From positions 32,001 through 96,000 of IMG/VR virus record IMGVR_UViG_3300045988_147330: a stretch of DNA of 64,000 bases. The stretch is one strand, 5' to 3'. Positions 1 to 64,000 of the stretch are shown one piece after another. The notes beneath the pieces were generated by a model, which worked only from the letters and a program-made list of their open reading frames with translations, did no database searches and was not told the origin of the DNA. Made by a program: the position numbers and the translations under genes. The DNA comes from a virus. The stretch's first letter is position 1; the number at the start of each line of letters is the position of its first letter.

Positions 1-129
1 GGTAACTGACTATTTAGAAAAAACAAAATTTTGAGAATATGTATAATATATTAAGGAGAATATTTACAGATTGTGACATTATAGATATGTATGGTCTGTA
101 TTGTGAGTTCACAAATAAAACTTTATATT

Positions 130-657
130 ATGACTACAAATAGACTTTATTACACAACATCAAAAATATATGTTCAAGCCGGAACAACCTTTAAAATCAA
201 TGTTGAAATATTACTGGCTGATGGTAATTGGAGTATAATATCACATATTTACGAGAAACGCAAAAACGGTCGTTTCGCTTTGCGTGCTAGTGGTTGTTGC
301 TATGAGGAAATTATAAAGTGTTTCCCACAATTTAAAATGTTTGTAGATCTTCATTTGTCTGATCATTACGGCACGCCTATACACCCAGTCGAAAACGGGT
401 TTTACCATATTAAGAACAGTAGCAAAGAAACTGCAATCAACTATTTGCGCCTCACGGAGGCGGAATATGATTCGCTTTACCAGGCAGAAGATAAACAACA
501 TTTTAAATACCTCCTATTTTCGCTTGGTATCGTTGAACGCTGGAAAAGAGAATCTAATGAGGCTTTAAAAAAGCTGGAAGAGTTGACCGGGCAAATATGG
601 GAAAAACCATATAATCCGGAAAACGAACGTTTTACTTTGAAATTGACGGATGAATAA
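130..657 (+). CDS. hypothetical protein
   Basis: ORF track 91..657; first internal ATG at 130 (MTTNRLYY) chosen; no motif recognised. Confidence 0.5.
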   Translation: MTTNRLYYTTSKIYVQAGTTFKINVEILLADGNWSIISHIYEKRKNGRFALRASGCCYEEIIKCFPQFKMFVDLHLSDHYGTPIHPVENGFYHIKNSSKETAINYLRLTEAEYDSLYQAEDKQHFKYLLFSLGIVERWKRESNEALKKLEELTGQIWEKPYNPENERFTLKLTDE

Positions 658-679
658 CGTACGATCATGACTAAATGAT

Positions 680-907
680 ATGACACAGAAAGAAGCATTA
701 AAGCAATTACAATCATATTGCAGGGCGAATGGTTTCTCCCTCTATCCATCAAGTTTGCCGAAACATACATACGCTATAATATTGGCGGATGGTGATGATG
801 GCGAAATAACAACACGTTACCCGAATAAGCGTATAAGCGGGTATTTCACCCCGAAAGAGTTGTTAATATGGCTTGATGGCTACCACACAGGATTACAAGA
901 GAAATAA
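680..907 (+). CDS. hypothetical protein
   Basis: Non-overlapping ORF in co-directional array. Confidence 0.5.
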   Translation: MTQKEALKQLQSYCRANGFSLYPSSLPKHTYAIILADGDDGEITTRYPNKRISGYFTPKELLIWLDGYHTGLQEK

Positions 908-910
908 GTA

Positions 911-934
911 TTAACTGCGGGCAACCGCACAAAA
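911..934 (+). promoter_or_regulatory. intergenic stem-loop, 5-bp stem with GCAA tetraloop (tgcgg-gcaa-ccgca) flanked by attaac / caaaa
   Basis: Read directly; same flanks and loop but different stem sequence as 1741-1766. Confidence 0.5.
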
Positions 935-944
935 TAAAAGAAAT

Positions 945-1187
945 ATGAATTATAACGTAACATCCGTAAAAGACGGATATAATGAAACCAAAAAAAACGG
1001 ATACAAGCTATATGAAGACGAAAAACGCTATTATAGCGTGTGGATGAAAAATAACATACCCGACCCAACCACATGGGCGAGCCTTAACCGATGCGGGGAA
1101 CGTGATATGCCTATATTCACATGTGAGTATTGTGATTATCAAGGCTGGGAGCGTGAAGAATACGATACGGTTACAATAATCGGATAA
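945..1187 (+). CDS. hypothetical protein
   Basis: Non-overlapping ORF in co-directional array. Confidence 0.5.
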   Translation: MNYNVTSVKDGYNETKKNGYKLYEDEKRYYSVWMKNNIPDPTTWASLNRCGERDMPIFTCEYCDYQGWEREEYDTVTIIG

Positions 1188-1190
1188 AAC

Positions 1191-1250
1191 GAATTATTCC
1201 GGCGTGGAGGACAGCAAGCGGAGCGACACCGCCGCCGGGAACTATTATAA
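1191..1250 (+). promoter_or_regulatory. conserved intergenic structured element (aattatt-CCGGCG...CGCCGG-gaactatt)
   Basis: Outer stem 1199-1204/1233-1238; same architecture as 1421-1476 and 1998-2062 with covarying stems. Confidence 0.5.
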
Positions 1251-1272
1251 ACCAATAAAAAAAAATAGAACA

Positions 1273-1419
1273 ATGAGAACGTATTTTGCACAAGTAAAAA
1301 CAAGGTATCAAGCTATTAGAGAATGTCCGTTTACGCCTTCAAATGTCGCCAAGGTGTATGGAGGCTTCATATGTTTTGAGTCTACGAATGACTACAATAC
1401 ATGGAAAAACCAAAAGTAA
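1273..1419 (+). CDS. hypothetical small protein
   Basis: ORF track 1204..1419 begins at GTG inside the structured element; ATG at 1273 (MRTYFAQ) preferred. Confidence 0.45.
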   Translation: MRTYFAQVKTRYQAIRECPFTPSNVAKVYGGFICFESTNDYNTWKNQK

Positions 1420-1420
1420 C

Positions 1421-1476
1421 CAATTATCCCGTATCGGCTTACCGTAGTCTTTGATGAATATACGGGAACTAGTTTT
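1421..1476 (+). promoter_or_regulatory. conserved intergenic structured element (caattat-CCCGTAT...ATACGGG-aactagtt)
   Basis: Outer stem 1428-1434/1460-1466. Confidence 0.5.
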
Positions 1477-1507
1477 ATAAACTTAAAAACATTAAATAAA
1501 AGAGAAT

Positions 1508-1732
1508 ATGAGAACGAAAACACCCGAACAATTAAATAAGCAATGGAAGCGAATAAGCAGCTATGTAAGGCAGCGCGGCAGATTTATGGAATACTTTCGC
1601 ATATACGCACGTTATCGTAACCGCATGGCAAAGTATTTAGGCTCATCGCCTTATTGGCGAATAAATACAGGCTACCAATACACGGAAGGAAACAACGCGC
1701 CTACACCGCGCGAAGTGTATGCAGGATATTAA
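1508..1732 (+). CDS. hypothetical basic protein
   Basis: Arg/Tyr-rich 74-aa ORF in array. Confidence 0.5.
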   Translation: MRTKTPEQLNKQWKRISSYVRQRGRFMEYFRIYARYRNRMAKYLGSSPYWRINTGYQYTEGNNAPTPREVYAGY

Positions 1733-1740
1733 TAACGAAT

Positions 1741-1766
1741 TATTAACCGCAAGCAATTGCACAAAA
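1741..1766 (+). promoter_or_regulatory. intergenic stem-loop, 4-bp stem with GCAA tetraloop (gcaa-gcaa-ttgc) flanked by attaac / caaaa
   Basis: Stem 1749-1752/1757-1760; covaries with 916-929. Confidence 0.45.
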
Positions 1767-1774
1767 CGGAAAGT

Positions 1775-1996
1775 ATGAATATTATTACAGATAGAACAAA
1801 GGCCCCTGCAAAGCTACGCTATAGGGTGAGCAATAACAGCGGAACGATAAACGAAGAATTCGGGAAGGACCAACAAGCCGCCTATGATTTTGCAAACGGA
1901 ATGAATGAAACGGCAACAATACGCGGGTATTTCGTTTTCAAAAAGTGCGGAAAATGGCAAACTAATACGGTATTTATAGATCATGTGTTTAAGTAA
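1775..1996 (+). CDS. hypothetical protein
   Basis: ORF track 1757..1996 starts at TTG inside the hairpin; ATG at 1775 preferred. Confidence 0.5.
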   Translation: MNIITDRTKAPAKLRYRVSNNSGTINEEFGKDQQAAYDFANGMNETATIRGYFVFKKCGKWQTNTVFIDHVFK

Positions 1997-1997
1997 T

Positions 1998-2062
1998 CAA
2001 CTATTCCGCCAAAGGTTGAAAGCCCTGCAAGTGGTGCAAGTTCCACGGGCGGAACTATTACT
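1998..2062 (+). promoter_or_regulatory. conserved intergenic structured element (aactatt-CCGCC...GGCGG-aactatta)
   Basis: Outer stem 2004-2010/2048-2054; inner GTGG/CCAC helix. Confidence 0.5.
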
Positions 2063-2083
2063 AACTAAAGACAAAATAAGATT

Positions 2084-2278
2084 ATGGAAAAGAATTATTT
2101 TATTCAGATTAACGAGGAAACACGTAGTATAATGCTTCAACCATGTAACGCATTCGAGGCTATAAGGCTGATAAACTTCTACAGCGATGGGATAAACCTA
2201 CTTAAAGAAACACAAGAAGTTACAAGCATAGAACTGTATAAGATTGGCGAACCATTACCGAAACGAATAATAATTTAA
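2084..2278 (+). CDS. hypothetical protein
   Basis: ORF in array. Confidence 0.5.
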   Translation: MEKNYFIQINEETRSIMLQPCNAFEAIRLINFYSDGINLLKETQEVTSIELYKIGEPLPKRIII

Positions 2279-2290
2279 GCAATTTGATAA

Positions 2291-2539
2291 ATGGGAACGA
2301 ATAACAAACAATCTATATTAGAGGGGCGTAAATGGGATGTAATAGAGAGTGTTGACGGGTATTTTTCCGGGGAAAAGAATGGAGTGATCATACAAGGCGC
2401 GACAATGAGCGAATTATATGAAAAATGCAAATCTTTTGATATAGCTTCGGTTATGGAGAAAATTAAGACGGGTGTAGATCTGAACGACTGGGAAAAACGC
2501 TTAATAAAAGTTAATAAAAAGTTGTTGGCAAACCAATAA
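2291..2539 (+). CDS. hypothetical protein
   Basis: ORF in array. Confidence 0.5.
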   Translation: MGTNNKQSILEGRKWDVIESVDGYFSGEKNGVIIQGATMSELYEKCKSFDIASVMEKIKTGVDLNDWEKRLIKVNKKLLANQ

Positions 2540-2555
2540 ACTATATCTTTGCTAT

Positions 2556-2753
2556 ATGAGAAATAAATATGTTACAGAATATAAGGGATGTACTATAGAA
2601 GTCACTGGAGAAAACGACTTCATGTACAGGATAATTAAGAGAGGTGCAAAAGGACAACGGATGGATCTTTTTGTAGATATGTTTTACAGATCTACTTCTG
2701 ACGCTTTAAAGGGTGCTATGAAATGGATAGATAATAATGTGAGGAAGGAGTAA
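2556..2753 (+). CDS. hypothetical protein
   Basis: ORF in array. Confidence 0.5.
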   Translation: MRNKYVTEYKGCTIEVTGENDFMYRIIKRGAKGQRMDLFVDMFYRSTSDALKGAMKWIDNNVRKE

Positions 2754-2885
2754 TATTATGATTTTTGGAATTATTTTTGCAATGATAATGAGGGCTTTAT
2801 GTGGAAATATGTTAGACGATTAATTATTATCATCATATGGCTTATTGTGTTACAAATTTTATCTGAGTGTTAAACATGTGTGTAT

Positions 2886-3230
2886 ATGACTAAAGAGGAA
2901 TTTAAAGCAAAGAGGGAAATTATCAATTCAAAGATAAGAGAATTGAATAACGAAATGATGAAACTTAAAAAGGAATATATTAAATCCAACGAGAATTATC
3001 CTATTGGAAGTAAAGTTTGTGTTACTATTCCATCATCCGTATATACTATTTTGGACACTCTTGAAAGTTTTGCCGTTCCTGAGTCAAAACAGTATGCTTA
3101 TATTGTAGATTATGAAATTGATCATAGAGATAATGTGGTTCCGTGCCTTAAAAAGGTAAAAAAAGACGGTACGGCATCAACCTTCAATTTATATGTTAAT
3201 TTTGAAAACTGTATAATAGAACAGGTATGA
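2886..3230 (+). CDS. hypothetical protein
   Basis: ORF track 2880..3230 (GTG); ATG at 2886. Confidence 0.55.
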   Translation: MTKEEFKAKREIINSKIRELNNEMMKLKKEYIKSNENYPIGSKVCVTIPSSVYTILDTLESFAVPESKQYAYIVDYEIDHRDNVVPCLKKVKKDGTASTFNLYVNFENCIIEQV

Positions 3231-3237
3231 AAGTAAG

Positions 3238-3429
3238 ATGGGAAAAATAAAAGTAGGAAAACTAAACCCTGGCGACTTGTTTGAGTACAGAGGTGTGATA
3301 TATGAGGTAATATATATGGCAGGTTGGAGTGTTCGTTGCAGGTATGTGAATGATAAGTGCAATTACGGTACTTGGTTGGATTATCATCTTTATTGTGATT
3401 TTAGTATTCATACAATTGTTGAGATATGA
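3238..3429 (+). CDS. hypothetical protein
   Basis: ORF in array. Confidence 0.5.
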   Translation: MGKIKVGKLNPGDLFEYRGVIYEVIYMAGWSVRCRYVNDKCNYGTWLDYHLYCDFSIHTIVEI

Positions 3430-3587
3430 AAACATTAATTTTTGATGTAATGCTTGATGGACGATTTGTTCACACATTCAAGTATGAATATTGTCCATTA
3501 TTCCCTATTGATATAGAAGAACTGGAGAAGTTTGTTACTGACAGGCTTCCTACATTGAAAGGCAAAGACTTTAGAATTGTATTTTAA
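3426..3587 (+). CDS. hypothetical small protein (53 aa)
   Basis: Own translation (MKTLIFDVMLDGRF...); ATGA overlap with the upstream stop; below the ORF-track size cutoff. Confidence 0.45.
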   Translation: MKTLIFDVMLDGRFVHTFKYEYCPLFPIDIEELEKFVTDRLPTLKGKDFRIVF

Positions 3588-3623
3588 AATGAAGAAGATA
3601 TTAATGAGAAAAGAAATTAAAAT

Positions 3624-3812
3624 ATGAAAAATGTGATTTTATTTGCTAGTTTAATATTAGCACTATCATCTTGTGATCGTAAATCTTATCATGTGAAGGG
3701 TGGTACTGCAATAACCATTGATGGAGATACCATTGAGTTTTATGGTGGAACAATTACTTATCCCTTTGCCGGTCAACGTAGTATTAGTGGAATAGTTATT
3801 AAAGGGAAATAA
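3624..3812 (+). CDS. putative lipoprotein
   Basis: N-terminal signal peptide with lipobox: MKNVILFASLILALSSC. Confidence 0.6.
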   Translation: MKNVILFASLILALSSCDRKSYHVKGGTAITIDGDTIEFYGGTITYPFAGQRSISGIVIKGK

Positions 3813-3821
3813 TATTGAGAT

Positions 3822-4037
3822 ATGGAAATAAAGAACGTAGGACAACTTAGAAAAATAATTGAGAATCTTTCCGATGATTACGAAATAGAGATGCGTGTTA
3901 GACGCAAATTGACGGATGAAGAATTGAAAAATTGCAGATACCCTTACCCTTATGATACAGATTATTTAACTCTAGAATTTGACGATATAGGCGTTTCTTG
4001 CAAAGTATTGTGCTTGGGTGTAACTTCTAATGAATGA
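3822..4037 (+). CDS. hypothetical protein
   Basis: ORF in array. Confidence 0.5.
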   Translation: MEIKNVGQLRKIIENLSDDYEIEMRVRRKLTDEELKNCRYPYPYDTDYLTLEFDDIGVSCKVLCLGVTSNE

Positions 4038-4267
4038 ACGGTATGGAAATAAATAGCGGAATAATAATAGATGGAGTGCTGCATGAAATGATTGAACTGA
4101 TTGATGCGTCTAGTCTAAATTTCGATTGCAGTAAATGTTCGTTGAATAAAAAATGCAATAAGTGTAAGATGAGGAATGAATTATATCTGTGTGATGTGAT
4201 GGGTTGTTTCTTCTTTGTCAATCGTGGTAAAGTAACGGATATTAAAACAGAGGAGGATAAGGAATGA
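4034..4267 (+). CDS. hypothetical Cys-rich protein
   Basis: CSKCSLNKKCNKCK motif; ATGA coupling to neighbours. Confidence 0.5.
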   Translation: MNGMEINSGIIIDGVLHEMIELIDASSLNFDCSKCSLNKKCNKCKMRNELYLCDVMGCFFFVNRGKVTDIKTEEDKE

Positions 4268-4722
4268 AACAGGTATTATCAATCGAACAGATGAAGCACT
4301 TGAAGGAGCTTGGGCTAGATACAAGTGATGCAAGCATGGTATTAATAGCCACGGATGATGATGGTTGCGAATTGTTATGGGAAGATGCTGAAAAAGCAAT
4401 TAAGCACCATTGGTACAATGTCCATTTTAATCTATATTACGTTGACACTAGTAGTTATGATCATTCCTTAAAAAAAGAGTGTGGAGTTTTTACCTTGCAG
4501 GATATTCTCGGCAAGTTACCGCGACACATAAATGACTTTGGTACAAAATATAAGCTGCACATTGAACCTACTTTTGCTGGACCTTGGTGTATAAGTTATC
4601 AAATAGGCATATGTGAACCATTTGTTTTTAAATTGTCAGGAAATCTATTGGATGCAGCCTATGATATGCTGTGCTGGTGTATTGAAAAAGGATATGTTAA
4701 AGTTGGAGAGGAGGAAAAGTAA
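4264..4722 (+). CDS. hypothetical protein, paralog of 29745..30134
   Basis: Shares MKQVLSIEQMK.L.ELG.DTS.ASM ... AAYDMLCWCI with the second copy. Confidence 0.6.
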   Translation: MKQVLSIEQMKHLKELGLDTSDASMVLIATDDDGCELLWEDAEKAIKHHWYNVHFNLYYVDTSSYDHSLKKECGVFTLQDILGKLPRHINDFGTKYKLHIEPTFAGPWCISYQIGICEPFVFKLSGNLLDAAYDMLCWCIEKGYVKVGEEEK

Positions 4723-5037
4723 ATGGATATAGTACCTATTGTAACAAAAGATGATCTTTCTAAAGAACAGATAGAGTATCTACAAAAACAACAAACAGAA
4801 TATAAATTGATTAAAAAAGTTAAGAGGAATCCAGGGCATATATTATTCTCTTTTAACGTTAAGACAGGGGAGATAAAGAGAGCTTCTATTATACATAATG
4901 TTTCTATAGGACTGAATGGGCTTCCTATAACTAGGGCTGAAACGGTCATAGAACCTAATTGCTATTATGAACAAGCCTTAAATGAAAAGAATTTTAGAAA
5001 AAAATTGAGGAAATCAGGATTATTAAAAAACGAATAA
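4723..5037 (+). CDS. hypothetical protein
   Basis: ORF in array. Confidence 0.5.
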   Translation: MDIVPIVTKDDLSKEQIEYLQKQQTEYKLIKKVKRNPGHILFSFNVKTGEIKRASIIHNVSIGLNGLPITRAETVIEPNCYYEQALNEKNFRKKLRKSGLLKNE

Positions 5038-5039
5038 TT

Positions 5040-5495
5040 ATGGGATTTACAACATCGTGCTTTATAAGAAAGAGTCCATATAAACTTATGAACAGATTAA
5101 ACGAGTTAGGATATAGATTATTCGGATGTGAACTTAACGAGGACTTGTGTATTTTCACCGAACCTGAATATAGGCTATATAGTGTTGAGTTTTTCAGTAA
5201 TATTCCACATCCCGACGAAACCGATAGCATTGATTGCGGAACTAATGAGGATCTTTTCCTGGCTTTAGCTGCATTGAGGGATGATACAAATAAGTTTCAA
5301 TGGTTTATAGCAGAATCTTCACTTAGTGTTTCTTTTGATGATGCTATTGGTAATGACCATTATTTCGTAGAACCTAAAGGTAGCTTCTTCTTTTGGGGTA
5401 TAGAATATCAAAATTCAACAATTATTTTAGGAAATTTCCGTAAAGCCACCGTAGACGAACTGATTGAATATTTTAAAACAAAGGAGGAACAATGA
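5040..5495 (+). CDS. hypothetical protein
   Basis: ORF in array. Confidence 0.55.
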   Translation: MGFTTSCFIRKSPYKLMNRLNELGYRLFGCELNEDLCIFTEPEYRLYSVEFFSNIPHPDETDSIDCGTNEDLFLALAALRDDTNKFQWFIAESSLSVSFDDAIGNDHYFVEPKGSFFFWGIEYQNSTIILGNFRKATVDELIEYFKTKEEQ

Positions 5496-5746
5496 AAGCA
5501 AAGTATTTTAAAAAGATAAGAAGCCAAGTAAAGTGGTATAAGGTATCATATAGAGATAGTTTATTTTTTAGTTTTAGCGATGAGAAAGAGATATTGGCTA
5601 AATCTCCTGAAAATGCTTGTGTCAGATACCATAAACGTACTGGATGTTTTGTTAACAAATATAATCCTAACCATATCACACAACATAGCGAATGTCTTTC
5701 AAGGTTCAAAGTATGTATAGGTAAGAAAGTAATGTATTTCGATTAA
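5492..5746 (+). CDS. hypothetical protein
   Basis: ATGA coupling to the upstream gene. Confidence 0.5.
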   Translation: MKAKYFKKIRSQVKWYKVSYRDSLFFSFSDEKEILAKSPENACVRYHKRTGCFVNKYNPNHITQHSECLSRFKVCIGKKVMYFD

Positions 5747-5748
5747 AT

Positions 5749-5907
5749 ATGAAAGCAAGAATAAAAAGAAAAATACAAAAACGCCCATTTTTATATAATG
5801 TAGGACAAGTATTTAAGGCTTGTGATTGGCTTACTAGTATTCAGCGTGGAAATATAGTTTGGCGTAGGTATCGTTCATTTGGTACTATTATTAAATCAGA
5901 ATATTAA
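5749..5907 (+). CDS. hypothetical small basic protein (52 aa)
   Basis: Own translation MKARIKRKIQKRPF...; fills the gap between annotated ORFs. Confidence 0.4.
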   Translation: MKARIKRKIQKRPFLYNVGQVFKACDWLTSIQRGNIVWRRYRSFGTIIKSEY

Positions 5908-5909
5908 AT

Positions 5910-6236
5910 ATGAAAGCAAGAGTAAAATCAACAGGGGTTTTGGTGGATGTAACTCCCCAATTAAACATCAACTCTCAACATAGCAGAGATTATTTATATG
6001 TATGTGATAACATGGTATTCAAGGAATGCGAACTTGATTTTTCAGCTATTGACTGGGAACAGCGTAGATACGAACTGGCTAAATCCGCAATGCAAGGGAT
6101 TTTAAGTGACAATACAGAAATTGGTTACGCTTGTTCGGAAGCAGATTACAAGAAAGGAGAGAAACATACAATACCTATAAGCATTGCTCGGTTTGCAATT
6201 GCTTGTGCTGATGCTTTAATTAATGAATTAAAATGA
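5910..6236 (+). CDS. hypothetical protein, IDWEQRRYELAK family (copy 1 of 3)
   Basis: Shares IDWEQRRYELAK...CADALI.ELK with 7161..7439 and 47974..48312. Confidence 0.6.
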   Translation: MKARVKSTGVLVDVTPQLNINSQHSRDYLYVCDNMVFKECELDFSAIDWEQRRYELAKSAMQGILSDNTEIGYACSEADYKKGEKHTIPISIARFAIACADALINELK

Positions 6237-6559
6237 TAAAAGTATTAAGAAATAAAACTCCTATCGCTCGCAAAGAGCATAGATGTGAATTTTGCGGTGA
6301 AGTAATACACATTGGAGAAAAATATAACAGACAGACCAATGTTTGTGATGATCGTGTTTATGATTGGGTTAGTCACTGTGATTGCTCCCAATTAGCCTAT
6401 GAACTTGATATGTTTGATGATTGTGATGAAGGTCTTGACGGTGATGGGTTTATTGACAACTTGAATCAGTATGTTTATGACAATCATTATGATGATAAAA
6501 TATTGGCATTATCACGCTATGAACTTGTAAAGAAGGTATTGGACGAATTTATACATTAG
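6233..6559 (+). CDS. hypothetical protein with CxxC zinc-finger-like motif
   Basis: HRCEFCGEVIH ... SHCDCS. Confidence 0.5.
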   Translation: MIKVLRNKTPIARKEHRCEFCGEVIHIGEKYNRQTNVCDDRVYDWVSHCDCSQLAYELDMFDDCDEGLDGDGFIDNLNQYVYDNHYDDKILALSRYELVKKVLDEFIH

Positions 6560-6563
6560 TGCT

Positions 6564-6836
6564 ATGGATGATGTAAAATTATCATTAAGACAGATAGAAA
6601 AAATGGAACACGCTATAGGGTTTGAGCGTGGTAAAATAAAAAGAAATAGATATAAGGTTTATCGTAACTGGTATATTGTTAATCATCCTGATGATGATTG
6701 GGAAGAGTTGGTGTTTATTGGTTACGCTAATAGAAGATTGTTAGATATAGAAAAACAAATTGTGTACCATGTTTCCGAACTTGGAATGAAATATCTAGGT
6801 GTGTTATTAGGATGTATAATAACGGAGGAGGAATAA
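6564..6836 (+). CDS. hypothetical protein
   Basis: ORF in array. Confidence 0.5.
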   Translation: MDDVKLSLRQIEKMEHAIGFERGKIKRNRYKVYRNWYIVNHPDDDWEELVFIGYANRRLLDIEKQIVYHVSELGMKYLGVLLGCIITEEE

Positions 6837-6866
6837 ACAAGATCGTAAACTTATTGGATAATTATT

Positions 6867-7157
6867 ATGAGTAAATATAGATACAGAGAAGTAAAGAACT
6901 ATATCCACAACGAACTAAAGTTGACTAAAGAGGATATAAGGGAGATAATGATTCCTATCATTAGAGAGGAGGTTAAACGAGTTTTCCATAATACTTATGG
7001 AAATGATGTTTCTCTGGACAACTGGATTCGATGTATGGTTTCCGATGAAATAAAACGTCAAGGAGGCTATAACATGTTATGGACTTTATGTAAGGAGGCA
7101 ATAAAAACCGAGCTAACTGACAAATATTCAATTGAGGTAAATCTTAAAGAAAAGTAA
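6867..7157 (+). CDS. hypothetical protein
   Basis: ORF in array. Confidence 0.5.
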   Translation: MSKYRYREVKNYIHNELKLTKEDIREIMIPIIREEVKRVFHNTYGNDVSLDNWIRCMVSDEIKRQGGYNMLWTLCKEAIKTELTDKYSIEVNLKEK

Positions 7158-7160
7158 ATT

Positions 7161-7439
7161 ATGAAAGCAACAATAAAGGCAACTGGAGAAATTGTAGAGA
7201 TTAAGGATTTATATGATGATGGTACTGCATTGGTGGGAAACATGTATATCAAGGTGTCAGAACTTAATTTCTTTAGTGAAAACATTGATTGGGAACAACG
7301 TAGGTACGAATTGGCAAAAGACATTATTAAAGTTGTTATAGCAAACGAGAATGGTATTAATTCTGAGGCAGTAGCTAAATATTCGCTTAATTGCGCTGAT
7401 GCCCTAATTAAAAGACTAAAGGAGGAGAATCATGGATAG
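7161..7439 (+). CDS. hypothetical protein, IDWEQRRYELAK family (copy 2 of 3)
   Basis: NIDWEQRRYELAKDII...NCADALIKRLKE. Confidence 0.6.
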   Translation: MKATIKATGEIVEIKDLYDDGTALVGNMYIKVSELNFFSENIDWEQRRYELAKDIIKVVIANENGINSEAVAKYSLNCADALIKRLKEENHG

Positions 7440-7629
7440 TGTACAGACACAAACCTTTTCCATTAGAGGGGATGGAGGTGGTGAGGCATATATTGACTTT
7501 TGCGACGGCCAATTATGTGTTTCAGTTGTCATAGAAGATAAACAGGCAGATTTTCACTTTGACCCTGTTACGTTAAAGATGTTTGCCCATGCTTATAAAT
7601 TACATTGTGAAGAGTGTAAAGGAGAATAA
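7432..7629 (+). CDS. hypothetical protein
   Basis: ORF in array. Confidence 0.45.
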   Translation: MDSVQTQTFSIRGDGGGEAYIDFCDGQLCVSVVIEDKQADFHFDPVTLKMFAHAYKLHCEECKGE

Positions 7630-7670
7630 TAATGAATGATTTGACATAATAAGATTAAAAAATAAATAAA

Positions 7671-7889
7671 ATGACAATACGGGATTTAGCGCATTTGTTG
7701 CTTACTGCGCAAGATATAAATAGAGAGGTAATGATAGTCAAAGACGGATGCTATAGCGATATCACGAATGTTAGATTTGAAAACGGAATTTTTTTGATTA
7801 GCGCAAGCGGATATTACAAAGATAGAGTTACCGTAAACACGACTATCGAAGTTAAATCTCCATACAAAGAAGAACCGAAAATATTTTAG
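7671..7889 (+). CDS. hypothetical protein
   Basis: ORF in array. Confidence 0.5.
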   Translation: MTIRDLAHLLLTAQDINREVMIVKDGCYSDITNVRFENGIFLISASGYYKDRVTVNTTIEVKSPYKEEPKIF

Positions 7890-7892
7890 TGT

Positions 7893-8231
7893 ATGATACA
7901 GGAAGAACTTGTAACATTAGAAACTGCTAAACTGCTTAAAGAGAAAGGGTTCAATGAAAGAAAATATCTCATAGATGTTTCCACTTTGAATCATTGTTAT
8001 AAATATTTATCTGTTCCTCCGCAATCCATAGCCCAAAAGTGGTTACGTGAAACCAAAAACATTCATATATGCGTATATAACTGTGCTTGTGGCTATGGAT
8101 ACGAAATATCTAAAGTTGATGGAACTCATATAACTAGTTATGTTTATGAAGGACCTAATGATGGTGGTGAATGGGATATTTATGAAGAAGCACTTGAAGC
8201 CGGATTACAGGAAGCATTAAAACTTATATGA
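7893..8231 (+). CDS. hypothetical protein
   Basis: ORF in array. Confidence 0.5.
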   Translation: MIQEELVTLETAKLLKEKGFNERKYLIDVSTLNHCYKYLSVPPQSIAQKWLRETKNIHICVYNCACGYGYEISKVDGTHITSYVYEGPNDGGEWDIYEEALEAGLQEALKLI

Positions 8232-8384
8232 TTATGAAGAAGATATTTTTCAACGATAAATTAGGATTAACCCAAGCGGTATTGGATGGTCGGAAGACTA
8301 TGGCGTAGATTTGCTTTGGCATATCGAACAGAAGATAAGATACAATGAATTAAGACCTATGTTGAACGGAAAAAGATATTGATT

Positions 8385-8813
8385 ATGAAACGTGAAATAA
8401 AATTCAGAGGGAAAGAATTTGAAACAGGACAGTGGATAGAAGGATCTTTGACAACATATCCAAGATACTACCCAACTATTACACTCGTTGAAAATGCTGA
8501 ACTTATTCCAAAAAAGAAAACTTGTGTAGTTCTTCCTGAAACAGTAGGACAGTTCACCGGATTATGTGACAAGAACGGCAAAGAGATTTACGAGGGGGAT
8601 ATAGTCAAAACAAAAGAATATGGGATTGATATTCCTAATGGAGTTTTTTGTTCCAATGTTGCTGGTTGCGACAATTTTTCAGTAGATTATATTGATGGTG
8701 GGTTTCGTTTGTTAAATAATCAACGTGGATTTTTATTGTGCAAAGATAATCATCTTGAAGTGATAGGTAACATATATGATAATCCGGAATTATTGAAAGA
8801 AAATAAGCGATGA
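8385..8813 (+). CDS. YopX-family protein
   Basis: KFRGK...GQFTGLCDKNGKEIYEGDIV...EVIGNIYDNPELL is the pattern I recall for YopX; ATG at 8385. Confidence 0.65.
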   Translation: MKREIKFRGKEFETGQWIEGSLTTYPRYYPTITLVENAELIPKKKTCVVLPETVGQFTGLCDKNGKEIYEGDIVKTKEYGIDIPNGVFCSNVAGCDNFSVDYIDGGFRLLNNQRGFLLCKDNHLEVIGNIYDNPELLKENKR

Positions 8814-9052
8814 AAACAATTTTATTTATATCTATATGTATTATCGCCCTATTATGGGTTGGAGATCTAACAATTACATTTAAGCCGTTTTCCATATCGT
8901 TGCCCGGTTGGCATAAGGCTTTAGGTATTATTCTGTTTGTATTTGCAATGGCGGTGTATAACATTGGAGAATACGCTAAGGGGTACAAGCATGGTTTTGA
9001 TGATGGGGCAAAGGAATGTATTGAAGCGATTAAGGGAAATGGAAAGAAATGA
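8810..9052 (+). CDS. small membrane protein (two predicted TM segments)
   Basis: Hydrophobic stretches ILFISICIIALLWVG and LGIILFVFAMAVY. Confidence 0.5.
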   Translation: MKTILFISICIIALLWVGDLTITFKPFSISLPGWHKALGIILFVFAMAVYNIGEYAKGYKHGFDDGAKECIEAIKGNGKK

Positions 9053-9488
9053 CATTGATTTCCCGTTACTCCGTATATTTAATGGAGTAACGGGGCGATA
9101 TGAACTTCTTATTGACGATGTATCCATAGATGCTTATGGACGTGTAAGAGATAGTAGTGGTTGTGTTGTAGAATGGTTTACAGGCGTGTTTGACATGAAC
9201 GGAATACCCTTGTTTGAAAACGACATAATCATGCCTGTAAAGGACGGAATAAGCCAATATAGACGTATCTGGAGAACGGTAGGTGGATTTATACTAAGCA
9301 GGAGCAATGATGTAAAAGGACTGTCCAAATTGGATATGCTTGGTGTAGACTATTTAGTGAACGAACGTGTTCAGCAATACATATCTGATGGTTGCATAAA
9401 GGTGGGTTCTGCAACAATTGATCTTAACTTATTGAAAGGGAGAACGAAAGAAGAAATTATTAGAAACTTATCAAGGAGAGTAAGATGA
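9039..9488 (+). CDS. YopX-like protein (diverged)
   Basis: FTGVFDMNGIPLFENDII core; ATG at 9039 chosen so that overlap with the upstream gene is minimal. Confidence 0.5.
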   Translation: MERNDIDFPLLRIFNGVTGRYELLIDDVSIDAYGRVRDSSGCVVEWFTGVFDMNGIPLFENDIIMPVKDGISQYRRIWRTVGGFILSRSNDVKGLSKLDMLGVDYLVNERVQQYISDGCIKVGSATIDLNLLKGRTKEEIIRNLSRRVR

Positions 9489-10006
9489 AAGACAAAATAC
9501 TAGAGGAAAGCTTGAACAATTTCTACAGGACGTTTCTTATTTGGGTGATAAGATGTTATCCTATATTGTTCTGTCTTGCAATACTTGTCCATCAGTGTGA
9601 GGTTATACACTCTGTTGGAACAGGGGATATTATTGAGTATTATGATGGTGACACATTGGAGTATATTCAGTATGCCACTCCATTTTCGGACAAGTACCTT
9701 ACCATATTCTTTAACGCCAAACTGTTTAATGCAATATTGTTCTATGTGTTGTCAAAGGTATTTTTATTTTGTATATACCATAGAGTATTTGTCATTGAGA
9801 TGTTGATATACGCAATATTGGATATTGTATTTAATAATGTGGTGTTTGAGGATGTGAGATGCACTATGTTTTATTCGTATATATCAATAGGATTTGTAAC
9901 TGTATGTTTCTTTATTGCATTGTATCTACATCAACGATTCGGAGATAGGAATATAAATAATCATCAATCTATAACCGATGGTTTTAGAAACTGTTGTAGA
10001 TTATAA
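9485..10006 (+). CDS. multi-pass membrane protein
   Basis: Several long hydrophobic segments. Confidence 0.55.
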   Translation: MKDKILEESLNNFYRTFLIWVIRCYPILFCLAILVHQCEVIHSVGTGDIIEYYDGDTLEYIQYATPFSDKYLTIFFNAKLFNAILFYVLSKVFLFCIYHRVFVIEMLIYAILDIVFNNVVFEDVRCTMFYSYISIGFVTVCFFIALYLHQRFGDRNINNHQSITDGFRNCCRL

Positions 10007-10135
10007 TTTCTGTTTTCCTGTGGGCTGTAATCCTCCCGTATTCTTCATGTTTATCTTGACCTTTATGGGAGATGCCTTTTTATTTGATGTTACTTTAGGT
10101 GATTTAACATTCACCCTAATCACTTTCTTTACCAT
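10001..10135 (-). CDS. possible 44-aa Lys-rich basic peptide
   Basis: Own translation MVKKVIRVNVKSPKVTSNKKASPIKVKINMKNTGGLQPTGKQKL; preceded on the minus strand by a TATTTTTG box. Confidence 0.3.
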   Translation of the reverse strand: MVKKVIRVNVKSPKVTSNKKASPIKVKINMKNTGGLQPTGKQKL

Positions 10136-10159
10136 ATATTACTCATTTTAATTGTTTTG

Positions 10160-10167
10160 CAAAAATA
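10160..10167 (-). promoter_or_regulatory. Bacteroidota-type -7 box (TATTTTTG on minus strand)
   Basis: Exact TAnnTTTG match about 25 nt upstream of the minus-strand ATG at 10135. Confidence 0.45.
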
Positions 10168-10199
10168 ATGATTTTTTTTGGTATTATAAAAACTTTATG

Positions 10200-10207
10200 T
10201 ATCTTTG
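10200..10207 (+). promoter_or_regulatory. Bacteroidota-type -7 box (TATCTTTG)
   Basis: Exact TAnnTTTG; no ORF downstream for about 230 nt. Confidence 0.45.
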
Positions 10208-10213
10208 CGGTGC

Positions 10214-10347
10214 GATAGTTTTTGGACTTTTTTGTTTTATAATGATAGCTGCTACCTAAAATATAAGCAGAGGTTTCTTCATACATTTTTCATAAGTCTA
10301 ATGTATAACTGTCGCAAGTTGAAGAGATCTCTGCTTCTTTTTTTTTA
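10214..10347 (+). ncRNA. candidate small structured RNA ending in an intrinsic terminator
   Basis: Promoter box at 10200-10207. Extended hairpin: 10265-10272/10329-10336, then 10276-10281/10320-10325, then TACAT/ATGTA. Followed by a 9-T run at 10338-10346. No ORF. Confidence 0.35.
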
Positions 10348-10611
10348 TTTATGCGACAGTTTAATGAAGAAAACTTAAATGACACAGGTGTTGTTTTAAG
10401 TACGGCAAATCCCTCCGAAATGGGTAAGATGTTTTCTTATAATGGAAGGTATTAAGGAACAAATTGACACCATTACAAATCGTTATAACAAATGGTTATA
10501 CTTGTTCCATATTTCAAGTTGCTAAGATAGCTAGAAAAATCAAAATAACAAAAAGGTAACATATTTATAATATATTAACACGTGTTTTTTTCTATTGTAA
10601 TAACAATATAA

Positions 10612-10619
10612 TATATTTG
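10612..10619 (+). promoter_or_regulatory. Bacteroidota-type -7 box (TATATTTG) inside repeat copy A
   Basis: Exact TAnnTTTG 34 nt upstream of the remnant ORF. Confidence 0.5.
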
Positions 10620-10652
10620 CATTGTCAATAATAGGAGGATATTATAGCGAAT

Positions 10653-10835
10653 ATGCAATTAGTTTATAAATTTGACATCAATCATTCTGACAGGCTTTGC
10701 GCTATCTGCCGTGTCAATGCCGATGTCAACGGTGCGCTTAATATCGGTAGAAAAGTATTCGGTGATTCTTTTATGATAACTGATAGCGGGCGTTGGTATC
10801 GCCCCGAACGGATTAACGTTCTAAAATGTTTGTGA
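10653..10835 (+). pseudogene. TnpB C-terminal remnant (zinc-finger CxxC plus RuvC-III-like NADVNGALNI)
   Basis: DRLCAICRVNADVNGALNIGRK resembles the D.NAA.NI end of TnpB; only 60 aa remain. Confidence 0.55.
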
Positions 10836-10871
10836 ATACATGTACATTAATACCTTATAAATTCTAAGGAA

Positions 10872-11417
10872 ATGACTGATTATGTAAATCGTTTGAGCGA
10901 AATAAAAAATTTTATTTCGACTGATTTACTGCAAATTATAAAGGGAGGAAATGTATCACAGCAAGGAACATGGGCACATCAAAAAATAGCTCTTAGGGTT
11001 GCTCAAAAATTATCCACTGATTTTGCTATTTGGGTAGATGATAAGATCGAAGAGCTTCTTACCACGGGGAATACTTCTATATCATCAGAACTTCCAAACT
11101 TCAACAATCCTGCCGAAGCTGCTAGGGCTTGGGCTGATGAGTATGAAAGGAATCAAGCATTAATCTTGGAAAACAAGGAAGCAAAGCTACAACTAGAACT
11201 AAAGACGGAACAACTAGACGAATCTAAGGAATGGTATAGTATCAAAAGATGGTCAAAGGAAAACGGTGTCAATTGGAGAAATATTAGCTGGAGAAAGATG
11301 AAAGTAATATCTTACGAGCTAGGTTATGAAGTGAAAAAGATTTTTGATGCTAACTATGGACAGGTTAATATATACAATGTAAATGTATTTAAAGCATACT
11401 TTAACAAATGTGAATAA
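10872..11417 (+). CDS. KilA-N domain protein
   Basis: IKGGN..QQGTWAHQKIALRVAQKLSTDFAIWVDDKIEELL matches the recalled KilA-N core. Confidence 0.6.
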   Translation: MTDYVNRLSEIKNFISTDLLQIIKGGNVSQQGTWAHQKIALRVAQKLSTDFAIWVDDKIEELLTTGNTSISSELPNFNNPAEAARAWADEYERNQALILENKEAKLQLELKTEQLDESKEWYSIKRWSKENGVNWRNISWRKMKVISYELGYEVKKIFDANYGQVNIYNVNVFKAYFNKCE

Positions 11418-11462
11418 ATAGTATATATTTTAAAATATTTGATAGTATGTCATTTTATTAAT

Positions 11463-11470
11463 TATATTTG
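11463..11470 (+). promoter_or_regulatory. Bacteroidota-type -7 box (TATATTTG)
   Basis: Exact TAnnTTTG; shares tatatttgcattgt with the box in repeat copies A and D. Confidence 0.5.
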
Positions 11471-11516
11471 CATTGTGTTTAAGTGTAGAAGCTGACACAT
11501 CTATAACGAAAATTTA

Positions 11517-11540
11517 GGGGGAAGGCGTTCCCCCGATTTT
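11517..11540 (+). terminator. GC hairpin plus T tract in a 5' leader (GGGGGAA-ggcg-TTCCCCC-gatttt)
   Basis: 7-bp perfect stem about 45 nt downstream of the predicted TSS and 25 nt before the ATG at 11565. Confidence 0.45.
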
Positions 11541-11564
11541 AGTAACCGTAAAAGTGATAAAACA

Positions 11565-11768
11565 ATGATTCTACTAGAAATTTTTCAAAACTGCTTTATT
11601 GTAGGGTATGATGGAAAGAAAATACCCTTTGTAAAAGATAATTTCCTGTTTAGTGATACCGGGGAAAGATATATCTTGACCAACAAGGAAAACAGTGAAC
11701 AGGTTAGCCTACCGAAGCAATCGACAATAGTAATTAAACGTAATATTTTTCATGAAGGTATTGATTAG
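11565..11768 (+). CDS. hypothetical protein
   Basis: ORF in array. Confidence 0.45.
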   Translation: MILLEIFQNCFIVGYDGKKIPFVKDNFLFSDTGERYILTNKENSEQVSLPKQSTIVIKRNIFHEGID

Positions 11769-12243
11769 AAAGGATTCAAGCGACATAAGAAACAGACTTG
11801 AACGGTTAGAGTACACCGCTTCCGAAAAATCGTTGGATGGATTTGGTGATGGCATCTTTGTAGACAAGTCAGATAATACTTTTCACGTGAAATCAGAGTG
11901 GGAAGTTATCCGTATGTTTCTTGAAACAGTAGATTGCGGAGATGACGAGAATATGTTTTTTGATTTTGTAGAAAACGATATAACGTCAATAACGCCAACA
12001 ATGCTAGGTAAATATAAATCTTTAATAAAAGTTGATAACTTTCCCATCATTAATACATCTAGCATTCAAGATGTGTTATACCGTGAAGATAGAGAACATA
12101 ACATCATAGAAGTTATTGTTGTTTCAGTGTATGGGATAAAGTTGAAAAGCATAAAAGATGTGGACTTTTCAGATCCTAATGTGGATACAATAATAGAGTA
12201 TATGAAATCGTTGCATAAACAACTAAAAGAATATATCAAATGA
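11752..12243 (+). CDS. hypothetical protein
   Basis: ORF in array. Confidence 0.5.
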   Translation: MKVLIRKDSSDIRNRLERLEYTASEKSLDGFGDGIFVDKSDNTFHVKSEWEVIRMFLETVDCGDDENMFFDFVENDITSITPTMLGKYKSLIKVDNFPIINTSSIQDVLYREDREHNIIEVIVVSVYGIKLKSIKDVDFSDPNVDTIIEYMKSLHKQLKEYIK

Positions 12244-12521
12244 AGTGTAATTTTACGCCAATGGACAAATTTTATGAGATATTAGATTATTATGGTTTGT
12301 CCTACACAGAGTTAAAAAGTAATCATATTCGTGTATTTTACGGAAACAAGAAGCTGTTTGACTATTTTCCACTTCGCATGAAGTTATTTGATTACCATGA
12401 ATGGCATCAGCTTACTTATCCGTTCGTGAAGGGTAAGGCAGATGAATGGGAAATAGAACTTACCATGTTCATTAGCGGAGTATTGGGAGATGAGATGTTT
12501 GAAAAGTTTAAAATATATTAA
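12240..12521 (+). CDS. hypothetical protein
   Basis: ATGA coupling. Confidence 0.5.
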   Translation: MKCNFTPMDKFYEILDYYGLSYTELKSNHIRVFYGNKKLFDYFPLRMKLFDYHEWHQLTYPFVKGKADEWEIELTMFISGVLGDEMFEKFKIY

Positions 12522-12523
12522 TT

Positions 12524-12766
12524 ATGGATAGGAAAGAAAAAGATTTTGTTCCAAAAGCCATAAATTTGTGTGGCAAACGGAGGATGTTGTCTTCAATTAA
12601 AGGATGGGAGATTGTTAAATATAACAATTACTCTAACGGACATGCCAATCCACAAAGTGTCAAGAAGTTGAGAATAACACTTTCAGGACGTGAAGTAATT
12701 GAGTATGTTCTGAACGATGAAGATGATACTATTAAAAAACTTGATAATTATTTTGGTCTTCTATGA
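12524..12766 (+). CDS. hypothetical protein
   Basis: ORF in array. Confidence 0.5.
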   Translation: MDRKEKDFVPKAINLCGKRRMLSSIKGWEIVKYNNYSNGHANPQSVKKLRITLSGREVIEYVLNDEDDTIKKLDNYFGLL

Positions 12767-13008
12767 TGATAAAAGTGGATATACCAGAGCCGTTTATAGA
12801 CGGTGATAATACGATGGTTAACATTACATCTGATTCATTCTGCTATTCTAGCATTGACTCACGGTACGAAGGGTTTCAGAGTGCGTATAAGGATGGGAAT
12901 ATTAATCAGAAGATACAGGGTAAACTAGAGATTATTGCAGATCAATTCAAAGAACTAATAAAAATCATTGAGGATAATGGAAAGACATTTGTTAATACAG
13001 GAGTGTGA
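12763..13008 (+). CDS. hypothetical protein
   Basis: ATGA coupling. Confidence 0.5.
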   Translation: MMIKVDIPEPFIDGDNTMVNITSDSFCYSSIDSRYEGFQSAYKDGNINQKIQGKLEIIADQFKELIKIIEDNGKTFVNTGV

Positions 13009-13021
13009 GAGAGAAGAGGAA

Positions 13022-13486
13022 ATGAAGAAATTACGCAAGCAGCAGAACGATCTTATCAAGAAAGGTCGTATGGTTGAATGTTCTCGCGTAACAGCCAAGA
13101 TAAAGGAGTTCCAGGAAGCATATATAAAGGCTTATCCTGACGGTAAGTATGTAAGAGGTATGGAGATTATCAAAAAGATGTCAGATGATGAAAAAACTGA
13201 TTGGATGATGTATATTAATGCTATTGCTTTCTGTGCTGATATTATACATTCATCCTCTATTGAGCTTAATGAAATGCTAAAGAAGGTACTTCCAGGGTCT
13301 AGTCTTCAAATGTTTGAAACACTTGAAAAGGTAGGTACTATGGCAAAGAATCAAATTATGTGGATGGATAACAATGTGGATGAGGAATATCAGGACGATT
13401 TTGCCAAATATGCTGACGAGATAACCATTATGCTTTTATCATTTGTTAAAAATAAATTTTTGCCGCGAAAGTCAACTACTTACTAA
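13022..13486 (+). CDS. hypothetical protein
   Basis: ORF track 12968..13486 (TTG start); ATG at 13022 after gagaagagga avoids overlap. Confidence 0.5.
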   Translation: MKKLRKQQNDLIKKGRMVECSRVTAKIKEFQEAYIKAYPDGKYVRGMEIIKKMSDDEKTDWMMYINAIAFCADIIHSSSIELNEMLKKVLPGSSLQMFETLEKVGTMAKNQIMWMDNNVDEEYQDDFAKYADEITIMLLSFVKNKFLPRKSTTY

Positions 13487-13651
13487 GCTAAAGACTTGTA
13501 GATGTTGATTAGACTAAGCACTTTGGGTGCTACGTTAGGAGAGAATATATAGTTACCAAGGGGTGCTTGCTCAAGCCCCTTGCTCTAAGGTTAAAACCTC
13601 TCCATAACATTGTCGATGAGTATTTAACGGAGAAATCTGACTTATAGTAAA
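13487..13651 (+). ncRNA. candidate IscB omega-RNA scaffold (5' boundary uncertain, may extend upstream)
   Basis: 165-nt non-coding leader directly upstream of iscB. Nested helices read directly: AGCAC/GTGCT, GGAGAG/CTCTCC enclosing AAGGGG(t)GCTTG/CAAGCCCCTT, and TTACC/GGTTA. Confidence 0.5.
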
Positions 13652-14896
13652 ATGGTTTATATAATTAACAAACAAGGACAAGCACTTATGCCAACTGAAA
13701 GGTTTGGTAAAGTGAGAAGGCTATTAAAGAATGGTCTTTCCCACGTTGTGTGCCGTATCCCATTCACAATTCAATTAGATTATGACACAACAGATTATAC
13801 GCAGCCCATAAGTTTGGGTTTAGATGCTGGTAGCAAGCATATCGGCATATCAGCAACAACAAGTGAAAAGGAATTGTATGCAGCAGATGTGGAACTTAGA
13901 AATGACATTGTAGAGAAACTATCTACTCGTAGAGAACAAAGAAGAACTCGTAGGAGTAGGCTTCGTTATCGCAAGGCGCGTTTCAATAATAGGGTTTCAT
14001 CTAAACGCAAGGGTTGGCTAGCACCATCTATTGAAAACAAAATTCAAACTCATTTGACTGTTGTAGAAAAAATACATAAGTTCCTACCGATAACTAATAT
14101 CGTAGTTGAAACTGCTTCCTTTGATATACAGAAGATTAAGAATCCAAGTATATCTGGAAGTGAATACCAACAAGGAGAACAACTTGATTTCTTTAATGTG
14201 CGTGAGTATATTTTGTTTCGTGATGGTTATACTTGCCAACATTGTAAGGGTAAAAGTAAAGATAAGATCTTGAATGTGCATCACATTGAGAGTAGAAAGA
14301 CGGGAGGGGATAGCCCAAATAACTTGATTACTCTTTGCGAAACTTGCCACAAGGCATATCATAGAGGTGAGTTTGAGTTAAATGTAAAACGTGGAAAGTC
14401 CTTTAGAGATGCCGCCTTTATGGGAATTATGCGATGGAGTCTCTATGATAGACTAAAGAATATCTATCCTAATGTAAATATGACTTTTGGTTATATCACG
14501 AAAAATACCCGTATCACTAACAATCTTCCTAAAGATCATTATGTTGATGCAAGGTGTATAAGTGGTAATCCTGTGGCTAAACCTTTAGGTTATTATTTCT
14601 ATCAGAAGAAAGTAAGATGCCAAAATAGGCAGATACACAAGGCTAATTTCTTAAAGGGTGGCAGGAAGAAACTCAATCAAGCACCATTCTTAGTGAAAGG
14701 TTTTAGGTTGTTTGACCTGGTTGAATACCAAAAGGATTTGTATTACATATTTGGAAGAAGAAGTAGTGGTTCCTTTGATATTAGGAAACTTGATGGAACT
14801 AAAGTGAATAAAGGTTCTATCAATTGCAAGTATTTGCGATTGATAGACAAAAGAAAAAGTATATTAACTGAAAAGAGAATGCAAGTAAATTTATGA
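13652..14896 (+). CDS. iscB: IscB RNA-guided nuclease (PLMP, RuvC-I, Arg-rich bridge helix, RuvC-II, HNH, RuvC-III)
   Basis: QALMPTERFGKVRRLLKNG (PLMP); LGLDAGSKHIG; RREQRRTRRSRLRYRKARFNNR; VVETASFD; CQHCKG..LNVHHIESRKTGGDSPNNLITLCETCHKAYH; KDHYVDARC; 414 aa. Confidence 0.85.
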   Translation: MVYIINKQGQALMPTERFGKVRRLLKNGLSHVVCRIPFTIQLDYDTTDYTQPISLGLDAGSKHIGISATTSEKELYAADVELRNDIVEKLSTRREQRRTRRSRLRYRKARFNNRVSSKRKGWLAPSIENKIQTHLTVVEKIHKFLPITNIVVETASFDIQKIKNPSISGSEYQQGEQLDFFNVREYILFRDGYTCQHCKGKSKDKILNVHHIESRKTGGDSPNNLITLCETCHKAYHRGEFELNVKRGKSFRDAAFMGIMRWSLYDRLKNIYPNVNMTFGYITKNTRITNNLPKDHYVDARCISGNPVAKPLGYYFYQKKVRCQNRQIHKANFLKGGRKKLNQAPFLVKGFRLFDLVEYQKDLYYIFGRRSSGSFDIRKLDGTKVNKGSINCKYLRLIDKRKSILTEKRMQVNL

Positions 14897-15093
14897 CACG
14901 AGAGGAAATACATAAAAACGTTCTTACAATAAGAAATTATTATTTCAGTATTCAAAACAAGCTAGATAATGGGTATAAAATTTCCGATTTGGATATAGAT
15001 TCGGAAACGCACAACAAAATGATTGATGATACCATAAAATCAGCCATTGAAGATTATAAAATGATTCTTGTTTTGGAAAAATACAAATTATAA
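14893..15093 (+). CDS. hypothetical protein
   Basis: Start ATG overlaps the iscB stop (ATGA). Confidence 0.45.
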   Translation: MTREEIHKNVLTIRNYYFSIQNKLDNGYKISDLDIDSETHNKMIDDTIKSAIEDYKMILVLEKYKL

Positions 15094-15097
15094 AATC

Positions 15098-15550
15098 ATG
15101 AAAAAGAAAGAAATAGACGAAGGATATATTGTAGGTGACTTTTATATAGTTAAAAGCCCTATCAAAGATGGATGGCTTCACGTAGTGAATATAAAAACAT
15201 CTTGGCAGATAAAGGTGATGATGGGAGCGAACACGGCAAAGTTTCTAAGCCTTCCACAACAGGAGATATTTGACAGGATTAACGGAATATACATTCAATC
15301 CATGATGTCTTTATACGATTCAGATTATGCCTTGAAAATAGCTAAAGATGCTGTGTCTTATATGTCTGAAAAGGCAAAAAAGGTGGAGAAGGTGAAAAAG
15401 GTGGAGAAGAATGAAAATGAAGATATTGAAAAGGTGAAGAAAGATGAGTTTATGATGAAGATAGCCACATCTTCCGATGAAGAAATCATGGACATGATCA
15501 TAAATGGGGAAATAAAGTACGAATATTTCAAACAAGAACAGGAGGATTAA
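15098..15550 (+). CDS. hypothetical protein, paralog of 17070..17516
   Basis: MKKKEIDEGYIVGDFYI...QQEIFDRINGIYIQSMMSLYDS conserved between the two copies. Confidence 0.6.
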   Translation: MKKKEIDEGYIVGDFYIVKSPIKDGWLHVVNIKTSWQIKVMMGANTAKFLSLPQQEIFDRINGIYIQSMMSLYDSDYALKIAKDAVSYMSEKAKKVEKVKKVEKNENEDIEKVKKDEFMMKIATSSDEEIMDMIINGEIKYEYFKQEQED

Positions 15551-15967
15551 ATGAAAGCATTATTTAAAATGGACTTCGATTGCGGAAGAATGGGCAATCT
15601 TGAAGGAGTATTTATTGCAGACACAGAAGATGTCGAATACTTAGTGAATAACAAAATCAGTGTTTACTTCGGTGAAGTACTTGGCAAGCACTCTGAAATA
15701 TCCGGGTGTGTGGCTGAAAGTGAAATCAAACAAATAACCACTGATGAAAATGTAATCAAGATAGTTGAAGAATATGGGCTTAACAGTGGGTATAATCCAT
15801 TTGAATACACTCTTTGTACATCAGAAACGGAAGATATACCAGATAACGGAGTTGATTGGGATGATTGTACTGTACAAGAATACATAGACTTTATGAGGAA
15901 AGGTATAATACCCCAATATTACGAGAAAGATTATAAAGAATGGCTAAGTAGCCAAAAGGAGGATTAA
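15551..15967 (+). CDS. hypothetical protein
   Basis: ORF in array. Confidence 0.55.
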   Translation: MKALFKMDFDCGRMGNLEGVFIADTEDVEYLVNNKISVYFGEVLGKHSEISGCVAESEIKQITTDENVIKIVEEYGLNSGYNPFEYTLCTSETEDIPDNGVDWDDCTVQEYIDFMRKGIIPQYYEKDYKEWLSSQKED

Positions 15968-15970
15968 ATC

Positions 15971-16069
15971 ATGCAAGACTATATTTCAGATTGGTTCATT
16001 CCTATGGATTTCGGTAATGATATGCCGGACGAAGAACCTAACGGTGAGGATAATTTTAATTTTGAATGA
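15971..16069 (+). CDS. 32-aa acidic peptide MQDYISDWFIPMDFGND..., paralog of 17866..17958
   Basis: Own translation; the first 17 codons differ from the paralog only by 3 synonymous changes. Confidence 0.5.
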   Translation: MQDYISDWFIPMDFGNDMPDEEPNGEDNFNFE

Positions 16070-16956
16070 ATATGGAAAAGAAATTTGAGCTAACAGATAA
16101 CTTTATAATCAATGCTTTTGGAGTGAAGTTATTCCAAATCAAGTGTACAAAGTCTTTCAAATATGCCAAGGAAGGTGATTTGGGAGGATATGTTGAGAAA
16201 GATGAGAACTTAGACCAAGAAAGCAATGCTTGGGTGTCCGGCAATGCTGAGGTGTCCGGCGATGCTTGGGTGTCCGGCAATGCTGAGGTGTCCGGCGATG
16301 CTCGGGTGTACGGCAATGCTCGGGTGTACGGCGATGCTCGGGTGTCCGGCGATGCTGAGGTGTCCGGCGATGCTCGGGTGTACGGCAATGCTCGGGTGTA
16401 CGGCGATGCTCGGGTGTACGGCGATGCTCGGGTGTACGGCAATGCTGAGGTGTCCGGCAATGCTGAGGTGTACGGCAATGCTGAGGTGTCCGGCAATGCT
16501 TGGGTGTCCGGCAATGCTCGGGTGTCCGGCAATGCTTGGGTGTCCGGCAATGCTGAGGTGTCCGGCGATGCTCGGGTGTACGGCAATGCTCGGGTGTACG
16601 GCAATGCTGAGGTGTCCGGCAATGCTTGGGTGTACGGCGATGCTTGGGTGTACGGCAATGCTCGGGTGTACGGCAATGCTGAGGTGTCCGGCAATGCTTG
16701 GGTGTCCGGCAATGCTGAGATAGACAACAATAATAAACATTGCGGATTTGACTGTTTCGGTTCTGCCAACCGCCACACCCATGCCTACCTGACAAAAGAA
16801 AACAAAGTGGAAATAACATGCGGATGCTTCCGTGGGAGTATTGAAGAGTTTGAAAAGAGAGTGGAAGAAACCCATTCGGGCACAATCTATGAGAAGCAGT
16901 ATAAAGCCATCATCGATGTTATTAAAATTAAATTTGGGTTGACTGATTTGATATAG
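16066..16956 (+). CDS. hexapeptide-repeat (left-handed beta-helix-like) protein
   Basis: About 28 consecutive G[ND]A[ERW]V[SY] hexads between an N-terminal GDLGGYVEKDENL segment and a Cys/His-containing C-terminal domain. Confidence 0.75.
   Translation: MNMEKKFELTDNFIINAFGVKLFQIKCTKSFKYAKEGDLGGYVEKDENLDQESNAWVSGNAEVSGDAWVSGNAEVSGDARVYGNARVYGDARVSGDAEVSGDARVYGNARVYGDARVYGDARVYGNAEVSGNAEVYGNAEVSGNAWVSGNARVSGNAWVSGNAEVSGDARVYGNARVYGNAEVSGNAWVYGDAWVYGNARVYGNAEVSGNAWVSGNAEIDNNNKHCGFDCFGSANRHTHAYLTKENKVEITCGCFRGSIEEFEKRVEETHSGTIYEKQYKAIIDVIKIKFGLTDLI
16225..16728 (+). repeat. 18-bp coding tandem repeat, 28 units
   Basis: Units vary at only three codons: aat/gat, gag/cgg/tgg and tcc/tac. Confidence 0.9.
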
Positions 16957-16996
16957 ATTCATTTGCTTATAAACTTTATGCCTTCCCGGTCTGTGA

Positions 16997-17069
16997 AGAT
17001 AGGGTGGGTGTTGGTATCGCCCTGAACGGATTAACGTTTTAAAATGTGTGTAAAAATTAACATTAATAC
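16997..17069 (+). repeat. TnpB-3'-end-derived repeat, copy B (3' core only)
   Basis: gatagggtgggtgttggtatcgccctgaacggattaacgttttaaaatgtgtgt...acattaatac, abutting the ATG at 17070. Confidence 0.7.
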
Positions 17070-17516
17070 ATGAAAAAGAAAGAAATAGACGAAGGATATA
17101 TTGTAGGTGACTTTTATATTCTCAAAGATATAATTAAAGATGGATATATTCACATAATAAATATAAAAACCATGTGGCAGATAAAGGTATACATGGGAGA
17201 AAATGCAGCAAGTTTCCTTTGTCTTCCACAACAGGAAATATTTGACAGGATCAACGGAATATATATTCAGTCCATGATGTCTTTATATGATTCAGAATAC
17301 GCCTTAAACATAGCTAAAAATGCAAAATCATACATGGCTCGTAAAGCTAAGAAGGTTAAAAAATCTGATGAGAATGAAGATATAGAAAAGGTGAAAAGAG
17401 ATCAGTTTATGATGAAAATAGCTTCCTCTTCTGATGAGGAAATTATGGATATGATTGTCAATGGAGAAATTAATTATGAATATTTTAAACATGACAAGGA
17501 AAAGGAGGATGTATGA
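17070..17516 (+). CDS. hypothetical protein, paralog of 15098..15550
   Basis: See 15098..15550. Confidence 0.6.
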   Translation: MKKKEIDEGYIVGDFYILKDIIKDGYIHIINIKTMWQIKVYMGENAASFLCLPQQEIFDRINGIYIQSMMSLYDSEYALNIAKNAKSYMARKAKKVKKSDENEDIEKVKRDQFMMKIASSSDEEIMDMIVNGEINYEYFKHDKEKEDV

Positions 17517-17863
17517 GCGAAATGGAAAGACATATCGGTAAGGTAAGAAAAGTTGATTTAGGAAATTATACCATTGAAGAATGGTGCGAGAAAAAATGTA
17601 AGTCTATTGGAATAGGTTTAGACGAATGCTATAAATCCTATAAGGAAGCGTTATTAACAGATCCATATCCATCTATTGTGATTGAAGTTGATGGCACTCT
17701 TTGGGAAATCATTGAAGATAATGAAGAAGAAGACACAGAAGATATATCAATCCTTACTCCAAACAATGACGGAACTTACAGTTATATAATGCAGTTTTAC
17801 AATGGAGGAACTTGTTTATCTGAAATGCTTGAAGATGGTATAAAAAATATAAAGGAGGAATGA
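17513..17863 (+). CDS. hypothetical acidic protein
   Basis: ATGA coupling. Confidence 0.55.
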   Translation: MSEMERHIGKVRKVDLGNYTIEEWCEKKCKSIGIGLDECYKSYKEALLTDPYPSIVIEVDGTLWEIIEDNEEEDTEDISILTPNNDGTYSYIMQFYNGGTCLSEMLEDGIKNIKEE

Positions 17864-17865
17864 TT

Positions 17866-17958
17866 ATGCAAGACTATATTTCAGATTGGTTTATTCCTAT
17901 GGACTTCGGTAATGACCTGCCGGATGAAGAACCGGACTATGAAGATAATTTTAATTAA
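17866..17958 (+). CDS. 30-aa acidic peptide MQDYISDWFIPMDFGND..., paralog of 15971..16069
   Basis: Own translation. Confidence 0.5.
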   Translation: MQDYISDWFIPMDFGNDLPDEEPDYEDNFN

Positions 17959-18010
17959 GTGTATTTGTTTACATGCCTGCTTTATTTATTAAGATAGGGC
18001 GGGCGAAAAT

Positions 18011-18084
18011 GGGGCGTTTGGCTGGTGTGACTAATGTGATGCGCAGCATTGTAGAGGAGGACAGTTCGATTCTGTCACGCCCCT
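18011..18084 (+). tRNA. tRNA-like element with perfect acceptor and T arms but non-canonical D and anticodon arms
   Basis: GGGGCGT/ACGCCCC acceptor stem; GACAG-TTCGATT-CTGTC T arm. The central region folds only as ATGC-GCA-GCAT or as a 7-nt loop GCGCAGC lacking U33. Confidence 0.4.
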
Positions 18085-18131
18085 CATACATGTGATTCAC
18101 ACATCAATAACAGTAAGTAAATAACAAATAA

Positions 18132-18623
18132 ATGAAAAACGATAAATTAATATTGGATGCTTGTTGTGGTAGTCGTATGTTTTGGTTTGATAAACAAAAT
18201 CCTAATGTGTTATTTGTTGACAAACGTTCAGAAACACTTACGGCCAAAGATAGGGATAAGATAAGGACTATAGAGGTAAAACCTGATATTATCGCAGATT
18301 TTACTAATTTACCATTTGAAGATAATTCTTTCTATCAAGTTGTATTTGATCCACCGCACCTGAAAACACTTGGAGAAAATTCATGGATGGCAAAAAAATA
18401 TGGCAAGTTGCCTGATGATTGGAAAAGTATTATTCATGAAGGTTTCAAGGAGTGCATGAGGGTATTAAAACCGAATGGTACACTTATCTTCAAATGGAAT
18501 GAAAGCGAGATAAAAGCATCAGATGTTTTGTCTGTTATTCCTTTCAAACCTCTATTTGGACATACAACTGGTAGACAAAGTAAGACGATATGGATGTGTT
18601 TTATGAAATTATGTGATAAATAA
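18132..18623 (+). CDS. SAM-dependent DNA methyltransferase (DPPH motif; N6-A or N4-C type)
   Basis: ILDACCGSRMFWF (motif I-like) and VVFDPPHL (motif IV). Confidence 0.6.
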   Translation: MKNDKLILDACCGSRMFWFDKQNPNVLFVDKRSETLTAKDRDKIRTIEVKPDIIADFTNLPFEDNSFYQVVFDPPHLKTLGENSWMAKKYGKLPDDWKSIIHEGFKECMRVLKPNGTLIFKWNESEIKASDVLSVIPFKPLFGHTTGRQSKTIWMCFMKLCDK

Positions 18624-18659
18624 AATATGGAAACAAAAAGAATTTAAACTTTAATTATT

Positions 18660-19214
18660 ATGATGAATTTTTTTGAATGCAAAATCCGTTACGAAAAGAT
18701 AATGGAAAATGGTGTAAACAAGAAAGTAACAGAACCCTATTTGGTTGACGCGCTTAGCTTTACTGAGGCAGAAGCACGTATTATATCTGAAATGACACCG
18801 TTTATTAGTGGAGAGTTCACTGTTTCGGACATCAAACGAGCCAACTACAGCGAACTATTCTCATCTGAGGAAGATGCAGCCGACCGATGGTTTAAGTGCA
18901 AGCTGTTCTTCATTACGCTGGACGAAAAGAGCGGAGCGGAGAAAAAGACCTCCACTACTGTACTGGTACAGGCTTCCGACCTTCGAGATTCTGTAAAGAA
19001 ACTTGACGAAGGAATGAAAGGTACAATGGCAGACTACGTGATTGCATCCGTAACCGAAACAGCTATCATGGATGTTTATCTATATGAGGAAGATAATAAA
19101 TCTTTACCAGAGTTTCCTAGTGGAGACAAGACGGAAGCTGTTATAGGTGATAAAAATGTAATTGTAGACAAGACAGGGAGTGCAACTATAGTTTCAACAA
19201 GTAATATCCAATAA
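18660..19214 (+). CDS. DUF4494-like protein
   Basis: FECKIRYEKIMENGVNKKVTEPYLVDALSFTEAEARIISEMTPFISGEFTVSDIKR matches my recollection of Bacteroides DUF4494 proteins. Confidence 0.5.
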   Translation: MMNFFECKIRYEKIMENGVNKKVTEPYLVDALSFTEAEARIISEMTPFISGEFTVSDIKRANYSELFSSEEDAADRWFKCKLFFITLDEKSGAEKKTSTTVLVQASDLRDSVKKLDEGMKGTMADYVIASVTETAIMDVYLYEEDNKSLPEFPSGDKTEAVIGDKNVIVDKTGSATIVSTSNIQ

Positions 19215-19216
19215 TT

Positions 19217-19744
19217 ATGCCTAACGAACAACAAAACCAACTTCTCCATCATTGGAGAACTGGAAGTCAATCTGATTATGTAGGAGTAGAAATACTTCCT
19301 AACGGTCAGTCTATCATCGCTACAATATCCCATATCGTATGGGATGAGAATGCAAAGGTACAAGGTAGCAAGAAACCATCATGGATTGCTTACTTTAAAG
19401 AAACAAACCTTGTTCCTAAACCTATGCTATTGAACAGTACGAACCGTAAACGCCTCACTAAGCTGGCACAAACTGATTATCCTGAAACCATCCGTGATTT
19501 CCGTGTTATATTATGCAAGGAACTGACACGTGACCCAAGCGATGGAGGAAAGGTCTACGGATTGCGTATAGGGCGTGATGTTCCGCCACCACCACAGAAA
19601 GAGAAGATGACAGTCAACTCTGATAAATTCAAGGCTGCATTGGAAGCATTGAAAAGTGGGAAATGCGACATTGGATACATCACGGCAAGCTATGATGTGG
19701 ACGCTGAAGCTATGAAATTGTTTAACGAATCAGTTAAAAAATAA
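19217..19744 (+). CDS. hypothetical protein (recombination-module neighbour)
   Basis: Sits immediately upstream of the YqaJ-like exonuclease. Confidence 0.5.
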   Translation: MPNEQQNQLLHHWRTGSQSDYVGVEILPNGQSIIATISHIVWDENAKVQGSKKPSWIAYFKETNLVPKPMLLNSTNRKRLTKLAQTDYPETIRDFRVILCKELTRDPSDGGKVYGLRIGRDVPPPPQKEKMTVNSDKFKAALEALKSGKCDIGYITASYDVDAEAMKLFNESVKK

Positions 19745-20544
19745 TGGAAGCAGAAGAAAAAGAAAAATTATGGCTTATGAAGAGGTGTGGTAAAATCACC
19801 TCTTCCGCCATTGGAAAACTTATGGTTTCTGGGAGAAGGGAAATGACACCTTCCGAACTAGAGGTTGCAAAAAAACAGGGTGTAAAGAGAAAGACAGTTG
19901 ATGTTCCTTTCGGAGATACAGCTATCTCTTATCTTTATCAGGTTGCAAGGGAGAGAAGGTTAAACAAACCATGCCGACATATATCCACTTCTGATATGGA
20001 GTGGGGAAAGGATCATGAAAAAGACGCTATAGAATGTTTTAACCATAACACGTTCTCCAGACTAATGTCCTGTGCGGATGATTTTGACGAAATTGTTTTT
20101 GTCGATAATATCTATGATGGATATGGCGATTCTCCCGATGGATATGGATTTGATGTCAATGGTAAATTATCTTATATAGCAGAAGTGAAATGCTTTACTT
20201 CTGAAAGTAAGATTGAATATTTGAGAGAAGCAACAAAGGAACAGGCGATAGAGGAATACTATTGGCAGCTAATGTCGCATTTCCTTTCCCATCCCGATGT
20301 GGATAAAATGTATTATATCGTATATGACGGCAAGTCAGATGATGATCCGTTTGATTTACGCCCAGTTAACGATCCGTCAAGGCTTTTGTATTGGGAACTT
20401 GACAGAAGCGATTATAAAGATGATATAGACAGGATGGAGGATAAGTTACAAATGGCTCTAGCTTATCTTTCACTCAACGAACGTGATGCAAAAAAATACC
20501 CAATAAGAAAAGTAAATGACTTTGTTGGTGTTTCAAATACGTAA
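19744..20544 (+). CDS. YqaJ / lambda-exonuclease-like PD-(D/E)xK recombination exonuclease
   Basis: GDSPDGYG ... IAEVKC motif pair. Confidence 0.65.
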   Translation: MEAEEKEKLWLMKRCGKITSSAIGKLMVSGRREMTPSELEVAKKQGVKRKTVDVPFGDTAISYLYQVARERRLNKPCRHISTSDMEWGKDHEKDAIECFNHNTFSRLMSCADDFDEIVFVDNIYDGYGDSPDGYGFDVNGKLSYIAEVKCFTSESKIEYLREATKEQAIEEYYWQLMSHFLSHPDVDKMYYIVYDGKSDDDPFDLRPVNDPSRLLYWELDRSDYKDDIDRMEDKLQMALAYLSLNERDAKKYPIRKVNDFVGVSNT

Positions 20545-20580
20545 CGGGTAATTGCGGAGTTACCACAAAAAGTTAATAAT

Positions 20581-21366
20581 ATGTCAACAAATATAACATT
20601 ATCTAAAGAAAGTAGTGAAAGCGAAATTAAGGCGTATTTCAATGAAATATTAAAGCTATCACAATCAGATAACGAATTTCCAGTAAATTTTGATGATGTA
20701 TGGATGCTTGTTTATCAAGACAAGCATAAAGCAGTAAACGAACTTAAAGAAAAGTTTATTGAAAGTGTTGATTATCAGGCAATCACCCAAAAAGTAAAAT
20801 GCCAAAATGGAATCGGTTATTCAAGAAGAATTGATTATCATATTACTGTTCCTTGTCTTGAATTTTTTATTGCAAGAAAAGTAAGATCAGTATTTGAGGT
20901 TTACCGACAAGTATTCCATCATACCGTTAATAAGATTATAGAGAATAAGTCAATTGATAATCAACCAACCATATCGGATAAAATGAATGCAGCTACATGG
21001 GCGGCAAAGTTCTTGAACTTAAATGATAATTCAAAGTTGATTATCGCAAAACAGATACTTGACCCATTAAATATATCTCTTCCAGATTATACATCATCGA
21101 AAGGGATATTAAAGTCTGCCTCTGAGTTGTTATCTGAAAAAGGAATTAAAATTTCCGCACAGGCATTTAACAAGGCAGCTATTGAAAAAGGATACCTATG
21201 CGAATTGAGCCGAAATTCTTCACACGGTAAGAAAAAACGATTCAAATCAATCACGGAAAAAGGTCTTTCTTATGGGGAAAACCAAGTAAGCCCGAATAAT
21301 CCTAAAGAAACACAACCGTTGTGGTATGAGGATAAGTTTGAAGATTTATTGTCTAAATTGTTATGA
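20581..21366 (+). CDS. antirepressor-like DNA-binding protein (KilAC-like C-terminus)
   Basis: Weak pattern resemblance only. Confidence 0.4.
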   Translation: MSTNITLSKESSESEIKAYFNEILKLSQSDNEFPVNFDDVWMLVYQDKHKAVNELKEKFIESVDYQAITQKVKCQNGIGYSRRIDYHITVPCLEFFIARKVRSVFEVYRQVFHHTVNKIIENKSIDNQPTISDKMNAATWAAKFLNLNDNSKLIIAKQILDPLNISLPDYTSSKGILKSASELLSEKGIKISAQAFNKAAIEKGYLCELSRNSSHGKKKRFKSITEKGLSYGENQVSPNNPKETQPLWYEDKFEDLLSKLL

Positions 21367-21668
21367 TTACATTTATCAAACACAACAAACCTAATCATGG
21401 GGACGAAATAATCGTCCCTTATCTTGCTATAGAGAACAATATCAATTTTATTATGCTCAATGGTGGTGTAGGTGATGTTGAACTTATGGATGGTACAAGG
21501 TGTAAGTCCATAGAATGCACTCCTATTAAATTTGACAATGCAGGAGATGATATATATCGTATATATGGCATAGGGAAAGAAGCGTGGAAAATGGCATGGC
21601 TGAAAAGAGTACATGCCATGAGTGATGAAATTGTAAAACTAAAGTTAGATTTCAATGCCAGCAATTAG
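21363..21668 (+). CDS. hypothetical protein
   Basis: ATGA coupling. Confidence 0.5.
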   Translation: MITFIKHNKPNHGDEIIVPYLAIENNINFIMLNGGVGDVELMDGTRCKSIECTPIKFDNAGDDIYRIYGIGKEAWKMAWLKRVHAMSDEIVKLKLDFNASN

Positions 21669-22038
21669 CGAATTATGGATAGATTATCCAATATCTTACC
21701 GTGACGAAAAAGGAAGGTTCGTCAAAGGTCATAATTATGGATTCAAGAAAGGAAGGAAAGTATCGGATGAGGAACGTGAAAAGAAAAGAGTTATTATGAA
21801 GGAACTCATAAAGAAACGAAAGGAAAACGGTTCTTATCTCGGTCATAGAAACAATAAAAGGGCTGTCATTGCGATAGAGGATGGTACGAACAGATTCCTA
21901 TGCTTTGAAGCCTGTTGTGACTGTGAGAGGAAATTAGGTATGCCACAACGCTCATGCAGTTCTTTCTGTAAGGGGAAAAACGGGCATAGATGGAGAAACT
22001 TTAAATTGTTTTACGAAGATGAATACGGATTACGTTGA
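21655..22038 (+). CDS. NUMOD-type DNA-binding protein without a nuclease domain
   Basis: GRFVKGHNYGFKKGRKVSDEEREK (NUMOD3-like). KRAVIAIEDGTNRFLCFEACCDCERKLGM...GHRWRNFKLFY resembles the C-terminus of the HNH endonuclease at 37211. Confidence 0.4.
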   Translation: MPAISELWIDYPISYRDEKGRFVKGHNYGFKKGRKVSDEEREKKRVIMKELIKKRKENGSYLGHRNNKRAVIAIEDGTNRFLCFEACCDCERKLGMPQRSCSSFCKGKNGHRWRNFKLFYEDEYGLR

Positions 22039-22369
22039 CGAATTTGAAAACTACGACAGGAAGTTAATCAAACTAAATAGTGACACTGCCATTTTGCTGC
22101 ACATATTCAAGAAAAAACCGAACCACCACTTCGAGGATTGGATGGTTCTTCAAGACAATGAGGAATACTTCAAAAAGGAATGTGTTCCTGATTACGAAGA
22201 TGCCGCCAGGCAGTTTATCAAGCAGTTTGAAGGAGAAGAGTGCATGGCTTTTGTGATTGCATTGAAAAACGAACTTGAAAGAATGATACAAGAAGATGAG
22301 TACAAACGAAATCAAGCTAAGGGATTACCAGGAGGTGGGGATAACCCGTCTGAGAAATTCCCTGACTAA
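22019..22369 (+). CDS. hypothetical protein
   Basis: ORF in array; 74-nt overlap with the helicase start. Confidence 0.4.
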   Translation: MNTDYVDEFENYDRKLIKLNSDTAILLHIFKKKPNHHFEDWMVLQDNEEYFKKECVPDYEDAARQFIKQFEGEECMAFVIALKNELERMIQEDEYKRNQAKGLPGGGDNPSEKFPD

Positions 22370-24698
22370 TCATAAGCATGTCATATTTTCAGCCTGTGTA
22401 AGTTACGGCAAAACGGTCATAATGAGTTTTATGGCTAAAGGTGCTGTTGAAAAGGGGAATAAGGTGCTTATCGTATCCCACAGATCTGAACTTATGACAC
22501 AGACAGGGGGAACGTTGGAAAGAGTTGGCATACAGGCTGAATACATCTCTCCTAAACACAGGAACATACCTAAAGGTCTAGTAGTATCCGCAATGGCTCA
22601 AACTCTCCGTAGAAGGCTCGAAAAACCCGAATGGGTTGAATGGATTAAGAGTGTAAAATTAGTTCAGATTGACGAGTGTTTTCGTGGAGATGTAGAAATA
22701 TTAACAGATAAAGGATATGTAAGATTTGATTCTTTGCAAGGTAACGAAAGGGTTGCACAATATACAGATAATGGCAACATTGAATTTGTAAAGCCATTGC
22801 GATTTATAAAACGCTACCATGAAGGAGAAATGTGTAAATTAACACTGTATAGAGGGAAATATGTATATATGACTCCTAACCACAATCAGATATATAAAAT
22901 AAAAGGGAAAGAAGGTATATATTCTGATTGTGTAAAAAATATAAAATTTAATATCCTTAAATATATACCTATTAATGGGAAAGGATGTGGATATAATGAT
23001 TTATTAACTGATTTAGAAAGATTATTCATAGCCATACAGGCTGATGGTACATTTCAACATGAATGTATTGAATACGACAGTTATTCAATAAAACTTACAA
23101 GACCTAAAAAAATAAATCATTTTTTAGATATATCTAAAAACATAGAATGCAGGGAAATAAAATGTAATAGAAAAAACACACGTAGATGGATGTGCAAAAT
23201 ACCAAAAGGAAATGCAAAACTTCTATCTACTCATTTTTCTATAGAAATGGGGTATGACAGGGCTGTTGATTTTATAAATGAAGTTGTAAAATGGGATGGG
23301 AGCGTTATAAGTGATAATTTATTTTATTATTCTTCTGTTGTGAAAGAAAATGCTGATTTTGTATCATCAGTAGCGGTTCAAGCTGGATATAGAGCATACA
23401 TTATTGTTGAAAAGGATAATAGAAAATCCCATTATAAAGATGTGTATAGAGTGTTTATGCACAAAACAAGTTATATAAATGGGCAAAATATCAAAAAAGA
23501 ATATGTTGAATATAATGGGTATGTATATTGTGTTGAAGTACCATCCCATAATATAGTTGTGCGTGCGAATGAAAGTTTTACATTCATATCAGGTAATTGT
23601 CATACCTCTGACGCGGACTTTCTCTTTGAATCCGGTTTGCTTGATGATAAGTATGTAGTAGGTCTTACAGGAACCCCGATGAGAAGTGGGAACCAAAGGC
23701 AGCTTGGTATGAACTATGAAGAGATTGTAGAAACCGCTCAGATACAGGATATGATGGAGCGGGGAAACATAACCAAGTTGAGGACGTTTACAGTTGATGC
23801 ACCCGACTTGTCTAAGGTTAATACCGATTATCGTACAGGTGACTTCGATAGCAGGCAGATGGGGGCGGTATTCAATAAGTCTGTACAGTACAAGGGGGTA
23901 ATTGAAAACTATATGCGCATTTGCCCGATGAAGAAAGCAATTTGTTTTGATGCCACACAGGCAAATGCGATAAGAATGTGTTCCGAGTTTAATGAAGCTG
24001 GTATTCCTGCAAAATTTCTCATATCAGGCATAGATAAGAACAAGCTAGATGAGTTGGAATTATATGAGAAATATAAGCATTTTACAGGAAACAGGGAGCA
24101 GCTTATTAAGGATTTCCATGACGGTAAATTCACTGTTATATGCAATAGTGGCATATTGTCTACAGGATACGATGAAACAAGTATAGAAGTCTGTATATTA
24201 AACCGTGCTACTCAATCCGTTCAGTTCTATATTCAAGCAACAGGTAGGGCAATCCGGCTTCATCCTGGTAAAACGGAAGCATTTCTTCTTGACTTCGGTG
24301 GTAACATATCACGGCTTGGTAAGTTTGAGAAAGAACGTAAATGGGCTTTATGGCATAATAAGGGAAAATGTGAGGGAATACAAGGGGTAAAAGAATGTAA
24401 ACAGTGCGGTAAATATATTGCTATAACCGCTTCGGAATGTCCTTTTTGCGGATATGTATATCCAACCGAGAAAGAAATCAGGATGGCAGAGTTGCAGGAA
24501 CTAGTAGGAGATTTAAAATTCGAGCAAATGACACCTACGCAATTTTTCCAATATGCGGAACTTAAAGGATATAATGTTTATTGGGCGATCCGGCAGTTGT
24601 ATATCAGAAATACGGAATCTGATTTTCGTAAAGCCATGAAAGAATGCGGATATTCTAGCAAGTTTATATGGGGATATATCCAGAGAAACAAAAAATAA
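22296..24698 (+). CDS. SF2 DExH-box helicase interrupted by an intein
   Basis: Walker A ACVSYGKT; motif II IDE|C...N|CHTSD restored to DECH after excision; GLTGTP; QATGRAIR; C-terminal CxxC..CxxC ribbon. Confidence 0.85.
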   Translation: MSTNEIKLRDYQEVGITRLRNSLTNHKHVIFSACVSYGKTVIMSFMAKGAVEKGNKVLIVSHRSELMTQTGGTLERVGIQAEYISPKHRNIPKGLVVSAMAQTLRRRLEKPEWVEWIKSVKLVQIDECFRGDVEILTDKGYVRFDSLQGNERVAQYTDNGNIEFVKPLRFIKRYHEGEMCKLTLYRGKYVYMTPNHNQIYKIKGKEGIYSDCVKNIKFNILKYIPINGKGCGYNDLLTDLERLFIAIQADGTFQHECIEYDSYSIKLTRPKKINHFLDISKNIECREIKCNRKNTRRWMCKIPKGNAKLLSTHFSIEMGYDRAVDFINEVVKWDGSVISDNLFYYSSVVKENADFVSSVAVQAGYRAYIIVEKDNRKSHYKDVYRVFMHKTSYINGQNIKKEYVEYNGYVYCVEVPSHNIVVRANESFTFISGNCHTSDADFLFESGLLDDKYVVGLTGTPMRSGNQRQLGMNYEEIVETAQIQDMMERGNITKLRTFTVDAPDLSKVNTDYRTGDFDSRQMGAVFNKSVQYKGVIENYMRICPMKKAICFDATQANAIRMCSEFNEAGIPAKFLISGIDKNKLDELELYEKYKHFTGNREQLIKDFHDGKFTVICNSGILSTGYDETSIEVCILNRATQSVQFYIQATGRAIRLHPGKTEAFLLDFGGNISRLGKFEKERKWALWHNKGKCEGIQGVKECKQCGKYIAITASECPFCGYVYPTEKEIRMAELQELVGDLKFEQMTPTQFFQYAELKGYNVYWAIRQLYIRNTESDFRKAMKECGYSSKFIWGYIQRNKK
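22677..23597 (+). mobile_element. intein (307 aa) with LAGLIDADG-type homing endonuclease core
   Basis: Block A CFRGDVEILTDKGYV; block B TPNH; LFIAIQADGT and FINEVVKWDGS; block F VYCVEVPSHNIVV; ends ISGN followed by the +1 Cys. Confidence 0.8.
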
Positions 24699-24705
24699 CA
24701 TTATT

Positions 24706-24713
24706 TACATTTG
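24706..24713 (+). promoter_or_regulatory. Bacteroidota-type -7 box (TACATTTG)
   Basis: Exact TAnnTTTG 41 nt upstream of the ATG at 24754. Confidence 0.45.
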
Positions 24714-24753
24714 CAAAATATTTTTGTGAAATAAATATATCTACTTTTGCGTT

Positions 24754-25482
24754 ATGAAAAATAACATTAATCCTTGGGAAGTGTTTGATGAGATTGAATG
24801 TTCCCATAATCCTGAATATATTGTTTGTGTGTCACATCTTAGACATTACACGAATATTTTTGGCATAGACAAAAGGCTTGTAGACTTTCTTGGAATGGAA
24901 AAGAATACAATATTAGATATCGAAACATTTTGTTTTGGCGGAATGGATGTTTTCGGAATAAAAGAAGATTGTGTATCTGTAATAGAAGATTGTAAAAGAC
25001 AAAGGGAAGCAAAGAAAGAAGCCTTGGAGAAAAACAGGAAATTGATAGCCATGCTAAAATTGAAACGTGAAAATATGTGCGGCATAGGTACAAGAAAGGT
25101 GAAATTACTGCTTAATAAAAAGATAAAACAAGGAGATTTTACAGCTAAAATTTACCGTGTTGCATTGGAATTACAAGATTATAATATAAAGGCTAAAGGT
25201 GCTCCGTTTCCTTACTCGGAAAAGATGTATGCAAAGAAAGAAGATTTGATTGATAAACTTATCGAATTATACAAAAATATACAACTACCTTTTGGTCGTT
25301 CAGAGGATAAAAATAAAAGAGTTTCTTTTATCGTATATTTTGATCTTCCTTTAGGTAATCAAATTAGTTTTCATTCTACAATAAAAAGAGATATACCTCT
25401 ATACGGGAAAGAGTGGGATGGATTGGTAAACAGTACATTGGACAAGTTAGAAAAAGAAATAAAACAATACTTAAACATTTAA
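24754..25482 (+). CDS. hypothetical protein
   Basis: ORF with its own promoter box. Confidence 0.55.
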   Translation: MKNNINPWEVFDEIECSHNPEYIVCVSHLRHYTNIFGIDKRLVDFLGMEKNTILDIETFCFGGMDVFGIKEDCVSVIEDCKRQREAKKEALEKNRKLIAMLKLKRENMCGIGTRKVKLLLNKKIKQGDFTAKIYRVALELQDYNIKAKGAPFPYSEKMYAKKEDLIDKLIELYKNIQLPFGRSEDKNKRVSFIVYFDLPLGNQISFHSTIKRDIPLYGKEWDGLVNSTLDKLEKEIKQYLNI

Positions 25483-25484
25483 TC

Positions 25485-26408
25485 ATGGGAAAGAATTTAC
25501 TTAATAACGATGGTAAAATTGCCTTGTTTCACGAAACGATAAGGCTTGACTTTAATCTGCCTAAATACTCCGTTATAGAGCAGAAAGATCCTAATCCAAG
25601 TGTAATGTCTTATGATTTTCTTAAACAGTACATGGAAAACAATGATAAGGAAGGAGTCGCGGAATTTAATCTTACCGTTTCACCGACAATGCTTGATTCT
25701 GTAAAAACAAACCAGGAGCACAATCAGGTAAGAACCTCTCTTTTTGACAGAAAACACAAGGAAAGTTCATGGTTGAAAAAAGTTAAGGATTATGTAGACG
25801 AATACAGAAGATCCAAGTTTGACGTAATACATTTCTTTTCTGAGGTTAAGATACAGACAGAGAACGAGATGAAGCAATACAGGGATAGGATAAAAGACTA
25901 TATACTGATGCTAGGTTATGCTGAAAGGTCCGGTCAATATGCCTTAAAAGAAAAGCTATTCCGAAACATGGTGATATGCAAATACGAAAGCATATTGTTT
26001 AGCAAAGGATTATACAAGGCTATATCAGAGGAAAATATTATGAAGTTTGCAAAAGGATGCCCGAAAAATCTATGCCTTGATTATATTTCTGACTATACTA
26101 GAATCATACCGTTTGACATAATTAGGAAAAAGACGGATATAGACAAATATGAAATCTTTGATAATTATGTTATCCTACACTACGATTTTGATAACAACGG
26201 AACAGATTTACCGTCTGACAAGAAAAAAGAAGAGGTGGAAAAAAGAAAAGACCCTATTCTGTTTGGTGTTATTGCAGGAAGTAACAAACTATACTTTATA
26301 GGTGATTGGATTGATGAGTATTGCGATTTGAGGTTCGATGATGTGGTAAAACAATGCACGGACGATTTCTTGTCAGAAAACATTTCTTTGGATGGTCTTG
26401 CAAAATAG
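25485..26408 (+). CDS. hypothetical protein
   Basis: ORF track 25413..26408; ATG at 25485 directly after the upstream stop. Confidence 0.55.
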   Translation: MGKNLLNNDGKIALFHETIRLDFNLPKYSVIEQKDPNPSVMSYDFLKQYMENNDKEGVAEFNLTVSPTMLDSVKTNQEHNQVRTSLFDRKHKESSWLKKVKDYVDEYRRSKFDVIHFFSEVKIQTENEMKQYRDRIKDYILMLGYAERSGQYALKEKLFRNMVICKYESILFSKGLYKAISEENIMKFAKGCPKNLCLDYISDYTRIIPFDIIRKKTDIDKYEIFDNYVILHYDFDNNGTDLPSDKKKEEVEKRKDPILFGVIAGSNKLYFIGDWIDEYCDLRFDDVVKQCTDDFLSENISLDGLAK

Positions 26409-26601
26409 CAATACAAAGCCTTGCAGAAACGGAGAGTATTGCTGCTGTCGCTGCAAGCATAGATACACGGTTATTGTAGATGGTTTGTTTGTTGGATATG
26501 TCTGCTATATTCCTTGGTTTGAAAAAAACGTTGCCATGAAGATAAGAAACAGCGGACATGATATGTGTGAAGGATTTGAGATGGTTGATAACAAACTTTA
26601 A
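26392..26601 (+). CDS. hypothetical Cys-rich protein
   Basis: Only plus-strand ORF filling the gap; weak. Confidence 0.35.
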   Translation: MVLQNSNTKPCRNGEYCCCRCKHRYTVIVDGLFVGYVCYIPWFEKNVAMKIRNSGHDMCEGFEMVDNKL

Positions 26602-26634
26602 CCTTTTATTCTTCTCACATATCCCATTTCGTGA

Positions 26635-26642
26635 TACCTTTG
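26635..26642 (+). promoter_or_regulatory. Bacteroidota-type -7 box (TACCTTTG)
   Basis: Exact TAnnTTTG 23 nt upstream of the ATG at 26665. Confidence 0.45.
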
Positions 26643-26664
26643 CCAAATACAATTTTTTTTTATC

Positions 26665-27138
26665 ATGGCTGAGGAGAAACGATCTGCGGAAGAAAAGAAA
26701 ATGCAGAAAGATATAGTAGTTAGTTACAGGAACGAGAAAGAAGGTAAAGGATGCAGGGGATTGCTTGTGGCATTTTTTTCCGAACTTCTTCATCCTGCTG
26801 TAAGCGGTAACAAGTCGGCTGAATTTCGTGCCCTTGGAGCCAAGAAAAGTATGCCTGATCTTGCTTATATACATGATGGAAAGATATATGGCATAGAGCT
26901 TAAGATGCCAGACAGTAATCATGACAGGAATCATATAATAGAACAGGCTGACGTGATGGCTACATACTTCTTTAGAGGATATTTTGTGTGGTCAAAAGAA
27001 ATGCTATGGAATATACTTGATTCTATAGAACGTGGTCAACCTATAATGTCAAATACTCTACAAATAAAGGACTATTGTATGCATAACAGCACTACAAAAG
27101 TAAGTTTTGAAAAAATAATTAAAGAGCTGTTTCAATGA
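26665..27138 (+). CDS. VRR-NUC-like PD-(D/E)xK nuclease
   Basis: KSMPDLAYIHDGKIYGIELKMP...IIEQ pattern. Confidence 0.5.
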   Translation: MAEEKRSAEEKKMQKDIVVSYRNEKEGKGCRGLLVAFFSELLHPAVSGNKSAEFRALGAKKSMPDLAYIHDGKIYGIELKMPDSNHDRNHIIEQADVMATYFFRGYFVWSKEMLWNILDSIERGQPIMSNTLQIKDYCMHNSTTKVSFEKIIKELFQ

Positions 27139-27449
27139 AAGTTATATATAACAAAATTATTCCATTCAAGGGGTACAAGTGTATAAATTTGTTTGGAGTT
27201 CTTTTCGTAAGAAAAGGATGTACGATGAGTGAAAGCGATTACAATCACGAAGCGATTCATACAAAACAAATGAAAGAGCTTTTGTATGTTCCGTTTTACA
27301 TTTTGTATCTTTTGGAATGGCTGTACAGGCTTACACAAAAAGGTAATGCGTATAGAAACATATCGTTTGAGAAGGAAGCCTATAATAACGAGAACGATAT
27401 GGATTACATTGATAAAAGAGGACATTTTTCTTGGATTGAATACATTTGA
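27135..27449 (+). CDS. hypothetical protein with HExxH motif
   Basis: NHEAIHTKQ. Confidence 0.45.
   Translation: MKVIYNKIIPFKGYKCINLFGVLFVRKGCTMSESDYNHEAIHTKQMKELLYVPFYILYLLEWLYRLTQKGNAYRNISFEKEAYNNENDMDYIDKRGHFSWIEYI
27441..27448 (+). promoter_or_regulatory. Bacteroidota-type -7 box (TACATTTG)
   Basis: Exact TAnnTTTG 13 nt upstream of the ATG at 27461. Confidence 0.35.
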
Positions 27450-27460
27450 ATTTTACATTT

Positions 27461-28624
27461 ATGAATAAGATAGTTTTTGATAGAAAAGTTTTATATTCAA
27501 CGTTAAACTCAGCCAAAGCCTGTCTTTCCGATACAGGCTTGACGATATTGAAATGTTTCCGTTTTAAATATGTAGCATCAGAAAATTCAATAGAGGTTAC
27601 TTCATACAATAACCTTAATGAGATGCGTTTGATCATTCCAGTTGTTGATTCAGACTGCAATGACGGGCAGGAGTTTGCAGTAGACGGAATAAGACTTGTA
27701 AAGCTGCTCAAAACAGTAAAGGATTCCATTGTTACGGTAAAGATATATGATAAGGATATAATATTCTCTTACAATGGCAGTGAAGCGTCTTTCTTTGCAG
27801 AAGATGTGGAATCTTATCCTGATATTAAAATAGGTAAGCGTGGTACCGGGATAAGGGTCAACGTGAACAGGAATGATCTGTATAGAGCATTAAAAAGGAA
27901 CATAGGATTTAATGATATCAGTGACGTTGTGACCAGTCTTAGTGGAGTGGGGATAAATTTTATTTGTTCCAATAATTGCATTGATATATGTTCGTCCGAT
28001 AAGATTGTATTTGTAAGAGATGTTATAGAATGTCAGCCGGATATATCAAAGGACTTGTGCATAAATGTAATGCCTACTTCGGTAAAGGAAGCGTTATCCT
28101 TTCTTGAAATGTTGTCAGAAGAAAATGTAACTGTTTCTGTATCTGATGATGAAAGGGTGATGTCTATATCTTATGGGGATTTCGGGTCTGTCTTTAATTG
28201 TACTCTGATGGAGGTTAAGTTTGTAAACTACCTGCCATTGGTAAATAATATAAAATCAAACTTTAATTACTTTATTAAAGCAAGAACTAGCGACTTGATA
28301 GATTCCCTTTCAAGAATAAAGGTAATGTCAGATGTATATAACATATCACATTTTGTTTGCAGGGAGGGAGATAATAAAATGGATATAACATACACAAATG
28401 ATGCAGGATATAAAATATCGGAAAATGTCGGAATTGAAGGATATTGTCAAGGGCGTTTTGATTGCAATCTGAATATTGAAAAGATGATTAACGCATTGAA
28501 GGTATTTCCTGGGGATTATGTTACATTGGCATATACCAATCCTGATAATAATGCTCCTATATGTATCATTAACGAAGAGGGAGATTATAAATTAATGGGC
28601 GTAGTAAACATTTTTAAGAGTTGA
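27461..28624 (+). CDS. DNA polymerase III beta sliding-clamp homolog
   Basis: Length of about 387 aa and an N-terminal pattern (IVFDRKVLYSTLNSAKACL...ILKCFRF...IEVTSYN...FAVDGIRLVKLLKTV...FFAEDVESYPDI) typical of DnaN. Confidence 0.65.
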   Translation: MNKIVFDRKVLYSTLNSAKACLSDTGLTILKCFRFKYVASENSIEVTSYNNLNEMRLIIPVVDSDCNDGQEFAVDGIRLVKLLKTVKDSIVTVKIYDKDIIFSYNGSEASFFAEDVESYPDIKIGKRGTGIRVNVNRNDLYRALKRNIGFNDISDVVTSLSGVGINFICSNNCIDICSSDKIVFVRDVIECQPDISKDLCINVMPTSVKEALSFLEMLSEENVTVSVSDDERVMSISYGDFGSVFNCTLMEVKFVNYLPLVNNIKSNFNYFIKARTSDLIDSLSRIKVMSDVYNISHFVCREGDNKMDITYTNDAGYKISENVGIEGYCQGRFDCNLNIEKMINALKVFPGDYVTLAYTNPDNNAPICIINEEGDYKLMGVVNIFKS

Positions 28625-28660
28625 TAACTATCGTTTAACCTATCGAATATACCGTTTTAT

Positions 28661-28668
28661 TATTTTTG
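28661..28668 (+). promoter_or_regulatory. Bacteroidota-type -7 box (TATTTTTG)
   Basis: Exact TAnnTTTG 20 nt upstream of the integrase ATG. Confidence 0.5.
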
Positions 28669-28687
28669 CAACAAAAACATATAAGAC

Positions 28688-29767
28688 ATGGAAGATAAAG
28701 AAAAAACAATTCAGATTCTCGCTGAAACAATAGATAGGTTAAACAAGACGATAGAATCACAGAACAGGTTGATTGAGGATTTAAAAAACAGGCTTGAAAC
28801 AATTCAGAACGAATATAGCCCTTCAATTATGACTGTAGGCGTATTGATAGAAAAGTTGAATAATACAAAAACAAGAAGCGGAAAGGTAAGATATGAAGCA
28901 TTATCTAAACATATTATGCCATATCTTACCAATAATAGTTATGATGAATATGATTTTAATGATGTAATTCCTACTTTTAAGGAAATACCTTCTTTAGAAA
29001 GACCTGTTAGTCGTGATATGATAGATGATATGGTAAATGTAATTAAGTCAAAAAGGCGTGTAAGTGAATCATCTCAGAAATCATATCTATTAATGCTTAA
29101 ACGTATATTCTCAGAATCAAAAGATATGAGCGAATACATCAATGATTATATTGTATCACTTAACGTTAAATCTCCATCAAATATATCCCTTACAGAAGAA
29201 GAAATAGAACTTTTCTGGAATGTAGAACCATTTGATGTTACAGAAGAAATGGTAAAAAAATTATTTCTTATTCAATGCTACACAGCTATGAGATATTCTG
29301 ATATTTTCAGATTGAAGGATTCTATGATGAATAATAATGATAATGTTATTTCATATATATCTAAGAAAACTGGGAAAGTTGTAGAAGTACCTGTTCCGTC
29401 TAAAATAATTGAAATGATAAAGGAAGTAAGATCATTTGATAAATACAATATAGAATCAACCTTAAAGACTACTATGAATGAAATACTTCCAACATTAGGA
29501 TGTAGGGCTGGTATAAATAATCAGGTGTTTGTAAGAAGAGCTAACGTTCTTATGAAAGGTCCTAAATATCAGTTTATAAAAACACATACAGGACGTAGAA
29601 CTGCTATTACAAGATGGGCTAATATGGGAATACCAGAGGCCGAATTAAAATCTATGGCTGGGCATTCTGATATTAGGACCACAAATAGATATATTACTGC
29701 AAGTATATCAAATAAAACAAAGAAAATTTTAACAGATGATATATATGAAACAGGTATTGTCGATTGA
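28688..29767 (+). CDS. tyrosine recombinase / phage integrase
   Basis: TAMRYSDIFRL (Arg I), HTGRRTAITRWAN (HxxR), GHSDIRTTNRYI (His-Tyr). Confidence 0.85.
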   Translation: MEDKEKTIQILAETIDRLNKTIESQNRLIEDLKNRLETIQNEYSPSIMTVGVLIEKLNNTKTRSGKVRYEALSKHIMPYLTNNSYDEYDFNDVIPTFKEIPSLERPVSRDMIDDMVNVIKSKRRVSESSQKSYLLMLKRIFSESKDMSEYINDYIVSLNVKSPSNISLTEEEIELFWNVEPFDVTEEMVKKLFLIQCYTAMRYSDIFRLKDSMMNNNDNVISYISKKTGKVVEVPVPSKIIEMIKEVRSFDKYNIESTLKTTMNEILPTLGCRAGINNQVFVRRANVLMKGPKYQFIKTHTGRRTAITRWANMGIPEAELKSMAGHSDIRTTNRYITASISNKTKKILTDDIYETGIVD

Positions 29768-30134
29768 ACAGATGAAGAATTTGGGGGATCTTGGTATAGA
29801 TACAAGCAATGCAAGTATGACATGGATGTTGTATCCTTATGAAGAAGAAAAACAACCCAAATTAAGTTTACGTGAATGGAATACTTTCAAGGAACCATTT
29901 AGGATACAACATTGTATCCCTGCATTTACTTTGCTTGACGTTTTAGAATTGTTACCGAAAGAAATAAAAACAGGTACAAATAATTATTGGCTTGTAATGT
30001 CCCATGATAGCGAAAAATGGTATGTATGCTACTCGGAGTTTGACTACTATAAAGAATTTAGGTCTCATTCATTAATTGATGCGGCATACGATATGTTGTG
30101 TTGGTGTATCATAAATAAATTTATTAAGAAATAA
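29745..30134 (+). CDS. hypothetical protein, paralog of 4264..4722
   Basis: MKQVLSIEQMKNLGDLGIDTSNASM...AAYDMLCWCI. Confidence 0.6.
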   Translation: MKQVLSIEQMKNLGDLGIDTSNASMTWMLYPYEEEKQPKLSLREWNTFKEPFRIQHCIPAFTLLDVLELLPKEIKTGTNNYWLVMSHDSEKWYVCYSEFDYYKEFRSHSLIDAAYDMLCWCIINKFIKK

Positions 30135-30168
30135 TTTTACACATATTATTATCTTAAAACTAGCTAAC

Positions 30169-30344
30169 ATGCAATTAGTTTATAAATTTGACATCAATCA
30201 TTCTGACAGGCTTTGCGCTATCTGCCGTGTTACGAACAATCAAAAGTATTCGGTGATTCTTTTATGATAGCCGATAGTGGGCGTTGGTATCGCCCCGAAC
30301 GGATTAACGTTCTAAAATGTGTGTGAATACATGTACATTAATAC
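30169..30344 (+). repeat. TnpB-3'-end-derived repeat, copy C (5'-truncated, internal replacement as in copy D)
   Basis: atgcaattagtttataaatttgac...ccgtgttacgaacaatcaaaagtattcgg...acattaatac. Confidence 0.8.
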
Positions 30345-30450
30345 ATGACGGATTAAGCGTTCCAAGAAACAATTACCCCAAATGGGATAAGATGATTTTC
30401 AGAGATAAAGATAGTTTAATAAAATACTTAACAGAAAGTGAATAAATGGT

Positions 30451-30621
30451 ATGAATGAATTGGAACAAGATAAAAGATATGTTTTTGGAGATATGATTAT
30501 AGTAGCCAGTATTGATGCATATTCTAATCCTATCCTAAAAATTAGCACAGATGCAGGAAATGTGATTGTAATGCCATCATCCGATAATAAGATTATTGTA
30601 AAATCAACTACGGATAAATAA
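30451..30621 (+). CDS. hypothetical small protein (56 aa)
   Basis: Own translation MNELEQDKRYVFGDMIIVASIDAY... Confidence 0.35.
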   Translation: MNELEQDKRYVFGDMIIVASIDAYSNPILKISTDAGNVIVMPSSDNKIIVKSTTDK

Positions 30622-30631
30622 CAATTAACAA

Positions 30632-30892
30632 ATGAATGATATACTATTCAATAAAATAAAAAGAGCGAACAGCAAATATGCTGAATACTTATCAGCTTGC
30701 GATAAAGTGGCTAAAGCAGCCCAAAAGCATATAAACTGGAATGATGACGTAAGTTGTGCCTATATGCCTGGTGATGGTCTTTGTATAGAGATTGAAGGCC
30801 ATGTTTGCCCAGCTACAAGATTCTTTGAGCTACCTGAGATTATTGGGGATGATATGATTGATGAATATACATATCGAACTAATTGCATCTAA
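30632..30892 (+). CDS. hypothetical protein
   Basis: ORF in array. Confidence 0.5.
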   Translation: MNDILFNKIKRANSKYAEYLSACDKVAKAAQKHINWNDDVSCAYMPGDGLCIEIEGHVCPATRFFELPEIIGDDMIDEYTYRTNCI

Positions 30893-30909
30893 TTAAAAAC
30901 CGAATAAAA

Positions 30910-31257
30910 ATGAAGCAAATAGTGATTGGCGATAAGCCTTTAATGCAAATATCAGAAGAGGATATTTTGCAGGTTGCAGTAATTCAAGGATGCTGCGCTT
31001 GTCTTGACTATTGGAATTATCCAACTTTGACTGAGTATGATAATACCATGTTTAGATATTCAGTATTGTGTTCATACAAATCTACACGGAAAGAGGATAA
31101 TCGAGATAGTAGCGAACTTACTTTCTTTTTGGATACCAAAGATTTGTCCTACCACTATCATAGAGAGTGGTCAACAGAAAAATGGCATGGAGAACGTCTT
31201 GGGTTAAATACAATAAAGTTTTTGATTGAAAAGGGCTATGATGTGCCAATTTATTAA
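30910..31257 (+). CDS. hypothetical protein
   Basis: ORF track 30883 (TTG); ATG at 30910. Confidence 0.5.
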   Translation: MKQIVIGDKPLMQISEEDILQVAVIQGCCACLDYWNYPTLTEYDNTMFRYSVLCSYKSTRKEDNRDSSELTFFLDTKDLSYHYHREWSTEKWHGERLGLNTIKFLIEKGYDVPIY

Positions 31258-31294
31258 TTCAAATATAATTCAAAACAAATCAGAAAGGAATAAA

Positions 31295-32086
31295 ATGATA
31301 ATAGCTTGGTTTAGTTGCGGTGTAACATCCGCAGTAGCATGTAAGATAGCATTGAGCTTGTATAACGATGTACAACTCTATTATATCGAAACTGGTTCCG
31401 GGCATCCAGATAATGTCCGATTTATCTCAGATTGCGAGAGATGGTACGATCAGCCAATCCACACTATCCGAAGCGACAAATATACTTGTGTTGCTGATGT
31501 TTTACGGAAAGGTTATATTAACGGTGCGCATGGTGCTGCTTGTACTCTTGAGCTGAAAAAGAAAGTCCGTTATAAGTTGGAGAAGGAACTTGGTTCTTGG
31601 GATGGTCAAGTTTGGGGCTTCGACTTTGCCCCGAAAGAAATAAACCGCGCCATCCGCTTTAAGCAACAATATCCATATACAAAGCCGTTGTTCCCACTTA
31701 TTGAAAAGCAGATAACCAAGCAAGATGCAATGGGAATGCTTGGGAAAGTCGGCATTGAAATCCCTGCCATGTACAAGATGGGCTACAATAACAACAACTG
31801 TATCGGTTGTGTGAAAGGTGGCATGGGCTATTGGAATAAGATACGGAAGGATTTTCCGAAAGTGTTTGACCAGATGGCTAAGATTGAGCGTGATGTTGGA
31901 GCTACCTGCCTAAAGGATAAAGACGGTCGTATCTTCCTTGATGAACTACCAACGTGGCGGGGCGACCCAGTAGAAGAGATTATACCGGATTGCTCGCTTA
32001 TCTGCCAAATTGAATTTCAAGAGATTATCGACAGGCAGGTAGCACGAGTTTTGAAAGGAGAAATTAGTATTAACGATGTAGTCTGA
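31295..32086 (+). CDS. PP-loop ATP-pyrophosphatase / PAPS-reductase-family protein
   Basis: MIIAWFSCGVTSAVA PP-loop-like N-terminus; ATG at 31295. Confidence 0.55.
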   Translation: MIIAWFSCGVTSAVACKIALSLYNDVQLYYIETGSGHPDNVRFISDCERWYDQPIHTIRSDKYTCVADVLRKGYINGAHGAACTLELKKKVRYKLEKELGSWDGQVWGFDFAPKEINRAIRFKQQYPYTKPLFPLIEKQITKQDAMGMLGKVGIEIPAMYKMGYNNNNCIGCVKGGMGYWNKIRKDFPKVFDQMAKIERDVGATCLKDKDGRIFLDELPTWRGDPVEEIIPDCSLICQIEFQEIIDRQVARVLKGEISINDVV

Positions 32087-32118
32087 AAAGGCTCAAAACC
32101 GAACAGAAAGGAGCTAAT

Positions 32119-32343
32119 ATGTTTGAACCAAAAACAAAAACTATAACCCGTTGGGGGCTTACAATCCGAGGTACTGATGTGTATTTCCCTAAAAAGGAAA
32201 CAACTATAAATATTGGAAAATTGACATTAAAGATGAATCCGGAAACTCGAATGTTTGAAGAATATCGGCTTTGGGATTTAACCTCTGGTGTTCCTCAATT
32301 GATAGACGAACAGAGATTTGATAGAACAAGTTTAATTCAATAA
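32119..32343 (+). CDS. hypothetical protein
   Basis: ORF in array. Confidence 0.5.
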   Translation: MFEPKTKTITRWGLTIRGTDVYFPKKETTINIGKLTLKMNPETRMFEEYRLWDLTSGVPQLIDEQRFDRTSLIQ

Positions 32344-32352
32344 TGAACAAAT

Positions 32353-32559
32353 ATGAATACATTTTACATGGTATTTGTGGAAGGGTGTGCTACCCCAGCT
32401 TGCAAACATGATAGCTTGGATAGTGCGGAAAAAGAAGCGAAAAGGCTTGCAACTCTTTTAAAAAAGAAAGCATACGTTTTGTGTACTATAAAATCAGTTG
32501 AAGACACTCAATACAAAATTGAGGATTGCAGACCTAGTGGAAGTGATTTACCATTTTAA
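32353..32559 (+). CDS. hypothetical protein
   Basis: ORF in array. Confidence 0.5.
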   Translation: MNTFYMVFVEGCATPACKHDSLDSAEKEAKRLATLLKKKAYVLCTIKSVEDTQYKIEDCRPSGSDLPF

Positions 32560-32570
32560 TTTGAAAAGAA

Positions 32571-32759
32571 ATGAGTGAAAATAAAAGAACATGCCCAGAA
32601 TTTAAAAATGAAATGAAATATCCTAAAGTAAAGAAAAAGAAAAAAATTAAAAGAGATTGTCATAACTGTACTTTCTTTGCTGCATGCGCAGATAGATATC
32701 ACAGGAATGCTGTGGATTGCAAAAGGTTTAGATTTTGTTCTATGTGTAAAAGTACATAA
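32571..32759 (+). CDS. hypothetical Lys/Cys-rich protein
   Basis: ORF in array. Confidence 0.4.
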   Translation: MSENKRTCPEFKNEMKYPKVKKKKKIKRDCHNCTFFAACADRYHRNAVDCKRFRFCSMCKST

Positions 32760-32830
32760 AAATATAAGAAATGAGTAAAAAAACAATTTATTATCTATTC
32801 CTAGTAGCAATGTATATGCTGCTAGGATAG

Positions 32831-33091
32831 ATGGAAAGGAAAGATATGGATAAAGATAAATTTATAAGAGCAATAGAAATAAACAATAAAATAGAGGAAT
32901 ACAAAGATCATAAGATAACACTTGAAAAATCTAACATAAAATATGGTGGTGGATTGATATTCACATATAACCAAATGCACAATGATGTACCATTAAAGGA
33001 AGAACTTTTTGGTAAGAATTTCTTTCAGTGCTATCTGTATGCTTTGGATAGTAAAATAAAAGAATTACAAAAAGAGTTTGACGAATTATAA
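32831..33091 (+). CDS. hypothetical protein
   Basis: ORF in array. Confidence 0.5.
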   Translation: MERKDMDKDKFIRAIEINNKIEEYKDHKITLEKSNIKYGGGLIFTYNQMHNDVPLKEELFGKNFFQCYLYALDSKIKELQKEFDEL

Positions 33092-33146
33092 TAGAACAGA
33101 AATGAATTAAATAGCCTTGGACGGGCTTTGTAAAATCCATATTGAT

Positions 33147-33536
33147 ATGAAAAAGTACATTGGAACAAAATTAGTTCAAGCCACACCAGCAATTCGCAAG
33201 GGTGGAAAAATTTATCTACCTACTGATGCTATTCCAAGAACAATGGAACCAGTAGAAGAAGGTTATAAGGTGGTGTATGAAGACGGTTATGAAAGCTGGT
33301 CCCCTAAAGATGTCTTTGAGAAGGCTTATCACGTGGCTGATACCCCTCTTGACCGTATGTATATCGAATATAATGAGTTGATGGACAAACATAATAAGTT
33401 AGTCCTGTTTCTTGGTCGAAAAGATGCTGTTGAAATAGCTGGTGAAGATCAGGTTGCTTTAATGGAAAGGCAAAAAATACAGATGCACGACTATCTTATT
33501 ACCTTGAAAGATCGCATTGACTTAATGAAGAAATAA
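33147..33536 (+). CDS. hypothetical protein
   Basis: ATG at 33147 (MKKYIGTKLVQATPA). Confidence 0.55.
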   Translation: MKKYIGTKLVQATPAIRKGGKIYLPTDAIPRTMEPVEEGYKVVYEDGYESWSPKDVFEKAYHVADTPLDRMYIEYNELMDKHNKLVLFLGRKDAVEIAGEDQVALMERQKIQMHDYLITLKDRIDLMKK

Positions 33537-33601
33537 ATATTGGCCATACGGTGGTTGAATGTCTGCCGTATGGCTCAAAACTAGATCAGAAGGAGGTAAT
33601 T

Positions 33602-33889
33602 ATGGGATCATTTATAGCCCAACAGCCAAACGGCTTATATTGTAGGTTTAGTACAATTGTTGATACAGTCACGCACTACAATATGACAAAAGATGATTAC
33701 ATAGAAGTATGCAAAGACCGATTAGGAAAAAAACGTGGAGAAGAAGAGGCTAATGATATTTTAAAAAACGATCTGCACCCTTTTAACGATGTTCTTGAAC
33801 GATTCATTCCTAATAATGATTCGGTTGAAGAGTTTAATATCCGCTTGAAAGAAATGGGATATATGGATGAGTTTAAGTTTAATGGATAA
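33602..33889 (+). CDS. hypothetical protein
   Basis: ATG at 33602 preceded by aggagg. Confidence 0.5.
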   Translation: MGSFIAQQPNGLYCRFSTIVDTVTHYNMTKDDYIEVCKDRLGKKRGEEEANDILKNDLHPFNDVLERFIPNNDSVEEFNIRLKEMGYMDEFKFNG

Positions 33890-34142
33890 TCCTCAAAACG
33901 GAACAAATATGAATGAAGTTAGAAAGCTATATAACGATGATGGATGCGTTCTTAAAGAGGCGTCTAGCAATGACTATGAATCATGGAGTTCAGCAAGAAC
34001 ACTTGGTCCTACGGAAAGAAGGGAAGAATACAGAAACCTATGTTATAATTTTGAATATGAGTGGGGAACTAATATCCCTCACTGTGCAAAGAAAGGTGTA
34101 TGTGATGAGGATTGTGAATACATGAAAAATTTTAAAGGATAA
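33882..34142 (+). CDS. hypothetical protein
   Basis: Start uncertain (33867, 33882 or 33909). Confidence 0.45.
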   Translation: MDNPQNGTNMNEVRKLYNDDGCVLKEASSNDYESWSSARTLGPTERREEYRNLCYNFEYEWGTNIPHCAKKGVCDEDCEYMKNFKG

Positions 34143-34145
34143 GAT

Positions 34146-34529
34146 ATGAAACAGACAGTAGAAGAAGCGGCAAGAGAGCACCAAACGCATTTTGAAATAT
34201 GTGATGCCGAAGGTACAATAAGTGGATTTATTAATGGAGTGCATAAACAGAGTTATGAATCTTTTATTTCTGGTGCAGAATGGCAGTCAAAGCAATCCCC
34301 TTGGATAAGTGTGAAAGAACGGTTGCCGGAAGAAAACAAAGAATATTTAGTCGTTCTTGACAATAGAGTGGTATACGTAGCTCAATATAATAAGAATAAT
34401 AAATCTTGGCTCATATATGGAACTGGATATACTTATAATGTTGTCGCTTATATGCCCATCCCATCTTTCGATGAAATACTCGAAGCGAACAGGGATGTAC
34501 TAGAACGGATTAAAGATAAAGGAGATTGA
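34146..34529 (+). CDS. DUF551-like protein
   Basis: WISVKERLPEENKEYLVV pattern. Confidence 0.55.
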   Translation: MKQTVEEAAREHQTHFEICDAEGTISGFINGVHKQSYESFISGAEWQSKQSPWISVKERLPEENKEYLVVLDNRVVYVAQYNKNNKSWLIYGTGYTYNVVAYMPIPSFDEILEANRDVLERIKDKGD

Positions 34530-34532
34530 GAT

Positions 34533-34679
34533 ATGGATAAGGAAGAATTAACCATTAGCTTAGCGGAAGCATATAGGGAGATATATCTATTAAAGTTGAT
34601 TAATATCAAGCTAAGGAAACATGTAGACGAACTTACTGGGTATATTCAAGAATTTTCACCTGTATTTACTAAAGAATAA
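34533..34679 (+). CDS. hypothetical small protein (48 aa)
   Basis: Own translation MDKEELTISLAEAYREIYLLK... Confidence 0.35.
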   Translation: MDKEELTISLAEAYREIYLLKLINIKLRKHVDELTGYIQEFSPVFTKE

Positions 34680-34735
34680 AAATATGTATAATAATAGATA
34701 CTTTCATTATTGGAATAAACTAGTAAGACCATACA

Positions 34736-34766
34736 GATAGGGAGTAAAATCCCTATCTTTTCTTTT
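34736..34766 (+). terminator. intrinsic terminator at the convergence point of the two arms
   Basis: GATAGGGA-gtaaaa-TCCCTATC followed by ttttctttt. Confidence 0.6.
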
Positions 34767-34917
34767 CATACTTCCTTTTCATTTTTCTTCTTTCCACTCG
34801 TGACATACCCATATTTTGCGCAATGCCAAACAGTATTTCTTTTTCTGAATCAGTAAGCATATCATACACTTCTTCCTTGCTTTTTCCGCTAATCATAGCC
34901 ATAAATATCTTTTTCAT
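34753..34917 (-). CDS. hypothetical small protein (54 aa)
   Basis: Own translation MKKIFMAMISGKSKEEVYDMLTDSEKEILFGIAQNMGMSRVERRKMKRKYEKKR. Confidence 0.35.
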   Translation of the reverse strand: MKKIFMAMISGKSKEEVYDMLTDSEKEILFGIAQNMGMSRVERRKMKRKYEKKR

Positions 34918-34924
34918 AATATGT

Positions 34925-35335
34925 TTATTTTAACTTCTTTTTACAACAATCGCAAATTTCTTCTTTTATAGGTTTTGTAAATAAAGCACCTACATACCCT
35001 GCAAGGTATCCAGCTTCTTCTGATGAAGGCTTTATGCCGTAATAATCAATTATATGACCAATCATGTGTTGTTTCTCATGTTCTAGGGTATTCATAAACT
35101 CTTCATCAGATGTACTATGACTGATAATCATTACAGTGCACTTATCATTTGAATATGTAACACCATAATTATACTTCTCAGTCTTTATCTTATCCGTTAT
35201 TCTGTTCAATAAATGAAAAGGACAGCCAATATATTCTAACCTGTATATTACTCTTAAGTAAGAGTGTTTGTCTACAGAATAGAACACATCAACTGTCCAA
35301 TCATATTCTTCGATGTATAGTCTTTGTCGTACCAT
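34925..35335 (-). CDS. HExxH metallopeptidase-like protein
   Basis: LEHEKQHMIGH; ATG at 35335 avoids overlap with the upstream gene. Confidence 0.55.
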   Translation of the reverse strand: MVRQRLYIEEYDWTVDVFYSVDKHSYLRVIYRLEYIGCPFHLLNRITDKIKTEKYNYGVTYSNDKCTVMIISHSTSDEEFMNTLEHEKQHMIGHIIDYYGIKPSSEEAGYLAGYVGALFTKPIKEEICDCCKKKLK

Positions 35336-35340
35336 AACAA

Positions 35341-35748
35341 TTAAATATAATCTTCCCAGGAAAACGGAGTTCCACAAGCTATACATTTAGCATAATACTC
35401 ATCTAGAGCACGTGTAGGGCTTCCGTCAACATCATCAAGATAATCTTTCACAAACATACAAGCGTATTGTTCGTTGACTATAGACGAACCCATATAATCG
35501 GCACGTACCATATTCAACACATAAACCTTGTTGTATTCTACATCATTCTTCAATTCAACATTGAATTGTTTCATCAATGCTTCTACTTGATCCTTGTCAT
35601 ACGGGTGTAACTTGTTTCCGTTTCTATCTTTCATCTTTGAAACGGCATATTCACATAATTTCTTTGAGAAGTTCCATCCGTGTTCTGCAAGATATTTTTC
35701 CATCCCAGAAGGAAGTTTCTCATATACATCTAATCTTGTTCTTTCCAT
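35341..35748 (-). CDS. hypothetical protein
   Basis: ORF in the minus-strand late array. Confidence 0.55.
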   Translation of the reverse strand: MERTRLDVYEKLPSGMEKYLAEHGWNFSKKLCEYAVSKMKDRNGNKLHPYDKDQVEALMKQFNVELKNDVEYNKVYVLNMVRADYMGSSIVNEQYACMFVKDYLDDVDGSPTRALDEYYAKCIACGTPFSWEDYI

Positions 35749-35809
35749 AGCTCTTGTTTTTAAAGAAAAACAGCCCGTAGTAAACCACTACGGGCTTAAA
35801 TCAATTGAA

Positions 35810-36049
35810 TTAGCGTCTACGTCTAGCGTAGGGACCAGTACCTTTGACTCCACGTCTTTCTCCGTATTCATCATCATCGTCCCAAATGCGCCCATCATCG
35901 TCCATTCTTCTACGCATTCCACGTTCACCATAACGGCCATCCATTTCTTCCATAGCGTCACGATAACCTTCTTTATACGCTTTTTCTAATTCGCGGTCCA
36001 TATCTTCGCCTTCAAAGCTACGGCCCATTCCATATACTTTCCAACCCAT
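35810..36049 (-). CDS. highly charged Arg/Asp/Glu/Gly-rich protein
   Basis: Low-complexity 79-aa ORF ending RRRR. Confidence 0.5.
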   Translation of the reverse strand: MGWKVYGMGRSFEGEDMDRELEKAYKEGYRDAMEEMDGRYGERGMRRRMDDDGRIWDDDDEYGERRGVKGTGPYARRRR

Positions 36050-36054
36050 AGTTA

Positions 36055-36612
36055 TTATTTTTTATTGTTGTTGTTGTTATTGTTGTTGTTGTTTGTATGT
36101 TGCACATCTGGCAATTTGATACCCGAAGCAGCAAGTTGAGCAAGTATATCCCTTATCTGAGACAATTCACCTTTAAGCTCTTTCATTTCCTTATCTTGTT
36201 GAGCTTTTTCCGCAAATGCAGGATTTAATGCGGTAAGCATTTCATCACAGCTTTTGATTACTTTTTGATGATATTCTACAGATTCTACTACTCGCATACT
36301 GCTCACTTTCATAGCTTCTATCTCAGCATTGATAGCATCTTTGCTTTCTGATACAACTACGTTTCCTCCTACTTGGGAAAAGTCTGCTATGCTAAGATTG
36401 GCTGGTAACTTTTGAAAATCAAGAGTATCATCGCCAACTTTTACTTTCACATCCACAACCATTTCATTTTGTGGAAGAGGATATGATGCATATCCATTTT
36501 GATATTTAGGGACAGGATTTGAAACACTTATCACAGTACCCACATCGCATCTTGGGTTTTCCCCTTTATGTAATATGAAAAACTGCTGTCCTTGTCGTAT
36601 TGATTGAAACAT
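36055..36612 (-). CDS. hypothetical protein with C-terminal Asn11 tract
   Basis: Ends HTNNNNNNNNNNNKK. Confidence 0.55.
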   Translation of the reverse strand: MFQSIRQGQQFFILHKGENPRCDVGTVISVSNPVPKYQNGYASYPLPQNEMVVDVKVKVGDDTLDFQKLPANLSIADFSQVGGNVVVSESKDAINAEIEAMKVSSMRVVESVEYHQKVIKSCDEMLTALNPAFAEKAQQDKEMKELKGELSQIRDILAQLAASGIKLPDVQHTNNNNNNNNNNKK

Positions 36613-36633
36613 ACTTATTCTAACTTTTTAATA

Positions 36634-37083
36634 TCATTTTACAGTGCTTCTAGCCTGTGCGGCAGTAGCAGGTGCAACGATATGATTAACTACTTGAAAT
36701 ATCCCATTACATTTGTCGTAATAGACAAAGTATTTATTGCCTTGTGAAATTTCACTAGACGGAATCTGATCTCCCGAACCGTTTACCAAAGGAACCTTGC
36801 TTGTGGATGTTGATGTGGTATTTGTCAGTGTGGTAGCCACAGAAACAAGGTAAGCGTCAGATCCGGCAGCAGGAACATGGTTTACACTCAGAAGTAAGAT
36901 ACCTTGATTAGGTAATCGTCTGAACAGACATGGACTAATACCGTATATAACTTCGGAATTTGTTGTATCTGTTGTAACAGAAGAAGTTCTTATAAAAGGT
37001 ATCCCTCCAAAGTCTAGCCTATGTACTCCTCTGAAACGGTTAGCAGTATAGCCAGCCATATAAGGATTAAAAAAATAACTCAT
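36634..37083 (-). CDS. hypothetical virion-module protein
   Basis: ORF in the late array. Confidence 0.55.
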   Translation of the reverse strand: MSYFFNPYMAGYTANRFRGVHRLDFGGIPFIRTSSVTTDTTNSEVIYGISPCLFRRLPNQGILLLSVNHVPAAGSDAYLVSVATTLTNTTSTSTSKVPLVNGSGDQIPSSEISQGNKYFVYYDKCNGIFQVVNHIVAPATAAQARSTVK

Positions 37084-37110
37084 AACTTTTCCCTTTCTTT
37101 AAAATTTTAA

Positions 37111-37118
37111 TATATTTG
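37111..37118 (+). promoter_or_regulatory. Bacteroidota-type -7 box (TATATTTG)
   Basis: Exact TAnnTTTG upstream of the plus-strand HNH gene. Confidence 0.45.
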
Positions 37119-37210
37119 CATCGGGATAGACAAGAGTTGCAAACTTGTTGATAAGGGTTTTCCGAGCCTTTCCCATTCTTTAATCTCGGAATCATTTAAT
37201 TCGGAAATCA

Positions 37211-37870
37211 ATGAATACAAGAAAAAGAGAAATTCCTTCATTAGAAGGAGAAGTATGGAAAGACATAAAAGGATTTGAATCAATTTATTCAATTTCTAAT
37301 TTCGGAAGAGTATATTTACATGGACGATATGTTTTTGCAGGAAAAAAAATTGGTAAAAGATGGCAACCACCACAATTTATGACACCTCAAGTAAATCAAA
37401 GTGGATATTTAAATCTATTTTTACGAGATAATGGAAAAATAGAAAGAAAATATATTCATAGATTAGTAGCAGAGCATTTTATACCAAATATTTATAATTA
37501 TCCATGTGTAGACCATAAAGATACAAACACTAAAAACAATCATGTATCAAATCTTAGATTCTGTACACATAAAATGAATTCAAACAATCCAAATACTCTA
37601 AATAAGATGTCTAAATCTCATAAAAAAAGGGTATTTGAAAAAAGAATGCGTCATTCATCTGTTGTTGGAATTAATATTAATGATTATAATGATGTCAGAA
37701 CATATTTTTCAATGACAGATGCTAAAAATGATGGATTTAATCCAAATGGTATTAGTAAATGTTGTTTGAAAAGAATAAATCAACATCATGGATTTAAATG
37801 GATGTATCTAAATGAATACGAAACCCTTATCAATAAGTCAAAGAACAAATCTTCCAATGCAGAGATTTAA
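37211..37870 (+). CDS. free-standing HNH homing endonuclease (NUMOD4 + HNH_3-like)
   Basis: GEVWKDIKGFESIYSISNFGRVY; VDHKDTNTKNNHVSNLRFCTHKMN; NUMOD1-like C-terminus. Confidence 0.75.
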   Translation: MNTRKREIPSLEGEVWKDIKGFESIYSISNFGRVYLHGRYVFAGKKIGKRWQPPQFMTPQVNQSGYLNLFLRDNGKIERKYIHRLVAEHFIPNIYNYPCVDHKDTNTKNNHVSNLRFCTHKMNSNNPNTLNKMSKSHKKRVFEKRMRHSSVVGININDYNDVRTYFSMTDAKNDGFNPNGISKCCLKRINQHHGFKWMYLNEYETLINKSKNKSSNAEI

Positions 37871-38749
37871 TTAGCAACCACAACCATTGTTGCATCCATA
37901 TCCATAAGCATAACCATCATTCAAGCCACCTTGACAACCAAACGGGTTGCAGGTTAAATAGGCTGGAACTGGACATGGACGAAGCTGATTAACAAGATTC
38001 TGCGTCTGTTGCTGCGTTAAAGCTGACATCTGATAACCTTGTTTTTCATCGCGTAACTGCTGAATTTCACGTTGCATTTCACGCATTTCAAGCTGACAGA
38101 ACTTGTCATTTATAATTTGCGTTTGAGCATCAATCTTTGCCCCCAAGATGTTGAACTGAGTGTTTGCATTGCTAGTCAGAGTGTTGGTCTGCTCTACAGT
38201 AGCCAATCGGCTATCGCATCCTTGACGTTCGATAGCGGTACGGATATCACAGCAGCAAGAAGCAAGCTGAGAACCTATAGCTGCGCTATTGGACTGAATT
38301 GAATTGATGATCTGTTGAGAAGAAAGACCTACCTGATTACCAACTTGCTGAATCTGTCCTTGAATCTGGCAGATAGCATTTTGCAACTGTTGAGTAGAGC
38401 AACTCAAAGAGCTAGCCAACTGATTGATAGCTGATCCGTTTCCTTGAATAGCATTCATCAACAACTCACGTCCTGCATCATTATTCAATTGAGCAGGTAT
38501 ACCATTTGCTCCGTTGCCAAATCCATTTCCGAATCCGTTACCACCCCACAGGAAGAATAGCAGGATAATCCAGATCCAATAGCAACCAGCACCACCCCAA
38601 GCATCTTGATTTTTGTTTCCATTCATCAAGGCTGCTACAAGATTGGGGTCTAATCCCTTGTTCTGCAACAATGCAGGTATCATTGACATAAGTCCTGCAC
38701 TTTCTCCAGCAGCAGGATTGTCGAACATAAAAATTTTGTCTGAACCCAT
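37871..38749 (-). CDS. membrane-anchored Gln-rich coiled-coil protein with Gly/Cys-rich C-terminus
   Basis: TM segment CYWIWIILLFFLWGG, GNGFGNGFGNG, long Q/N-rich heptad region, ends GYAYGYGCNNGCGC; ATG at 38749. Confidence 0.6.
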   Translation of the reverse strand: MGSDKIFMFDNPAAGESAGLMSMIPALLQNKGLDPNLVAALMNGNKNQDAWGGAGCYWIWIILLFFLWGGNGFGNGFGNGANGIPAQLNNDAGRELLMNAIQGNGSAINQLASSLSCSTQQLQNAICQIQGQIQQVGNQVGLSSQQIINSIQSNSAAIGSQLASCCCDIRTAIERQGCDSRLATVEQTNTLTSNANTQFNILGAKIDAQTQIINDKFCQLEMREMQREIQQLRDEKQGYQMSALTQQQTQNLVNQLRPCPVPAYLTCNPFGCQGGLNDGYAYGYGCNNGCGC

Positions 38750-38973
38750 AATATTGTAATTTAATGTGTGTGTATTATAACTCCCGTAAAGACTGTGCAC
38801 TCATCTTTACGAATGTAAATTTACAACATGGATTGCCTAAACAAAAATAAAAATTTCAAAGCGTAACTTATTGTGTTTCAGATAGTTTAAACTTGTTAAA
38901 GTAAGTTATTTCCTTGTGGAATATTTTTTCTATTTGTATATTAGCGCAATAATTTAAAAAATGAGGATTTTTT

Positions 38974-39192
38974 ATGAAAGAATTTAAAAGATGGAACAAC
39001 AAGCCTATAAAGATTACGTATTTAATACCTAGTGGGAATAAATATTCTTATATAAAATTAGGTGATATTGTAGATCTAACAGATGGTACATATAAAATAA
39101 CCGCCTTGGATAATGAAGAAAACATTTTCCAGGCGGTTAATATGGATAATAAAGATGATTGTGTGATTATGTATGCGTATGAGGTAGTCTAG
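38974..39192 (+). CDS. hypothetical protein (plus-strand insert in the late arm)
   Basis: Only ORF in this interval. Confidence 0.45.
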   Translation: MKEFKRWNNKPIKITYLIPSGNKYSYIKLGDIVDLTDGTYKITALDNEENIFQAVNMDNKDDCVIMYAYEVV

Positions 39193-39557
39193 TTTTTAGT
39201 TTTATATTTTCCTCTTGGCTTTTTTGGACGGACAAGCCCGTTATTCTTGAGAGCATCTAATGAATCTTTCAAATAAACGGGTTTTGTAATTCCTTGTACC
39301 CTTACCGGAGACAATAATGGTGTTACAGGATGAAATTTAGTACCCTTATATGTTATTCGTGCAAATTCAGTATCACTTATATCAAGATATTTAATAGCAT
39401 TTTCTCTATCAAAATAGGATGGTATTATGGTAGACTTGTTTATTGCATCTGTTAGAAAATTGAACTGCTCAGCATTTACATTTGAATTTCCGCTTTTCAA
39501 TGCTAAAGAAATTCCATCAAGCAGAGATGCTAATATTGTATTGTAATTTGTTCCCAT
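39189..39557 (-). CDS. hypothetical protein
   Basis: ORF downstream of the RT operon. Confidence 0.5.
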   Translation of the reverse strand: MGTNYNTILASLLDGISLALKSGNSNVNAEQFNFLTDAINKSTIIPSYFDRENAIKYLDISDTEFARITYKGTKFHPVTPLLSPVRVQGITKPVYLKDSLDALKNNGLVRPKKPRGKYKTKN

Positions 39558-39562
39558 TGTTA

Positions 39563-39895
39563 TTACTCTATAGATGATATATTTGCTGAACCATCAACAT
39601 AAATGATATCTCCTGGCGTTACCGAGAAGTATTCTACTGTTCCTTGAGGAAGAAGCATTGATGAATTTTCCAACGCTCTACTTGAACGGGATTTAAATTC
39701 TTCTTTATATAGACTAATTCTACATCCTTCCATAGTAGCTATTCTTACAAGATTAGATGTAGCTGTATACATATTATCTGCAATATCACTTGCAAGTGAT
39801 ATTCTTGCGGCTACAATACCTTTCAATGCTTCATCTTTTGAAGCGTTTGTTTGAGAAAAATATCCTCCTATTTGTTGTCTATCATAGTTCTCCAT
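39563..39895 (-). CDS. hypothetical protein
   Basis: ORF in array. Confidence 0.5.
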   Translation of the reverse strand: MENYDRQQIGGYFSQTNASKDEALKGIVAARISLASDIADNMYTATSNLVRIATMEGCRISLYKEEFKSRSSRALENSSMLLPQGTVEYFSVTPGDIIYVDGSANISSIE

Positions 39896-40238
39896 AGCCT
39901 TTTATAAATGATTTTTTTACACTTTCTGCAAATTCGTTTAATTTTACATAATCTGCGTCTAATTTATTTAATATACCTTTTCTTAGAGCAGCTTCTTCTT
40001 CACCATTAGGAAACTCGTCCTTTATAGCAGCATTTACAGTTTTGTCGTATGATACAGGGTTTTTCACACGCTGTACATCAGCTACCCATTTCTTTACAAA
40101 TTTTCCTTGTACGGGTTCACCAACACTGTCAATATATGGTTCGTCAACCTGTTTTATATTTAAATGTACGTTACTGTACCCTGTCCCTAAATCCAAGATG
40201 AAGGGAGGTTTTTCGTCAAAAATCAATCCTCTTTCCAT
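39882..40238 (-). CDS. hypothetical protein
   Basis: Begins 4 nt after the RT stop. Confidence 0.5.
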   Translation of the reverse strand: MERGLIFDEKPPFILDLGTGYSNVHLNIKQVDEPYIDSVGEPVQGKFVKKWVADVQRVKNPVSYDKTVNAAIKDEFPNGEEEAALRKGILNKLDADYVKLNEFAESVKKSFIKGYGEL

Positions 40239-40241
40239 ATT

Positions 40242-41564
40242 TTAAATATCTAATGTGCCATCAAAATAATAACCTCTATTAAATTTTATAACAACATCTT
40301 CCAATGGGAGAAGGCTTCTGTCAACTTGTGAAAGAAATATACCTATGGATTCATATCCACCTTTTACAAAGCATTTTTCTCCTTTAAACAATATTTGCAT
40401 TCTTACCCATGTGCTATTGTCTTTTTTAGTAGATGGTCTTACATCAAAATCAAGAATATCTATATATTCGTCAACGAGTTTGTCTATTTTTACATCTTTC
40501 CCATCAAACCTTCTTGATACTTTTATTCCTAAATCGCCAATTTTTGTCATGTGGCTATTATTTTTAGTTAAAATTTTATTAATCAAATTTCTAGAATCAC
40601 AGTGCATCAACATTCCCATATAACTTGACACGGAGTTTGGATTGTTTCGTTTTAATGCAAAGTTTTTCTTTATTCTTTTTCTTATTTTAGTATGTCCTGG
40701 CATGAAAACAAATCCACCGAAATCTATTCCTTCTGATACAGGAAATATTCTGTAATTTTTCTTCATTTCCAGTTTCTTTTCATACCAAAGATAATTTCTT
40801 ATTCTCCATAACCATTCATGCAACTGTTTTTTATCATGGGACAGTATTACCATATCATCAGCAAACCTAAAATAATGTTTTACTTTAAACTGCTCCTTTA
40901 TGACGTGATCTAACGATCTCAACACTAAATGGCTTCCTATCTGTGCATCAGGATTTCCAATAGCTAAACCCTTGTTGCTGTAATTAAGCGTATTCATAAG
41001 CCATAATGCATCCCTATCTTTCAGGTCTTTACTATACGCTTTTTTATAAACACTATGTCTTACAGAAGGATAAAACTTCTTAATGTCCATTTTTAAGACA
41101 TATATTTTCCCGTTTTTGTCCATTTCAAGCAACGTTCGCTTCATCTTCTTTACTAGAGAATGTTTCTTAACTTTGCTTGTAATACCTCTTTTGGGCAAAC
41201 AGTTGTACGAATCAAGTGTAAGACTTTTCGTCCATCTATCCATCATTGGTATCAAAAGACTATGTTGGATAATCCTGTCAGGATAAAATGGTAATTTATG
41301 TATCTCCCTTGTTTTTCCTGCATCAGTCACTTTCTCCATTATCTCATACTCACTTACTTGGTATGATTTGTTTTTGAGCATTTGATAAACATTTTGATGG
41401 TATTCATCCTTATGTTTCTCATAATCTCTGACTCCCCTATGATTCCTTTTGCCTTTTTTCGCTTTTTTAGCAGCAGATATTATATTATCCATGCTGCATA
41501 TTGTTTCAAAAATATTATTTACTCTTTTCATTTTTTCGTGCTTTTTCTTTGTCCGTTGAGCCAA
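40242..41564 (-). CDS. DGR reverse transcriptase with about 100-aa C-terminal extension
   Basis: NLISAAKKAKKGKR, DRIIQHSL, LKMDIKKFYPSV, GLAIGNPDAQIGSH, RFADDMVIL; adjacent TR/VR pair. Confidence 0.85.
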   Translation of the reverse strand: MAQRTKKKHEKMKRVNNIFETICSMDNIISAAKKAKKGKRNHRGVRDYEKHKDEYHQNVYQMLKNKSYQVSEYEIMEKVTDAGKTREIHKLPFYPDRIIQHSLLIPMMDRWTKSLTLDSYNCLPKRGITSKVKKHSLVKKMKRTLLEMDKNGKIYVLKMDIKKFYPSVRHSVYKKAYSKDLKDRDALWLMNTLNYSNKGLAIGNPDAQIGSHLVLRSLDHVIKEQFKVKHYFRFADDMVILSHDKKQLHEWLWRIRNYLWYEKKLEMKKNYRIFPVSEGIDFGGFVFMPGHTKIRKRIKKNFALKRNNPNSVSSYMGMLMHCDSRNLINKILTKNNSHMTKIGDLGIKVSRRFDGKDVKIDKLVDEYIDILDFDVRPSTKKDNSTWVRMQILFKGEKCFVKGGYESIGIFLSQVDRSLLPLEDVVIKFNRGYYFDGTLDI

Positions 41565-41692
41565 AGCTAACTAACTTTCCATACACCTACAAATGTGTAT
41601 GTACTAATAAGTTCCCATTCTCTAATAATGGGATGTCTTGTCATTTTTCGTCTTCCTGACGAGGCTTCTGTATAGCAGTAATTTTTTTAAGC

Positions 41693-41802
41693 ACGTTAGC
41701 TGCCACCGATGTTCGTGTTCGCGTTCGTAGGGGCATTGTTCGCATTACCATACCGCAAAGAACAATTGTCGTTGTTCGACTGACCACCAAAGTAAACACC
41801 AC
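41693..41802 (-). repeat. DGR template repeat (TR)
   Basis: 110 bp aligned to 41975-42084; the coding-sense copy carries AAC/AAT codons and an in-frame TAA. Confidence 0.85.
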
Positions 41803-41888
41803 CAATCTACAGACCGCCTTTTTTCAACTAACCGCCTTTGACAGACTTATTTCACTTTGCTGACGCATTTGGTTAGATTTTTATTATG

Positions 41889-41896
41889 CAAACTTA
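41889..41896 (-). promoter_or_regulatory. Bacteroidota-type -7 box (TAAGTTTG on minus strand) upstream of TR
   Basis: Exact TAnnTTTG about 85 nt upstream of the TR 5' end. Confidence 0.45.
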
Positions 41897-41953
41897 AACA
41901 TTATTAATATAATTTGCAAGTTTTGGGATGAGGATTTTTCACTTCGTGAAAAA

Positions 41954-43885
41954 TTAGGCTTGGGTTATTGTACAACGGAAGCCGCCACCGATGCTCGTGA
42001 ACGCGATCGTAGGGGCAATGTACGCATTACCAGACCGCAAAGAACAATAGTCGTAGTCCGACCGACCACCAAAGTAAACACCACGTCTTCCAATTTTACC
42101 CGAACCTGCACCCCCTGTAAACCAGTTATAATGGCATTCTCCCGTATGAAGTCCACCACCTTGAGTTTTACCTATAAGACAGTCTTTAAAATTTTCAAGC
42201 TGATATCCTTCGCCTTTGTTCTTAGTACCAATTAAATCATAGATATTTTCAAACCCATACGATTCACCAGGATTTTTATCGGTTGATACATTGTCAGTAG
42301 TCATATTGTTTACCGACTTAGTTTGATATATGTCAATAGATGTGGAATCATGCATAACACAGTCTATTCCACTATACCACATCCATATATCTCCCCATCC
42401 TGCAATTCTTCCCCGTATCAGAGGTTGGGCAAAGCATACTTCAACTTCCCTGTCTGTAACCAACGCAGAATCGGGAATGCTCCATCCTGTTACGCTGATT
42501 GTGAAAAATTTAACAACAACACCGGACATTTCCCCCTCTGCAAGTCCATTATGACCTTGGAAATTAAAATAACGATAAGTGGAACCATCATAGGTGAAAT
42601 CTGTATTTTGTTCAATATTGTTTTCCTTTGCGTATGACATCGCCAACTGTGCTTCAAACATTTTCAGTTTAGGACGATAATTATTGATTACTTGATCAAA
42701 ATTATAAGTAGTTCCTGTTTCAGAAGCCTTGAAGCCAGCTCCATTTATTTTATAATAAACGTATGTCTGATTATCATTCTTTTTAAATCTTATTCCTGTC
42801 ATTTTACCCCAGCTTGAAGCATCAGGCGCAGAATCATTAGATGATATACCTTTTCCACATACAGATTGAGAATGAACATCTTTCGTTCTAAACTTTATAA
42901 ACAAAAGGGTACACCACACATCCAAGTCAAATGCAAAAGCATTTGCGTATGGTAAATTAGATGATGTGTCTGTATTTTTATTTCTTGCATATTGTTCATA
43001 GTTAAAGCGTGAAATATTTGTTGTAGGCCATCCACCTGTAGTCATGATGTTTACGCCCAACATTCCTGCTCCAGTAGTACCCATAATGGTATTATCTCTA
43101 ATTGATCTCTGTTTGTTATCTTTTATTACTGAATATCCGATACACACAGCAAATGGAGCTACAAAGTCGGCTGTATCACCGCCATAAGTAAATGGTATAT
43201 CTCCAACAATCCTTCTTTCATAAGTATCATCAGTTCCTCCATTAATTACCCAAAACGGCTTGGTATTTACTAACATAACATCAGTGCCATCGTCTACTAC
43301 ATCAGTGCCATCTATAATAATATTTGAAGGTGTTCCGTCAGCCATTTTAAATAGATTGGTTTGGTCGAAATATCCTACGACTTTTCCGTCCTTTACTTTA
43401 GCCAGGCGAAATGCATTCAATATAGGATGAGATACCTTAAATTCCTCTTTTCCTATCCATGTCTGATAGACAGGATCACTTTGCCCACGAGACATTTCTA
43501 CACCATATACATTTCCTTGTTGTTGCTTTAATGAATCTAGAAATTGTTTGTCTATATCGGTAAAATCATTTGTAGACAATGATTTGCCTTCCACTTTATC
43601 CACCTTTTTATCTAAGGCTGTCTTTTGCGGATCAGATACAGGCTTTTCCGCGTCAGATGTATTGTCTACTTTAGAAAGTCCAATGTTTTCTTTTGTTATA
43701 TTGACGTTCCCTTTCCTATATGAACTCTCATTGTTACCTTTTACACCTGTTACCATACCTTCTCTTATCTGAGATATAGTGACCGACTTGTTCTTCTTCG
43801 GTTCATCTGTAACGCATGGTATTATCTCTGTACCCGTAACGGTTTCAACGGGAGTCATTTCCGAAATTTTAAGATTTTCTTCCAT
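41954..43885 (-). CDS. DGR target: tail-fibre / receptor-binding-like protein with C-terminal C-type-lectin-fold variable region
   Basis: N-terminus has the fibre-like KSLSTNDFTDIDKQFL; C-terminus GVYFGGRSDYDYCSLRSGNAYIAPTIAFTSIGGGFRC. Confidence 0.85.
   Translation of the reverse strand: MEENLKISEMTPVETVTGTEIIPCVTDEPKKNKSVTISQIREGMVTGVKGNNESSYRKGNVNITKENIGLSKVDNTSDAEKPVSDPQKTALDKKVDKVEGKSLSTNDFTDIDKQFLDSLKQQQGNVYGVEMSRGQSDPVYQTWIGKEEFKVSHPILNAFRLAKVKDGKVVGYFDQTNLFKMADGTPSNIIIDGTDVVDDGTDVMLVNTKPFWVINGGTDDTYERRIVGDIPFTYGGDTADFVAPFAVCIGYSVIKDNKQRSIRDNTIMGTTGAGMLGVNIMTTGGWPTTNISRFNYEQYARNKNTDTSSNLPYANAFAFDLDVWCTLLFIKFRTKDVHSQSVCGKGISSNDSAPDASSWGKMTGIRFKKNDNQTYVYYKINGAGFKASETGTTYNFDQVINNYRPKLKMFEAQLAMSYAKENNIEQNTDFTYDGSTYRYFNFQGHNGLAEGEMSGVVVKFFTISVTGWSIPDSALVTDREVEVCFAQPLIRGRIAGWGDIWMWYSGIDCVMHDSTSIDIYQTKSVNNMTTDNVSTDKNPGESYGFENIYDLIGTKNKGEGYQLENFKDCLIGKTQGGGLHTGECHYNWFTGGAGSGKIGRRGVYFGGRSDYDYCSLRSGNAYIAPTIAFTSIGGGFRCTITQA
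41975..42084 (-). repeat. DGR variable repeat (VR)
   Basis: 14 mismatches to TR, all at TR adenines (coding sense). Confidence 0.85.
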
Positions 43886-43887
43886 TG

Positions 43888-45624
43888 TTAATCCTCTGTT
43901 AAAATTAAGTTGTTATTTTCAAGTAATATGTTGTTTCCGTCTTCCATGATTATGATATTATTGATAACTTCAAGTATTATTCTTGAATTGGCAAATTTCC
44001 ATTCATTGTTTGAATATGGCATGTATCCATCCTTTGTTACAGATATGGACATGGTACTATTGGCTATCCCCACTACTTTTACTGTGCCATCAGATAGTGT
44101 ATTGTACTGTAAACCTTCTATCGTAACCGTTGCATTCTCTATGGGTGCTCCATTCACATCCACTACCGTTATAGTGACAATGGATTTTGGTATATAATAA
44201 TCAATTAAATCCTGTTCGGTGAATCCATCGGTTTCCTTTGCCGGAACAGCATCGAATCCTATGGAGTTATAGAAAGCTAGTGTTCCAAAATAACCTAAAT
44301 TATTATATAACGAAAAGAAAGACGGTGTACCTGTTTTTTCACTGTCAGCACTACCATTTACTATTGTTATAGTTGTTTTCTTTTCAAGAAGATTATCTGC
44401 AATAATAGTTTCATTTAATACTCCATCAATATATGTGCTTCCGTCAACGTTTCTAGCATTATAAGCTATTGAGTTAGATTCGGCAAAAATTGAAAAATAA
44501 CTAGAGGTTACGTTATCATACCCAACTTTTCTTTGGTCGTATAGTTGCTGACCTAACCTAAAATTATTACAAGTATAGAACAGCATCTTAACTCCCTGTG
44601 ACAAATTCTGCACCTGCCCATAATCATCCACTCCATCCGTTACTAGGGCATTTGGGTATTTAGGAATAAACTCTATTGTTACATCCATATCTCCGGCATC
44701 TCCTGTAACTCCTATAGCATTATATAGTGATTCAGTCCCTTCGGGATAAGACAGAGTAACCTCATGTTCTCCATTGTCAAATGTGTAGAATCCCCCATTC
44801 CTGTTAACTAAGCTAACCTGTCTACCATCTTGTAGCCCTGTAACTTTAAATTTATGAGTAGGCGTAGAATTTGACGGTACTATATTTACCATATTATTAG
44901 TAGTGGATAGTTTGCTAGTAATATGTATAATCCTATTGTCTGTTACCGTCACAACAGCCCTATCTGGAATAATATTCGTACTGGATATATCATATCCTCC
45001 CACACCACTCATAGCCGAGAACAGGAAATTATTCAATTTCAATGGTCTGTTGTTTCCACTGAAATCCTGTAGATAAGGATTGGATTTCAATATCTCGTTG
45101 GTAGGTACGGATTGTCTTGTAGGAATTTCCTCTACCACAATATTGCAGTCCGCATCATTCACATTATCACCTGCCAAATAAAATCCGGGATATCGTGTTG
45201 TCGTACCGCTATTCTTATATTCTGGTATGTCATATTCTCCATCAGATGTTATCTTGGTAGAATAGATACCGCTTTCTATCGAAAATCCCTGTGGAAGTCC
45301 TGTCACTCTTATCTTAAAAGAGGAAACAGCACTTGACGGGGAACATGAAACTTGCCAAAAGTTTTTGTTTGCAGACGTAGGTGTATGGGTGATGGTGCAC
45401 TTGTTTATAGTGCTATCATATTTAATTTTTCCTCCGTCATTTATGAATTGATTTGCATAAGTAACGCCAGGAATATAAACATCCACAGGCTTTGACATAT
45501 CGTACCAGAACACCATGTGTTTTGGTATCCATTTTTCTATCACCTTGTTTATATCGGTTTTTCCTGTACCTGCCGATTTTACAAGTCCAAGTTTTCCTAT
45601 GTTAAAAAAACCTATTTTTCTCAT
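43888..45624 (-). CDS. tail-fibre-associated protein with a carboxypeptidase-regulatory-like beta-sandwich segment
   Basis: TITVVDVNGAPIENATVTIEGLQYNTLSDGTVKV...VTKDGYMPY. Confidence 0.55.
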   Translation of the reverse strand: MRKIGFFNIGKLGLVKSAGTGKTDINKVIEKWIPKHMVFWYDMSKPVDVYIPGVTYANQFINDGGKIKYDSTINKCTITHTPTSANKNFWQVSCSPSSAVSSFKIRVTGLPQGFSIESGIYSTKITSDGEYDIPEYKNSGTTTRYPGFYLAGDNVNDADCNIVVEEIPTRQSVPTNEILKSNPYLQDFSGNNRPLKLNNFLFSAMSGVGGYDISSTNIIPDRAVVTVTDNRIIHITSKLSTTNNMVNIVPSNSTPTHKFKVTGLQDGRQVSLVNRNGGFYTFDNGEHEVTLSYPEGTESLYNAIGVTGDAGDMDVTIEFIPKYPNALVTDGVDDYGQVQNLSQGVKMLFYTCNNFRLGQQLYDQRKVGYDNVTSSYFSIFAESNSIAYNARNVDGSTYIDGVLNETIIADNLLEKKTTITIVNGSADSEKTGTPSFFSLYNNLGYFGTLAFYNSIGFDAVPAKETDGFTEQDLIDYYIPKSIVTITVVDVNGAPIENATVTIEGLQYNTLSDGTVKVVGIANSTMSISVTKDGYMPYSNNEWKFANSRIILEVINNIIIMEDGNNILLENNNLILTED

Positions 45625-45872
45625 TTTTCGTCCATTTTAACCCACTCATCAGATAAAAGCAGCTTCTCAAACTCTCTTGTGCCAGTGTCGTATGTGTCGT
45701 AAGGGAAAGGGTGTTCCGTTCCGTCCTCAGGTAACGTCATAGGCATCACTTCCATAACCTTCTCGGTATGGATCATATAATACAGACCGTCTGTCGATCG
45801 TCTGAAAACGGACAGATCATCTTCCGAAAACATAATCTCGGAGTCCATTTTGGGAACTATCGAAAATTGCAT
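45621..45872 (-). CDS. hypothetical protein
   Basis: ATGA coupling to the downstream gene; promoter box upstream. Confidence 0.5.
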   Translation of the reverse strand: MQFSIVPKMDSEIMFSEDDLSVFRRSTDGLYYMIHTEKVMEVMPMTLPEDGTEHPFPYDTYDTGTREFEKLLLSDEWVKMDEK

Positions 45873-45896
45873 AATTTGTTTTTTTATCTATTATCG

Positions 45897-45904
45897 CAAA
45901 GATA
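45897..45904 (-). promoter_or_regulatory. Bacteroidota-type -7 box (TATCTTTG on minus strand)
   Basis: Exact TAnnTTTG 25 nt upstream of the ATG at 45872. Confidence 0.5.
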
Positions 45905-45949
45905 GCATAAAATTCGTTAAACAATTTGGTTATGAGCAGTTTTGTGCAG

Positions 45950-45957
45950 TATATTTG
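45950..45957 (+). promoter_or_regulatory. Bacteroidota-type -7 box (TATATTTG)
   Basis: Exact TAnnTTTG 26 nt upstream of the ATG at 45983; divergent from 45897-45904. Confidence 0.5.
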
Positions 45958-45982
45958 CTTAAAAATAAAAAATATAATATCA

Positions 45983-46351
45983 ATGAATGTATTAAGTTTA
46001 TGTGATGGTATAGCCTGCGGTAGAATTGCTCTTGAACGAGCAGGGATAAAGGTGAATAAGTATTACGCAAGCGAGATAAATGAACCGTCTATTAAGGTGG
46101 CATTAGACAATTATCCTGATATCATAGAGTTAGGTGATATCAGGAATTGGAAAGAATGGAATATAGAATGGAAAGATATTGATCTGTTGATTGGAGGTAC
46201 ACCATGCCAGGATTTCTCCCGACTTGGAAAGGAGAAGCTAAACTTTGATGGTGAACGTTCTGGGCTGTTCTTTCAATATGTGAACATACTTAATCATATA
46301 AAACAGTTTAATCCAAATGTAAAATTTAGGCAAATGCGGCTATGTGTATAA
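45983..46351 (+). pseudogene. C5 cytosine DNA methyltransferase, truncated after motif IV
   Basis: LSLCDGIACG (motif I), GGTPCQDFS (motif IV), then the frame runs into the TnpB fragment just where the ENV motif is expected. Confidence 0.7.
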
Positions 46352-46589
46352 AGGATTGAAACTTAGCGAGCGTAGTTGGACTTGTCCGGAATGTGGTACA
46401 CACCACGACCGGGACTTCAACGCAGCTTGTAATATCAAGAAATTTGGCTTGAAAGCCCTACCCACGGAGCGAGGGAAAGTCAAGCCTGTGGACTGCCCAA
46501 CGGTGGATGAACGACCTCGTGTCCTAAAAAGCTGCGGCAGGAAGAAGCAGGAAAAAACTCATGCCTTTAGGCGTGGGGAGTTCACATGA
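46329..46589 (+). pseudogene. TnpB C-terminal fragment (zinc finger plus RuvC-III), different family from copies A-D
   Basis: [39 protein letters not shown]. Confidence 0.7.
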
Positions 46590-46596
46590 TAAAGTT

Positions 46597-46725
46597 ATGG
46601 AGCTTACCGAGCATCCATGTGGAAGTAATGCAGACTACAGAAGTATTACTTTTTACTGTGATGACTGCCCTATAGGGCGTTTTGGGACAAATATGTGTAC
46701 AAAAGAACAACAATATTCTAAATAA
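46597..46725 (+). CDS. possible 42-aa Cys-rich peptide
   Basis: Own translation MELTEHPCGSNADYRSITFYCDDCPIGRFGTNMCTKEQQYSK. Confidence 0.3.
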   Translation: MELTEHPCGSNADYRSITFYCDDCPIGRFGTNMCTKEQQYSK

Positions 46726-46759
46726 TCTTCAAAACCGAACAGAAATGTAATATAAGAAA

Positions 46760-47050
46760 ATGATGGTCATATTGAAACTACCTGATTTTATGGTTCCTCG
46801 TATGAACTGCATAGGTGACATTTTACCACCTTATGTTTCGGTCGACGCAGAAATCGTTGACGAAATAAAAGAATTATGGGATAAAGGCATATATACTACT
46901 GGATGCTGTTCTGGGCATCCTGACGGTGCATATATAGGGGTAACTGATGATTGCGTGTGCATGATGGAGATGTTGGGCTATAAACACCTGTATAATCCTC
47001 ATGACGGAGACAACCAAAAAACTTTTTTGCCAAAATCAATTAACGAATAA
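46760..47050 (+). CDS. hypothetical protein
   Basis: ORF in the plus-strand island. Confidence 0.45.
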   Translation: MMVILKLPDFMVPRMNCIGDILPPYVSVDAEIVDEIKELWDKGIYTTGCCSGHPDGAYIGVTDDCVCMMEMLGYKHLYNPHDGDNQKTFLPKSINE

Positions 47051-47128
47051 CAAATCAGAAATGAAGAAAATAGCAATTTATAAGCATAAGTCATATATTG
47101 AACGGATTAAACAGAAAGGAGATTAGAT

Positions 47129-47503
47129 ATGGGTTACAGATGTCCCGGATGTGGAAAGGATTTCGGCTTTGATAAAGAGGCATTCAATAATCATTTGAAT
47201 TTTGAATGCGGTGAAGGTGCAGCATTTGCTTATGCTTCTTTATCTCGCATAGAAGCAATGTGCGGAAATGTTAAGCAATCAGATAAATGCGCGAAATCAG
47301 AAATCCGTAAACCAAAGTCTTATTCCAGCATAAGTCCAAAACACCATTGGGTAAAACAAAACGCTGTGAGTGATAAAGAAGGCTATGACATTGTAGTTTG
47401 TTCTTTATGTGGAATTAAGGCTAAAAGATGTATGAACAATTATAAGTTCGACATGCGTCAATCAATGAGTAAAATAGAAAATTGTATTAATTATGGAAAG
47501 TGA
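47129..47503 (+). CDS. zinc-ribbon protein
   Basis: YRCPGCGKDF ... VVCSLCGIKAKRC. Confidence 0.5.
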   Translation: MGYRCPGCGKDFGFDKEAFNNHLNFECGEGAAFAYASLSRIEAMCGNVKQSDKCAKSEIRKPKSYSSISPKHHWVKQNAVSDKEGYDIVVCSLCGIKAKRCMNNYKFDMRQSMSKIENCINYGK

Positions 47504-47969
47504 TAACAGGAGGAAATTAGCGATAGCAAACCTTTGTCGTGCATATCTTCATGTACATGGGTTTTTAACCGATGTAGATAATAATAAAATTCATTTACGA
47601 ATAATGCATTGGCAGGATGAAAACGAGGTTGAAATTACAAAAGCCCAATTATATTCCGCTGACTTTACCTATGACGATAACGCCAAAGAGGAGCTATTAA
47701 GAAACGGTGAGAAGTCTAAAAATAAGATGAAAATAGAAGAAGTAAAATTGAAGAGATACTTTCCGAGTGAAGGTATGGCGCTAAAAATAACCATCCGGAT
47801 GTATGATTATAGTGAGCACAAATTTGTTGACAGCGTTTCATACACAAAAGAACAAGGGGTTATAATTGATGAAAATAGGTTGATATCAGTAAAAGAAGTA
47901 CCTATGGAAGAGTATAATGATTGGATTAATAATACGCCCGGACTTGCAGTTTCGGCATTTAGTTTTTGA
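47493..47969 (+). CDS. hypothetical protein
   Basis: ORF in the island. Confidence 0.5.
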   Translation: MESDNRRKLAIANLCRAYLHVHGFLTDVDNNKIHLRIMHWQDENEVEITKAQLYSADFTYDDNAKEELLRNGEKSKNKMKIEEVKLKRYFPSEGMALKITIRMYDYSEHKFVDSVSYTKEQGVIIDENRLISVKEVPMEEYNDWINNTPGLAVSAFSF

Positions 47970-47973
47970 AACT

Positions 47974-48312
47974 ATGAGAGGAAAATTGAAAACATCGTTT
48001 CTTGCGTCAGAAGATATGACTCTTTTAGAAGGAGCGGAAGTGGAAATCGTAGATATTCGCTATGGGTGTGAAACCTATTATATGTGCAATATACCATCAG
48101 GAATCCGTATTCCTATTGAAAGTAATAAAATAGAAATAACTGATTATACACCTTTTGTAGATTGGAATACTTTGAGAAGGGAGTACGCATGTAGGGCAAT
48201 GCAGGGTATTTTAAGAGTTTACTGTACTGTGAATGACCCTGAAAGATATGCACTTGTAGCCAAAGATGCTGTAAAATACGCAGACGCGTTAATAGATGAA
48301 CTAAGAAAATAG
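47974..48312 (+). CDS. hypothetical protein, IDWEQRRYELAK family (copy 3 of 3, diverged)
   Basis: VDWNTLRREYACRAMQGIL...VKYADALIDELRK; ATG at 47974. Confidence 0.55.
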   Translation: MRGKLKTSFLASEDMTLLEGAEVEIVDIRYGCETYYMCNIPSGIRIPIESNKIEITDYTPFVDWNTLRREYACRAMQGILRVYCTVNDPERYALVAKDAVKYADALIDELRK

Positions 48313-48340
48313 TCTTTCTACATATTCATTTAGGGAAAAT

Positions 48341-48379
48341 GAAAATTCCCCTTACTAATTGGAAGCAAGGGGAATTTTC
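48341..48379. terminator. bidirectional terminator hairpin (13-bp perfect stem)
   Basis: gaaaattcccctt / aaggggaattttc between convergent genes. Confidence 0.65.
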
Positions 48380-48380
48380 A

Positions 48381-49484
48381 TTATAGTTCAGGTCCCATAG
48401 ATATAAGTAATGTACTATCTTTGTAACTTCCACTATTAAGACTAACCCATATTCTACAACTTCTAGATTGAATCATATCAGATGAGATAAATATCCTTAC
48501 CTTTTTATCAACCGAAGAATTAGCAGATACTTGAAAGTTTTCTATATTGACACTTGTTTCGCCTATCGTCATTGGATCATTAAAATCCTTATTTGTATAT
48601 CTAGCCAAGCAGACATTGTTTGAAAAACTTATTGAACTACTTTGCCCATTACGTACTCTTACAGTAACTTCTATATAACCTGTAACAGTCGGCAAAGTAC
48701 CTCCAAGTATAGATATGCTTACATAAGATCCTACAATTTCTATCTCTGCTTTTTTCATCATAGGAATAGAATAAGCGCTATGCAGTATATCAGGATCATC
48801 CTGGTTTAATATGGCTGTGCTTAAAAAAGGATAAACATCCCATTTACCAGTTGCCATTCCCCATGAGTTCACTGTTACCATAGCATATCCTGTCCCTATC
48901 TTCTTATCAGCAGTAACACGCCTGTACATCTGAGTAGTTTTGCTTTTAACATAAACACCAAAATAACACTCTGCTATCTCAGCAAAATCCCCCATGTTTA
49001 GGAAATCAGCCTCAGTTCCCTGTGAAGGCATCATTATAGCAGCAGAACATGTAAAGCTACTACTAGTAAACTGATTTGTAGCTGTAGCAGGGCACATGAA
49101 CTTATCTATAGGAGGATCGGCATAGTGATTATAACCATTAAAATCAGTAAGACGATATGGGAAATTACCGCCTGTTGGTGGGCTATACTCCCACCCATTC
49201 ATACTACCATCAGCATAATTTTCGGCATCCGTATAACTTGAAATACGTTTTGGCTTCACACCACAATTACCATCCCAAGCCTTCCACCATTTTTCTCCAT
49301 CACTAGGACCAAGGCTTTCATATCTTACAGGCTTGTATCTAGCCCAAGGATTTATCTTCCCATGTGTATTTGCGCACGCATATCCTAAATCATACCCAAT
49401 ACCAATAGCACCGATACCAAGCGTAGCATAAACATCATCGCTCAAATTTATTGGAGCAGTTATCTTACCGTTAGAATGTCCCAT
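48381..49484 (-). CDS. tail-associated protein, function unknown
   Basis: Immediately downstream of the giant fibre gene. Confidence 0.55.
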   Translation of the reverse strand: MGHSNGKITAPINLSDDVYATLGIGAIGIGYDLGYACANTHGKINPWARYKPVRYESLGPSDGEKWWKAWDGNCGVKPKRISSYTDAENYADGSMNGWEYSPPTGGNFPYRLTDFNGYNHYADPPIDKFMCPATATNQFTSSSFTCSAAIMMPSQGTEADFLNMGDFAEIAECYFGVYVKSKTTQMYRRVTADKKIGTGYAMVTVNSWGMATGKWDVYPFLSTAILNQDDPDILHSAYSIPMMKKAEIEIVGSYVSISILGGTLPTVTGYIEVTVRVRNGQSSSISFSNNVCLARYTNKDFNDPMTIGETSVNIENFQVSANSSVDKKVRIFISSDMIQSRSCRIWVSLNSGSYKDSTLLISMGPEL

Positions 49485-49492
49485 AATTTTAT

Positions 49493-52400
49493 TTATTGAT
49501 TGTAAATACCTAATCTATTTTCCAACTCTCTCACTCTTTTCTTTAATCTTGTAACTTCATCATCCACCTCTTGTAATCCTTTCCATACTACAGGAATTAA
49601 TCTTTCATAAGTAACCGTATAATAATCGTGGAATACATCTCTTACCCATTGTTCAAATCCCCCTGCTATAAGGTCTTGTGCTATCAAACCAAACTGGTCA
49701 TAATCATTATTATATACCTCTGAGTTAGCTTTGGCAATATCATTCCAATGATATTTCACAGACCTAAACTTATTTATAATATCCATAGCATTGTAATTCT
49801 GAATATCTTTCTTTAGTCTGATGTCAGAACCACTAGCCTTGGCTGTTATTTCTGCCTTAGAGTGTATTCCACCAGCAGGAGATATTTCAACCACATTTTG
49901 ATTGGCCGTAGCAGTGCCAGTATCAAACGTGAACCAGCTAGTCGCATTCATACCGAACTGACCTCTGAAAGTTCCTCCACCATTATAAAATGCTATGGAG
50001 CTTCCTCCAGAACCACTAGTTCTTACTAACTGAATAGTATCATAGGTGTCAGTCTGAATACGTAATCTTTTAGAATTATAATTACGTATATAGTTAGCAT
50101 CAGTCATATACCATCCACCTCCATAGTTTTCATGATACCATCCTGTATTTCCCGTACTTCTGAACCAATCAGAGCATCTTATGGAATTAGGCAGTAGCAG
50201 GGTAACATTACCTGACCCGTTCACATTCACTCCTGCACTTACCCTGTAGGAATCATGGCTGTTCGTATAGAACGTTCTTGTTGTTCCCCAATATGATGTG
50301 GTGATATTGGCTGTTCCATCAAAAGTAGTACCGTTGATATTACGCGCCGTCTGTAACCTTGAAGCAGTAGCGGCATTTCCTGTTATGCTTCCATCAAATA
50401 CAGTGTTACCTACCTCTGTACATCCAGACGGAAGATTATCCATATTTGTACTCTTAGGCTCAAAGACTAATGTACCATTTGAACTTCTTGATACTATATC
50501 AAATGAACCAGGGTTCCATGCGCCAGATTGGTAGTAAAAATCAATGTAATTATATCCGCTTGTCTGCTTTGTTATCTTATACCATAGCCTAGCACTTTGA
50601 CCGTTTACTTGAAACTTTGAGATATATACACTTGTACCATTATCTCCATAAGCATACTGACCTGAAACTATATCTACATATAATATTGCTCTATGGTATC
50701 TTGTTTTTATATCTATATCAACCCTCAACGTAGAATAACCAGAGCTATTTGCTATTCTGAATAAATAAATATAATTATATGGAGCAGTACCACTTGTATA
50801 TAATGTACGTCTACCTATTATTGATGTAAATGCCGTTTGGTGATAACCATCCAACAAGTCCGCATTTAAATTGGTATTCAATGTAGTAGAAGAACATTGG
50901 TAAGGCTGTGTGCCTGTACCTACAGTAGACCTGAAATATCCGTCAGTTCTAGTGTTACCTGCAACATGTAATTTTTCGCCCGGAGAGTTAGTACCGATAC
51001 CTGCCAATCCTCCACCAGTACACATAATCAGATATTTTCCCGAATGGTGCTGTAGGAACAGATGATGGTCATATCTGTTTATCTCTCCATTATAGGCAGC
51101 ATCATAATTACCACTACTGTTTACTCTTCCGATACATATAGAGCTTTCTTTAATACCTCCTGCAACATTAAGAACTCCTGTTCTAACATTCAACCACATG
51201 GCGTTGTTTCCCTGCGCTACACTTCCTCCACTGAATGTGGGATACCAACCTATTCCATACCATGATGCGAAACGCAAATTTGCATCGGTTGAGGAAGCTA
51301 CATCAGTGCCACCGTGAATCCAAACGCCCGAATTTTTAGCCACTCTTGTTGACCAACCTATATTGAATCCTTTGGTATTATTCATAGTCAAATCACCTGT
51401 CATAGTATCTCCGGTTACATTGACATATCTTCCGTCAAGGTCGGACAGATGTTGCCCGTCAAGTAAATCCGCGTTAAGGTTACTTACAACCGTATTGCTT
51501 GCCACAATAAACGGAGCAACGCCACTTGCTATGGTAGATTGTAACTGAACATAGCTTATGACCCTGTTTGAAGCTATGCTGAATAAGTTCTTCAAAGCAG
51601 AGCTTGTACAAACACTCTCTACCGAGCCTGATAATACTGTTGTATAAGTCTGGAATAAATGGGCAGCAGCAATATGTCTTATTCTGTCAGGTCCCGAATT
51701 ACTTGCGGTTATGGCATCTGTACCATTGCCTATATCGTTCCCTTTGAATAATACCAGCTCACCACTTTCCGTACCTCCCCAAAGTCTTTCAGCAATGAAC
51801 GTATGGTTATAACCGCCTGGTCCATCTCCCGTAGTTCCGTAGAAATATATGGTATTGGGAGAAGTGGCGTTTCCTATCTTCAAGTCACCGCTCATGGTGA
51901 TACTTCCCACACCTGTCATATCACCGCTTACATTAGCCGTGCCGTTGAAAGGTTGTCCCCAAAGGGTACGGGAATTAACAAGAAAATTAGCTGCATTGGA
52001 AATTCCTGCCGATAAAGCAGTAAAAACATGTCTTGTTCCCTCAGGTGTTCCTGTAGTACCATTATTTTGCGTAGTTACATACCCATAAGGATATTGCTCA
52101 ACTATCTTGACTGCAATATATGGGTCATAGCCACTTTTAGTACATTTCATCCATATTCTCCATATTATACCATCATCCGATGTACAGCGTAATTCTGGAA
52201 GAGTACTACGTCCGAAGTTAGTAACATAAAAAAGAGTACTTGCTGTATTATCAGTGTTTCTTCGTAATCTAAGCACTGCACGTCCACTAGATTCATTACC
52301 CGTTTCTGTTCTACACAAATCAAATACTACATAAGCACGTAACTGATTCTGTCCGCTAGGAATAACAAACCTCAAAAATTCTATATAGTCATATTTATTA

Positions 52401-55400
52401 TACTGTGAAACAAAAGTATCATACACACGGTTCTGATAGTATGCTCCATGTTGACCGTCTAGCAGGTCAGCGTTCAAATTACTTACCTGAGTAGTGCTAC
52501 TAACCGTAAAAGGTGCTGTACCAGTTGCGACAGTTGCCGTAAATTTTGGTGCTACTGTGTTATTGGAAGTAACCTGTAATGCCAACTTATTGTTATGGTC
52601 TACCACACCAAATCCTGCACTATCCGTACCACCGCCTCTAAGATTACCTATATACCAGTATGTATCATACCAGTTGAACCTTAATCCATTTCTTATAGCT
52701 GTTAACCCTCCGCTATTCTCTTTGATAGTACCATTATTTGTATAGATATTGGTGATATCACAGTTTTCCAACCCCTTGAATATAATGGAGCCAGTGGTAG
52801 ATGCGGATGTAAGAGTTCCGGTCATGGTATCACCAGCCTTTTTCACCCATCTGCCATCAAGTACCGAAGTCGGTATATGACTTGCATCTATGACTTTACT
52901 TGAATCAGCCTTAGTAAGTTCAGTCCACATGGCTGTAGCATCAAGTCCTCCCTGTCCAGCCATGTCATATATTTTCTTTATCGTATACGCATTAAACGTA
53001 TTATTGAGGTCGGTATCGGAAAAGGTAGTGCCATCAGTAAGATTGGCAAAACTGTAAACTGTTTTAATAGCACCACCTTCACTAGATCCTCCTTGCTGTA
53101 TGCCTTTTGCGGAAATGAAACTTGTCGCGTAAAAGCCTATCGGAGTAGTATTATCCTTTTTGACTACATACACAGCATTGTTAGCGGCATCCCATTTAAG
53201 GTAAGCATCCCCTATCTGCACATAATCAGATGCAGCAAATTGCGCAGCAGTTACTTTGCCTGTAAAATTAGCGGCTACGCCATTAAGATATCCTTGCTTA
53301 TTTATTTGTATTACTCCATCATCTGACGTATCTCCATTAGGACGGAAATAAATCATTCCATCTCCGAAACTAGAGATAACAGTATTACCAGATGAATTTC
53401 TGAAAACAGTATTTCCACTATAAGATAGACCTTTTGTGTCATTTATTCTTATGAAATTTGTAAATGTCTTGTTCCCAGTTATTGCTTGGTCTGTTGCAAG
53501 TGTTACAAATTTTTTATCAGCTTGAACCTGTGTATATGCATCAGTAATGCCATATCCCGCCAATGTGGTAGGATTATCACCAACTGTTACACGTCCATAC
53601 GTATCAACAGTAACCTTTGTATATGTACCAGCTTTCACTCCTGATGTAGCTAGTGATATTGTGCGATTTGCAGATAAATTTCCGCCACCTGTAAGTCCTG
53701 CTCCTGCACTTATTGTTATAGTCTTATCCGCTTTTAACGCAAGAAGATCGGCTAAATTATCGCTTTCTGTAAGTCCCTCTAAAAAAGCCTCAAGTTCTTT
53801 CCATTTATTGATGATATTATCTGTATCGCTTCCTTCAAGGAAATCATTCAGCTTGTTGCTAAGTTGCGTTACAGTATTGTTCAATGTTCCCAAATCCTGT
53901 TGTTTCGCAAACACTTCGCCAAATACTACTGTAATAGTTTTACCATCCGAACTAAGCGACATATCCGTAACAGCGTTACCACTTCCAGATGGGGTGATAT
54001 TTTTTATTCCACCACCCTCTTTCGCCATTTTCCAGATCTCATTTATCGTATACGCATTAAACGTATTATTGAGGTCGGTATCGGAAAAGGTAGTGCCTAA
54101 ACTAGAATAGCCATATACATTATTTATTAATCCGCTTCCACCGCCACCTCCTCCAGGGGATACGCCTAGTGCCGATATCCATCCTTTAGTATACAATCCT
54201 ATTGTCGTACTCCCATCAATATGTTCAAATGTGACAGCCTTATTTGTAGAATCATATACAATTTTTATATCTCCTACCTGTAATGAGTTTGTTTTTACAT
54301 TATTGGATGTTATTGTTCCACTAATATTAGCTGATACGGAATATATATTTTCCCATCTTTTCGTATCAAGTCCGAGTGTAGATGCGTTATTTACACTCGG
54401 AACGATATTTGCTGTAGACAATTGACCAGTAAATATCTTATTTGCCGTAACTGTCTGTTCCGTATCAATCGTTACATATTTATTGTCAGGGAGATGGGAG
54501 ATGTGGATTTTCTTTGTTGCATCGTCCTTTCCCAACTCCTGCCACAGTTTGTCCGCATTCATTCCGCCTTCCTTGGCTAGTTTCCATATCTCGTTGATAG
54601 TATATGCGTTGAATGTGTCAGTAAGTGTATCATTGTTGAATGTCTTGCCTAAATCAGCAAATCCATATACTGATTGTATTATTCCTCCTCCGCCTGGACT
54701 TCCTCCACCAGATTGTGCTCCCAACGCTGAGATCCATTGGTTTGTATAGAACGCGGACTTGCATCGTAAAGCCTGTTTTTCTTCATCCCATTCAAACCAT
54801 CCATTAAATTTTTGGAATGATGCTATAAGGTCATTAAGAAGCTGCTCTGAGAAAATGTTTGTTCCACTTCCCGTACCGCTTCCTCCTAATGTTACATTTG
54901 TCGTATTCTGCGTTGAAACGGTCTGATTTTCTTGTGCAAGACGCTCATAGAACGACAATATTTTTCTTCTTGCTATGGTACATGAATATGACGGGAACAG
55001 ATTATCTTTGGAATATTTTATTTCCAACGATTGTATCTGCAACTGCATATCCACAATCTGTCCATTATCGGAAAAATCAAACACTCCTATTCCATCATCC
55101 CTAACCTTTAGCATGTTTCCTTCTATGAAGTTTATGAACAGATTTGGGTGTTCGGCAACAAATCCGCTTGATATATCCAAAGAAACAGTTCTGTTTTCAT
55201 GGTCATATCTTGACAAATAATCACGAGATACTTTTTCAAGAGTATTCTCAGCCATTGTCTCATACGATTTGGGCATGACAATATTAAGAATTACAAATTC
55301 AGTTCCCTCAGAAATGGCAGGAGATGAACCGTCTGTATAGAGCGGAAGTTTGGCGTTATCACTGTCTGTTCTGTAACATGATATCTTGTATCGTGCTCCC

Positions 55401-57220
55401 TTATTGAACATAGCAACGTCTTCTTCTGTTTCTCCATTCTCACTACTTACTTCTCCATAAAGAGGGATTATCCCGTTTTTGTTTATCTTAAATTCCGTAC
55501 CAGTATAAGTACCTGTGCGCATACTGAATACAGCATCCGTTACAGAAGCATATTTAAAATAAAATCTGTCTTGTGAACCATCTTGATTTCCAAAATGTAT
55601 ATTACAGGTCATTTCCTCACTGAAACCAATCTTACAGCTTCCGGCAGGAACATCGGAATCAAACGTAAACTCAACACCGATAGAAACTGTCGTATTCTGA
55701 CCTTTTTCAATATATCCTGTAAGGACTGTCTTATCAAAAGGTATTTCAAGCATATCGGTAGCTCCCTCTTCTCCAATAACAACCTCTTTTACAGGAGAAG
55801 CCTGTCCCAATAAACGGTTTATAACCATACGTAGGTTAATCTTCACCTTTTTCCCTACAGCGTCACTTCCTACAGGCAATATACTGAAAAGCATTTTTCC
55901 TGAGAATGTAGCAGTGACTTTTACAGGCTGGTCATAGTACACTCTTGTGCCATATATGTCAAAACGTTCAGAATCCTTGTACTTGTCAAACATCGCATGA
56001 GGTTTGTATTGGGGATTCACATTGTCGTTTATCTTATCGGAAGAATCTCCATCCTCATATACTTTGTATCCAAGGTTGAATCCAGGAGAAGTCATATAGA
56101 TGAAGAAGCTATCACTATCATCACTCTTTATTGGAGTAGATCCGATAATCTTGTCTATTCGTGTAGATGCACTCACACCTTTCCCAGCAACCTTTCCGGA
56201 TTGTGGATCGGGTTCTCCTGCGGATGTATATGTATCCCATTCTGGTAATCCTGATGGATATAGGTCCTCAAGTTTCTTTCCTCTTATAGACGGGTATACT
56301 CCACTGAATGTATTTGATACGGTTTTCCCTCTGACACCATAGTTTTTCAACCCATATTCGCTATCCAAATAGTATCTTATATTCCCGGAAGAATCATTAG
56401 GGAGCAATATATATGGACAATAACGTGATTCATCAACAGGTTTAGCGTCTTTTTTGTAGTCAGGAGGAACATTTCTGCTTCCTCCTTGTGGAATGATACG
56501 GGTTATAACAGGTGTGCTTGTATCTACGGAAGAGGAAACCTTTACAGCACCATCGCCATCACCTTGTTTGAATGTCCAGTCTATAGACGGTCTAGACTTA
56601 TCTGTTATAGTTATGACCCCACCATTTGCGGTAGTAGAGAAATAGTAGTTCAGATAAAATTTATCATAAAAGTTTTTCAACCCGTCAAATAAGTTCGTTC
56701 CATCAGATATGTCAATCATATCTTCGGTCAAATCACCTTCTGCATCAACATTCAACGTCCATGTACCAATGCCTGTATATCCTGCCCCAAGAGATGAATT
56801 GTAAGATTCTATATTTGCTTCGATACGTGCGGCAAGCTGCTTTGCATCACCCCAGAACTGGAACAAACCTCCATGAGTATATCTTGTCTGATTTATCTCT
56901 CCACCCGTTCCACTTACTATATCAAGAAATGCAACATTTTGCAGTAAAACTTCCTTTCCGTAAAACAAGAGAGAATATTTATATTTACCAGCCTCATTAA
57001 GATTATCTCCCGATGGAGCTTGATACAGGATGAATGTATTACCGTTATATACAACTGTATCATATTCCGATTCGCTCTTGGAATTATATGCCTTGAACTG
57101 TATCGGAATAACGGAAACGACCTCACATGTCAATTTCCTTACTTCCTGCAAAGACGAACTGAATGAAAAATCAGCACTCTCCGCAATAACCTTATTTCCT
57201 CTTTTAATCTGTAAAATCAT
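49493..57220 (-). CDS. giant tail fibre (2575 aa) with C-terminal peptidase-S74 intramolecular chaperone domain
   Basis: GSDIRLKKDI...FGLIAQDL...coiled-coil end. Three NADLLDG.H motifs and three GWISALG...NTFNAYTINEIWK modules. Confidence 0.85.
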   Translation of the reverse strand: MILQIKRGNKVIAESADFSFSSSLQEVRKLTCEVVSVIPIQFKAYNSKSESEYDTVVYNGNTFILYQAPSGDNLNEAGKYKYSLLFYGKEVLLQNVAFLDIVSGTGGEINQTRYTHGGLFQFWGDAKQLAARIEANIESYNSSLGAGYTGIGTWTLNVDAEGDLTEDMIDISDGTNLFDGLKNFYDKFYLNYYFSTTANGGVITITDKSRPSIDWTFKQGDGDGAVKVSSSVDTSTPVITRIIPQGGSRNVPPDYKKDAKPVDESRYCPYILLPNDSSGNIRYYLDSEYGLKNYGVRGKTVSNTFSGVYPSIRGKKLEDLYPSGLPEWDTYTSAGEPDPQSGKVAGKGVSASTRIDKIIGSTPIKSDDSDSFFIYMTSPGFNLGYKVYEDGDSSDKINDNVNPQYKPHAMFDKYKDSERFDIYGTRVYYDQPVKVTATFSGKMLFSILPVGSDAVGKKVKINLRMVINRLLGQASPVKEVVIGEEGATDMLEIPFDKTVLTGYIEKGQNTTVSIGVEFTFDSDVPAGSCKIGFSEEMTCNIHFGNQDGSQDRFYFKYASVTDAVFSMRTGTYTGTEFKINKNGIIPLYGEVSSENGETEEDVAMFNKGARYKISCYRTDSDNAKLPLYTDGSSPAISEGTEFVILNIVMPKSYETMAENTLEKVSRDYLSRYDHENRTVSLDISSGFVAEHPNLFINFIEGNMLKVRDDGIGVFDFSDNGQIVDMQLQIQSLEIKYSKDNLFPSYSCTIARRKILSFYERLAQENQTVSTQNTTNVTLGGSGTGSGTNIFSEQLLNDLIASFQKFNGWFEWDEEKQALRCKSAFYTNQWISALGAQSGGGSPGGGGIIQSVYGFADLGKTFNNDTLTDTFNAYTINEIWKLAKEGGMNADKLWQELGKDDATKKIHISHLPDNKYVTIDTEQTVTANKIFTGQLSTANIVPSVNNASTLGLDTKRWENIYSVSANISGTITSNNVKTNSLQVGDIKIVYDSTNKAVTFEHIDGSTTIGLYTKGWISALGVSPGGGGGGSGLINNVYGYSSLGTTFSDTDLNNTFNAYTINEIWKMAKEGGGIKNITPSGSGNAVTDMSLSSDGKTITVVFGEVFAKQQDLGTLNNTVTQLSNKLNDFLEGSDTDNIINKWKELEAFLEGLTESDNLADLLALKADKTITISAGAGLTGGGNLSANRTISLATSGVKAGTYTKVTVDTYGRVTVGDNPTTLAGYGITDAYTQVQADKKFVTLATDQAITGNKTFTNFIRINDTKGLSYSGNTVFRNSSGNTVISSFGDGMIYFRPNGDTSDDGVIQINKQGYLNGVAANFTGKVTAAQFAASDYVQIGDAYLKWDAANNAVYVVKKDNTTPIGFYATSFISAKGIQQGGSSEGGAIKTVYSFANLTDGTTFSDTDLNNTFNAYTIKKIYDMAGQGGLDATAMWTELTKADSSKVIDASHIPTSVLDGRWVKKAGDTMTGTLTSASTTGSIIFKGLENCDITNIYTNNGTIKENSGGLTAIRNGLRFNWYDTYWYIGNLRGGGTDSAGFGVVDHNNKLALQVTSNNTVAPKFTATVATGTAPFTVSSTTQVSNLNADLLDGQHGAYYQNRVYDTFVSQYNKYDYIEFLRFVIPSGQNQLRAYVVFDLCRTETGNESSGRAVLRLRRNTDNTASTLFYVTNFGRSTLPELRCTSDDGIIWRIWMKCTKSGYDPYIAVKIVEQYPYGYVTTQNNGTTGTPEGTRHVFTALSAGISNAANFLVNSRTLWGQPFNGTANVSGDMTGVGSITMSGDLKIGNATSPNTIYFYGTTGDGPGGYNHTFIAERLWGGTESGELVLFKGNDIGNGTDAITASNSGPDRIRHIAAAHLFQTYTTVLSGSVESVCTSSALKNLFSIASNRVISYVQLQSTIASGVAPFIVASNTVVSNLNADLLDGQHLSDLDGRYVNVTGDTMTGDLTMNNTKGFNIGWSTRVAKNSGVWIHGGTDVASSTDANLRFASWYGIGWYPTFSGGSVAQGNNAMWLNVRTGVLNVAGGIKESSICIGRVNSSGNYDAAYNGEINRYDHHLFLQHHSGKYLIMCTGGGLAGIGTNSPGEKLHVAGNTRTDGYFRSTVGTGTQPYQCSSTTLNTNLNADLLDGYHQTAFTSIIGRRTLYTSGTAPYNYIYLFRIANSSGYSTLRVDIDIKTRYHRAILYVDIVSGQYAYGDNGTSVYISKFQVNGQSARLWYKITKQTSGYNYIDFYYQSGAWNPGSFDIVSRSSNGTLVFEPKSTNMDNLPSGCTEVGNTVFDGSITGNAATASRLQTARNINGTTFDGTANITTSYWGTTRTFYTNSHDSYRVSAGVNVNGSGNVTLLLPNSIRCSDWFRSTGNTGWYHENYGGGWYMTDANYIRNYNSKRLRIQTDTYDTIQLVRTSGSGGSSIAFYNGGGTFRGQFGMNATSWFTFDTGTATANQNVVEISPAGGIHSKAEITAKASGSDIRLKKDIQNYNAMDIINKFRSVKYHWNDIAKANSEVYNNDYDQFGLIAQDLIAGGFEQWVRDVFHDYYTVTYERLIPVVWKGLQEVDDEVTRLKKRVRELENRLGIYNQ

Positions 57221-57226
57221 TGGACT

Positions 57227-57727
57227 TTAAATCGTTGGTTGATCAATACTGAATTTTAATGAAAATGTATAAGCAGACACAAGTTTATCTGGATTTTGTA
57301 TATCCTGAACATCTTGATAGCTTAATTTAGCTCCTGTTTCAAAACCCGTACATCTTATCACTTGCTTTGCCGATTCTCCCCATATTTCATTCCAAATAGA
57401 AAAGGATGATGTTCCATATGGCATACCAACAGATTCAGGTATGACATTGGTTATATATGAATAAAATGAGCGTATATTTGTCTTTACTGTATTAACATCA
57501 CCCATAGCGGCAAATTTAATACTTCCTTCTGTAGGCTGATATACGGGTGTGACAGGCTCATATACCTTTTGTCCGTTCTTGTCATACCAATTTTCGACAT
57601 ACGCTTCTTTCTTTGTAGGTAAGTCCCATAAGCCTTTGCTTTCAAGTATATACAGCTTGTATGTAGCATATAAATCTTTTGCTGCATCACTTCCTTTCTT
57701 GATAAAATATTTAGCTATAGCCATCAT
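57227..57727 (-). CDS. distal-tail-module protein, function unknown
   Basis: ORF track 57227..57775; ATG at 57727 (MMAIAKYF) avoids running into repeat copy D. Confidence 0.55.
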   Translation of the reverse strand: MMAIAKYFIKKGSDAAKDLYATYKLYILESKGLWDLPTKKEAYVENWYDKNGQKVYEPVTPVYQPTEGSIKFAAMGDVNTVKTNIRSFYSYITNVIPESVGMPYGTSSFSIWNEIWGESAKQVIRCTGFETGAKLSYQDVQDIQNPDKLVSAYTFSLKFSIDQPTI

Positions 57728-57747
57728 TGTACTTTTAATTATTGCAA

Positions 57748-58133
57748 AAGGTATTAAGGAACAAATTGACACCATTACAAATCGTTATAACAAATGGTTA
57801 TACTTGTTCCATATTTCAAGTTGCTAAGATAGCTAGAAAAATCAAAATAACAAAAAGGTAACATATTTATAATATATTAACACGTGTTTTTTTCTATTGT
57901 AATAACAATATAATATATTTGCATTGTCAATAATAGGAGGATATTATAGCGAATATGCAATTAGTTTATAAATTTGACATCAATCATTCTGACAGGCTTT
58001 GCGCTATCTGCCGTGTTACGAACAATCAAAAGTATTCGGTGATTCTTTTATGATAGCCGATAGTGGGCGTTGGTATCGCCCTGAACGGATTAACGTTCTA
58101 AAATGTTTGTGAATACATGTACATTAATACCTT
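57748..58133 (+). repeat. TnpB-3'-end-derived repeat, copy D
   Basis: 57748-58017 identical to 10446-10715; same internal replacement as copy C. Confidence 0.8.
57914..57921 (+). promoter_or_regulatory. Bacteroidota-type -7 box inside repeat copy D
   Basis: Identical to 10612-10619. Confidence 0.45.
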
Positions 58134-58186
58134 GCAAAAATAGCAAAAATAGTTTTACCAAACATCGAACTTTAAAATTAATTTAG

Positions 58187-58194
58187 TATGTTTG
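58187..58194 (+). promoter_or_regulatory. Bacteroidota-type -7 box (TATGTTTG) for the tRNA
   Basis: Ends 10 nt upstream of tRNA position 1. Confidence 0.5.
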
Positions 58195-58204
58195 CATAAA
58201 AATT

Positions 58205-58276
58205 GGTGCTTTGGATGAGCGGTTTAGTCAACAGTCTGCAAAACTGATAACGGCGGTTCGATTCCGCCAAGCACCT
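58205..58276 (+). tRNA. tRNA-Cys (anticodon GCA)
   Basis: GGTGCTT/AAGCACC acceptor stem, GGCGG-TTCGATT-CCGCC T arm, anticodon loop CTGCAAA, GG in the D loop. Confidence 0.75.
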
Positions 58277-58319
58277 CTTGTTCTTGTATTTCAAATTTTT
58301 GTTTTTTTGTTCATAATAA

Positions 58320-58358
58320 ACGCCCTATCAACTGTGAAGTTAGTAGGGCGTATTTTTT
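58320..58358. terminator. hairpin ACGCCCTA...TAGGGCGT followed by a T run
   Basis: 8-bp stem 58320-58327/58344-58351, then attttttt; lies between the tRNA and the tape-measure stop. Confidence 0.6.
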
Positions 58359-61300
58359 TAGTCTACAATAACTTTTATCGCATTTCCTCCTGACCTTGGA
58401 GCGATAGAAACTACACTTAACAATGCTGCCTTTATTGCCATAGTAGCAGCAAGTTGTTGCGTTAATATACTCAATTGTGCTTGTTGTATAGCTGTTATAT
58501 TAACACCTCCTGTTCCTGCCGAACCACCATTCAATGATACAAGCTGACGTAATAAATCGCTTTGTACAATCATCTCATATCTCATTCCATTAATATATCC
58601 TAGTGCCTGATTAAATGTATTTTCATCTACCCCAGCAATAGCGTTAGATAAGCCTTCTGCATTTTCTTTTGTTTCAGTAAGCATCCCTCCCAACGCATTA
58701 TTTATTTCGTTAACAACGCCACTCGCTTCCGCAAATGATGATTCTAACGAACCTAAAATAATACCTAGGTTTTTAACTTCTTCTTCGTCAAGTTTATTGT
58801 CAGCAAACATGCCTCCTTTCCCATCTGTACCAAACAGTGTAGTTTCTACCTGTTTTAAGGCTTTTTCTATATATTGTTGCTGAATCCAGCTTTTAACTAC
58901 ATCCCTCATTACATCAGCCACGGTGTCTTTATACGCTTTCGCTGCATCTTCTCCGTTAAGCCATGCGTCAACTAAGGCATCTCCAAACTGACTAGCCCAG
59001 CTTTTCAAGTCAATACTGTACAAATCCTTGGCTAATTCTTCTGTAAAATATCTTATTTGATACTCTATTTCCTTTATAGACTGTTTATATTCTTCAACTT
59101 TTTCCCTGTCTGATTTCTTCTTGTCTTCTTCGGCAGATAAAATATCTTTCTGGATTTGCAATTGTTCTTTTAAATTTGATACTTGTTGAGATGTGACTTC
59201 ATCCAGCCTCTCAGGATCAATAAGATGATCAAATTCCTTTTCAAGCATATTGTATATGTTTGTCAACTTCTTTGATTCAAATTCCAAATCTTCAATATGC
59301 TTTTGTAATCTTTTGTCATGTTGCCTGTTAAACGTTGCGATAACGTCAAGTGGCATTGATATAGCTGATCCTATAGCACCTGCAAAATCACCACTTTTAA
59401 ATGAATCCCACGATTTTTTCACGCCTTCATTCATAACGCCCATAGCCTCTGAAAACTGATTCATTTCACGCATAAACCCACTTTCCGTATCTTTACCCAT
59501 AGAATCCATCAAGTTAGAAACAGATGATATCACTTGCTGCATTGCTTTTATCGCATTATATATATTGGTTATGATGAAGTCGATAAGATTTACTGTCTGC
59601 AAAGCGTTTTGTGCAGCAGCCATCATTCCCTTACCAGTCTTAACAGATTCTTGTCCACTCTTATATCTTGATTCGGCTTCTGACTTGGCACTTAACGCAG
59701 CATTGGCAGCTTCTTCATCACCATTTTTCATTGCTTCTTGATATGCGTTAGAAGCCTTTTCAATATCAGCCATAGCCTGTTTCATATCATTCATACCTGC
59801 CATCATCGTCGACTTTCCAGCATCATATCTCTTGTTGTATAGACCTTCAATACCATCTTTCATGTATGTTTGCAAATCAGACTCGTTGTTCTTCATCATC
59901 TTCTCTATCTGCTTATCCACACGTTCAAGTTCTTTCATGTACTCTCTTGCGCTGATAGCACCCGATCTGAATGCACTATTAAGCATTTCCCTTACTTTGT
60001 CAGCAACAGTATTCGCAGCTTCCATAGACATAGCTTCCACCGCACCGAAGAAGTTTTGATAGTCGGTAGTCAACTTAAACAAATCCATCTCTTCGCTTTT
60101 CTGCAATGCGGAAGACAAGGATGTATTACCCATTCCTTCTGCGGTTGCAATCTTTTTACGATACTTTTCTCTGATAATATCTACCTGAGTATAATAATCT
60201 CCATATTCAGCCAAATCATTAGCATATTGTCTAGCCATTTCTCCAAAATATCCTTTCCATGCGTCAATCATACCTTGGATAACTTGTTTCTGTTCATCAC
60301 CTATATTCTTATTTCCTTTAATAGCCTCCTGTACCTGATTGATGTACTGGTTCATTGAGGTGAATGAAGATGTATCGGGCACGACAGAAACGCCAAGATC
60401 AAGATTCATTCCTGCCAATGCGGATTGCAGATTGTTGTATATACCTGCTGCAAAACTTTCAGCCATAGTAGATGTGTCACCACTAAACTGAACTGCAAGG
60501 TCTAATGCGAGATCAGTATTGCCTGTTATTCCAAGTATATCCTGGAAGAAGTCATACTTGTTCCTATAACGATCAAATTCATCAGTTATCCTTTTCATCA
60601 CTTTCTTAGCGGCATCAACATATATTTCAGAAGACAATTCTGATGCTTTTCTTGCATTTTTAACAGCATCCTGAGGGACACGTTTTTCCAACTCCTTTGC
60701 TGCCTTATTGTAGTTGTCAATAATAGCTTGTTTATCATAGACAATATCTACCCCAAGTTTTAATGCTTGTGGACCATATATAGCATCAATTTGTTTTTTT
60801 GCTTCCTCTTTACCTATATTGACACTTAAATCCTTAAATTTAGAATAAGCTGATTCAAGCAAGGATAATCTATTTTTCCACAAGTCAGCAAGAGGATCAC
60901 GCCCTTTAGATTTTTTTTGCTTTTCTAATTCTAAATTAAACTGTTTGGCGGTTCCTGTAGCTTTTGACATTGCTTCATTAGCGGCATTAATCTCATATAC
61001 CGTCTGTTGCACTTGCTCGGCTTCATCTGGACTTACAATACCTGATATTTTATATTCATCGCCAAGTTTCTTGACCTTTCCTTGACTGACATACATATCA
61101 ATGGTCTTCTGTAAATTATCAATAGAACTTTTAGCATCTTTATATTCTTGCTTAACCGCTTTAAAGTAATCCTCCATAGATTTTACATCAGCAGCCTTTA
61201 TCGCAATAGTCCATTTATGTCCTGTAATTTCATCAAGAGATTTTTTCCATCCAGTCAAACCTTCCTGTGCTTCTTTATCGTCAAGTTCTATTTCAACAGC

Positions 61301-63988
61301 ATATTTTTTGTCAATAAATTCATTAAACAATTTTTTAGCATTCTCCCCAAGTTCGCTAGTTGTGGCAAAATTTTCAGACTGAATCCTTATAAAGTCCTTT
61401 TGAGCCTCATTTAATTTATTTACATCAATACCAACAAATACTTTTTTCAATTCTTTATCAAGACTGTTTGCAAAAACATTAAATGATTTTTCAAGTTCTT
61501 TAGTTTCGCCCATTATACCTACTTTCAGTTTGTCATATTCCTTCAACAATTCCTCACTGTCAAAATGGGTTTTGTTCTTGAATATTTCAAATGTTCGCGC
61601 ATCCCCTGACGTTTCAGCCAAAGAACGTATCTTCTCGACAATAGTAGCTGCCGAAGCTCCTTTATTTATAAGTTCGGTAAGTTCGTTTCTCCATTCCTTA
61701 GTACCCTTACCCATGTTTATAATCTCTTTGGATGCCTGTACTATCTGCCCACGGAACTCTTCTATATTCTTTCCTGATGAAGTTAGTTTTACGGCTGATT
61801 CTTCATAATCTTTAAGCAAATCAGAGAATGAATCACCAAACACACCTGTAGATGTTGCCTTGTCCGCCTTGAACAATATATCCGCATTTTCGGCAGCACG
61901 TTTATATGTTTGTTCTAGTTCTGCTGTTGAATTTTGAAGATATTCCACACGCGATTTTTGATCATCTATCTTCTTGCTGTTCTGTATGATATACTGACCA
62001 ATATTACCATATTTAGATAATATGCCATTCAATGTTTCCTCATACAACTGCAACTGCTTCGTATCAAGTGTCTGAATATTCTCAGGGGTGAGTTTATCGA
62101 AGTTTATCTTATCAAGGTCTTTTTGCAAGTCACTATATGACTCACGGAAAGATTTTGCACTATCTTTTATCTTCTGATTAAACTCTTCCGATCTTGCTGA
62201 CATCACATGAAACGCTTCCGCTACAAGCCCTGCAACGGTAAGTATAGTCATTAAAGGATTAGCCTTTATTGTAAGCCATAAGGTTTTAAGTGAATTTGTC
62301 AATCCGAAAGTGGCAAGTTTAATTCTATTCATCCACATCGTTGTTCTTGTCATAGACAATACTCTTGCAGCTTCCGCACCTGTCAATTTAAGTTCGGTTA
62401 CAAGAAGGTGACGTTCCGCTTGAGTCAACATGTTTGTTGCAAGTATACGCTTTGCCATTTCAGCAGACATTTTCCCTGAATTTACAGCAGCAGCTATTTC
62501 TACAGCAGATAATTGTGTGGATGTGGCTATTTTCCATTTCTCGGCCGTAGTAAGTGTTCTATACATAGCAGCCTGTTTAAGTAAATTTGCCTCACGTAAT
62601 TTTTCTGCCTTAAGGGTATTAGTTGTTGCAACAACTTCTTTTCCAAGCATTGCTATTCTAGCCAACTGTAATGCTTTCAATGCAGCATATCCGACAGCAA
62701 CTCCCTCTATTGCTTTTGCGAAATATCTCCAATTAGTCATTGCATCAGTTATGCTTCCTACAATTCCTTTCAGAACAGAATCATTTGCCTCACCTATATC
62801 ATTCATCATAACCTTGTATGCATCTGCAAGGTTGCTGACCATACCTTTCAATGAAGCGGCCTGTATCTCCTGCATTTTATAAAACATACCTCCGTCCTCT
62901 GTCATTGTAGTAAACATTTCCTTGATATACTCAAAAGGAACTTGACGGGTAGAAATGGCGTTGAACACATCATCAGTTGTCTGGGCTACACCCCTTACTT
63001 CTTCAAGTTTTTTTCTCAATGCGTCCAATGCCGGAATACCTGCTTCTGTAAGTTGTCGTAATTCCTGTCCTCTTAATACACCTGCACTTCTTATCTGACC
63101 ATAGGCAAGAATAATACGTCCCATGTCTACCCCAAGACCTGCGGAAACATCTGCAAGGCTCTTCATCGTGCCATACAGTTCATTTACAGGAATTTGGAAT
63201 GCAGCAAGCTGTTTAGTGTAACTAACAAGTTCACCAAACTGGAAAGGAGATATTACAGCAAGTCCCTTAATCTGATTGAATATTTGGTCAGCCCGCCTTG
63301 CATCTTGTATGATAGCACGTAATGAAACTTGTTGCAACTCAAACTCACCCCTAATATTAACAAGCTCCTGGAACATATCTCTGAAAAAGTAAAACCCTGC
63401 GTAAGTCTTCAAAGTGTTCACGAACTCACGCATCATGCGGCTTTGCTTTGTCAATTCTTCTGTAAATTCTTTAGAGCTTGCAGCATTTTTCTGATTGGTT
63501 TGCTGCATCTTCACTCCATAGGCTGTCGCTTCATTGACAAATTTGTTATGCTCCTGTATCTTTCTGTTAAGAAGAGTAAGGGTGCGGTTATAGTTCGCAT
63601 CAGTCGTATTAAGAGCATTCCGTCTGTTAGTCAATTCAGAAATAAGATTATTAGCCTGATTGATAGATGTTGGATTGATATTAAGCAATTCATTAGTTGA
63701 CGTTTGTTTCAAAGACGATTGCAATTTTTCCAATCTACCTTGTAATCTTTGAATAAGAGTATCAGCCTTTGTTACTTGACTGCTATTCAAAGGGATTTCA
63801 ACCTTAAATTTAGTCAACAGTTCTAGACGTTTCTGTATGGCTGCTATCTTCCTATTCAAGTCTTCTGCACTCCCTTCCGGCATACCAAGTGCAAGACCTG
63901 ACTGACCTGACAAAAATTGAAGATATCTCTGATTGGCTTGCTGCATTCTTCTGTTTGCTTGTTCTTGTTTTGCAGCCTGTCTATCCAT
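58358..63988 (-). CDS. tail tape-measure protein (1876 aa)
   Basis: Very long, mostly helical protein; core segment GQIRSAGVLRGQELRQLTEAGIPALDAL typical of TMP cores; sits upstream of the tail-tip genes. Confidence 0.8.
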   Translation of the reverse strand: MDRQAAKQEQANRRMQQANQRYLQFLSGQSGLALGMPEGSAEDLNRKIAAIQKRLELLTKFKVEIPLNSSQVTKADTLIQRLQGRLEKLQSSLKQTSTNELLNINPTSINQANNLISELTNRRNALNTTDANYNRTLTLLNRKIQEHNKFVNEATAYGVKMQQTNQKNAASSKEFTEELTKQSRMMREFVNTLKTYAGFYFFRDMFQELVNIRGEFELQQVSLRAIIQDARRADQIFNQIKGLAVISPFQFGELVSYTKQLAAFQIPVNELYGTMKSLADVSAGLGVDMGRIILAYGQIRSAGVLRGQELRQLTEAGIPALDALRKKLEEVRGVAQTTDDVFNAISTRQVPFEYIKEMFTTMTEDGGMFYKMQEIQAASLKGMVSNLADAYKVMMNDIGEANDSVLKGIVGSITDAMTNWRYFAKAIEGVAVGYAALKALQLARIAMLGKEVVATTNTLKAEKLREANLLKQAAMYRTLTTAEKWKIATSTQLSAVEIAAAVNSGKMSAEMAKRILATNMLTQAERHLLVTELKLTGAEAARVLSMTRTTMWMNRIKLATFGLTNSLKTLWLTIKANPLMTILTVAGLVAEAFHVMSARSEEFNQKIKDSAKSFRESYSDLQKDLDKINFDKLTPENIQTLDTKQLQLYEETLNGILSKYGNIGQYIIQNSKKIDDQKSRVEYLQNSTAELEQTYKRAAENADILFKADKATSTGVFGDSFSDLLKDYEESAVKLTSSGKNIEEFRGQIVQASKEIINMGKGTKEWRNELTELINKGASAATIVEKIRSLAETSGDARTFEIFKNKTHFDSEELLKEYDKLKVGIMGETKELEKSFNVFANSLDKELKKVFVGIDVNKLNEAQKDFIRIQSENFATTSELGENAKKLFNEFIDKKYAVEIELDDKEAQEGLTGWKKSLDEITGHKWTIAIKAADVKSMEDYFKAVKQEYKDAKSSIDNLQKTIDMYVSQGKVKKLGDEYKISGIVSPDEAEQVQQTVYEINAANEAMSKATGTAKQFNLELEKQKKSKGRDPLADLWKNRLSLLESAYSKFKDLSVNIGKEEAKKQIDAIYGPQALKLGVDIVYDKQAIIDNYNKAAKELEKRVPQDAVKNARKASELSSEIYVDAAKKVMKRITDEFDRYRNKYDFFQDILGITGNTDLALDLAVQFSGDTSTMAESFAAGIYNNLQSALAGMNLDLGVSVVPDTSSFTSMNQYINQVQEAIKGNKNIGDEQKQVIQGMIDAWKGYFGEMARQYANDLAEYGDYYTQVDIIREKYRKKIATAEGMGNTSLSSALQKSEEMDLFKLTTDYQNFFGAVEAMSMEAANTVADKVREMLNSAFRSGAISAREYMKELERVDKQIEKMMKNNESDLQTYMKDGIEGLYNKRYDAGKSTMMAGMNDMKQAMADIEKASNAYQEAMKNGDEEAANAALSAKSEAESRYKSGQESVKTGKGMMAAAQNALQTVNLIDFIITNIYNAIKAMQQVISSVSNLMDSMGKDTESGFMREMNQFSEAMGVMNEGVKKSWDSFKSGDFAGAIGSAISMPLDVIATFNRQHDKRLQKHIEDLEFESKKLTNIYNMLEKEFDHLIDPERLDEVTSQQVSNLKEQLQIQKDILSAEEDKKKSDREKVEEYKQSIKEIEYQIRYFTEELAKDLYSIDLKSWASQFGDALVDAWLNGEDAAKAYKDTVADVMRDVVKSWIQQQYIEKALKQVETTLFGTDGKGGMFADNKLDEEEVKNLGIILGSLESSFAEASGVVNEINNALGGMLTETKENAEGLSNAIAGVDENTFNQALGYINGMRYEMIVQSDLLRQLVSLNGGSAGTGGVNITAIQQAQLSILTQQLAATMAIKAALLSVVSIAPRSGGNAIKVIVD

Positions 63989-64000
63989 TTCTTTTGTCCT

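What the first reader, a model, noticed from the sequence alone, without database searches (positions are those of the whole stretch)
13487..15093. Phage-borne full-length IscB with a structured upstream leader, no TnpA, and translational coupling to the next gene
The 414-aa ORF has every IscB hallmark in the right order:
- PLMP-like N-terminus (QALMP...RRLLKNG)
- RuvC-I (LGLDAGSKHIG)
- arginine-rich bridge helix
- RuvC-II (VVETASFD)
- HNH (C..C..HHI..GG..NL..LC..CH..H)
- RuvC-III (HYVDARC)

No catalytic residue is obviously lost. The 165-nt non-coding leader directly upstream folds by eye into nested GC-rich helices. That is where IscB omega-RNAs are encoded. No Y1 transposase (TnpA) appears anywhere in the window. 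The iscB stop overlaps the start of the following ORF (ATGA at 14893-14896), so the gene looks embedded in a phage early operon rather than freshly inserted. An apparently active RNA-guided nuclease kept by a phage could serve homing, inter-phage competition or host-genome targeting.
Basis: partly seen in the sequence, partly recalled or inferred. Interest (0 to 1): 0.8.

Follow-up and report, generated by a model that had tools for sequence, protein, structure and literature searches.

The report
IscB guide-RNA nuclease element in crAss-like phage
The stretch is a 1.4-kb selfish insert in a gut phage that encodes an RNA-guided DNA cutter (IscB, a small ancestor of Cas9) and its guide RNA; this is a known kind of element, but this copy has lost the ends that a transposase needs, so it can probably spread only by cutting and converting related phages that lack it.

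Summary
ORF 13652..14896 is a full-length IscB with every catalytic residue conserved. The leader is a HEARO/omega-RNA, 13471..13628, E 1.5e-15.

- Related phage contigs carry an empty site in which 13470 joins directly to 14893. The insert is therefore exactly 13471..14892 (1,422 bp).
- The ATGA "coupling" is the phage's own stop/start overlap. It is also the element's target-adjacent motif: ATGAC here, ATGAA in relatives, the reverse complement of the published TTCAT motif of GstIscB.
- IscB has no stop codon of its own and borrows the TGA of that motif.

No TnpA was found in the window or in 160 related viral loci.

This copy lacks the hairpin at its iscB-distal end, has a degenerate hairpin at its omega-RNA end, and lacks one conserved omega-RNA stem. 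The gene is nevertheless under strong purifying selection (dN/dS about 0.08).

Best reading: a non-autonomous IS200/IS605-type IscB element that now survives by RNA-guided homing. Its guide, AATTTTTGCCGCGAAA, is the last 16 nt before the upstream phage gene's original stop codon. Its target is the empty site in co-infecting relatives.

Identity is near certain. Activity and homing are inferred. New member of a known kind; moderate interest.

The parts
13455..13470 (+). Inferred 16-nt guide-encoding flank, AATTTTTGCCGCGAAA. It is the last 16 nt before the upstream phage gene's original stop codon and lies immediately 5' of the omega-RNA scaffold.
   Evidence: The position is inferred from IscB biology: the guide lies 5' of the scaffold, outside the transposon end (PMC10055086). 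The sequence occurs once in the window. The guide length was not measured.
13471..14892 (+). The whole inserted IscB element, 1,422 bp.
   Evidence: In empty-site alleles, window 13470 is contiguous with 14893 (for example L082-L084 and L088-L091). There is no boundary ambiguity: the flank ends in A while the insert ends in T, and the insert starts with G while the right flank starts with A.
13471..13628 (+). Omega-RNA scaffold (HEARO RNA).
   Evidence: Rfam RF02033 matches model positions 1-211, 79.1 bits, E 1.5e-15. In a 25-sequence alignment, 22 of 31 predicted pairs show compensatory changes.
13471..13515 (+). Decayed hairpin just inside the transposon right end (RE). This region is also the 5' guide-adaptor hairpin of the omega-RNA.
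   Evidence: The DNA fold of the window is -3.2 kcal/mol, z -0.7. Relative L059 has CCCACAGG-TCTTTAG-CCTGTGGG at -12 kcal/mol, z -4.2. cmscan marks the pairs as non-canonical.
13591..13594 (+). Position where a conserved omega-RNA stem of about 46 nt is missing.
   Evidence: Relatives carry about 46 extra nt here. The stem (alignment columns 249-298) is supported by covariation. Rfam skips 46 model positions here.
13652..14896 (+). iscB ORF, 414 aa. The last base of its final Leu codon and its TGA stop (14893-14896) lie in the right flank.
   Evidence: dN/dS is about 0.08 against 39 relatives.
14873..14892 (+). Decayed transposon left end (LE). The hairpin near this end and the gene's own stop codon have been lost through a deletion of about 45 nt.
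   Evidence: The 418-aa relatives end ...TAA, then a hairpin with a CTAAAGA loop, then GGGTTTCCTTG, then 10-11 nt, then ATGA. The window fold here is -0.4 kcal/mol, z +0.8, against z -2.6 to -4.1 in L059 and L003.
14893..14898 (+). Target-adjacent motif ATGACA. It is at once the start codon of the downstream phage ORF, the stop of the upstream ORF in empty alleles, and the stop of IscB in this genome.
   Evidence: All 12 distinct right flanks of the close copies begin AT[G/A]A. In 43 distinct hairpin-bearing tails, position 5 is A in 37. The motif fits the reverse complement of the published GstIscB TTCAT and OgeuIscB NWRRNA.
12968..13486 (+). Upstream phage ORF of unknown function. Its C-terminus is extended by 4 aa (..LPRK becomes ..LPRKSTTY), read from the first 16 nt of the element.
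   Evidence: No PHROG match.
14893..15093 (+). Downstream phage ORF (66 aa). It is native to the phage and not part of the element.
   Evidence: It is present directly after the upstream ORF in all empty alleles.

Best explanation
Positions 13471..14892 are a non-autonomous IS200/IS605-type (ISC) element in a phage of about 99 kb that looks crAss-like and probably infects Bacteroidales. The element carries an omega-RNA gene and iscB.

Its omega-RNA end is the transposon right end. Its iscB-distal end is the transposon left end, which abuts the motif ATGA(C). On the other strand this reads (G)TCAT, the family's TnpA target and TAM.

Proposed mechanism:
1. Read-through transcription of the phage's co-directional gene block yields an RNA. 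Its 5' part, AATTTTTGCCGCGAAA, comes from the upstream gene. Its 3' part is the scaffold that binds IscB.
2. The complex recognises that 16-mer followed by ATGAC. This combination exists only where the element is absent, so the carrier genome is immune.
3. A co-infecting relative with an empty site is cut.
4. Repair from the carrier genome copies the element in (non-restorative homing), or the competitor is simply damaged.

This copy has lost the left-end hairpin, most of the right-end hairpin and its own stop codon, and no TnpA is at hand. Homing is therefore probably its only remaining way to spread.

Shown: identity of protein and RNA, exact boundaries, the empty-site polymorphism, the TAM pattern, hairpin loss, purifying selection.

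Inferred: transcription, guide length, cleavage activity, homing.
For: Identity:
- IscB family and catalytic residues.
- HEARO hit and covariation.

Boundaries and target:
- Exact empty site 13470|14893 in many related contigs; left flanks are up to 99.5% identical.
- The intact 16-nt target plus ATGAC is present in 6 of 86 empty loci. One of them is L001, which carries its own IscB at another site.
- In the window, the guide match is unique and is followed by GTCAAC, not the TAM.

Family behaviour:
- At least 12 different right flanks all start AT[G/A]A.
- Each left flank, where an empty allele was found, is followed there by an ATG-initial motif, ATGA(N) in all but one case.
- 37 of 43 hairpin-bearing tails have ATGAA.
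- This matches the published architecture: the omega-RNA is bounded by the RE, and the GstIscB TAM is TTCAT (PMC10055086).

Loss of transposase dependence:
- No TnpA found.
- Hairpins are lost in the window but strong in relatives.

Continued function:
- dN/dS is 0.06-0.10 at dS 0.33-0.51.
- About 95% of the 92 related copies have intact ORFs.
- The 5' guide-adaptor hairpin is experimentally dispensable in OrufIscB (PMC13180657).
- TnpA-independent homing has been proposed for OMEGA nucleases and shown for TnpB on plasmids (review PMC13565253).
Against: - There are no expression or cleavage data.
- The window's omega-RNA lacks a stem that is conserved with covariation across phage and bacterial relatives. 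It scores below Rfam's gathering threshold (79.1 against 83; full-length relatives score 136-151). The RNP could be impaired.
- TAM position 5 is C here. That is a minority variant, seen in 2 of 43 tails.
- Only 6 of 86 sampled empty alleles match the guide perfectly. The rest have 1-4 synonymous mismatches in the TAM-proximal 9 nt.
- This particular insertion was seen only in one lineage: 5 ENA contigs, none in IMG/VR or the JGI metagenomes. Spread by homing has therefore not been observed.
- How an element with decayed ends first reached this site is unexplained.
- About 25 kb of the roughly 99-kb genome was not examined for TnpA.
Confidence: 0.62

Rival explanations
1. It is still an ordinary non-autonomous IS. 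A TnpA supplied in trans by the host or by another element excises and re-inserts it. IscB serves only to restore the donor site after excision (restorative homing).
For: - The insertion is precise, has no target-site duplication and sits next to the family's TAM.
- Relatives carry canonical hairpins near both ends with the same TCTTTAG loop.
- Most iscB genes lack an adjacent tnpA and are thought to be mobilised in trans.
- The family occupies many sites.
Against: - The window copy has no left-end hairpin (fold -0.4 kcal/mol, z +0.8). Its right-end hairpin is no better than shuffled sequence.
- No TnpA was found in the window, in 160 viral loci, or in the 10 kb upstream in a related genome.
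- The closest cellular relatives of this IscB are in Firmicutes at 72% identity or less, not in Bacteroidales hosts.
Confidence: 0.12
2. It is a stranded, decaying passenger. The omega-RNA deletion has inactivated the complex, and the ORF is intact only because too little time has passed.
For: - The HEARO score is below the gathering threshold, and a stem supported by covariation is missing.
- Both transposon ends have decayed.
- Some relatives are pseudogenes: L035, L041, L074/L075.
Against: - dN/dS is about 0.08 over dS 0.33-0.51.
- The short omega-RNA form occurs in at least 11 other loci at several sites, and 10 of these have intact ORFs.
- The comparisons with copies that carry the short form (L008, L010, L026, L037, L046, L049, L138) give dN/dS 0.06-0.10.
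- The identical protein is found on 5 contigs.
Confidence: 0.15
3. The nuclease has been domesticated for a benefit to the phage other than its own spread. Examples would be killing competitors without conversion, cutting host DNA, or binding DNA as a regulator.
For: - The element is retained under purifying selection without mobility signals.
- Phage-encoded, domesticated TnpB-like regulators are known (TldR; listing).
Against: - The guide is simply the adjacent phage flank, as in every mobile copy.
- The catalytic residues are intact, so this is not a nuclease-dead regulator.
- Presence is polymorphic and site-variable, like a selfish element, rather than fixed like a domesticated gene.
- Killing of empty-site competitors uses the same molecular mechanism as homing and cannot be told apart from it here.
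Confidence: 0.08

Closest known systems
ISGst5 IscB element of Geobacillus stearothermophilus (Meers et al. 2023; PMC10055086)
   Same: [quoted passage not shown]
- The guide is the flank beyond that end.
- The TAM TTCAT is the reverse complement of the ATGAA seen at the phage copies.
- There is no adjacent tnpA.
- The nuclease cuts the empty joint.
   Different: - The host is a phage genome, not a bacterial chromosome.
- The window copy has lost the TnpA hairpins near both ends and its own stop codon.
- No cognate TnpA was identified.
OgeuIscB / OrufIscB OMEGA nucleases from human-gut metagenomes (PDB 7utn, 7xht, 9nvu)
   Same: - Same domain order and the same catalytic residues (phmmer E 1e-52).
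- The window's TAM ATGACA fits OgeuIscB's NWRRNA.
- The omega-RNA is of the HEARO type.
   Different: - The protein is 414 aa against about 495 aa.
- The omega-RNA scaffold is about 158-180 nt and lacks one conserved stem and the guide-adaptor hairpin.
- Activity is untested.
Free-standing phage homing endonucleases (T4 Seg/Mob, HNH type) and TnpB-driven IS605 gene drive on plasmids (review PMC13565253)
   Same: - Presence or absence at one exact site among related phages.
- The carrier is immune because its own site is disrupted.
- Spread is expected by double-strand-break repair during co-infection.
   Different: - The target is read by an RNA copied from the flank, not by the protein.
- Homing has not been demonstrated for IscB in any phage.
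HEARO/IscB-like 'HNH endonucleases' annotated in other phages (phrog_119; Staphylococcus Silviavirus and Kayvirus, Clostridium phage c-st, Ralstonia phages)
   Same: Same protein family in phage genomes. HEARO RNA has been reported in Silviavirus genomes (PMC13346280).
   Different: These are only 30-52% identical. Their insertion sites, TAMs and end structures were not analysed here.

Membership tests
IscB (NCBIfam NF040563, RNA-guided endonuclease IscB) | N-terminal PLMP/RRXRR domain with RuvC-I, and an arginine-rich bridge helix | tested here: met
   Pfam RRXRR covers residues 2-175 over the full profile, 6e-63. D58 lies in LGLDAG, and RRTRRSRLRYRKARF starts at residue 97.
IscB (NCBIfam NF040563, RNA-guided endonuclease IscB) | HNH domain inserted between RuvC-II and RuvC-III, with the catalytic residues present | tested here: met
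   E153, H210/H211, the NNLITLCETCH..H segment, and H296/D299 align with OgeuIscB. Pfam HNH 8.5e-11. The equivalog scores 368 bits against a cutoff of 175.
IscB (NCBIfam NF040563, RNA-guided endonuclease IscB) | C-terminal TAM-interacting domain | tested here: inconclusive
   Residues 335-414 are present and conserved among the phage copies. phmmer did not align them to solved IscBs. No structure was predicted.
IscB (NCBIfam NF040563, RNA-guided endonuclease IscB) | Guide- and TAM-dependent cleavage of double-stranded DNA | not testable with these tools
   This needs a biochemical or plasmid-interference assay.
HEARO / IscB omega-RNA (Rfam RF02033) | Covariance-model score at or above the gathering threshold | tested here: not met
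   79.1 bits against 83, although E is 1.5e-15 and the model is covered end to end. Relatives score 96.8-150.9 bits. The shortfall is explained by two missing hairpins.
HEARO / IscB omega-RNA (Rfam RF02033) | Conserved helices supported by covariation, located directly 5' of iscB on the same strand | tested here: met
   22 of 31 RNAalifold pairs show compensatory changes. The window keeps the long-range helix, the AGC..GCT helix and the ACCAAGGGG..CCCCTTG helix, and lacks the helix at columns 249-298.
IS200/IS605 (ISC) transposon | Y1 (HUH) transposase TnpA, in cis or nearby | tested here: not met
   None in the window or in any viral locus. This is usual for iscB elements: about 1.5% have a tnpA nearby. 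About 25 kb of the phage genome was not examined.
IS200/IS605 (ISC) transposon | Imperfect-palindrome hairpins just inside both ends | tested here: not met
   In the window, the right-end fold is -3.2 kcal/mol (z -0.7) and the left-end fold is -0.4 kcal/mol (z +0.8). Relatives have strong hairpins at both ends with a shared TCTTTAG loop.
IS200/IS605 (ISC) transposon | Insertion next to a fixed 4-5-nt motif, with no target-site duplication and no terminal inverted repeats | tested here: met
   The empty-site junction shows no duplication. AT[G/A]A is present at every right flank. There are no terminal inverted repeats.
Homing genetic element | Presence/absence polymorphism at one exact site, with the target intact in empty alleles and disrupted in the carrier | tested here: met
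   The perfect target plus TAM is present in 6 of 86 empty loci.
Homing genetic element | Nuclease-dependent conversion of empty alleles, with co-conversion of the flanks | not tested
   This needs co-infection experiments or read-level population data. The occupied allele was available from only one lineage.
Type II CRISPR-Cas9 | Adjacent CRISPR array and tracrRNA, and a REC lobe | tested here: not met
   There is no repeat array within 12000-15900. The protein is 414 aa. The best Cas9d score is 20.7 bits against a cutoff of 375.

The most novel reading that the evidence does not exclude
In this crAss-like phage lineage, IscB elements have given up transposition. They have shed both TnpA hairpins and their own stop codon, and they persist as pure RNA-guided homing cassettes, in effect a natural gene drive among co-infecting phages.

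Their TAM, ATGA, coincides with stop/start overlaps. This lets them slot between genes without breaking either reading frame, and the motif supplies their stop codon.

As a side effect they reshape the block of small genes. Many copies join the left flank of one ATGA site to the right flank of another, and the genes in between are deleted.
Probability: 0.4. Interest if true: 0.65.

Novelty: new member of a known kind. Interest (0 to 1): 0.42.

Why it matters
About 98% of iscB genes have no transposase next to them, and what keeps them going is still debated.

This locus is a natural case that bears on that question:
- The transposase substrates (the end hairpins) are gone.
- The nuclease gene is under strong purifying selection.
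- The guide's target, an empty site with the right motif, exists in closely related phages of a very abundant human-gut phage group.

That makes TnpA-independent, RNA-guided homing between phages directly testable with a defined guide, target and TAM.

It also gives a simple explanation for why such elements sit exactly on gene junctions: the motif ATGA is both the TAM and a stop/start overlap.

Otherwise the protein and the RNA are ordinary members of the OMEGA IscB class.

Tried and rejected
1. **Other carriers of this insertion.** Scans for the left junction of this exact insertion found nothing in IMG/VR or in the JGI metagenomes. Only an exact-protein look-up found it, on 5 ENA contigs.

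2. **Extending beyond the window to look for TnpA.**
   - Look-ups with the first and last large ORFs failed because no identical product is on record.
   - An 80-aa ORF returned related genomes only. None had a Y1 transposase in the 10 kb upstream.

3. **Hairpin-bearing copies at the same sites as hairpin-less ones.**
   - This would show decay in place.
   - No such copy was seen at sites A-G. Site H does carry three different tail deletions.
   - The question stays open: is the identical deletion at at least 7 sites due to mobility of the deleted form, to gene conversion, or to recurrence?

4. **Escape signature in the target.** I considered whether the TAM-proximal 9 nt of the target are hypervariable in empty alleles. 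Diversity is high there (pi up to 0.7) next to a 37-nt invariant stretch, but it is not clearly above other third-codon positions. I rejected this as evidence.

5. **TAM logo.** A first regex-based logo was contaminated by spurious matches. I replaced it with counts from verified tails.

6. **Literature.**
   - Searches for IscB in crAss-like phages found nothing specific. One paper notes a variable 'HNH endonuclease' in crAssBcn phages.
   - A search for papers on dispensable IscB omega-RNA hairpins listed nothing relevant. The evidence used instead came from reading PMC13180657.

7. **Cas9 reading.** No CRISPR array and no REC lobe, so Cas9 was rejected.

8. **Megablast of the window.** Against GenBank phages it gave only short matches to Bacteroides salyersiae phages. 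The phage lineage itself is uncultured.
Full report
**1. What is at the coordinates**

ORF 13652..14896 (+, 414 aa) is real.
- It matches Pfam RRXRR over the full profile (6e-63) and Pfam HNH (8.5e-11).
- It scores 368 bits on NCBI's equivalog model for RNA-guided endonuclease IscB, against a cutoff of 175.
- Against solved structures, the best hits are OgeuIscB and other IscBs (E 1e-51 to 7e-53).
- The alignment keeps D58, E153, H210/H211, the downstream N..H of the HNH domain, and H296/D299.

**2. The leader**

A scan of 12500-16000 against all Rfam families gives one significant hit.
- The family is HEARO (RF02033), the RNA now known as the IscB omega-RNA.
- It spans 13471..13628 on the + strand and covers model positions 1-211, at 79.1 bits and E 1.5e-15.
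- The score is just under the gathering score of 83.
- The RNA begins 16 nt inside the upstream ORF, not at the start of the non-coding gap.

I aligned the regions upstream of 25 iscB genes: the window, 10 viral relatives and 14 bacterial or archaeal relatives.
- RNAalifold predicts 31 pairs, and 22 of them show compensatory double changes.
- The window keeps three helices. It lacks a fourth (alignment columns 249-298, about 46 nt) that most relatives have.
- Full-length relatives score 136-151 bits on HEARO. A relative without the first hairpin scores 96.8. Short forms like the window's score 71-79.

**3. Boundaries, and what the ATGA is**

IMG/VR holds 286 relatives of the protein, and the best 80 were fetched. 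Most come from contigs of roughly 45-100 kb. A further 80 loci hold homologues of the upstream gene.

In dozens of these loci, window 12902..13470 runs straight into window 14893 onward. The junction reads ...TTGCCGCGAAA|ATGACACGAG.... Several consequences follow.
- The insert is exactly 13471..14892 (1,422 bp), and 13471 is HEARO model position 1.
- In the empty allele, the upstream gene ends ..CGA AAA TGA and the next gene starts at the ATG of that same ATGA. The overlap belongs to the phage.
- After insertion, the upstream ORF reads 16 nt into the element and gains four residues (STTY).
- IscB has no stop codon of its own. Its last Leu codon takes the A of the ATGA, and its stop is the TGA.
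- The "translational coupling" is therefore a by-product of where the element lands.

**4. The family and its target motif**

Close copies (93-96% aa identity) sit at many other places in related phage genomes. Every right flank starts ATGAA, ATGAC or ATAAA, directly at the start codon of a phage gene.

Two of those positions are empty in the window: 12240 and 15098.

Wherever an empty allele of a left flank could be found, it too continues with an ATG-initial motif there. In all but one case this is ATGA(N). One copy abuts ATGCG instead.

More distant copies (78-87% identity, 418 aa) differ at the tail.
- They end with their own TAA, then a hairpin with a CTAAAGA loop, then GGGTTTCCTTG, then 10-11 nt, then ATGA.
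- Among 43 distinct tails of this type, position 5 is A in 37.

[quoted passage not shown] They also report that GstIscB and its TnpA both recognise TTCAT, the reverse complement of ATGAA (PMC10055086). The window's ATGACA also fits the NWRRNA motif reported for OgeuIscB. So the ATGA is the TAM and target-site motif. The element's iscB-distal end is the transposon's left end.

**5. State of this copy**

Folding the strand opposite to iscB gives the following.

| Copy | Right end (omega-RNA end) | Left end (iscB-distal end) |
|---|---|---|
| Relatives | CCCACAGG-TCTTTAG-CCTGTGGG, -12 kcal/mol, z -4.2 (L059) | CCCATAAA-TCTTTAG-TTTATGGG (L059); z -2.6 (L059) and -4.1 (L003) |
| Window | -3.2 kcal/mol, z -0.7 | -0.4 kcal/mol, z +0.8 |

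- The relatives' hairpins are typical IS200/IS605 hairpins near the ends.
- In the window, a deletion of about 45 nt removed the left-end hairpin together with the original stop codon.
- The 414-aa tail is shared with copies at at least seven other right flanks.
- The body of the window's element (13474-14873) is closest in DNA to hairpin-bearing copies (L003 and L044, 93.7-93.9%). Other 414-aa copies are 90-93% identical. This points to gene conversion among copies.

No TnpA was found.
- No PF01797 among 31 small ORFs of the window.
- No HUH..Y pattern.
- No tblastn hit with three TnpAs recovered next to bacterial relatives (L174, L187, L201), either in the window or in any of the 160 viral loci.
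- None in the 10 kb upstream in related genomes.

**6. Is the gene alive?**

- Against 39 distinct 414-aa copies, dN/dS is 0.06-0.10 at dS 0.33-0.51.
- About 95% of the 92 copies are intact.
- The identical protein occurs on five contigs of about 99 kb in the same context.
- The short omega-RNA form recurs in at least 11 other loci, and 10 of them have intact ORFs.
- In OrufIscB, 42 nt of the 5' guide-adaptor hairpin can be removed without loss of activity, whereas truncating the nexus hairpin reduces it (PMC13180657).
- I could not tell which named hairpin the window's missing internal stem corresponds to. This is the main doubt about activity.

**7. Most likely mechanism**

- The guide is the 16 nt before 13471, AATTTTTGCCGCGAAA. 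It occurs once in the window and is followed there by GTCAAC, so the carrier genome is not a target.
- Empty alleles carry the same 16-mer followed by ATGAC in 6 of 86 loci. The others differ by 1-4 synonymous changes in the last 9 nt.
- A co-infecting relative with a matching empty site would be cut. Repair from the carrier would copy the element in.
- The 2026 review PMC13565253 calls this 'transposon non-restorative homing'. It cites it as shown for TnpB on plasmids and as theoretical for phages.
- Shown here: the parts and the polymorphism. Not shown: transcription, cleavage and conversion.

**8. Rivals**

- Trans-mobilisation by TnpA is disfavoured by the missing hairpins and by the absence of any TnpA. 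In addition, cellular relatives of this IscB are in Firmicutes at 72% identity or less. One 95% hit in a so-called Odoribacter MAG is probably a mis-binned phage contig.
- A dead relic is disfavoured by the selection data.
- Domestication for another role has no positive evidence.

**9. Side observations on the family**

Many copies join the left flank of one ATGA site to the right flank of another, and the DNA in between is missing.
- In L001 the element replaces window 11506-12239.
- In L022 it replaces 14962-15090.
- Some genomes hold two direct copies.
- Recombination between copies, or homing into a genome that already holds a copy nearby, would produce this pattern.
- It is unresolved how the identical hairpin-less tail came to lie at several sites.

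**10. Comparison and verdict**

Phage-borne IscB-like genes are common. They form phrog_119, annotated 'HNH endonuclease', there are hits in 39 GenBank phage records, and HEARO has been noted in Staphylococcus phages. TnpA-less iscB is the rule.

This is a new member of a known kind. Three features are worth noting:
- a defined empty-site target in related gut phages;
- decayed transposase substrates;
- a TAM that doubles as a gene-junction overlap and as the nuclease's stop codon.

The window is probably from a crAss-like phage. The evidence is a crAss001_48 domain, giant ORFs of 2,575 and 1,876 aa, a genome of about 99 kb, and short matches to Bacteroides salyersiae phages.

Noticed in passing
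window 14816-14847: An inverted repeat lies inside the 3' coding region of iscB (14-nt arms, 4-nt loop), 45 nt from the right end of the element. In relatives, a TGC to TGT change is matched by a TTG to ATA change, which keeps a C:G pair as T:A even though the second change alters the protein (Leu to Ile). This looks like a conserved hairpin of unknown role.
   Followed up: partly
L001 5794-7241; L013; L022 5776-7245; L012 (two copies): In related phages the element often replaces phage DNA rather than simply interrupting it. Its left flank comes from one ATGA site and its right flank from another (window 11506-12239 is missing in L001, and 14962-15090 in L022). Some genomes carry two direct copies about 4 kb apart. 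This suggests that IscB copies drive deletions in this block of small genes.
   Followed up: partly
L152 and L160, 7948-8004: A 57-nt remnant of the iscB tail (matching window 14840-14896) lies at the site that corresponds to window 15098. This is a scar of an earlier copy that was mostly deleted.
   Followed up: no
window 13425-13470: Across 54 empty-site haplotypes, 13425-13461 is almost invariant. The last 9 nt before the ATGA vary at synonymous positions (pi up to 0.7). These 9 nt are the TAM-proximal part of the window's guide target. This could reflect escape from cleavage, but it is not clearly above background.
   Followed up: partly
window 15098-15550, 16066-16956, 17070-17516: Two paralogous ORFs of about 150 aa, both starting ATGAAAAAGAAAGAAATAG, flank a 296-aa protein made of GNAxVxG-like repeats (phrog_7964). 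The repeat region opens long ORFs in several other frames. The start of each paralogue is an IscB insertion site in other phages.
   Followed up: no
window 45926-46351: This 141-aa ORF matches only the first 102 of 324 positions of the C-5 cytosine DNA methylase profile (PF00145). It may be a split or truncated methyltransferase.
   Followed up: no
site H loci L029, L037, L048: At one and the same insertion site, three different deletions of the left-end hairpin are seen. In L029 the inner hairpin is gone and the outer stem is kept. L048 shows another partial form. L037 is fully deleted. Hairpin loss can therefore happen in place, and more than once.
   Followed up: partly
window 58205-58277: A tRNA-Cys (GCA) gene lies between the two giant minus-strand ORFs.
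   Followed up: no

Follow-up and report, generated by a model that had tools for sequence, protein, structure and literature searches.

The 64-kb window (the whole stretch of viral DNA analyzed here) carries a compact set of features, all on the minus strand. In the direction of transcription, these begin with a target gene (41954..43885) for a 643-amino-acid variable protein, probably a tail-fibre or receptor-binding protein judging from its ORF, PHROG and fold matches. The 3′ end of this gene carries a variable repeat (VR), and it is followed by a template repeat (TR; 41693..41802), a 161-nucleotide spacer (Sp; 41532..41692) and a gene for a reverse transcriptase (RT). The RT core occupies amino acids 1-334 (40530..41531) and is fused to a beta-rich module of ~95 amino acids (amino acids 335-429 plus the stop codon; 40242..40529). 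Directly after the RT lies a gene for a 118-amino-acid acidic protein (39882..40238), called X herein.

The TR and the VR (41975-42084) align over 110 nucleotides without gaps and with 14 mismatches, and their homology ends sharply on either side. Each of the 14 mismatches coincides with one of the 28 adenines of the TR and none with its 82 other positions, an outcome that has a chance probability of 2.2e-10. The same pair is the top direct repeat of the window in a repeat search (87% identity), and no second VR was found anywhere in the 64 kb. The VR spans codons 601-637 of the target. When the non-coding TR is read in the VR frame, the hypervariable codons appear as AAC or AAT and codon 636 as TAA. 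A preliminary description of this DNA had reported the same alignment and had recognized the TR as a template and not a gene from its AAC/AAT codons and in-frame TAA. Realignment returned the same count at the same coordinates, and the codon reading agrees, with four changes (Q608R, Y618S, S635G and *636F) added to the N to D, Y, Y, Y, I, I, F and S substitutions listed there.

The 14 adenine positions reported earlier thus stand, but three of them, including those in the TAA codon, did not arise by mutagenesis. These are TR positions 102, 106 and 107 (window 41701, 41697 and 41696), which are fixed differences of the IMH/IMH* type: the VR has the same bases (G, T and C) in 9/9 assemblies. Among 63 target proteins (see below), position 102 is variable in four, and 106 and 107 are invariant. 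The last 17 nucleotides of the TR (TCGGTGGCAGCTAACGT; 41693-41709) constitute IMH*, and the IMH-like 3′ end of the VR (positions 94-110; TCGGTGGCGGCTTCCGT; 41975..41991) encodes a conserved GGGFR. The in-frame TAA resides in the part of the TR that is not transferred, and the 3′ boundary of transfer can be placed between TR positions 102 and 106. The mutagenized part of the VR, as judged from the alignment and natural variants, corresponds to positions 1-93 (41992..42084) with diversified codons for amino acids 604-632.

The target gene is located within the tail-gene block, and gene callers start it at M10 (43858) in sister contigs, yielding 634 amino acids. PHROG tail-fibre and minor-tail families match amino acids 42-115, which form an N-terminal tail-fibre motif. 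An AF2 model of the protein has a mean pLDDT of 81, with high values over amino acids 125-640. Its only significant PDB match is TaqVP (5vf4; probability 1.00, E 4e-4), itself a variable protein of a diversity-generating retroelement (DGR), but the resemblance is modest (TM 0.25 query-normalized and 0.40 target-normalized, 10% sequence identity); Mtd (1yu3) ranks 13th with E 1.3. The top BFVD match is a protein annotated “Receptor binding complex” (72% identity); crAss-like tail-collar fibre proteins come next. Pfam searches of the target found neither a lectin nor an FGE-sulfatase domain. Residues F636 and R637 do not vary among the 63 variants, nor among 44 distant homologues with identities as low as 36%. 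These data are consistent with a DGR variable protein of C-type-lectin fold that has a conserved C-terminal GFR(C/V) scaffold, and they accord with the tail-fibre-like, lectin-type protein with a GG...GFRC signature that had been proposed earlier.

The RT almost certainly begins at ATG 41531, giving 429 amino acids, instead of at the mechanically assigned TTG 41564, because the alignment with Bordetella bRT begins at residue 2 and the proteins of sister contigs were called at 429 amino acids. With this start, the distance between TR and RT is 161 nucleotides, not the 128 nucleotides given previously. The core was identified by PF00078, phrog_1423 (1e-79), bRT (8ub7) and an AF2 model. By sequence, the protein is closer to bRT (E 2.5e-22) than to GsI-IIC (3e-6) or group II maturase RT domains (2e-5). 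The model (pLDDT 93) has five bRT states as its top five fold matches, with TM values of 0.86-0.88. Match scores and fold, rather than a phylogeny, thus argue for the DGR clade over group II introns or retrons, as expected for the DGR proposed earlier. Furthermore, an A-biased TR/VR pair lies directly upstream of related RTs in about 70 of 87 loci.

The RT has unusual active-site motifs. Motif 4 reads IGNPDAQ (GxxxAQ) and the catalytic box reads FADD; the canonical GxxxSQ and YxDD are absent, as is the myDGR signature [LIV]GxxxSQ. In close relatives, motif 4 ends in SQ, AQ or even GV, and the RT of phage crAssE-Sib has SP (PMC11054128), which makes the signature diagnostic but not mechanistically defining. 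The pattern of natural variation described below suggests that an RT with GxxxAQ and FADD is biochemically competent. If such an enzyme still performs adenine mutagenesis, then DGR finders that demand GxxxSQ will miss elements of this kind.

The spacer is a non-coding part of the DGR RNA whose structure is conserved, as shown by covariation. Five helices are predicted: H1 (about 41690-41695 with 41554-41559), H2 (41658-41661 with 41649-41652), which is followed by AAAAAUGACA, H3 (41627-41632 with 41614-41619), H4 (41606-41613 with 41569-41576) and H5 (41598-41601 with 41580-41583). Compensatory changes occur at 19 of the 27 base pairs. Pairing is retained in 93.8% of alignment cells, versus 31-48% when partners are slid, and none of 500 shuffles matched the observed values. 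A hairpin plus A-run is present in 95 of 139 distinct regions upstream of related RTs (3.9 expected), and the spacer RNA has no match in Rfam. Upstream of the TR, the sequence TAAGTTTG (41889..41896, minus strand) matches TAnnTTTG, the Bacteroides -7 promoter consensus, and is a candidate promoter for a transcript comprising TR, spacer and RT.

Another structural element follows the VR. A perfect hairpin or cruciform, ATTTTTCAC-GAA-GTGAAAAAT (41934..41954, minus strand), begins in the target stop codon, 20 nucleotides past the TR/VR homology, and has an AT-rich stem of 9 base pairs and the three-nucleotide loop GAA. Relatives carry different hairpins of 8-11 base pairs located 30-60 nucleotides after their VRs, and the loop is inverted (TTC) in L011, L024 and L029. 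The criteria derived from BPP-1 describe a hairpin 4-34 base pairs after the VR with a GC-rich stem of 7-10 base pairs and a GRNA tetraloop (PMC6602519). The element in the window may serve the DGR, or it may equally well be a terminator.

The C-terminal module of the RT, defined by an HMM and the AF2 model, is an uncharacterized domain that we consider a probable DGR accessory domain. It is predicted to form strands at residues 356-366, 374-382, 385-391, 410-417 and 421-423 and a helix at 394-401. In about 140 related Bacteroidota loci, the module is instead a separate gene of ~100 codons directly 3′ of the RT; the HMM finds this ORF directly behind the short RTs of related loci with E values from 1e-15 to 1e-36. 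In total, the module family comprises 770 cluster representatives among 1.84 billion proteins. No match was found in Pfam, PDB sequences or NCBIfam, and the sole database match is phrog_19665, a family of unknown function. Homologues of protein X (pI 5.2) take one of three places in different relatives, namely behind the RT, in the interval from target to TR, or between RT and separate module. Protein X has no match in Pfam or PHROG and is possibly a second accessory gene of the cassette.

Avd is present in about 74% of DGRs, is a basic protein, and is essential in the Bordetella system. Searches for Avd (PF05635) returned no match in the neighboring ORFs, in the 53 small ORFs of the 64-kb window, or in 122 small ORFs that precede related RTs. 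The earlier label of a “complete” DGR therefore calls for some reservation: Avd is not detectable, as in the lineage known to be without it, motif 4 is GxxxAQ and not GxxxSQ, the in-frame TAA belongs to the untransferred IMH*, and TR and RT are 161 nucleotides apart. Avd is not a requirement for DGR membership, given its absence from Architecture A and lineage 3 (PMC5758913). How mutagenic retrohoming proceeds independently of Avd is a question raised by Wu et al. 2018 (PMC5758913).

One possibility is that the module serves as the accessory factor dedicated to a large lineage of DGRs that spans Bacteroidota and lacks Avd. Acting together with the spacer RNA and its conserved hairpin and A-run, the module would take over the part of Avd in Bordetella, positioning the RNA for self-primed, adenine-mutagenic cDNA synthesis. 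We offer this proposal tentatively and at slightly under even odds. The module occurs in 76 of 80 related RT loci of Bacteroidota genomes and in every related viral locus; it is fused to the RT or, in most relatives, is a separate ORF that overlaps the RT end, as would be expected of an obligate partner. Together, the RT-associated module and the covarying spacer RNA are common to about 150 Bacteroidota DGR loci without detectable Avd. If the proposal is correct, then the DGR ribonucleoprotein would have been solved in a second way with no structural kinship to the first, and acidic protein X might be a further component. The compact system of two parts, one RNA and one fused protein, makes the question of Avd independence directly testable and could also provide a smaller chassis for DGR-based directed evolution.

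A different view of the module, which we regard as unlikely though by no means far-fetched, is that the DGR is active but relies on an Avd-like or host factor encoded beyond the window, leaving the module to other work such as virion association or regulation. The window covers 64 kb of a genome of ~95 kb, and Avd is so poorly conserved that Pfam can miss it (Wu et al. 2018, PMC5758913). Moreover, the module in the window is not basic like Avd (pI 6.4), and its HMM does not detect a counterpart in crAssphage LMMB, cr50_1, Perkons or LBR48, which also lack Avd or are related. However, the obligate-partner pattern and the failure to find Avd in any of the small ORFs searched weigh against an outside factor, and Wu et al. 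saw no trans-encoded avd in genomes that lack the gene (PMC5758913).

Natural variants provide unusually clean evidence of activity from public assemblies. We compared 62 variants that are 96-98% identical to the 643-amino-acid target of the window and to one another (63 proteins in total). Unique VR peptides are carried by 62 of the 63, which share only 47 distinct backbones, such that identical backbones occur with different VRs. Pairwise difference is 37.5% within the VR versus 0.85% elsewhere. All high-entropy columns lie within amino acids 604-632, with up to 16 residues per column, and the residues observed agree with the sets accessible by A-to-N changes from the TR codons of the window. 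At the DNA level, nine independent assemblies were compared; these are consensus contigs from different samples and hence reveal variation between samples. Polymorphic VR sites include 25 of the 28 positions with a TR adenine versus 2 of the 82 others (Fisher 3e-19), which bears out the earlier expectation that variation would be limited to TR-adenine sites. In contrast, the TR and flanks are near-invariant, and the TR is identical in six of the eight other assemblies.

Both exceptions follow a change in the TR of the same strain. In L010, a C80T change in the TR was copied faithfully into its own VR, and in L006, a G83A change created a new adenine whose VR counterpart is randomized (C in this strain). 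Likewise, in a sister lineage, non-A polymorphisms of the TR are mirrored in the VR, and positions at which some TRs have A are randomized there. Thus, point mutations of the TR are observed to pass into the VR; information flows from TR to VR, its transfer is adenine specific, and diversification is ongoing in nature.

It is very improbable that the element is a fossil whose TR/VR and between-strain differences are of past origin. Its noncanonical RT motifs and the decayed cassettes of many crAss-like phages (PMC11054128, PMC7290462) would suit such a history. However, the RT ORF is intact and conserved, nearly every VR peptide is unique on a smaller set of backbones, recent TR point mutations are already present in the cognate VR, and the VR is free of the non-A substitutions that should build up after long inactivity. 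There is even less reason to invoke ordinary diversifying selection or recombination among tail-fibre alleles, with the repeat and RT nearby by coincidence. Hypervariable receptor-binding tips are common in phage fibres, but here the variable sites coincide with adenines in a non-coding repeat 282 nucleotides away, no variation is seen at third-codon positions or at first and second positions other than A, and VR changes accompany TR changes. Equally hard to credit is an artefact of short-read assemblers mixing TR and VR reads: the TRs of L010 and L003 do contain a few A-to-G or A-to-T changes equal to their own VRs, which could be chimeric joins, but chimeras would yield only the TR or VR base, yet sites have three or four alleles, and the same pattern recurs in ENA, NCBI, Logan and IMG/VR contigs from different assemblers.

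Given these findings, we are highly confident that the locus is an active DGR without Avd, of the order target-TR-RT, in a tailed phage of Bacteroidota with a genome of ~95 kb. Its mechanism may proceed as follows. A single transcript would carry the 110-nucleotide TR and the 161-nucleotide structured spacer ahead of the RT gene, and the RT with its fused ~95-amino-acid module would bind the TR-spacer RNA. The TR would then be copied faithfully into cDNA except that any nucleotide could be inserted opposite adenines, by way of an RNA intermediate and self-priming that we presume to resemble those of Bordetella BPP-1. At the 3′ end of the tail-fibre gene, the cDNA would take the place of the homologous VR as far as the boundary inside the 17-nucleotide IMH. 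A total of 16-17 codons would be rewritten, comprising nine AAY codons and seven or eight with a single adenine. The resulting repertoire could reach about 1e15 variants in a C-type-lectin-like receptor-binding tip, leaving the scaffold residues and the invariant GFR untouched. The parts to be played by the fused module and by protein X in this scheme are conjectural.

The DGR itself is a textbook case of a well-known kind, and the same layout has been published for a distant relative. This closest published relative is crAssE-Sib, an epsilon crAss-like phage (OR575929.1; Babkin et al. 2024, Viruses 16:513, PMC11054128), which shares the order target(VR-IMH)-TR(IMH*)-RT and likewise lacks avd. 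Its 465-amino-acid RT aligns with the window RT over the full length and through the C-terminal extension (28% identity, E 6e-43), and scores 3.5e-7 with the module HMM. Its target aligns with amino acids 230-642 of the window target (27.5% identity) and, according to its authors, also has TaqVP as best structural match (PMC11054128). Motif 4 is noncanonical in both RTs (GxxxSP in crAssE-Sib and GxxxAQ in the window), whereas the backbones differ, with crAssE-Sib belonging to Crassvirales and the window to a tailed phage bearing a tape-measure gene. The crAssE-Sib report includes neither population evidence of activity nor an analysis of the C-terminal extension or spacer RNA (PMC11054128).

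Similarity and architecture, rather than phylogeny, suggest that the window RT belongs to lineage 3. Members of lineage 3 with Architecture A1 (Wu et al. 2018, PMC5758913), such as crAssphage LMMB (PMC7290462), share with the window the order target-TR-RT, the absence of avd, a phage tail-collar fibre as target with a C-terminal VR of the CLec type, and Bacteroidota hosts. The LMMB RT, assigned to lineage 3 by its authors (PMC7290462), is 34-35% identical to the window RT, but its C-terminus, unlike that of the window RT, is not detected by the module HMM.

The BPP-1 DGR has the order mtd-avd-TR-brt. As in the window, its RT has this fold, its mismatches are specific to adenines, its receptor-binding tail-fibre gene carries the VR at the 3′ end, IMH and IMH* are present, a hairpin follows the VR, and the spacer RNA that separates TR from RT is structured. 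The window differs from BPP-1 in having no detectable Avd, an RT with an extra module and the GxxxAQ and FADD motifs, an AT-rich hairpin with a three-nucleotide loop, and a target whose predicted fold resembles TaqVP more closely than Mtd. Thermus aquaticus TaqVP (PDB 5VF4) has a CLec fold and is itself the variable protein of a DGR, but the window target is phage-borne and has an additional N-terminal region for tail-fibre attachment. The phage represented by the window is a gut Bacteroidota phage, and DGRs that act on phage tail fibres are common in that environment.

The interpretation of this region as an active diversity-generating retroelement (DGR) is borne out, with corrections, by an adenine-specific TR/VR pair, a DGR-type RT, and natural diversification. 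The template repeat (TR; 41693-41802, minus strand) and the variable repeat (VR; 41975-42084, minus strand) align without gaps over 110 nt with 14 mismatches, at exactly the coordinates listed in the preliminary description. The VR lies inside codons 601-637 of the target, a 643-aa tail-fibre ORF (41954-43885, minus strand). Mismatches fall solely on TR adenines (14 of 28, versus 0 of the 82 other positions), and the probability that random placement would put all 14 on adenines is 2.2e-10. The pair emerged from a repeat search as the strongest direct repeat of the region, and its homology ends abruptly on either side. In the frame of the VR, nine TR codons are AAC or AAT, eight more contain a single adenine and, as had been claimed, there is an in-frame stop, codon 636 being TAA. 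No second VR was found when both strands of the whole window were scanned with the TR adenines as wildcards.

The population check proposed for the VR was run on public sequences, and variation was found at TR-adenine positions. We compared the window's target protein with 62 natural variants that are 96-98% identical to it. In the alignment of these 63 sequences, all columns with at least three common residues are within aa 604-632, except for G592. Up to 16 residues occur per VR column, nearly all of which, checked column by column, are reachable from the window's TR codons via adenine replacement (AAY, 15 residues; TAY, Y/F/S/C; ACG, T/A/S/P; ATC, I/L/F/V; GAC, D/A/G/V; CAG, Q/R). The 63 sequences include 62 unique VR peptides but only 47 distinct backbones, and the mean pairwise difference is 37.5% in the 32-residue VR versus 0.85% elsewhere.

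Eight independent contigs of the same lineage were also obtained from ENA, NCBI, Logan, and IMG/VR, and 720 nt around the cassette were aligned across the nine assemblies that include the window. Polymorphism in the VR affects 25 of 28 TR-adenine positions versus 2 of 82 others (Fisher 3e-19), and 26 of 551 columns outside the VR vary. In the retrieved locus L010, the TR carries C80T and the VR carries the same T, which is a TR substitution faithfully copied into the VR. In locus L006, the TR carries G83A and the VR has C there, which is a new TR adenine that was later mutagenised in the VR. A sister lineage (29 loci with 11 TR alleles and RTs 93% identical) has non-adenine TR differences at positions 60, 61, 71, 75, and 80 that are mirrored in the VRs at matching frequencies, and all four VR bases occur at positions 66, 76, and 77, where only some TRs have A. 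Thus, the protein, DNA, and sister-lineage variation together show that TR-to-VR transfer in these natural assemblies is unidirectional, adenine-mutagenic, and ongoing. Separately, the TRs of L010 (5057-5166) and L003 (2263-2372) exhibit several A-to-G or A-to-T changes that match their own VR. These could arise from TR/VR chimeric assembly, from VR-to-TR gene conversion, or from occasional self-homing of the TR.

Of the 14 mismatches, 11 fit adenine mutagenesis. The other three, at TR positions 102, 106, and 107, differ from the VR by the same bases (G, T, and C) in nine of nine assemblies. Among the 63 protein sequences, residue 635 is G in 59, S in 1, and C in 3, and F636 is without variation. 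If the TR stop codon at 636 were transferred, the invariant GFR scaffold would in most events be truncated or damaged. Most simply, the last 17 nt can be read as the IMH in the VR (TCGGTGGCGGCTTCCGT) and the IMH* in the TR (TCGGTGGCAGCTAACGT), with a transfer boundary that is usually before position 102 and always before position 106. Therefore, 25 adenines are mutagenised, from which we compute 1.1e15 DNA sequences, or ~2.5e15 peptides if codon 635 is counted. Eleven of these 25 are changed in the window, close to the mutational density of ~50% for Bordetella and Bacteroides DGRs (bioRxiv 10.1101/2024.11.15.621889).

A hairpin with a perfect 9-bp stem and the loop GAA (41934-41954) begins in the target's stop codon, 20 nt past the homology, and relatives carry unrelated hairpins of 8-11 bp located 30-60 nt past their VRs. 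The loop is GAA in most genomes, AAA in loci L031, L037, and L040, and exactly inverted (TTC) in three sister loci (L011, L024, and L029). Such an inversion would be the product expected of hairpin-mediated strand switching, and would be expected if the structure forms in vivo as a hairpin or cruciform. For L002 and L003, apparent TTC loops were discarded as orientation artefacts because these loci are reversed. In distance and stem length, the hairpin fits the target-recognition hairpin of phage BPP-1 (PMC6602519), but it is unlike that structure in having an AT-rich stem and a 3-nt loop. Alternatively, it may be no more than a terminator. The sequence TAAGTTTG (41889-41896), located between this hairpin and the TR, matches the Bacteroides -7 box and is a putative promoter.

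The RT gene had been placed downstream of the TR on the same strand after a gap of 128 nt; its order and strand stand, whereas the gap does not. The mechanical ORF start is TTG 41564. However, the alignment with bRT, the RT of Bordetella phage BPP-1, starts at residue 2 of the form that begins at ATG 41531, gene callers predict this 429-aa form on sister contigs, and the stretch between the two start codons is filled by conserved RNA helices. We therefore assign the gene to 40242-41531 (minus strand), leaving a spacer of 161 nt.

The RT matches Pfam RVT_1 and PHROG 1423 (1e-79), and among solved structures it is closest to the Bordetella DGR RT 8ub7 (E 2.5e-22). This match is better than those to group II intron RTs by sixteen orders of magnitude, in agreement with the expected DGR type. 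An AlphaFold2 model (pLDDT 93) superposes best on five bRT ribonucleoprotein states (target-normalised TM 0.77-0.88), with group II, G2L4, DRT9, and retron RTs ranking behind them. NCBIfam was rejected as evidence of RT class, given that its only matches to the RT are group II, retron, and DRT models, all scoring far below their cut-offs. The canonical forms of motif 4 and of the catalytic box are GxxxSQ and YxDD. GxxxSQ is absent from motif 4 of this RT, which reads IGNPDAQ, and the catalytic box is FADD. Motif-4 residues vary inside the RT clade (SQ, AQ, and GV), and FADD is common to the RT and its closest relatives. The combination of AQ and FADD is tolerated in an active adenine-mutagenic RT.

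The Pfam family for the accessory variability determinant (Avd) gave no match in ORFs adjoining the cassette, among 53 small ORFs across the window, or among 122 small ORFs that precede related RTs in genomes of Bacteroidota. An ORF of ~110 aa between target and TR in related loci (L046-L054) was considered and rejected as Avd; it is acidic, lacks a Pfam match, and is a homologue of protein X, the ORF that follows the window's RT. The absence of Avd fits Architecture A and lineage 3 of Wu et al. 2018 (PMC5758913), which comprise Avd-less DGRs. Lineage 3 includes crAssphage LMMB (PMC7290462), whose RT is 34-35% identical to that of the window.

The RT is ~100 residues longer than bRT, and its last ~95 aa (residues 335-429; 40242-40529, minus strand) form a module with a confident fold in the AlphaFold2 model. 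The modelled order of elements, strand-strand-strand-helix-strand-strand, suggests a possible OB-like nucleic-acid-binding barrel. The module is conserved in every RT of the clade with a length of 420-460 aa. In related loci with a short RT (~320 aa), a module profile finds a separate ORF of 97-105 aa in each, starting at or overlapping the RT stop (E 1e-15 to 1e-24 at 35 viral loci). Among 80 loci from Bacteroidota genomes, 76 carry the module (7 fused and 69 separate), and two of the four that lack it are truncated contigs. A separate module gene directly follows the RT in L056, L059-L090, and L098-L174. From 1.84 billion cluster representatives, the profile retrieves 770 proteins at E <= 1e-3, most of ~100 aa and a few of 420-490 aa. 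Only the profile reveals this relation: when the window's module was compared with one stand-alone ORF by pairwise BLAST, the match was not significant. Searches of Pfam, NCBIfam, and PDB sequences returned no relative of the module, and its sole family match is PHROG 19665, of unknown function.

The module is fused to the RT in some loci and separate in others, and almost always adjoins it, a pattern that argues for a physical partner of the RT. In a Bacteroidota DGR lineage without detectable Avd, we regard it as a candidate for an accessory factor. That it replaces Avd is a possibility whose chances we put just short of even. The module does not account for all Avd-less (lineage 3) DGRs: it is undetectable in LMMB, cr50_1, Perkons, and LBR48, and matches crAssE-Sib weakly (3.5e-7), so it marks a sub-clade only. 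About 20% of DGR RTs carry unexplained C-terminal extensions (Wu et al. 2018, PMC5758913). Our literature search, of incomplete coverage, returned no paper describing the module. The short-RT relatives (L059-L090 and L098-L174) mostly have two VRs, and some have three, with one TR as their template. Tandem small ORFs (~125-160 aa) lie about 200-1100 nt upstream of the RT in these loci, a target architecture quite unlike the window's single 643-aa fibre.

Protein X (39882-40238, minus strand) is an acidic protein of 118 aa (pI 5.2) encoded directly after the RT. Its homologues occupy three positions near cassettes: after a fused RT, between target and TR (L046-L054, L096, and L097), and between RT and separate module (L064, L105, L119, L121, and L133). 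Most short-RT loci are without it. Because protein X is mobile within the cassette, its distribution suggests a second accessory gene. It could also be the CH1 protein of Wu et al., which is likewise acidic but has 160-169 aa, or a fibre-associated phage gene.

The spacer between TR and RT (41532-41692, minus strand) has a structure that is seen solely in comparative analysis. Single-sequence folding of TR plus spacer is not better than that of shuffles (z = -1.05), and the spacer matches no Rfam family. When nine spacers from cassettes with RTs that are 41-93% identical are aligned, the consensus has five helices with 27 pairs, 19 of which show compensatory changes. Paired cells amount to 93.8%, versus 31-48% when the partners are slid by 1-3 columns, and none of 500 column shuffles reached the observed pairing values. 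Helix H1 joins the 3′ end of the TR/IMH* (CGUG) to a conserved segment resembling CACGG that lies shortly before the RT start. Helix H2 is a freely covarying hairpin of 4-5 bp (UCGUC/GACGA, UGCC/GGCA, and CACC/GGUG) that is always followed by AAAAAU(G/A)AC. In the window, the A-run after H2 is AAAAAUGACA, at about 41639-41648. Across the wider clade, 95 of 139 distinct regions upstream of RTs contain a hairpin with a AAAAAUGACA-type A-run, versus 3.9 expected from shuffles. By analogy with Bordetella, where a spacer adenosine primes cDNA synthesis (PMC6182149), this A-run may be the priming site for cDNA.

The target protein has no Pfam or NCBIfam match, and its residues 42-115 match a short motif common to many PHROG tail-fibre and minor-tail families. 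Its predicted structure (pLDDT 81, high from residue 125 on) has a single significant solved match, the Thermus aquaticus DGR variable protein TaqVP (probability 1.0, E 4e-4, TM 0.25/0.40), consistent with the proposed CLec-type variable protein. Among predicted viral structures, the target matches a "receptor binding complex" protein that is 72% identical, followed by crAss-like tail-fibre and tail-collar fibre proteins (E 1e-20 to 1e-10). In 44 homologues with identities down to 36%, F636 and R637 of the terminal GFRC do not vary. Codon G592 (42110-42112, minus strand), located 25 nt upstream of the homology between TR and VR, varies: the 63 proteins have G (44), S (12), N (6), or D (1) there. 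The changes are G-to-A and therefore not DGR-templated; ordinary selection may be acting on this residue near the binding site.

Among published systems, the crAssE-Sib DGR (PMC11054128) is the closest. Its parts are in the same order, its long RT is homologous to the window's from end to end, its target resembles TaqVP, and its motif 4 is also non-canonical. It differs in being only about 28% identical and in belonging to another phage order. The window's DGR possesses the defining features of these elements (RT clade, A-specific TR/VR, a VR at the 3′ end of the target, an invariant non-coding TR, IMH/IMH*, and demonstrated diversification); of the common features that are not defining, it lacks only Avd and GxxxSQ. 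As a DGR, it is unexceptional in a gut phage. It stands somewhat above routine for its clean natural record of activity, for the AQ and FADD that an active adenine-mutagenic RT tolerates, and chiefly for the conserved module and spacer RNA in an Avd-less lineage.

The cassette is surrounded by a phage tail module that includes a 578-aa protein with a carboxypeptidase-regulatory-like beta-sandwich, a 2575-aa protein with a tail-fibre segment, and a tape-measure-like protein of >1876 aa. The rest of the window codes for a helicase, a sliding-clamp-like protein, an integrase-family protein, and HNH endonucleases. Its best matches, which are weak, are Bacteroides and Parabacteroides phages. INPHARED holds no close relative, and a near-identity search of the locus gave only a 48-bp match. 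An exact RT sequence search returned one 2-kb contig, an exact-TR scan of IMG/VR found only two loci, and sister contigs extend to 88-98 kb. RT relatives in bacterial genomes are nearly all from Bacteroidota, the closest being from Bacteroides, Phocaeicola, and Prevotellaceae MAGs.

Just downstream of the DGR block, a 309-aa Gly/Asn/Gln-rich protein (37871-38800, minus strand) with a cysteine-rich C-terminus (…GYGCNNGCGC) matches solely PHROG 16490, of unknown function. Four overlapping ORFs of 240-296 aa occupy both strands at 16056-16962, where GC content is locally higher (0.41 versus ~0.34 in adjacent 2-kb bins); at most one of them is real. The sole RNA gene detected within the window is a tRNA-Cys (GCA) at 58205-58277 (plus strand), situated between two very large minus-strand tail genes.

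Follow-up and report, generated by a model that had tools for sequence, protein, structure and literature searches.

A domain fused to the RT of a phage DGR without recognisable Avd looks like a widespread, unrecognised DGR accessory module

Results and Discussion

The RT of a phage DGR that has no recognisable Avd carries about 100 additional residues at its C-terminus, and this extension corresponds to a small free-standing beta-rich protein, here called CT, in fused form. The DNA under study (the window) is a stretch of 64,000 nucleotides, positions 32,001 to 96,000 of the IMG/VR record IMGVR_UViG_3300045988_147330. CT looks like an unrecognised and widespread DGR accessory module which occurs naturally in fused and split forms; it is very probably a DGR component dedicated to the RT and probably the missing helper protein of DGRs without Avd. 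The data as a whole are best explained by a working DGR in the window that belongs to an Avd-less, Bacteroidota-associated lineage. With moderate confidence, we regard its RT::CT protein as an RT with a fused dedicated subunit, most likely doing the job that Avd does elsewhere. Taken by itself, the specifically Avd-like role of CT has about even odds.

Organization and activity of the DGR

The DGR lies on the minus strand of the window, looks active and has the order target gene with VR, TR, structured spacer, RT::CT and ORF-X. The target gene (41954–43885, minus strand) encodes a tail-fibre-like protein of 643 aa whose N-terminal region matches phage tail-fibre PHROGs, and 56 related loci have a homologue of it as their target. 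VR (41975–42084, minus strand) forms the 3' end of this ORF, and its region of the target gave no match in Pfam. TR (41693–41802, minus strand) follows 172 nt downstream of VR and ends ~160 nt upstream of the RT start. The gap between target and RT, given as 388 bp in the initial annotation, is 389 nt when counted from the TTG start of the RT ORF. TR and VR are 87% identical over 110 nt, and the mismatches occur exclusively at TR adenines. Together with the DGR-type RT that adjoins TR, for which Brt is the best solved relative (PDB 8ub7, E 2e-22), this repeat pair places the element among the DGRs.

The phage is crAss-like, with ORFs of 2575 and 1876 aa and a match to the crAss001_48 domain. 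No near relative of it was found among GenBank phages; in IMG/VR, 15 contigs carry an RT which is 91–93% identical to that of the window. These contigs and the window make up 16 related phage genomes with 15 distinct VRs, in which 27 of the 28 TR-adenine columns are variable, compared with 14 of the 82 other columns. The large number of different VRs and the concentration of the changes at adenine columns therefore indicate that the DGR is diversifying in nature. The flanking ORFs of 110, 122, 72, 578 and 83 aa are present in near-identical phages only, and hence they were ruled out as components of the cassette.

Search for Avd

The initial annotation had found no recognisable Avd in or next to the cassette, and profile searches bear this out. 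The 105 non-nested ORFs of 60–320 aa in the 64-kb window (the phage genome being roughly 93–98 kb, with related contigs of up to about 98 kb) matched 24 Pfam families at E ≤ 0.01, none of which is bAvd (PF22296), PF05635, HRDC or MutS_I. As a positive control, BPP-1 Avd scored 7e-36 on PF22296 and 6e-31 on NCBIfam NF033474. The latter model gave 0 matches among 242 small ORFs from 24 representative related loci, with the control positive; for one of the two batches, the matches were listed down to about E 8e-4. The precomputed Pfam annotations of the neighbouring genes contained no Avd either. The window thus shows the order of Architecture A, target–TR–RT with no avd, HRDC or MSL gene in the window, and not that of Architecture B, since no avd in or near the cassette was found among the 105 ORFs.

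This arrangement had been described as uncommon, which does not hold. Cassettes without an accessory gene account for 29% of DGRs, and an entire lineage is devoid of avd (Wu et al. 2018, PMC5758913). Furthermore, a crAss-like DGR with the order TG-VR-TR-RT and no avd has already been reported and placed in lineage 3 (Morozova et al. 2020, PMC7290462). Therefore, the Avd-less architecture is neither uncommon nor new. The accessory genes listed in a 2021 review are Avd, HRDC, MSL and CH1 only (PMC8632793).

The C-terminal extension is a separate domain

The RT ORF spans 40242–41564 on the minus strand (stop codon 40242–40244). The length of 440 aa in the initial annotation is that of the mechanical ORF starting at TTG; since the homologues begin with MKR, translation most likely starts at the ATG of position 41531, which gives a protein of 429 aa. 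The RT proper, comprising fingers, palm and thumb, occupies 40563–41531 (minus strand), as defined by Pfam RVT_1, the match of PHROG 1423 to residues 4–340 and the alignment with Brt. Its motif 4 reads IGNPDAQ, thus GxxxAQ compared with the canonical GxxxSQ, and relatives carry either S or A at this position; motif 5 is FADD.

Residues 3–279 of Brt (PDB 8ub7, 328 aa) align with residues 13–301 of the window RT (E 2e-22). Related short RTs of 313–335 aa stop a few residues past the thumb motif HCDSxNLI, and about 50 RT clusters of 416–462 aa have an extra ~100 residues which align with the C-terminus of the window RT, down to an overall identity of 35%. Since the short homologues end just past the thumb, the ~100 window residues encoded at 40245–40562 lie beyond it, in agreement with the extra C-terminal segment of about this size that had been noted originally. 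It had been stated beforehand that an alignment of this segment with the ordinary thumb would speak against a separate domain. CT as a thumb segment is ruled out, because the short homologues end before it and because CT also exists as a free-standing protein.

CT itself (40245–40562, minus strand, ~106 aa), delimited by AF2 modelling, profile searches and gene neighbourhoods, is a C-terminal accessory domain fused to the RT. The proposed modelling of residues 335–440 was carried out on CT alone with an alignment of 31 sequences, and AF2 returned a confident, separate beta-rich domain (pLDDT 91.9). DSSP assigns two short helices, strands at 33–43, 51–59 and 62–68, a helix at 71–77 and strands at 87–94 and 98–100. 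In this model, the strand order b1-b2-b3-helix-b4-b5 would fit an OB-like topology. A Foldseek search of the PDB gave no significant match (best E 0.36, TM about 0.3); the weak and individually insignificant top matches include SSB, PrgE, RPA, LEF-3 and MetRS-C, which we take to be OB-fold proteins. As the assignment rests on the DSSP strand order and on these insignificant matches, CT may be termed OB-like. Among the models of BFVD, the good Foldseek matches were uncharacterised phage RTs and one 100-aa protein only.

Searches of CT against Pfam, NCBIfam and PHROG gave no match, and neither single-sequence nor profile searches against PDB sequences gave anything significant. The absence of a known family, as the segment had been described, is thus confirmed. 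A profile search covering 1.84 billion cluster representatives matched 825 clusters at E ≤ 1e-3, of which 307 remained at E ≤ 1e-10. Complete proteins of 97–103 aa form the majority of the members and a few are RT C-termini; all those that bear a name are 'hypothetical protein', without a Pfam domain. The C-terminus of the window RT scores 1.8e-45 on a CT profile that includes the window sequence itself (A3) and 1.3e-22 on a profile consisting mainly of standalone proteins (A5). CT is an autonomous domain and a member of this family. Standalone CT proteins are basic, with a mean pI of 8.6, while the window CT is not (pI 6.8). By tblastn, the window CT had no match at E ≤ 1e-3 in GenBank phages; relatives among these phages were reached only via the RT search.

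CT accompanies the RT in relatives

The association of CT with DGRs was assessed in 162 loci which had been gathered by their RT alone, namely 80 bacterial contigs (one genome per species, nearly all Bacteroidota), 80 IMG/VR contigs and 2 look-ups, and all six frames were scanned with CT profiles. In 141/162 loci, the RT is closely preceded by the TR of an adenine-biased TR/VR pair, and these loci are therefore considered genuine DGRs. CT was detected in 155 of the 162, as a separate gene on the same strand in 124 (three of which are weak matches upstream of the RT) and fused to the RT in 31. It was undetected in the remaining seven, two of them contig ends. Most of the separate CT genes overlap the RT stop codon by 4–10 nt, and translational coupling of CT to the RT in most relatives is part of the best explanation of the data. 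When the search was started from CT, an RT was found directly upstream in 7/7 viral loci and in 5/5 further places, including isolates of Galbibacter and Sphingobacterium. CT is kept whether the target is of the large or the small type.

The fused or split state of CT changed at least 6 times on a neighbour-joining tree of the RT domain, a tree without support values. The 31 loci with an intact RT::CT fusion represent at least 5 separate clades and extend to an identity as low as 35%. The repeated fusion of tightly coupled neighbour genes is classical evidence for a physical partnership, and a physical interaction of RT and CT is inferred accordingly from this pattern. An accessory module tied to the RT had been suspected from the window RT by itself, and the gene neighbourhood (124/162 separate) and fusion (31/162) evidence supports this idea. 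The survey of related RTs for the extension and for Avd, which had been suggested at the same time, points the same way, with CT in 155/162 loci and no Avd detected among the small ORFs of the 24 representative loci.

In a sister phage lineage, an in-frame TAA is found at the RT/CT junction in at least 12 contigs. Judged from these sequences, either the full-length fusion may not be strictly needed in this lineage or CT may be in the course of being lost. Such a stop codon could also be taken to mean that the extension arose from an error of annotation or assembly or is a remnant in decay, that is, a neighbour gene joined to the RT via a lost stop and devoid of any DGR function. This explanation is very improbable, considering the intact fusions in 31 loci from at least 5 clades, the conservation of the domain across 825 clusters and the presence of fused CT in the experimentally active DGR of the hankyphage (PMC12135933).

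CT was undetected in more distant Avd-less RTs, namely those of crAss LMMB, cr50_1, Bacteroides phage Versailles and Firmicutes phages. CT is thus not the universal answer to how DGRs manage without Avd.

A conserved RNA between TR and RT

The spacer between TR and RT is a conserved, covarying RNA in this family. The family spacer starts with P1, a GC hairpin (mostly UGCC/GGCA) ~23 nt past TR, followed by an A-run; then comes P2, which encloses UUGGUA, the variable hairpin P3 and GAA, and finally the ribosome-binding region. In 56 non-redundant spacers, 92.4% of the pairing cells are paired, compared with 72.7% in shuffles, and 119 cells are changed on both sides, compared with 35.7 in shuffles. 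None of 500 shuffles attained the observed pairing and covariation values, and sliding the 3' partner by 1–3 columns resulted in far lower scores. No Rfam family was found for the TR–RT spacer.

For a covariance model (R1), 56 other loci were used and the clade of the window was left out. The best match of this model in the 64-kb window falls exactly in the spacer (41528–41667, minus strand; 19.2 bits, E 0.031), where it aligned P1, the A-run and the start region only. P1 pairs 41662–41658 with 41652–41648 and is followed by the A-run. An extra hairpin is present at 41632–41614 (all spacer elements being on the minus strand). The other two helices were read by eye: P2 (41613–41609 with 41577–41573) encloses AUUAGUA, the hairpin P3 (41601–41595 with 41586–41580) and GGA. 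The internal loop of the family spacer, formed by GUA and GAA, is reminiscent of a loop E or sarcin-ricin motif, by analogy.

Proposed role of CT

The BPP-1 DGR (mtd-avd-TR-brt) offers a guide to the possible function of CT. Both systems direct adenine-specific TR-to-VR mutagenesis to a tail-fibre gene, use homologous RTs and have a structured spacer between the RT and the TR that lies directly upstream of it. Within the BPP-1 ribonucleoprotein, a stem-loop of 11 bp at the spacer's start is bound by Avd, and the accompanying survey of spacers comprises Avd-containing DGRs only (preprint 10.1101/2023.10.23.563531). In contrast to BPP-1, the window has neither an avd gene nor a long (9–11 bp) stem-loop of the Avd-binding type immediately past TR. 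Instead, the window and its relatives have a beta-rich protein of ~100 aa on or after the RT, of which BPP-1 has no homologue, and the accessory gene is situated downstream of the RT here but between target and TR in BPP-1. The small BPP-1 gene bbp4, which overlaps the end of brt, was considered as a CT homologue and ruled out by sequence search.

In the mechanism that we propose, RT::CT, or RT together with CT in the relatives, would bind the TR–spacer transcript. CT would hold the polymerase together with the DGR RNA (TR and spacer) or with the cDNA being made, as pentameric Avd does for Brt, and in the complex held in this way cis-primed, adenine-mutagenic cDNA synthesis could start and proceed. 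The mutagenized cDNA would finally replace VR. This proposal presumes that CT binds nucleic acid and is functionally equivalent to Avd. We see roughly equal chances for and against the full form of the proposal, in which CT is an unrecognised but widespread RT accessory subunit, the counterpart of Avd in the Avd-less Bacteroidota and phage lineage, and acts with the conserved spacer RNA.

CT might act at integration rather than at cDNA synthesis. The D domain in RTs of group II introns is a nucleic-acid-binding (DNA-binding) module located after the thumb, and CT could be an analogous DNA-binding module that recognises the 3' end of VR (IMH or hairpin), target DNA in single-stranded form or a replication factor of the host. 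The group II intron RTs are the closest non-DGR relatives of the window RT (NCBIfam TIGR04416, PDB 6ar1); like it, they belong to the same RT superfamily and have an extra module after the thumb (e.g., GsI-IIC, PDB 6ar1). An OB-like topology would suit the binding of single-stranded DNA, and CT is kept with large and small target types alike. However, CT matches the D domains neither in sequence nor in fold, and there is no intron RNA here. The present data do not separate RNA binding from DNA binding, and translational coupling and fusion are equally compatible with every RT-bound role. A role at integration is considered unlikely, and the Avd-like role at cDNA synthesis is preferred.

Relation to described Avd-less DGRs

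In its target–TR–RT order, the absence of avd and its Bacteroidota or crAss-like hosts, the window DGR resembles Architecture A/Lineage 3 (PMC5758913) and the crAssphage LMMB (PMC7290462). The RTs of this group also often carry an unassigned C-terminal extension, and ~20% of DGR RTs have such extensions of up to 150 aa without a recognisable motif (PMC5758913). The papers on this lineage name no accessory gene except CH1 in 3a, whereas here a conserved gene or domain lies downstream in 155/162 loci. The RTs of LMMB and the window share 36% identity, and the label 'lineage 3' is applied to the window by analogy with LMMB; hhalign detected no similarity between the LMMB RT extension and CT. A full-text search of the literature found no statement that the extension represents, in fused form, a conserved gene from downstream of the RT, with the PAG1-4 of Wu lying outside this comparison.

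The hankyphage, whose DGR is experimentally active (PMC12135933), provides a further parallel. It is a Bacteroides phage with a tail-fibre target, and its 434-aa RT carries a fused CT (4e-14), but the identity to the window RT is only about 29%.

Roughly a quarter to a third of the known DGRs are Avd-less, among them abundant elements of the human gut such as those of the hankyphage, of crAss-like phages and of Bacteroidota chromosomes. With CT, the question of how Avd-less DGRs work becomes directly testable, as there is now a candidate of ~100 residues in fused and split forms together with a matching conserved RNA element. The hankyphage and cultured Sphingobacterium, Elizabethkingia, Pedobacter and Flavobacterium are tractable systems for this purpose. 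If the proposal is true, the window RT::CT would be a natural single-chain version of the two-protein DGR core, and a single polypeptide combining RT and accessory could simplify DGR-based mutagenesis tools. Cassettes of this lineage annotated as having no accessory gene would usually have one.

ORF-X, a second protein linked to the cassette

Directly after the RT lies ORF-X (39882–40238, minus strand), which encodes 118 aa with a pI of 5.2 and was characterised through jackhmmer homologues and AF2. The initial annotation had set this ORF aside as not resembling a four-helix bundle. The structural remark stands, since the AF2 model from 18 database homologues, although poor (pLDDT 65.7), shows beta hairpins and three helices and not a four-helix bundle. 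Its dismissal does not, as ORF-X represents a second cassette-linked family with homologues in 52/162 loci (jackhmmer), always inside the cassette. The Foldseek matches of this poor model are meaningless.

ORF-X takes three positions in these cassettes: behind an RT::CT fusion, between the RT and CT where CT is a separate gene, or between VR and TR, the classical avd slot (loci L004, L005, L098-L100 and L178). It also follows the RT in Avd-less DGRs in which no CT was detected (cr50_1, Versailles, L106, L112 and L156). The family is acidic (mean pI 4.9), with a median length of 118 aa, and it co-occurs with the target family of the window in 50/52 loci, suggesting that ORF-X may act for the target protein and not for the polymerase. 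On this sequence evidence, ORF-X is a candidate accessory protein or target partner.

These positions, above all the avd slot and the place after RTs without detectable CT, raise the question whether ORF-X is the functional substitute for Avd, with CT merely an appendage that serves RT structure or oligomerisation. ORF-X would also resemble the description of CH1, a small acidic protein of 160–169 aa with a pI of about 4.7 that flanks DGRs of the avd-less lineage 3a only (PMC5758913). Nevertheless, we consider this substitution quite improbable. ORF-X is present in 52 of the 162 loci compared with 155 for CT, its tracking of the target family (50/52) would suit a target partner or chaperone, its acidity is unlike the nucleic-acid-binding Avd, and its structure model is poor. 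CT thus remains the preferred candidate for the Avd-like role.

The hankyphage also has a gene downstream of its RT, annotated as 'Avd'; Benler et al. had proposed an Avd there from size and pI only (PMC6199706). The encoded product is an acidic DUF4376 protein of 161 aa (pI 5.0) and not a bAvd homologue, so the annotation as 'Avd' should be corrected. By hhalign, no relationship between ORF-X and this 161-aa protein was detectable. CH1 and ORF-X can be compared by description only, ORF-X being acidic (pI 4.9) but with a median length of 118 aa, and the description of CH1 is fitted better by the 161-aa hankyphage protein with its pI of 5.0 than by ORF-X.

RT motif 4 and the RT/CT junction

Motif 4 of the window RT is IGNPDAQ (40959-40979, minus strand; residues 191-197 when counted from the ATG at 41531), which conforms to GxxxAQ, whereas canonical DGR RTs possess GxxxSQ. 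Among the close relatives of this RT, either serine or alanine occupies the same position.

At the junction between the RT and its C-terminal domain of about 100 residues (CT), sister phages contain an in-frame TAA, while the window has TCA (Ser). This stop codon was found on at least 12 sister-phage contigs, including the ENA contigs L176 (3977-3979) and L177, both of which share the synteny of the window. It splits off a 325-aa RT and an 83-aa CT ORF, the latter being called from a GTG. The junction TAA could reflect natural fission, read-through or decay.

RNA structure in the TR-RT spacer

The spacer between TR and RT (window 41528-41667, minus strand) contains a conserved, covarying RNA structure that is shared with the spacers of the related DGR loci L001-L162. 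It starts with a GC hairpin (P1) and an A-run, followed by P2, UUGGUA, a variable P3 hairpin and GAA. No Rfam family was found for this structure. The spacer RNA may be the RNA partner of the RT and CT.

ORF-X and the cassettes with several VRs

ORF-X, located beside the RT (39882-40238, minus strand), encodes an acidic protein of 118 aa. Its family is present within the cassette at 52 of the 162 related loci in three different positions, one of which is the avd slot between VR and TR, and it co-occurs with the target family in related cassettes. ORF-X may or may not correspond to CH1, the published small acidic accessory gene of avd-less lineage 3a DGRs (PMC5758913).

Many cassettes of the same RT lineage, among them L011, L014-L017, L019 and numerous further loci on Bacteroidota chromosomes, carry two or three VRs upstream of a single TR. 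The VRs lie about 400 nt apart, and this arrangement as a whole suggests tandem small target genes. In these cassettes, CT is present and ORF-X is absent.

Comparison with DGRs of other phages

The gene annotated as 'Avd' in Bacteroides phage jmh42_hp/hankyphage (L166 4302-4787) encodes an acidic 161-aa DUF4376 protein, for which no bAvd match was found; the CT domain is part of this phage's own RT. The RT of crAssphage LMMB (L164 3001-4296) is 431 aa long and likewise continues for about 100 extra residues at its C-terminus. The similarity of this extension to CT was undetectable by HMM and hhalign, but a few motifs look alike by eye, such as HFPINFKITK versus FPFxTTIxK, and the extension may be a very divergent CT homologue.

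Other genes in the window

At 45926-46589 (plus strand), a C5 DNA methylase is represented by an N-terminal fragment (PCQ motif), which continues into an ORF whose product has a TnpB/Cas12f-like zinc finger (TNB); the Pfam matches were allotted to these ORFs from their translations. This region looks like a disrupted methylase beside a TnpB remnant. Sequence motifs and the pooled Pfam matches of the window ORFs identified a NUMOD4/HNH-type homing endonuclease ORF (37211-37870, plus strand) within the structural gene block, on the opposite strand. A single tRNA-Cys (GCA) gene (58205-58277, plus strand) is situated between two giant ORFs.
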